A DNA stretch of 17,145 nucleotides, from positions 1-17,145 of the forward strand of contig JBJCIZ010001328.1 in assembly GCA_051294375.1 (NCBI GenBank), written 5' to 3'. The notes beneath the pieces were generated by a model. The model was not told where the DNA came from. It did not search any database and saw only the letters and a list, made by a program, of their open reading frames with translations. The number at the start of each line of letters is the position of its first letter. The stretch's first letter is position 1. Source of the stretch: Paraspadella gotoi. Lineage: Eukaryota > Animalia > Chaetognatha. Below are positions 1 through 17,145 of the stretch, one piece after another. The position numbers were made by a program, and so were the translations under genes.

Positions 1-128
1 TGAGGCATGTTGCCTGATGTGTTGTGTGCGGAAAGTGCATCGCCAGGTTGAGAAGGTTGGGAAGCGAATGCCTTGCCTCCAGCACCAATGGCCGCTGATG
101 AACGGTTGGTGGATTTTAGTCCACCATA
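1..128 (-). mobile_element. Internally deleted copy of the tRNA-bearing TRIM family (5' part of LTR fused to internal repeat; runs off window start)
   Basis: Reverse complement of ~55-128 matches LTR 918-~991 (TATGGTGGACTAAAATCCACC...). Reverse complement of 1-52 matches the internal region ~787-838 (ctcaacctggcgatgcactttccgc.cacaacacatcaggc.acatgcctca). Confidence 0.85.
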
Positions 129-310
129 GTCCTTTGGTTGGTCAAGGGTCACTTATCTGCAAAGTTTCAACTAAAACTACCAAATATTACTGGAATTATG
201 CCGTATTTACTTTGTAATCACGTGATCATATTACTACCCAGGTCCCAAGTATGATATATAATGGGGCGTTTAAAAATAACAAAATATAACAAATCGAATA
301 AGGTACATAG

Positions 311-357
311 TATGGTGGACTAAAATCTCGGTTCTGTCACTAACTCATAACAATAAT
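311..357 (+). mobile_element. Solo LTR of the TRIM family, left part (internally deleted, lacks tRNA-like core; interrupted by hAT insertion)
   Basis: TATGGTGGACTAAAATC is joined directly to (c)ggttctgtcactaactcataacaataat. Preceded by ATAG (307-310). The LTR sequence resumes at 3873-3892. Confidence 0.85.
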
Positions 358-526
358 CTGTGTTTGGAAAAACCCGGGTTTTTTTTTAAAAAAACCTAGC
401 CCAGTGGGTTTTTTGGTTTTTTTTAAAAATTACTAAGTCCAATCATCTTTAAACAGTTTCTTTTTACTTTTAAGGCAGTAACTATGTTGATAGTATAATG
501 GACTAAAATCCACCAACCATTCATCA

Positions 527-598
527 GCAGCCATTGGTGCCGGAGGCAAGTCATTCGCCTCCCAACCCAAAGGTCCGGGGTTCTTGCCCGGTGGTTGC
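527..598 (+). ncRNA. tRNA-Gly-like pseudo-tRNA (putative Pol III promoter) in 5' LTR
   Basis: 72 nt. Acceptor stem GCAGCCA/TGGTTGC at tRNA positions 1-7/66-72; T-stem CCGGG/CCCGG at 49-53/61-65 with GTTC. A-box-like TGGTGCCGGAGG. Loop CTCCCAA; the anticodon stem pairs poorly, so this is not a functional tRNA. Confidence 0.75.
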
Positions 599-730
599 CT
601 AGCAATTAAGAGGGACGGGGCGCTTTACCCGCCTGTAACATGGTGATACAGCCTGATCCGAAGCTCAGGGACTGCTTATATATTTAACGGTTTTATCACT
701 AACTCATAACAATAATTACTGTCTCTTCAT

Positions 731-746
731 TGGTGAGCCCGACTTC
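731..746 (+). promoter_or_regulatory. Primer-binding site, tRNA-Trp-like
   Basis: TGGTGAGCCCGAC lies 1 nt after the LTR-terminal CA. It matches 12/13 to TGGTGACCCCGAC, the complement of the eukaryotic tRNA-Trp 3' end (recalled, not searched). Confidence 0.75.
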
Positions 747-759
747 CGAACACAACAGC

Positions 760-870
760 AACAACAACACTTTCAGGCGTCATGCCTCAACCTGGCGATG
801 CACTTTCCGCCCACAACACATCAGGCGACATGCCTCAACTTGGTGACGAACTTTCCAACAACAACAACAA
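760..870 (+). repeat. Two ~50-bp tandem units plus (caa)n in the TRIM interior
   Basis: caacac.tcaggcg.catgcctcaac.tgg.ga.g.actttcc occurs twice (~765-808 and ~814-857). Confidence 0.8.
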
Positions 871-903
871 TTCACTGAAGAGACGCAACAGAATTCTCCC
901 TAC

Positions 904-915
904 AGGAGGGGGGGA
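904..915 (+). promoter_or_regulatory. Polypurine tract
   Basis: AGGAGGGGGGGA immediately upstream of TG and the 3' LTR. Confidence 0.85.
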
Positions 916-950
916 TGTATGGTGGACTAAAATCCACCAACCGTTCATCA

Positions 951-1022
951 GCAGCCATTGGTGCCGGAGGCAAGTCATTCACCTCCCAACCCAAAGGTCC
1001 GGGGTTCTTGCCCGGTGGTTGC
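951..1022 (+). ncRNA. tRNA-Gly-like pseudo-tRNA in 3' LTR
   Basis: Near-identical to 527-598, with the same acceptor and T stems. Confidence 0.75.
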
Positions 1023-1282
1023 CTACAGTTAAGAGGGACGGTGTTACAGCCTGATCCGAAGCTCAGGAACTGCTTATATTGAACGGTTCTATCACTAACA
1101 CATAACAATAATTACTGTCTCTTCAATAGGCTTTTAACTGATGAATCTGTTATAATTTTTTTCTTTTTGGATTAATATTGGAAAATTAATAGGCTTTATC
1201 ACATTGTATGAACTGATACTTTAATCTTTTTATACATAATGATGTTAGGAAAATTTGTTTTCTGTCTTTTGTTCTCTTCCAA

Positions 1283-2360
1283 TTTTTAGTCTGCTTTTCA
1301 GCAGATCCCGACTCTATAATTCACTTTGTCGGTCCGTCGGTCCACCCCCTCAATATTGTCGGGCACTAACTTATATCAAGTCAGAACATCGAATTATGAT
1401 AAATTATTAACAAGTATGAGCAATGTCAGATCTGCCCACGATCATTATCGGTAATTAATTAATTAATTAATTAAAAATTAATTTATTCAAGTTAATTATT
1501 TAATTAATTATGCAATTAATTTGATCAAAAATGTTTGTTTTGATTGATTAATTTATTAATTAATTATTAATTAATTAATTAACTAATTGATTAATTAACT
1601 AATTAATTATTTGATTAAATAATACATCTTGCATTTACATTTAAAATAAAAAGAAAAAGAACATAATCAATTAGTGAAACAGGTTCTTTGTTTTTTCCAT
1701 TTAAACTCATTTCCACTTGGACGATTCCATCGAAACTTCATATCCAGCTCAATCACACACTTCCCTACCCACACACAAAATTTCATTCCAATCCATCCAT
1801 CCAATCATGAGTAATTGGTGTTTTTTGCTAAGGTGGGACGGATGGACAGACGGACGAACGGACTGATGGACAGACGGACGCACTGACATCGTTTTTTTTT
1901 GCATAATTTATCATAATTCGATTTTCTGACATAAGTGAATGCCCGACAAGATTGAGGGGGCGAACCGATGTCCGTCCATCTGTCTGTCTGTCCGTCCCTC
2001 CCACCTTAGCAAAAAACTCCAATAGCTCGTAATTGGATGGATGGATTGGAATGAAATTTTGTGTGTGGGTAGGGAAGTGTGTGATTGACCTGGACATGAA
2101 GTTTCGATGGAATCGTCCAATAATTAATTAATCAGTCAATTAATCAATCAAAACAAACATTTTGGATCAAATTAATTAATCAATTGCCTAATTATTTAAT
2201 TAATTAAATAATTGAATTAATTAATTAATTTTTGGATCAAATTAATTAATCAATTGCCTAATTATTTAGTTAAATAAATAGTTGAATTAATTAGTTAATT
2301 AATTAATTAATTACCGATTATGATCGTGGGCAGATCCTACATTGTTTGCTCAAATTGGTT
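1283..2360 (+). mobile_element. Helentron/HINE (DINE-1-like) non-autonomous element with a nested antisense copy of itself (1409-1968)
   Basis: 5' end tttttagt..ctgct.tcagcagatcccgactctataa is shared with 8871 and 17142(-). Contains (GTCC/GTCT)n microsatellite, atgaaattttgtgtgtgggtag core unit, AATT-rich tract, and 3' end gggcagatcc..tttgctcaaa.t.gtt. T-rich junctions with no TSD. Family assignment is from architecture only. Confidence 0.7.
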
Positions 2361-2365
2361 TAACA

Positions 2366-3500
2366 ATGCCGTTTGGTAGTAGTAGAAAAAAAGGAACGGA
2401 GTGGGCAGAGGTGAGCCCGGTTGAAAATGACTCAAAAAAAGTTAGCTGCGATCACTGCTGTGAAAAAAATTAGTAATAAGATAGAACGAATTCACTTGCA
2501 TCTAAAAAAGTGTAAGGAGAAGAAAAAAGAACGAGAGGACTTATCATTTCAAATGAAAAGTACGATAGGACTTATCATTTCAAATGAAAAGAATAAGAGG
2601 ACTTATCATTTCAAATGAAAAGAAAGAGAGGACTTATCATTTCAAATGAAAATAACAAGAGGACTTATCATTTTAAATAAAAAGAACGAGAAGACTTATC
2701 ATTTCAAATGAAAAGAACGACAGGACTTATCATTTCAAATGAAAAGAACGAGAAGACTTATCATTTCAAATGAAAAGAATGAGAGGACTTATCATTTCAA
2801 ATGAAAAGAATGAGAGGACTTATCATTTCAGATGAAAAGAACGAGAGGAATTATCATTTCAAATGAAAAGAACGAGAGGACTTATCATTTCAAATGAAAA
2901 GAACGAGAGGACTGATCATTTCAAATGTCTCTCCCATTAAATCGTCCTCTGAGTTCAATGAGCAATTCTTCTGACATGTCTGATTCGTCAAGTTTGTGTC
3001 CTACTCCAGCTGATTTAAAAGAAAAAATTGATAAACACGTGGGAAAGTATGTAATTTTATTTATTTTAATAAAAAATGTATTTAATTATGTTTTTAGGTA
3101 CATGTTTGAAAAAGGAGTGGAGCCTTTTCATTTTATAGCATAGTTGACAGATCATCGTACTTTAACTGGAGAATTTTTAGAATTAGAAACTTTTACAGCA
3201 TTACTTTAGCTATAAACTTAAAAAGAAAGAGTATTTCCTTCAGCATATGTTTCTACTCACTCTTAGCAAGATGGCGCTCACAGACTGGTGGAAAATTATG
3301 AAGAAAAATTTTTTTCTGACAGTAGTGAAGAAAACAGTTTTGCTTCTTTCTGTACCTTTATGATTTTTTTTTACTCTTGCCAAGCCAGCTCAGCTTCAAT
3401 AGAAAGATGGTTTTCAACTTTTGGGTTAGTTTGGTCCAAAACCAGAAATAAACTTGGGCCAGAAAAAGCTATGAAACTGGTAAAGGTTTATAAAGCCTGA
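2366..3500 (+). pseudogene. hAT transposase pseudogene (BED zinc finger, central deletion, C-terminal dimerization domain)
   Basis: From ATG 2366: MPFGSSRKKGTEWAEV..KKVSCDHCCEK, frameshift in an A-run, then ISNKIERIHLHLKKC (W..CxxC..HxxxC BED pattern). GT-AG intron 3047-3097. PFHFIA*LTDHR resembles the hAT LLDPR-type motif. Then TDWWK and ASSASIERWFSTFGLVWSKTRNKLGPEKAMKLV (hAT dimerization domain). Stops and frameshifts present; far too short to be intact. Confidence 0.9.
2525..2927 (+). repeat. Minisatellite, 13 x 31 bp (aaaagaacgagaggacttatcatttcaaatg)
   Basis: Contiguous 31-bp period over 403 bp, no spacers, few substitutions. Confidence 0.95.
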
Positions 3501-3872
3501 CAAAAACAGGATTAAAAAAGAAAGATAATGAAATTGTAAATAATGTAAATATCAAATTATTGTGGCCCAATTTTTAAGTCAGATAACAAAGATCAAGTCA
3601 GTCAGTCAGAGATGAAGAATTTCAAGTTAGATCAGCTAAAACACAACAGAAATCAAGTATAGAAAGACGTCTAAGAACGTAGTTTATAAAGTAGTCAGAT
3701 GCTGCTATATAGTTGCATTTAATATTTAAGAAGTTTATTAATTATAATAAAAGAGAAAGATAACCAAAAAAATATATTATTTTTATATATATATATATAT
3801 TTAGCTCCGGTTTTTTTGTTTTTTTAGCTGGGTTTTTTGGGTTTTTGGTGGGTTTTTTTAATGCCAGCCTGC

Positions 3873-3892
3873 ACAATAATTACTGTCTTTCA
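3873..3892 (+). mobile_element. Solo LTR of TRIM family, right part
   Basis: acaataattactgtctttCA matches the LTR 3' end and is followed by ATAG (3893-3896), matching ATAG at 307-310. Confidence 0.8.
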
Positions 3893-4139
3893 ATAGCTAT
3901 TTTAGTGTAAAACTAAGTCCTGACGAATTTTTTGATGTGTTAACCATTTTTTGTGTATATTTATTTTCATGCTTCTTTGGTCAAAAATTGACGATTTTAA
4001 TGTTATATAAAATTGTCATAAAAAAGAAAACAATTATAAATTTGGATGATAATTGTGTTTTTCCTTTCTGTTTTGTTGTGATTTGATTTTAGAACAAAGT
4101 TTTGAAGAGAGATTTAACAACAAATTTTATTTCATAGTG

Positions 4140-4183
4140 AAACGGATATGTTTCGACTCATACGAGTCTTCTTCCAGCGCCAA
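4140..4183 (-). ncRNA. Minimal type I hammerhead ribozyme, degenerate copy
   Basis: Minus strand reads tggcg CTGGAAGA a GACTC gtat GAGTC GAAAC atATC cgttt. One extra G in the core; AUC cleavage triplet. Confidence 0.6.
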
Positions 4184-5237
4184 TTCAATTGTGAATTTGA
4201 AGAGAATTTTGTGCATAAATGAAAAGAGAAGAGAGAGAGAGATAGAGAGACAGAGCAAAGTTTCCAACACAGAGTTTTGAGAGAAAGATAGTGGTTCAGT
4301 TTTTTATTAGGGACAGGTGAAGGTGAGGACAGAGATAGTTGTGAAAGAAATTGAAAAAGAGAGAGAGAGAGACAGTGCTTGAAAATACAATATATTATGA
4401 AATGTACAACAAAGTTAACTAAAGTAAACTTTAGTAATAAATAATATCAGCAATTAGCTACCGTAAATAATTAGTGAAGTGAAATAGAAGTTCAGAATAT
4501 GAAAATTTTATTGTTAGTGAGGGATAGCTAAGTAATTAGGAAAAGGGAAAATTTCAAGTAATAAGAAAGAGCTCAAAATGAAGGGGGGCGAGGCACACAC
4601 TTCTGTCGGAAAGTGGCAAGAATGGACAGCCGCCCACCTCGCCAGCAGGCAAGAAGAGGCAGTCGGCTAGGTCGTACCAGGCCAGAGAGACATCGAGTTA
4701 CCTTTAGTTTCTTCCTGCAAGGAAGTTCTCCCAACTCTGCCACAAGTAGGCTCCACCAACCTGTCCTCTCAGCCAATGACACACCAATGACCCGACCTTA
4801 TCATCTCGCCTTTCATTTGTTATAACCAAGGGGGGCCAGCTCATTTTGAGCTCTTTCTTATTACTTGAAATTTCCCTTTTCCTAATTACTTAGCTATCCC
4901 TCACTAACAATTAATATTTCATATTTCTTGAACTTCTTATTTCAACTTCACTATTTATTACAGTAGCTAATTTTGATATTATTTCATTACTAAAGTTTTA
5001 CCAAAATTTTAACTGTTGTGTACATTTCATAATGTATATATTTATTTCAAGCACTGTCTCTCTCTCTCTCTCTCTCCATTCAATTTCTTTTCACAAACTA
5101 TCTCTGTCCTCACCTTCACCTGTCCCTAATAAAAACTGAACACTATCCTTTCTCTCAAACTCTGTGTTGGAAACTTTGCTCTGTCTCTCTCTCTCTTTCT
5201 TTATGCACAAAATTCTCTTCAAATTCACAAATTAAAT

Positions 5238-5281
5238 TGGCACTGAAGAAGACTCGTATGTGAGTCGAAACATGTCCGTTT
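5238..5281 (+). ncRNA. Minimal type I hammerhead ribozyme (Penelope-type)
   Basis: CTGAAGA (5243-5249), stem II GACTC/GAGTC (5251-5255/5262-5266), GAAA (5267-5270), palindromic stem III ACATGT (5270-5275), GUC with predicted cleavage after 5276, short stem I, AATAAA at ~5290. Confidence 0.8.
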
Positions 5282-5852
5282 CACTATGAAATAAAAATCG
5301 TTGTTAAATCTCTCTTCAAAACTTTGTTCTAAATTTGTGATAAATAAAATTATTAAAATTCTATAAAATTTACATGAGCTTTTGAAATATAAAAATAAAG
5401 ACTTATAAAATTGTTTTGGTAAGTTTATTTTTAAATTTTATATTTTATAAAAAGTTAGTAAACTATATTTATTAATAATTATAAGTAAAAATTAGGTTAA
5501 AGTTCAAAAATAATAATTTCAAAATTGTATTCCTGGTTTTGCATTCCATGCAAGAAGTTGATATAAGAAAATATAATTTTTGGCACTTTTTTCAAAGAAG
5601 CCCCCTTGTGCGGCTCCTGAAGCAGCGGACTCAAACACATACACAAAAATCGTATATTTTGCTGCTTCCATCGTCGCTTTATGGTCACTCCTTTTGTCGT
5701 TGCTCTCACCGTCGCAACTGCTTCCTCCATCGATCAAATTGTCGTCGTCGATTCTGTCAATCCCGATCCTGGCGGAGGCTTAATTCTTTCTCTCGCTGAG
5801 TCACCCAGCAAGCCAGAATTTTATTGTTGCAAAAGTAGCGTCGGGAAAAATG

Positions 5853-5948
5853 ACCCTAATCCCTTACCCTAATCCCAACCCAAATCCCTAACCCTAATCA
5901 ATAATATCTATCCTCTAAACTAACCTTATCCCTAACCGAAACCTTAAA
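5853..5948 (+). repeat. Degenerate telomere-like (CCCTAA)n tract, probably internal to a non-autonomous DNA transposon
   Basis: ccctaatcccttaccctaatcccaacccaaatccctaaccctaa... followed by the repeated motif atcgttcaaatt...gtcgatcc. Confidence 0.6.
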
Positions 5949-6458
5949 CAATTAATCCATCGTTCAAATTATTGTTCAAATTATCGTCGTCATATTTGTC
6001 GATCCTGACTCTAAGTCATCCAGCCAGAGAGAGCGAGAGAGATTCGCTGCTCCGTCATACGGCAATGGGGCATCGATGTTTGACAAGGCCTAATTTTTAT
6101 TCCAGTTTTTAAATTGTGACAACGAATTTTTAATGACAAGTCGGACAAAATTTTTATTCCAAAATTATATCATGAAGTTGTTCAAAATTAATAAAAACTA
6201 TAATTTTAAGACAAAAATTGAAAAATGAAATATAAAAAGCAGTTTTTAACATTTTTAACCAACTTAATAAAAGAATTTGTTAAAATGGATTATACTCTCT
6301 TATATCAACTTTTTGTAAGGAATTAAAATCCAGTTTTCAAATTTTCAAATTTTAATTTTTTCACTTTAACTTATTTTTTATAATTATTTATTAATAAATA
6401 TAGCTAACAAACAGGTAATAAAATATCAAATTTATAAATAAACTTACCAAAATATTTA

Positions 6459-6468
6459 NNNNNNNNNN
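6459..6468. other. Assembly gap
   Basis: 10 N. Confidence 1.
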
Positions 6469-6617
6469 CAAAAATCGCAATTTCCGACAAAGAAGATGAA
6501 ACTATACAAACAAATGGTTATCGACATCGAATTCTACAGACTTCATTACACTAAAATAGCCTCTAAGCATTATATTAAATTTAATTGAATCTATTTTAAG
6601 TAATATGACCTATTTAC

Positions 6618-6779
6618 TTTAAGATCGATCTCTCTTTTGTTCGAAGCAACGTGTGGGAGAATGACTTTGAGCAAACGACTTGGTTGGGGATATAGTAAGT
6701 ACTGATCATCGATCGAAACAAGGCGATCCGCGGGATTGATGTGGGTCGACTGCATCAGCTCATAGGCCAGGCGGCAAAT
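6618..6779 (-). CDS. FUT8: Internal exon of alpha-(1,6)-fucosyltransferase-like gene (end of catalytic domain/start of SH3)
   Basis: Polypyrimidine tract with CAG acceptor (6782-6780) and GTAAAT donor (6617); 162 nt, phase 0/0. ICRLAYELMQSTHINPADRLVSIDDQYLLYPQ..HVASNKREIDLK parallels FUT8 [44 protein letters not shown]. Confidence 0.9.
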
Positions 6780-7157
6780 CTGAAGATGGAGAAAAATAAA
6801 AAAAATGATTTCAAGGTACATAATAGAATATAACTGATCGATAAACCATATTTTTATATAAAATAATATTATAATAAGAATTCATATATACTGACTAAAC
6901 TTTAATTCACACTAAAGCTAGAGGCTTTCGGATCAGTAGAAATACAGGGTCCGGAATCAAAAGTTATAGTTCTATTTAAATGACAAGAGATTTTTAAATA
7001 TTTTATAAAAATTATTGTAAAAGAGCTCAAGTGAAAGCTTAGTGTTTATTGTATCTTTACAATTTAGGTCTAATTTTGATGAAATAGAAATCTAGATTTA
7101 TTGCAAATGCGAAACGATTTGTATATTTATAATTATGTACAAGGCAGCAAAGTATTT

Positions 7158-7204
7158 CAATGTGAAAATATAACTGTACATTGTACAGTTATATTTTCAC
7201 ATTG
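7158..7204. repeat. Perfect 23-bp inverted repeat with 1-nt spacer (intronic)
   Basis: caatgtgaaaatataactgtaca-t-tgtacagttatattttcacattg. Confidence 0.95.
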
Positions 7205-8273
7205 TACAACCATTCGGGCCGAGGGCTTATCCTTTGAATGATCAGTCTCTTGCTTTTCCTGTCCCTAGGCCCATCCAACGTTGCCCTTTACCCCAGTCCC
7301 AGTTCTTGCCCCGTGATTCGCCTATCTCGCGCTCTTCGTCGATCGCGACTCCGCGGTCAGAGAGAGAGAGAGATAGAGAGAGGGAGAGAGAGATAGGGAA
7401 CGTGGCAGAGGGGGAGGCGGATCCTGGTATCCACTGACGGTATCATTGACCCAAATATTATTAACTTAAATTACAAAATAAGTTCACAGTGAGGCAGAAG
7501 AGATAAGGTGTCAGTATCCCTTTGCGCCAAAATCAATCAAAAATATATTTGATATTGATTTTGAGTCTCCAGTAAATTAAATTAAATTGAATTAAATTAT
7601 TGACACTGGGTAAAATTAACTTATCATGTTATCAACTATTACTATACCAAACATTATCGTTATGTCACAATGATTGGGCTAATGATAAGAGATAATATAA
7701 AAATGGTAAATAAAACAAGTGCTGAAGCCAATTAATATGAACTTTGGTGCCATTTAAGGCCTTGGGTAAAGTTTAAGTCTTCAGGATGATAACCAAAGCT
7801 CAAAAAAAGATTTACTGCTTTACTGCCTCATATTGTAATGCGGCAACAGTATTTAAGTAATGAATAAGATTTTTATTTGAAATCATTAGACTTTTTAACC
7901 TTAGCCTGTTCAGATGTCAGACTTTTTATGAGCTCAATGTATTGCGTCTTAAAACAGACTTCCCCCAGGTCCTAAAACCCAAGTTTGGAAGCTTTCCAAA
8001 AAACCATAGTTAAGTTGTGAACTAAAATTTGTAAAGACTTTTCACAAAGATATACGCACTTTCCCCCTTCTTGGAGAGGCCGTAAAAGCTCGGAATGCAG
8101 TGTACGACGAGATTACGACGAGTGTACGTCAAGAATAAAACTTCTCTGCGTTTAGTTTATATTTTATATAAATTTCATTGATATCCTTCAAACGGTTCAG
8201 GAGATAAGTGTTTATTTGTAAAATAATAATTTTTGCTTTCGAACCCTGTAAAGTTAAACAGAAATTGGGTTAC

Positions 8274-8424
8274 ATTTGAACTGAGAGTGCAGACCACAAA
8301 ATCAGCATCAGCCAAGAAGTAAATGTCTCGTATGACTCCCAATAGCGATTCTGGAGTGTATCTGGAATGCTTTGCCTGATTTGTATTGTTCTTGTCAAAA
8401 ACGAAGATGTAGTTCTTTGAAAAA
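8274..8424 (-). CDS. FUT8: Internal exon of alpha-(1,6)-fucosyltransferase-like gene (catalytic domain)
   Basis: ttttAG acceptor (8426-8425) and GTAACC donor (8273); 151 nt. FSKNYIFVFDKNNTNQAKHSRYTPESLLGVIRDIYFLADADFVVCTLSSN parallels FUT8 [30 protein letters not shown]. Splices in frame to 6779. Confidence 0.92.
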
Positions 8425-8870
8425 CTAAAATTAAAGAAAAGTTTAAGCTAAATAATTGTTTTTTTGTTAAGCTTGTTTGTGTAATATTATTGAGGTTAGC
8501 GTGAATAAGAATTAAAAAAAAATTTAATTTTTTTTATAAGAAATAGTTTTTCCTTATGGGACGACTGTGCTAGAAGCAAGAACAATTTTCCCAGATATTT
8601 CGTCATATAATTTTATGACATCAGTGGTTAAAAGATACCCCGTGATCCAAATCCGATAATAAGAAAGAAACCAGAGTCGAGATAGACGTCCGTGGGTCCG
8701 CCACCTCAATCTTGTGGGGAATTCACTTATGGTTCCATGTACAAACGTTGAATTTAGGAAAAAAACGACGCTTTCCAATATTGTTCAGTTGTTACTTACA
8801 ATGTTGATTAACTTTGTACCACGACACAAATTGGGCCTCACGAGGCATTGGTTAGAAACATCTCCACCCA

Positions 8871-9803
8871 TTTTTAGTCGGAACTGCTTATCAGCAGATC
8901 CCGACTCTATAATTCACTTTGTCGGTCCGTCGGTCCGCCCCCTCAATATTGTCGGGCACTAACTTATATCATGTCAGAACATGGAATTTTGATTTTCAAA
9001 TAATTAATCAGTTAATTATTTAATTAGTCAATTAATTAATCAATAATTAATTAATCAGTCAATCAATCCGTCCATCCGTCCCACCTTAGCAAAAAGCTCC
9101 GATAACTCGTGATTGGCTGGTTGGATTAGAATGAAATTTTGTGTGTGGGTAGGAAAGTGTGTGATAAAGCTGGATATAAAATTTCGTGTGAGTGGAATTG
9201 AGTTTAAATTGAAAAAACATAAGTCGCATTTACTAAAATCTTTTTACTTATTTAAACTAATAAATACTCTAATTAATCATAATTGAATGGATAGATTGAG
9301 TTCAAATTTTGAGTGTGGGTAGAAAAATGTGTGACGAAGGTTGATATAAAGTTTCGGTGGAAACGTATGAGTGGAAATGAGTTTAAATGAATTTGAATTT
9401 GAATGAAATTTTGTGTGTGGATAGGAAAGTGTGTGATGAAGAAGGCCTTGATATAAAGTTTCGTTACGAGTGGAAATGAGTTTAAATGAAAAAATTATGA
9501 GTCACATTTACTTGAATCTTTTTACTTATTTTAACCCATAATAGATTGAGATAAAATTGTGCGCGGGTAGGAAAGTGTGTGAAGAAGCTAGATATAAAGT
9601 TTGACGGAATTGTGCCAGTGGGAATGAGTTTAAATGGAAAAAAACATGAGTCATATTTACTTGAATCTTTATTATTATGATTACTAATAAATGTCTTAAT
9701 TAATTAATTAATGTGAAAAGATTGCAATTTAAAAAAATTATGCTAGTTGAAAAAATGATGCAAGTTAAAACAATTCTTAAAAGCATAAGGATCGTCGCAA
9801 TTA

Positions 9804-9850
<47 letters not shown>

Positions 9851-9900
9851 GAGAGAGAGAGAGAGAGACAAGAGGAGAGAGATAAAACGAAATGAAAACA
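8871..9900 (+). mobile_element. Helentron/HINE-like element, 5' end plus four internal core units (3' limit uncertain)
   Basis: 5' hairpin agtcgg..ctgct-tatc-agcag..ccgact (8876-8906). ~8891-8985 is nearly identical to ~1299-1393. Core unit recurs at ~9130, 9300, 9403 and 9550. (GA)n at 9807-9868. Confidence 0.75.
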
Positions 9901-9964
9901 CGATGTTGCAAGTTAAAAAATCTTAAAGAATGGATCGAGCCTCCCTTCAATGTTACAGCCACAA

Positions 9965-10190
9965 TATATGATGCGATGATAACCAAAGAAGATTGATGCG
10001 GCAGAATGATACCAATATTGATGCGATGCATAACCAATAATTGATGCGATGAAAACCAATGATTGATGTGATGAAAACCAAATGATTGATGTGATAATAA
10101 CTAAATGATTGATGCGATGTAAGTCATTCTCTGATGTGATGATAATTCATTCATTGATACGATGATAGTCATTCATTGACGCAAAGAATC
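9965..10190 (+). repeat. Degenerate ~21-bp tandem repeat (gattgatgcgatgataaccaa)
   Basis: About 10 recurrences of ttgatgcgatg/ttgatgtgat at ~21-bp spacing. Confidence 0.8.
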
Positions 10191-10261
10191 ATTCATCAGA
10201 AAGAGACAGACACACAAAATTTTTTTTTTTTTTTTTTAAAGAAACGTTAGTTTTTTTTTTT

Positions 10262-10485
10262 AATGAAATGACATAATGGTTGACCAATTTCTAAATGACG
10301 TTAAATTACGTAAATGACATTATGATGTAATGACTAAAGAATTAAACATGACTTAACATTACCCAGACAATAAGCATTGGACATTAGACTTAAAACGATA
10401 TAAAATGACGTATAAAAAAAAGTAATGACATAATGATGTATTGACTAAATGCGACTAAACGTGACTAAAATGACATATGACTAAA
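10262..10485 (+). repeat. Low-complexity (aatgac/tgactaa)-type repeat
   Basis: Repeated aatgacataatg, aaatgacgt and tgactaaa motifs. Confidence 0.6.
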
Positions 10486-12280
10486 AAATCAAGGTTAAAG
10501 TTAAATTAAAAAGAAAAAAATAATCAGAATTTTTCAAAAAACGCGACGATCATGCAAAGAGATCGTACAAAGAGAGACACACACACACAGAGAGACAAGA
10601 GAAGACGGAGAGAGAGAGAGAGACAGAGCCTGAATTTCGTTTTAAACGATTCAGAAAAGGCTGCCGCCTGATAAAATTTTTTTTTTTTTTTTTTTATTAA
10701 TACCAAAAACAGTATTGACAAAATCAAAAACAGTATCAGTGCTTAAAAAAACTAAAAGCAGTAAACAAGTAAACTAAACTATTAAAATTCAACAGAAAAA
10801 AAAAAAGACACTAACGTTTAAATTGACTCATAAATAAAATTTATGAACTAATTCATAAGAACTATAAAATATAACGTTCAAGAACTGTCAAAATTCAAAT
10901 TTTTAAAACAAAAAAACATCAAAAAACAAAAGACACAAACGTTTTAAATGGACTCAAGACAAAAACAAAACCAAAACACAAAAATTATAAGCATAAACGA
11001 AAAACAACGTTAATAAAAAGTAAAAACAAAACAAAAATTATGAAAGAAACAAAAGAAAAAATATAAAGCATAAATGAAATATACCTAAAATGTATAATAT
11101 AAATGGTGTAAAGAGTAAAGGGCAAAACTAAGGATTTTTTTTAAATAATTTTTATAATCGTAAAACCGGAAAAAGTAAAAAAGTGTTTTAAAGTAAAAAA
11201 CAAAAAATGTCTAGTTATTAAAAAGTGTTTAATGCGTAAAAATGTAAACGAAAAACGTAAAACGTCATGTTTTATTTTTATAAAACGTCATTATAAGTAT
11301 TTTATGCTTAGTGTATAACATATACCCAAAAAATTTATAATTACAATGAGTTAATATTAATGAACTAGAATTTGAAGATGTCGAATAGAGAAAATGATAA
11401 ACCAAGCACAGAATCTGAATATACTATAACGTGTGAAAGAGAAATAGACTGGTAAAGGCAAAAATGTTACAACTGTTTACAATTGGGAAATTGTTACAAA
11501 TTTTTCCTATCATAGCTTGTAAAAGATTTTAGTTTTATAGTATTACAATTTAAAAGATATATTAGCTTCCCTCATTAAAAGGTTTTGATTTCACACGTTT
11601 TTCCTGGACGTATTTTTCAAAGTTTTTTTAAGAATTCATCTTCAATATTATTTACTGCAATATGTAAATTAAATTAAACGCTTATTCTATATACTAATTT
11701 GATAGTTATAATGATGTCACGAATATATATCTCATTTGGCATAATTGCAGTAAATCATAATGAAGTGGAATTCCAACAAACAAGTTGAGCAAACAAATGT
11801 TCGGATCTGCCTAACGATAAATTAATTATATAATTAATTAATTAATTAGTAATCGTTGAATTATTATTAATTAGCATTAATATTTAAAATATTAATAATT
11901 AATTTTAATTTATATTTACCTTAATCATCATCGATGTCCTTAAAATGGGTTTGGACAGTTTATTAAATATGTTTTTGTTTACATTTTATCAAAACAAACA
12001 AATATCCTCTATTTATTTTATGTCTCCTTCTCTCTCTCACTCTCTCTCTCTCTCGTCTTTTTAATGCAATTGCGACGAATCTTATGCTTTTAAAGATTTT
12101 TTCAACTTGCATCATTTTTTCACATTAATTAATTAATTAATTGAAACATTATTAGAATCATTAATATTAAGATTACAAGTAAATTGTGACTTATGTCTTT
12201 TCCATCTACAACTCACATATCACTTGGCACAATTCCGTCAAAACGTTTATACTAATTTATTATATATTAATAATATATTA

Positions 12281-13028
12281 AAAGCTTCCGGTGCCAACAA
12301 CCCAATGAACTATTCAAAAAGTTACTTAAAAATCGGATTTAATAGTAAAAGGAAAAAAATTTTTAAAGAGAACTAGAAGTTATAAAAAAGTGTTCAATTT
12401 GGCCCGCCTTACTAGATATTAGGCGCGGAACAGGTTAAAACTAGAAGTTTCTTTTCAAATAATAATGGTTAAAGCGACTATAAATAATATGAAAAATGAA
12501 AATAATTTTTAAAATTTTGCTTATTCAATTTTTATTATAGATTCTGAATAGGCTTTTAAAAGTTAGGATAAAGTTATTAGTACAACTTTTGTTATAATCC
12601 CATTTGTATTGTGTTTATACGTAGATGTGCAAAAAATTAAAATAAAATAAAAATTCAGTCCCTCGAATAATGATGATGAATGATTCGATTTTTATAAGGT
12701 TTCTATTTTTAACAAGATTTTGTCAAAGATTTGAAAAAGATTATGCGCAGCGAGTACTAGACTTCCATTTGCATTCTCTTTAAGCTCTACCAGAACCTGG
12801 CGTTCTTCTAAAAAATTAAATTTTTAAATTTTTTTATGTAGTTTGTGGTGAATAGTTAATAAATACTTTAAAAGCCTTCAAGCTCCGGCAACAACCCAAT
12901 GAACTATTTCAAAAGTTACCATTGAAAATCGCATTAGTAGTAGTAGAAGGAGAAAAAAGAAATTTTTTTGGGGAATTAGAAGTCTATAAAAAGTGTTCAA
13001 TTTTGGCGCCGCGCTTCACTAGGATATG
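12281..13028 (+). repeat. Dispersed direct duplication of ~145 bp (12281-12420 and 12871-13028), unclassified
   Basis: caacaacccaatgaactatt.caaaagtta...tagaagt.ataaaaagtgttcaattt.ggc.ccgc..tact.ag occurs twice. Confidence 0.75.
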
Positions 13029-13199
13029 GATGCATGTGATTAATGACAATGGGTTATCGGAATAATAAAATTTTATAAGAGGAATTGTTATGCGTATATG
13101 GTTGTAAGTAATTTTATAAAGTATTTTTAGTATTGTTTATTTCGTAAGAAGAGATAAAATCTACCAACTTTTTATTGATTCGCTAATTTTTCATCTCGG

Positions 13200-13420
13200 T
13201 ACTCTGTCTCTTCTCTCTCTCTCTCTCTCTTTACTCTCTCTCTCTTGCAATTGCAACGATCCTTATAGTCTTTTTCTGCTTTCTCTCTCTCTCTCTTACT
13301 TTCTGCTTTGTAATTGCGACGTCCTTATGCTATTTTTCTGCTCTCTTTCTCTCTCTCTCTCTCTCTCGTCTCTCTCTCTCTACTTTTTCTCTTTGCAATT
13401 GCGACGATCCTTATGCTTTT
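13200..13420 (+). repeat. Three tandem units of (CT)n plus gcaattgcgacgatccttatgc
   Basis: Motif at ~13247, ~13310 and ~13395; reverse complement of 9782-9805 plus (GA)n. Confidence 0.75.
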
Positions 13421-14402
13421 AGGATTTTTTTAACTGCATCATTTTTTCTATATTAATTAATTAATTAATTAAACATTCATTAGTAATCATAAATTATGTA
13501 ATCATAAATAATAATTAAATAAAGATTAAGTAAATGTGACTTATGTGTTTTCCATTAAACTCATTGTACCTGGCACAATTCCGTCCAAACTTTATAATCT
13601 AGCTTCTTCAACACTTTCCTACCCGCTCACACAATTTCATCTCAATCTATTATGGCGCGTTAAATAAGTAAACAAGATTCAAGTAAATAGTGATCATATT
13701 TTCATTATAAATCTTCTCCACTCAGTACGTGGTTTCCACCGAAACTTTAAAGTATCAAGCATGCGTTACACATTTTTCTACCCCAGCACAAAATAATTTG
13801 AAACTCAACTCAGGTATCATACCAATTTATGATTAATGTAGCAGTACTTATTAGTTAAAAATAATAAAATATTTTAGTAAATGCCGACTTATGTTTTTTC
13901 CACTTAAACTCATTTCCACTCACGACGATTCCTGTGCGAACTACTTTATAGTGTCCATAGCCATTGAATATCACACAGTTCCTAGCCACACAAAAAATTT
14001 AAATTCCAATCCAACGCCCAATCCACGAGTTATTGGAGCTTTGTGCGTAAGAGTGGGGGCGTGATGGACGGATTGAGTTGGACTGATTAATTAATTATTG
14101 ATTAATTGATTTATTTATTGATAATTAATTGACTAATTTATTAGTGTAACTGATTAATTATTTGGTTATTAATAATCCTGCATATAATTTAATATAAAAG
14201 GAAAAAGAATCATAATCAATTATTTGATGAATACAGGGTTTTTTTGTTAATTTACATATTATAAACTCATTTCCACCAAAGATTTCCCATCGAAACTTGG
14301 TTTCCTGTTCAATCACACGACTTCTTCATCACATACCAAAAATTCTCAGGTCAAGTCGATAAGGTGAGTAGTGGTACTGAAGGTTACATTGTTCATACGG
14401 GT

Positions 14403-14795
14403 TGCCATAATTTAATTAACTTTGCATTAATTTGGTTAACGTGACCATGATTTTTGGTTAGAACTGACCCATAATTTGTCTACTGACAATAATTTGGTCT
14501 ACTGAATAATTTAGGTCAACTGCACATAATTTGTATCAACTGAATAATTTGATCAACTCTACTAGATAATTTGGTCACATAAGTCACCGTGCATAATTAT
14601 TTATCAACTGGCTTCTTCTCTAATCTTATTTGGTTCAACTGGTCCGCTAATGTTGGTCAACAGGCATAATTGGCTAACTTGCAGAACTTGGATGGAACCT
14701 TGCAGAATTTGAGTCAACGGGCAACCATTTGCGTCAACTTAAGAAGTTGTGTCAAACTTGGCATATTTTTGTCAATTGCAATAATTTGGATCAAT
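14403..14795 (+). repeat. Noisy ~18-bp tandem repeat (gcataatttggtcaact)
   Basis: Roughly 20 degenerate recurrences of cataatttg.tcaactg. Confidence 0.75.
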
Positions 14796-17145
14796 CGAAT
14801 TCTAGATCAAAGAGAGGATAGTAGTGAGAGAAAACTTTTAAAAATTCAAAATACAATGTGGTATTTTGGTTTTCCGAGTTTGAACTCGTCTTCCGATCCG
14901 ACGATATCCATCAAAAAAATATTATCCGCTGTTATCACATACTTTCCTACCCACACACAAAGATTACAATTTCGATTTACTATTCCAATTTTAATAAACA
15001 TGAATAATTATGAGTAAATTTAAGTAAAATACTTCAAGTAAATAGTGACTATTTTGGATTTTTCTTTGACGCATAAATATTAAGATCATTTCCACTGCGC
15101 ACGATCCATCGAAGACATTATATCCAGGGCTCAATCACACACTTTCCTACCAGCATACAAAGTTTTCAAGTCAATTGCCCTATCCAATCATGGCCCAATT
15201 GTTCGCGTTCAAATGAGTGACTAATATTTTTTTGGTTTTTTTCCATTTAAAGCCAATTTCACTCGCACCGATCCCGGAAATCCGTCTTCATATCCATCTT
15301 CAATCTACGACCGAATTTTACCGTACTCCACACCAAATAGGATTTCTTCCCGAAAAAGATGTGAAGGCACTGAACAACCACATCCATCACATCTACCAGG
15401 ATCATCGACGCGAGTAATGCCGGAGGTGTTATTCTTAGGCTAAGGAGTGGGAAGCGAAAATCCGGTAACTAACCACGCGACAGACGTTATAGGGAACCCA
15501 AAGAATTTTCGTAATGTACTGTTGTTGAATTTTTCTTTTTTTTGTTAGCGACGGCGAACGCGAAACATCTTGTTTTTTTTGCATAATCTATCATAAGATG
15601 TCCTGCAGTGATTTCTGGAGCACGATAATGGATAAAGGGTGCGGGAGAAAGATGTAAGCCACGACGATAGTAGGAGTAGTCGTGACACGACCGGATAAGG
15701 TCCAGACAAATATTGTTGTAAAAGTACGATGATATAGAGATCACGAGGAACTCCTGAAGTGACCAAGATCATAGCTCAGAACCGAAATGACGGCACGTTT
15801 GAAGTAATATCCACAGACAGGTTAGATGAATGAAAATTTAAAAGCCTATTACAATGATGATGAGAATATAAGTATTACCCTATAAATATAAATGTTTTAA
15901 GTAGGTAAAACAAATTAACAATAATATTATTAATCCGGCAAGTACAATATAAAACTTTCTAATGAATATACAAATGTTTGAAGTCTGTTTATCAAGATGG
16001 AAATATATACTATAATGGAGGCTAAACTCCAAAAATAGGTCATCCGGTGACGCTACAATAACTTAAATTAATAAGAAATTCAGTTACTTAAAGTACTTCT
16101 ATATAAGTCTATTCATAAGTCCTCTAGAGTTCTGGTATCCACTGTAATAGCATTTACGTTTTTATTTCATTAAGTTAGATAATAAAGGATGATAAATAAT
16201 AATAATTATTGAATTTCTCAGCCTTGTCATCATGCTCGAAGTTCCTTAAAAATTTGAATCCAGTCAGGACAGTTAGTTTTTAAGGATGCATTATATTCGT
16301 TACCTATTTTATGTAGTAATCTCAAATAAGTAATATATCAAATTATCTTTATATCCTCTATATCTTTCTCTTATATTTGTATAAAGGATGTGAATAAAGA
16401 ATAGCGGACTTTCCGTTATGCTTTTAAGATTTTTTTGAACCTACGAGCATCATTTTTCGCAATTGGCATCCATGTTTTCAACTTGCTATCCGGTCCAAAA
16501 CCCTTGTATATCTAGCTTCTTCACTCTATTCCCCCTTGGAACGATTCCATCGAAACTTCATCAAGTCACAGCCTCCAATCACCATACGAGCGGTGTAAAA
16601 TAGATATCGAACGATTATCAAACAAAATCACACCAAAAATTTCAATTATCAAAATCCAATCTCTCCATCCCATATTCCACGAGTAATTTGTGTATGTTTT
16701 GCTAACAGGGGAAAAGACCGGAAGACCGACGAGAACGGGTTACCGGGGTGTCCAGCATTATTCGATTTACCCCTATTGATATAAATTAGCATTTCAATAT
16801 TAAAGATAATTAAAGTAATATTTTCAATGAATAAGATCTGAAGAGTTATTATCATGATAACGAAGACAATGGACCTACAAGATCCAGGACAGACATGTAC
16901 TAGACAGGCTTCTGTGTTAACTGGACAATAACTGTTTTTTTAGAATGGAATGAATCCATAATCTCGGAACTGGTGTTAACGTGCTGCCACCATGAAATAG
17001 TGAACGGGTTGCAGTAGTTCCACCTTCGGTCGTATATATGTGTGAACCAAAAATAGGAGGACGGGAAAGCGAACCTACGGACCCGACAAAGTCGACGTTA
17101 TAAAGAGTACGGGATCTGCTGATAAGCCAGATCCCGACTAAACAA

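Follow-up and report, generated by a model that had tools for sequence, protein, structure and literature searches.

A 17,145-nucleotide stretch of DNA from the arrow worm Paraspadella gotoi (here the window) holds a short non-coding retroelement with a tRNA-like part in its LTRs, and the question it raises is how such an element might be transcribed, processed and copied. The tRNA-like part at 527-598 is adjoined directly behind by a twister-type fold at 601-676, which went unnoticed in the earlier note on this DNA and which likely changes what the RNA intermediate is. A tRNA in an LTR belongs to a known class; the added twister fold is the new part, and it is well supported as a predicted motif. 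In this study, we re-derived the structure of the element, compared it with other copies of its family and weighed several accounts of how it may replicate.

Structure, ends and target site of the element

The ATAG-flanked element occupies 494-1125 (632 bp), with boundaries re-derived to single-base precision (Table 1). The earlier note had described an LTR-PBS-188 bp-PPT-LTR layout, a 4-bp TSD and an absence of coding capacity, and all of this held: the coordinates of the layout were confirmed to the base, ATAG stands on both sides, and the sole overlapping frames are a 105-aa stop-to-stop frame at 737-1054 and shorter ones. With two LTRs, a length below 1000 bp, no long frame, and a PBS and a PPT at the ends of the interior, the element has the properties of a TRIM and is almost certainly a real one. 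Its 5' and 3' LTRs differ by 10 substitutions and by indels of 25, 2 and 1 nt, and its interior carries a 48-nt unit in 2.2 copies (759-866). The 105-aa frame crosses the interior and the 3' LTR and reads the 48-nt repeat as a repeated peptide; it depends on the deletion in the 3' LTR of this copy and is probably incidental, or else a remnant of the 3' end of a helper.

Table 1. Features of the element and of related pieces in the window; ribozyme and promoter features are predictions
Feature	Position	Strand	Basis or remark
Rearranged third fragment	1-128	-	First 74 nt of LTR joined to part of the interior; runs off the window
Solo LTR of this family with an internal deletion, left part	311-357	+	Preceded by ATAG at 307-310; no tRNA-like part or ribozyme
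Left TSD, ATAG	490-493	+	Sequence; TA-centred 4-mers are also preferred in the flanks of other copies
5' LTR, 236 nt, TA...CA ends	494-729	+	LTR alignment; in four runs, the flanks at the equivalent ends are unrelated
Decayed tRNA-like segment, likely Pol III promoter	527-598	+	ARAGORN pseudogene call; acceptor stem kept in the family
A-box-like motif	535-546	+	Matches the consensus at 7 of 8 positions; A at 541 in 1-34% of family depth
B-box-like motif	580-589	+	Matches the consensus at 6 of 8 positions; 45 nt downstream of the A box; A at 585 in 95-100% of family depth
Predicted type-P5 twister ribozyme fold, damaged here	601-676	+	Sole descriptor match in the window
Twister P5	601-606/671-676	+	Predicted pairing
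Twister P2	611-613/628-630	+	Predicted pairing
Twister general-base G and A	G614 A615	+	Follows P2; no variant listed in the family
Twister pseudoknot T1	616-618/658-660	+	3 of 3 pairs
Twister P1 stub, six bases, self-complementary	619-624	+	Replaces P1
Twister cleavage triplet	625-627	+	Predicted cut between 625 and 626
Twister pseudoknot T2	631-632/663-664	+	2 of 2 pairs
Twister P3	633-640/644-651	+	Predicted pairing
Twister P4	652-656/665-669	+	5 of 5 pairs; closes the L4 loop
Non-coding interior, 188 nt	730-917	+	Between the two LTRs
PBS, tRNA-Trp type	731-743	+	12 of 13 bases equal the printed tRNA-Trp PBS of Gypsy-32_NVi and Helenus-2_SyJa
PPT	904-915	+	Followed by TG spacer 916-917, not part of the integrated end
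3' LTR, 208 nt	918-1125	+	tRNA-like part 951-1022; 25-nt deletion at 1039/1040
Right TSD, ATAG	1126-1129	+	Sequence
Right end of the solo LTR	3881-3892	+	Followed by ATAG at 3893-3896

The ends were fixed with contigs of four public sequencing runs (12,355, 427, 1,037 and 369) placed on positions 280-1300. In run X2, 133 contigs come loose before 918 and 36 before 917, while 108, 50 and 39 come loose behind 1125, 1126 and 1128, respectively (in each case among the 24 of 593 loose-end rows listed). More than 100 unrelated flanks per end in that run mark dispersed copies with fixed ends; copies of the family thus lie at well over a hundred sites in the genome. Because the contigs pass into unrelated flanks precisely before 918 and behind 1125, the integrated ends are TA...CA, the TG after the PPT being lost on integration. 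TG...CA ends were ruled out, as the contigs break at 918 and not at 916, and so was a reading of ATAG as element sequence, as the flanks of other copies vary. These flanks end or start with ATAT, CTAT or ATA, which indicates a target with a TA core; such a target also explains why ATAG recurs around a second, internally deleted solo LTR. The TSD can be read directly for both of the two insertions that have both ends inside the window. A DIRS-type internal complementary region was considered and rejected: interior positions 876-884 are the complement of the LTR end at 721-729 over 9 nt only, and the PBS, PPT and TSD indicate an integrase element.

Family copies and other features of the window

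The four runs share 25-67% of sampled words with the window and thus come from other individuals or strains; depth of the family in their contig tables, as quoted throughout, is not copy number. Substitutions at 529/953, 585/1009 and 596/1020 are common to both LTRs of this copy and reach no more than about 5% of family depth, as expected if both LTRs were copied from one template. In runs X6 and X8, none of the 7 listed joints is the 25-nt deletion of the 3' LTR. An exact LTR-start pattern had 0 matches in metagenome and viral contigs.

Within the window, the two parts of the solo LTR (311-357 and 3881-3892) lie on either side of a hAT-like insertion, which has an 8-bp duplication. This decayed hAT-like DNA transposon covers 358-3872, with a PF05699 match at 3267-3497 and the duplication at 350-357/3873-3880, and it includes a 31-nt tandem array (2525-2927, 13 copies, 91% matches). 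It interrupts a solo LTR of the family, and the full element lies inside it, so that the activity of the family both predates and postdates the hAT insertion. The search for an autonomous helper or partner element found none. One candidate, a deep contig of 2.2-2.6 kb from runs X6 and X8 that ends in a diverged LTR, was rejected, its flank being AT-rich and target-like and not a PPT, so that it is an LTR inserted in another repeat.

The window also holds two exons of an alpha-1,6-fucosyltransferase-like gene on the minus strand (6615-6779 and 8271-8420), with a PF19745 match below cut-off. HMMER returned 87 FUT8-like matches, and those named among the best 10 come from a beetle and from sea urchins, at 45-60% identity; the exons thus place the host among animals and no more finely. 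A motif search of the window found no next fucosyltransferase-like exon, and word-based protein searches aimed at the host gave no match. Further repeats comprise a MITE-like inverted repeat at 1291-2344 (1421-1474/2291-2344 and 1717-1866/1971-2120) with TAAT arrays, pieces related to it at 8884-9690 and 13500-16560, a large inverted-repeat element at 4088-5333 (arms 4088-4553 and 4868-5333, with a GC-richer core), and a near-perfect 51-nt palindrome at 7156-7206 with weak matches to miRNA families far below gathering scores.

The tRNA-like segment

The earlier note had read a 72-nt tRNA-shaped insert of tRNA-Gly type in both LTRs. ARAGORN at default settings found no tRNA, and Rfam gave no tRNA match at E values up to 5-10. 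With its threshold lowered to 85%, ARAGORN reports a pseudogene of tRNA-Gly(CCC) at 527-599, a result reached by 14 of 1000 dinucleotide shuffles of the LTR; the copy in the 3' LTR is missed at thresholds of 75% and above. The minimum-energy fold of the tRNA-like part is not a cloverleaf (z -2.4 and -1.6). Its acceptor-like stem is real, and its anticodon stem keeps 3 of 5 pairs, so that this is not a working tRNA. The tRNA shape is thus weaker than in the earlier description. The note had named the lack of a tRNA covariance signal among the results that would refute its reading, and Rfam gave no such signal for this copy; the Gly isotype comes from the anticodon triplet alone. A second ARAGORN call, tRNA-Tyr at 601-677 (80% threshold), was reached by 67 of 1000 shuffles; it coincides with the twister region, and we rejected it as a second tRNA.

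Other copies bear on the acceptor stem. In the family, 529 is G and 596 is C in at least 96% of depth, and this copy has A and T there in both LTRs; the exchange of a G-C for an A-U pair amounts to weak covariation, as both changes are also CpG-type transitions. Family variants at 595 (11-31%) and 598 (13-41%) switch pairs of the same stem between Watson-Crick and wobble. The two box-like motifs were scored against the consensus of the Pol III A and B boxes. The score of this copy is equalled by 921 of 5,000 shuffles, and one point more is reached in 108. Box B contains GGTTC (579-583); TRGCY is absent from box A, where TGGTG stands at 535. The family letters at 585 (A) and in part at 541 (A) are those of the box consensus. 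The only TTTT run lies at 691 and is a minority form, 693 being C in 72-97% of family depth. The earlier remark that no other run of four T occurs is correct, but this is at chance level, as 1,310 of 5,000 shuffles of 527-1125 lack one. All in all, the LTR likely contains a decayed tRNA-derived Pol III promoter.

A twister-type fold in the LTR

The order and motifs of 601-676 agree with the Rfam consensus line for Twister-P5. As in the type-P5 twister (RF02684), the order is P2-GA-T1-P1-UAA-P2-GC-P3-P4-L4, with an L4 loop and two pseudoknots. As reference we used 95 phage loci with the usual twister core and 6 in which T1 takes the CCG/CGG form. A strict descriptor found 97 of these 101 loci and had no match in the window. 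A relaxed descriptor, in which T is allowed after the cut, gave one match in the 17 kb on both strands, at 611-668; the relaxation was made after the sequence had been seen, and its matches in shuffled sequence number 11 in 100,000 for the LTR (all three permutations) and 7 in 30,000 for the element. T1 here reads CCG/CGG instead of the usual CCC/GGG, a change on both sides that keeps the pairing, and 5 of the 6 phage loci with this form have a complete twister layout. There is also precedent for a P2 5' strand of 3 nt, in two phage P5-type loci, L017 (48-96) and L094 (30-96). When Rfam was run on 20 phage loci, it called 3 as Twister-P5 and none of the other 17. The phage loci with the CCG/CGG pseudoknot include L096-L099 and L101, and five such loci fall below the Rfam gathering score.

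The family retains the letters that the fold requires: 626 is A in 97-100% of depth, and the required letters at 605 and 646 are present in 93-100%. Variants are listed at 3 of 33 core positions: at 626, and at 618 and 627, where a single contig of an altered subfamily in run X8 accounts for most of them. The commonest variant in P3, at 641 (24-68% of depth), sits in the loop. The P1 stem, here replaced by a six-base stub, has been described as dispensable in vitro (PMC5408937). A search with a family-like twister pattern gave 0 matches in viral contigs and 30 in metagenomes; a full P4 was present in 0 of these 30 and none resembled the element, and we rejected all of them as chance matches. 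A short-P1 pattern gave 4 viral matches that were likewise set aside, without convincing stems.

This copy is damaged. It differs from the family at 605, 626 and 646, of which 605 and 646 are mismatches in P5 and P3, and the N-A-A required at the cleavage site is present in the family but not here, where 626 is T. In the 3' LTR, the 25-nt deletion takes out the cleavage site together with P1, T2 and one half each of P2 and P3, and leaves the P4/L4 module at 1051-1066. With T at 626 and no cleavage site in the 3' LTR, this copy is predicted to stay uncut in either LTR. Rfam found no twister, even on 87 nt at E values up to 10. Our own covariance model, R1, built from 27 phage twisters that all have one P4 sequence, ranks 644-669 first in the window, in a different register, with an E value of 0.093 and 8.3 bits, compared with up to 9.6 bits for control loci.

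Other features concern the whole family. In comparison with known P5 twisters, P1 is a six-base stub, P2 has 2-3 pairs, P3 is present and the motif lies below Rfam detection. P2 consists of two Watson-Crick pairs and an A-C mismatch, or of three pairs with a bulge; four pairs are found in 64 of 76 distinct phage loci, and according to a review the active site may be disrupted when P2 gains or loses pairs (PMC5408937). In the minimum-energy fold, a hairpin between 613-619 and 628-633 prevents T1, P2 and T2 from forming. The stub at 619-624 can pair only with a second copy of itself (6 of 6 pairs including two G-U), for which we estimate a chance of about 1 in 20. The family is too uniform for its variants to give much covariation. 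On balance, the fold at 601-676 is very probably derived from a twister, and intact copies of the family are predicted, with moderate confidence, to cut.

A model for replication and its alternatives

We propose a model in which Pol III would start near 527. Most copies have no TTTT, and the transcript would read through both LTRs to the first T run of the flank, at 1132 here. The twister is predicted to cut between 625 and 626 and at the equivalent site in the 3' LTR, which would release a unit of one LTR and the interior, about 424 nt long. Through the six-base stub, the two ribozymes on a transcript could pair with each other and cut as a dimer, while a lone unit would stay uncut. A host RNA ligase could then circularise the unit, as in the LTR retrozymes of plants and the non-LTR retrozymes of animals; axolotl retrozymes have been shown to cut in a dimer-dependent way and to be ligated by RtcB (PMC7229834), and a circle route for LTR elements has been described before (PMC4918200). 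If only one LTR were cut, the transcript would retain a terminal repeat, and ordinary strand transfer would be open to it. As the PBS, PPT and TSD suggest, a tRNA-Trp-primed Gypsy reverse transcriptase would copy the RNA, and a Gypsy integrase would insert the product at TA-centred sites with a 4-bp duplication, leaving TA...CA ends. We lean slightly towards this reading as a whole, from the Pol III start through dimer cutting and a circle of about 424 nt to Gypsy copying, and regard the circle as the main intermediate only tentatively.

Three other explanations have to be weighed against this model, and the condition of the ribozyme bears on two of them. The element could be a plain Helenus-type TRIM with a fossil ribozyme that no longer cuts, its linear Pol III RNA running from about 527 to a flank T run and its reverse transcription proceeding by ordinary strand transfer over the 527-729 repeat. 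The weak P2, the stub P1, the competing hairpin and the lack of a Rfam twister match all fit this account, as does the absence of twister words from most published Helenus sequences searched (PMC10886601). T runs lie a median of 60 nt away in this DNA, so that no ribozyme would be needed to end the RNA. Against it stands the family itself, in which the catalytic and pseudoknot positions are kept in more than 93% of depth apart from the one altered-subfamily contig of run X8, and we consider a fossil unlikely. Somewhat less likely still is that the twister works as an end-maker that, at a single LTR, trims RNA derived from the flank or from read-through, with no circle formed and the linear RNA reverse-transcribed as usual. 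From the coordinates, a single cut would leave a repeat of 99 or 104 nt; the 5' ends of Perere-3 RNA are trimmed by twister variants without circles (PMC8501958); and the LTR-interior unit folds no better as a circle than shuffles do (z -0.7). A dimer, however, would cut both LTRs, and with LTRs that are identical when made, nothing obvious would limit cutting to one of them.

The remaining alternative concerns the promoter. Here the tRNA likeness would be incidental, 527-598 being a GC-rich hairpin domain and transcription being due to Pol II or read-through, as proposed for plant retrozymes. The missing Rfam tRNA match, a box score within chance, the unmatched TRGCY and the broken anticodon stem are what this account would predict. 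It does not readily explain the rarity among shuffles of a pseudogene call of tRNA length, the spacing of the A and B boxes in tRNA register or the box-consensus letters that the family has at 585 and partly at 541, and we judge it improbable.

Comparison with known systems

The earlier note had called the class rare rather than unprecedented and had proposed tRNA-Trp priming, and both points stand: a TRIM with a tRNA in its LTR is the published Helenus layout (PMC10886601), and the PBS agrees with the tRNA-Trp PBS printed in Figure S2 of that paper, where the tRNA origin of the LTR part is based on Censor similarity to tRNA or SINE2. Helenus (TRIMp3; Kojima 2024, PMC10886601) likewise consists of TRIMs below 1 kb with a tRNA-like LTR part, GGTTC, a PBS and a PPT, and animal Helenus have a 4-bp TSD and a PBS shared with Gypsy, as here. 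The nearest layouts are those of Helenus-2_SyJa and Helenus-2_SyUm from gall wasps, both with a tRNA-Trp PBS, and Helenus-3_MeDo also has a TA...CA LTR. The element differs in that box A lacks TRGCY, which together with YGG marks box A in most, though not all, Helenus families, and in that no T run follows the tRNA-like part as it does in many listed Helenus LTRs. Apart from the PBS, it has no sequence words in common with Helenus in the parts of the supplement searched, where line breaks can hide words. The earlier suggestion of an undescribed family is fair on this ground, and an independent origin is probable, but the class itself is known. The arrow worm phylum does not appear in Table 1 of Kojima 2024, and Pol III transcription is unproven for Helenus itself as well. 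By the tRNA-in-LTR feature alone, this would be a new Helenus-type family.

A twister-type fold sets the element apart from Helenus as described in the searched text of PMC10886601, which mentions no twister and no ribozyme in Helenus. By eye, we noticed hammerhead core words and complementary loops behind the tRNA-like part in Helenus-2_SyJa-LTR and Helenus-2_SyUm-LTR (DataS1), on which the paper does not comment. Cassandra TRIMs also have a Pol III promoter in the LTR, but theirs is 5S-derived, and they occur in plants and have no ribozyme (PMC10886601). The twister variants of Schistosoma Perere-3 have a P3 of similar sequence but lie at the 5' end of a LINE, whereas the fold described here sits in an LTR (PMC8501958). 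Truncated twisters of RTE elements, still unpublished, and insect elements with type III hammerheads have also been mentioned (PMC7761336). A literature search that had most subscription journals outside its reach found no paper on twister ribozymes in LTRs, and the accessible text of PMC2678813 had no passage on a PBS or tRNA.

The known LTR retrozymes are from plants and have hammerheads, and animal retrozymes have been described without LTR, PBS or PPT (PMC7761336, PMC7229834). Metazoan non-LTR retrozymes resemble the element in being short, animal, ribozyme-bounded units, but they have type I hammerheads and tandem repeats (PMC7229834). Plant LTR retrozymes (Cervera, Urbina and de la Pena 2016, PMC4918200) are non-coding LTR elements with a PBS, a PPT, a 4-bp TSD and a Gypsy helper, as found or proposed here, and have a ribozyme in each LTR whose double cut yields a unit without a terminal repeat, as in our model. 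They differ in their type III hammerhead, tRNA-Met PBS, circles of 600-1000 nt and lack of a tRNA-like promoter, and cutting and circles have been demonstrated for them, whereas here both are predicted from sequence (PMC4918200). Rfam found no hammerhead in the element, which is thus not an LTR retrozyme as defined, though it may work like one. If the twister works, a small-RNA promoter and a self-cutting RNA would have been recruited together, twisters would have a role in LTR retrotransposition, and the element would offer a short, abundant and easily assayed system for asking whether a circular RNA takes the place of strand transfer; for ribozyme biochemistry, a twister that naturally cuts only as a dimer would, if true, also be new. 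We tentatively put forward the element as an animal LTR retrozyme, that is, a Pol III TRIM with a dimer-gated P5 twister in each LTR, a circle of about 424 nt and tRNA-Trp-primed Gypsy copying, with the gall-wasp Helenus-2 as a possible overlooked parallel. With a working twister, it would be the animal counterpart of the plant LTR retrozymes.
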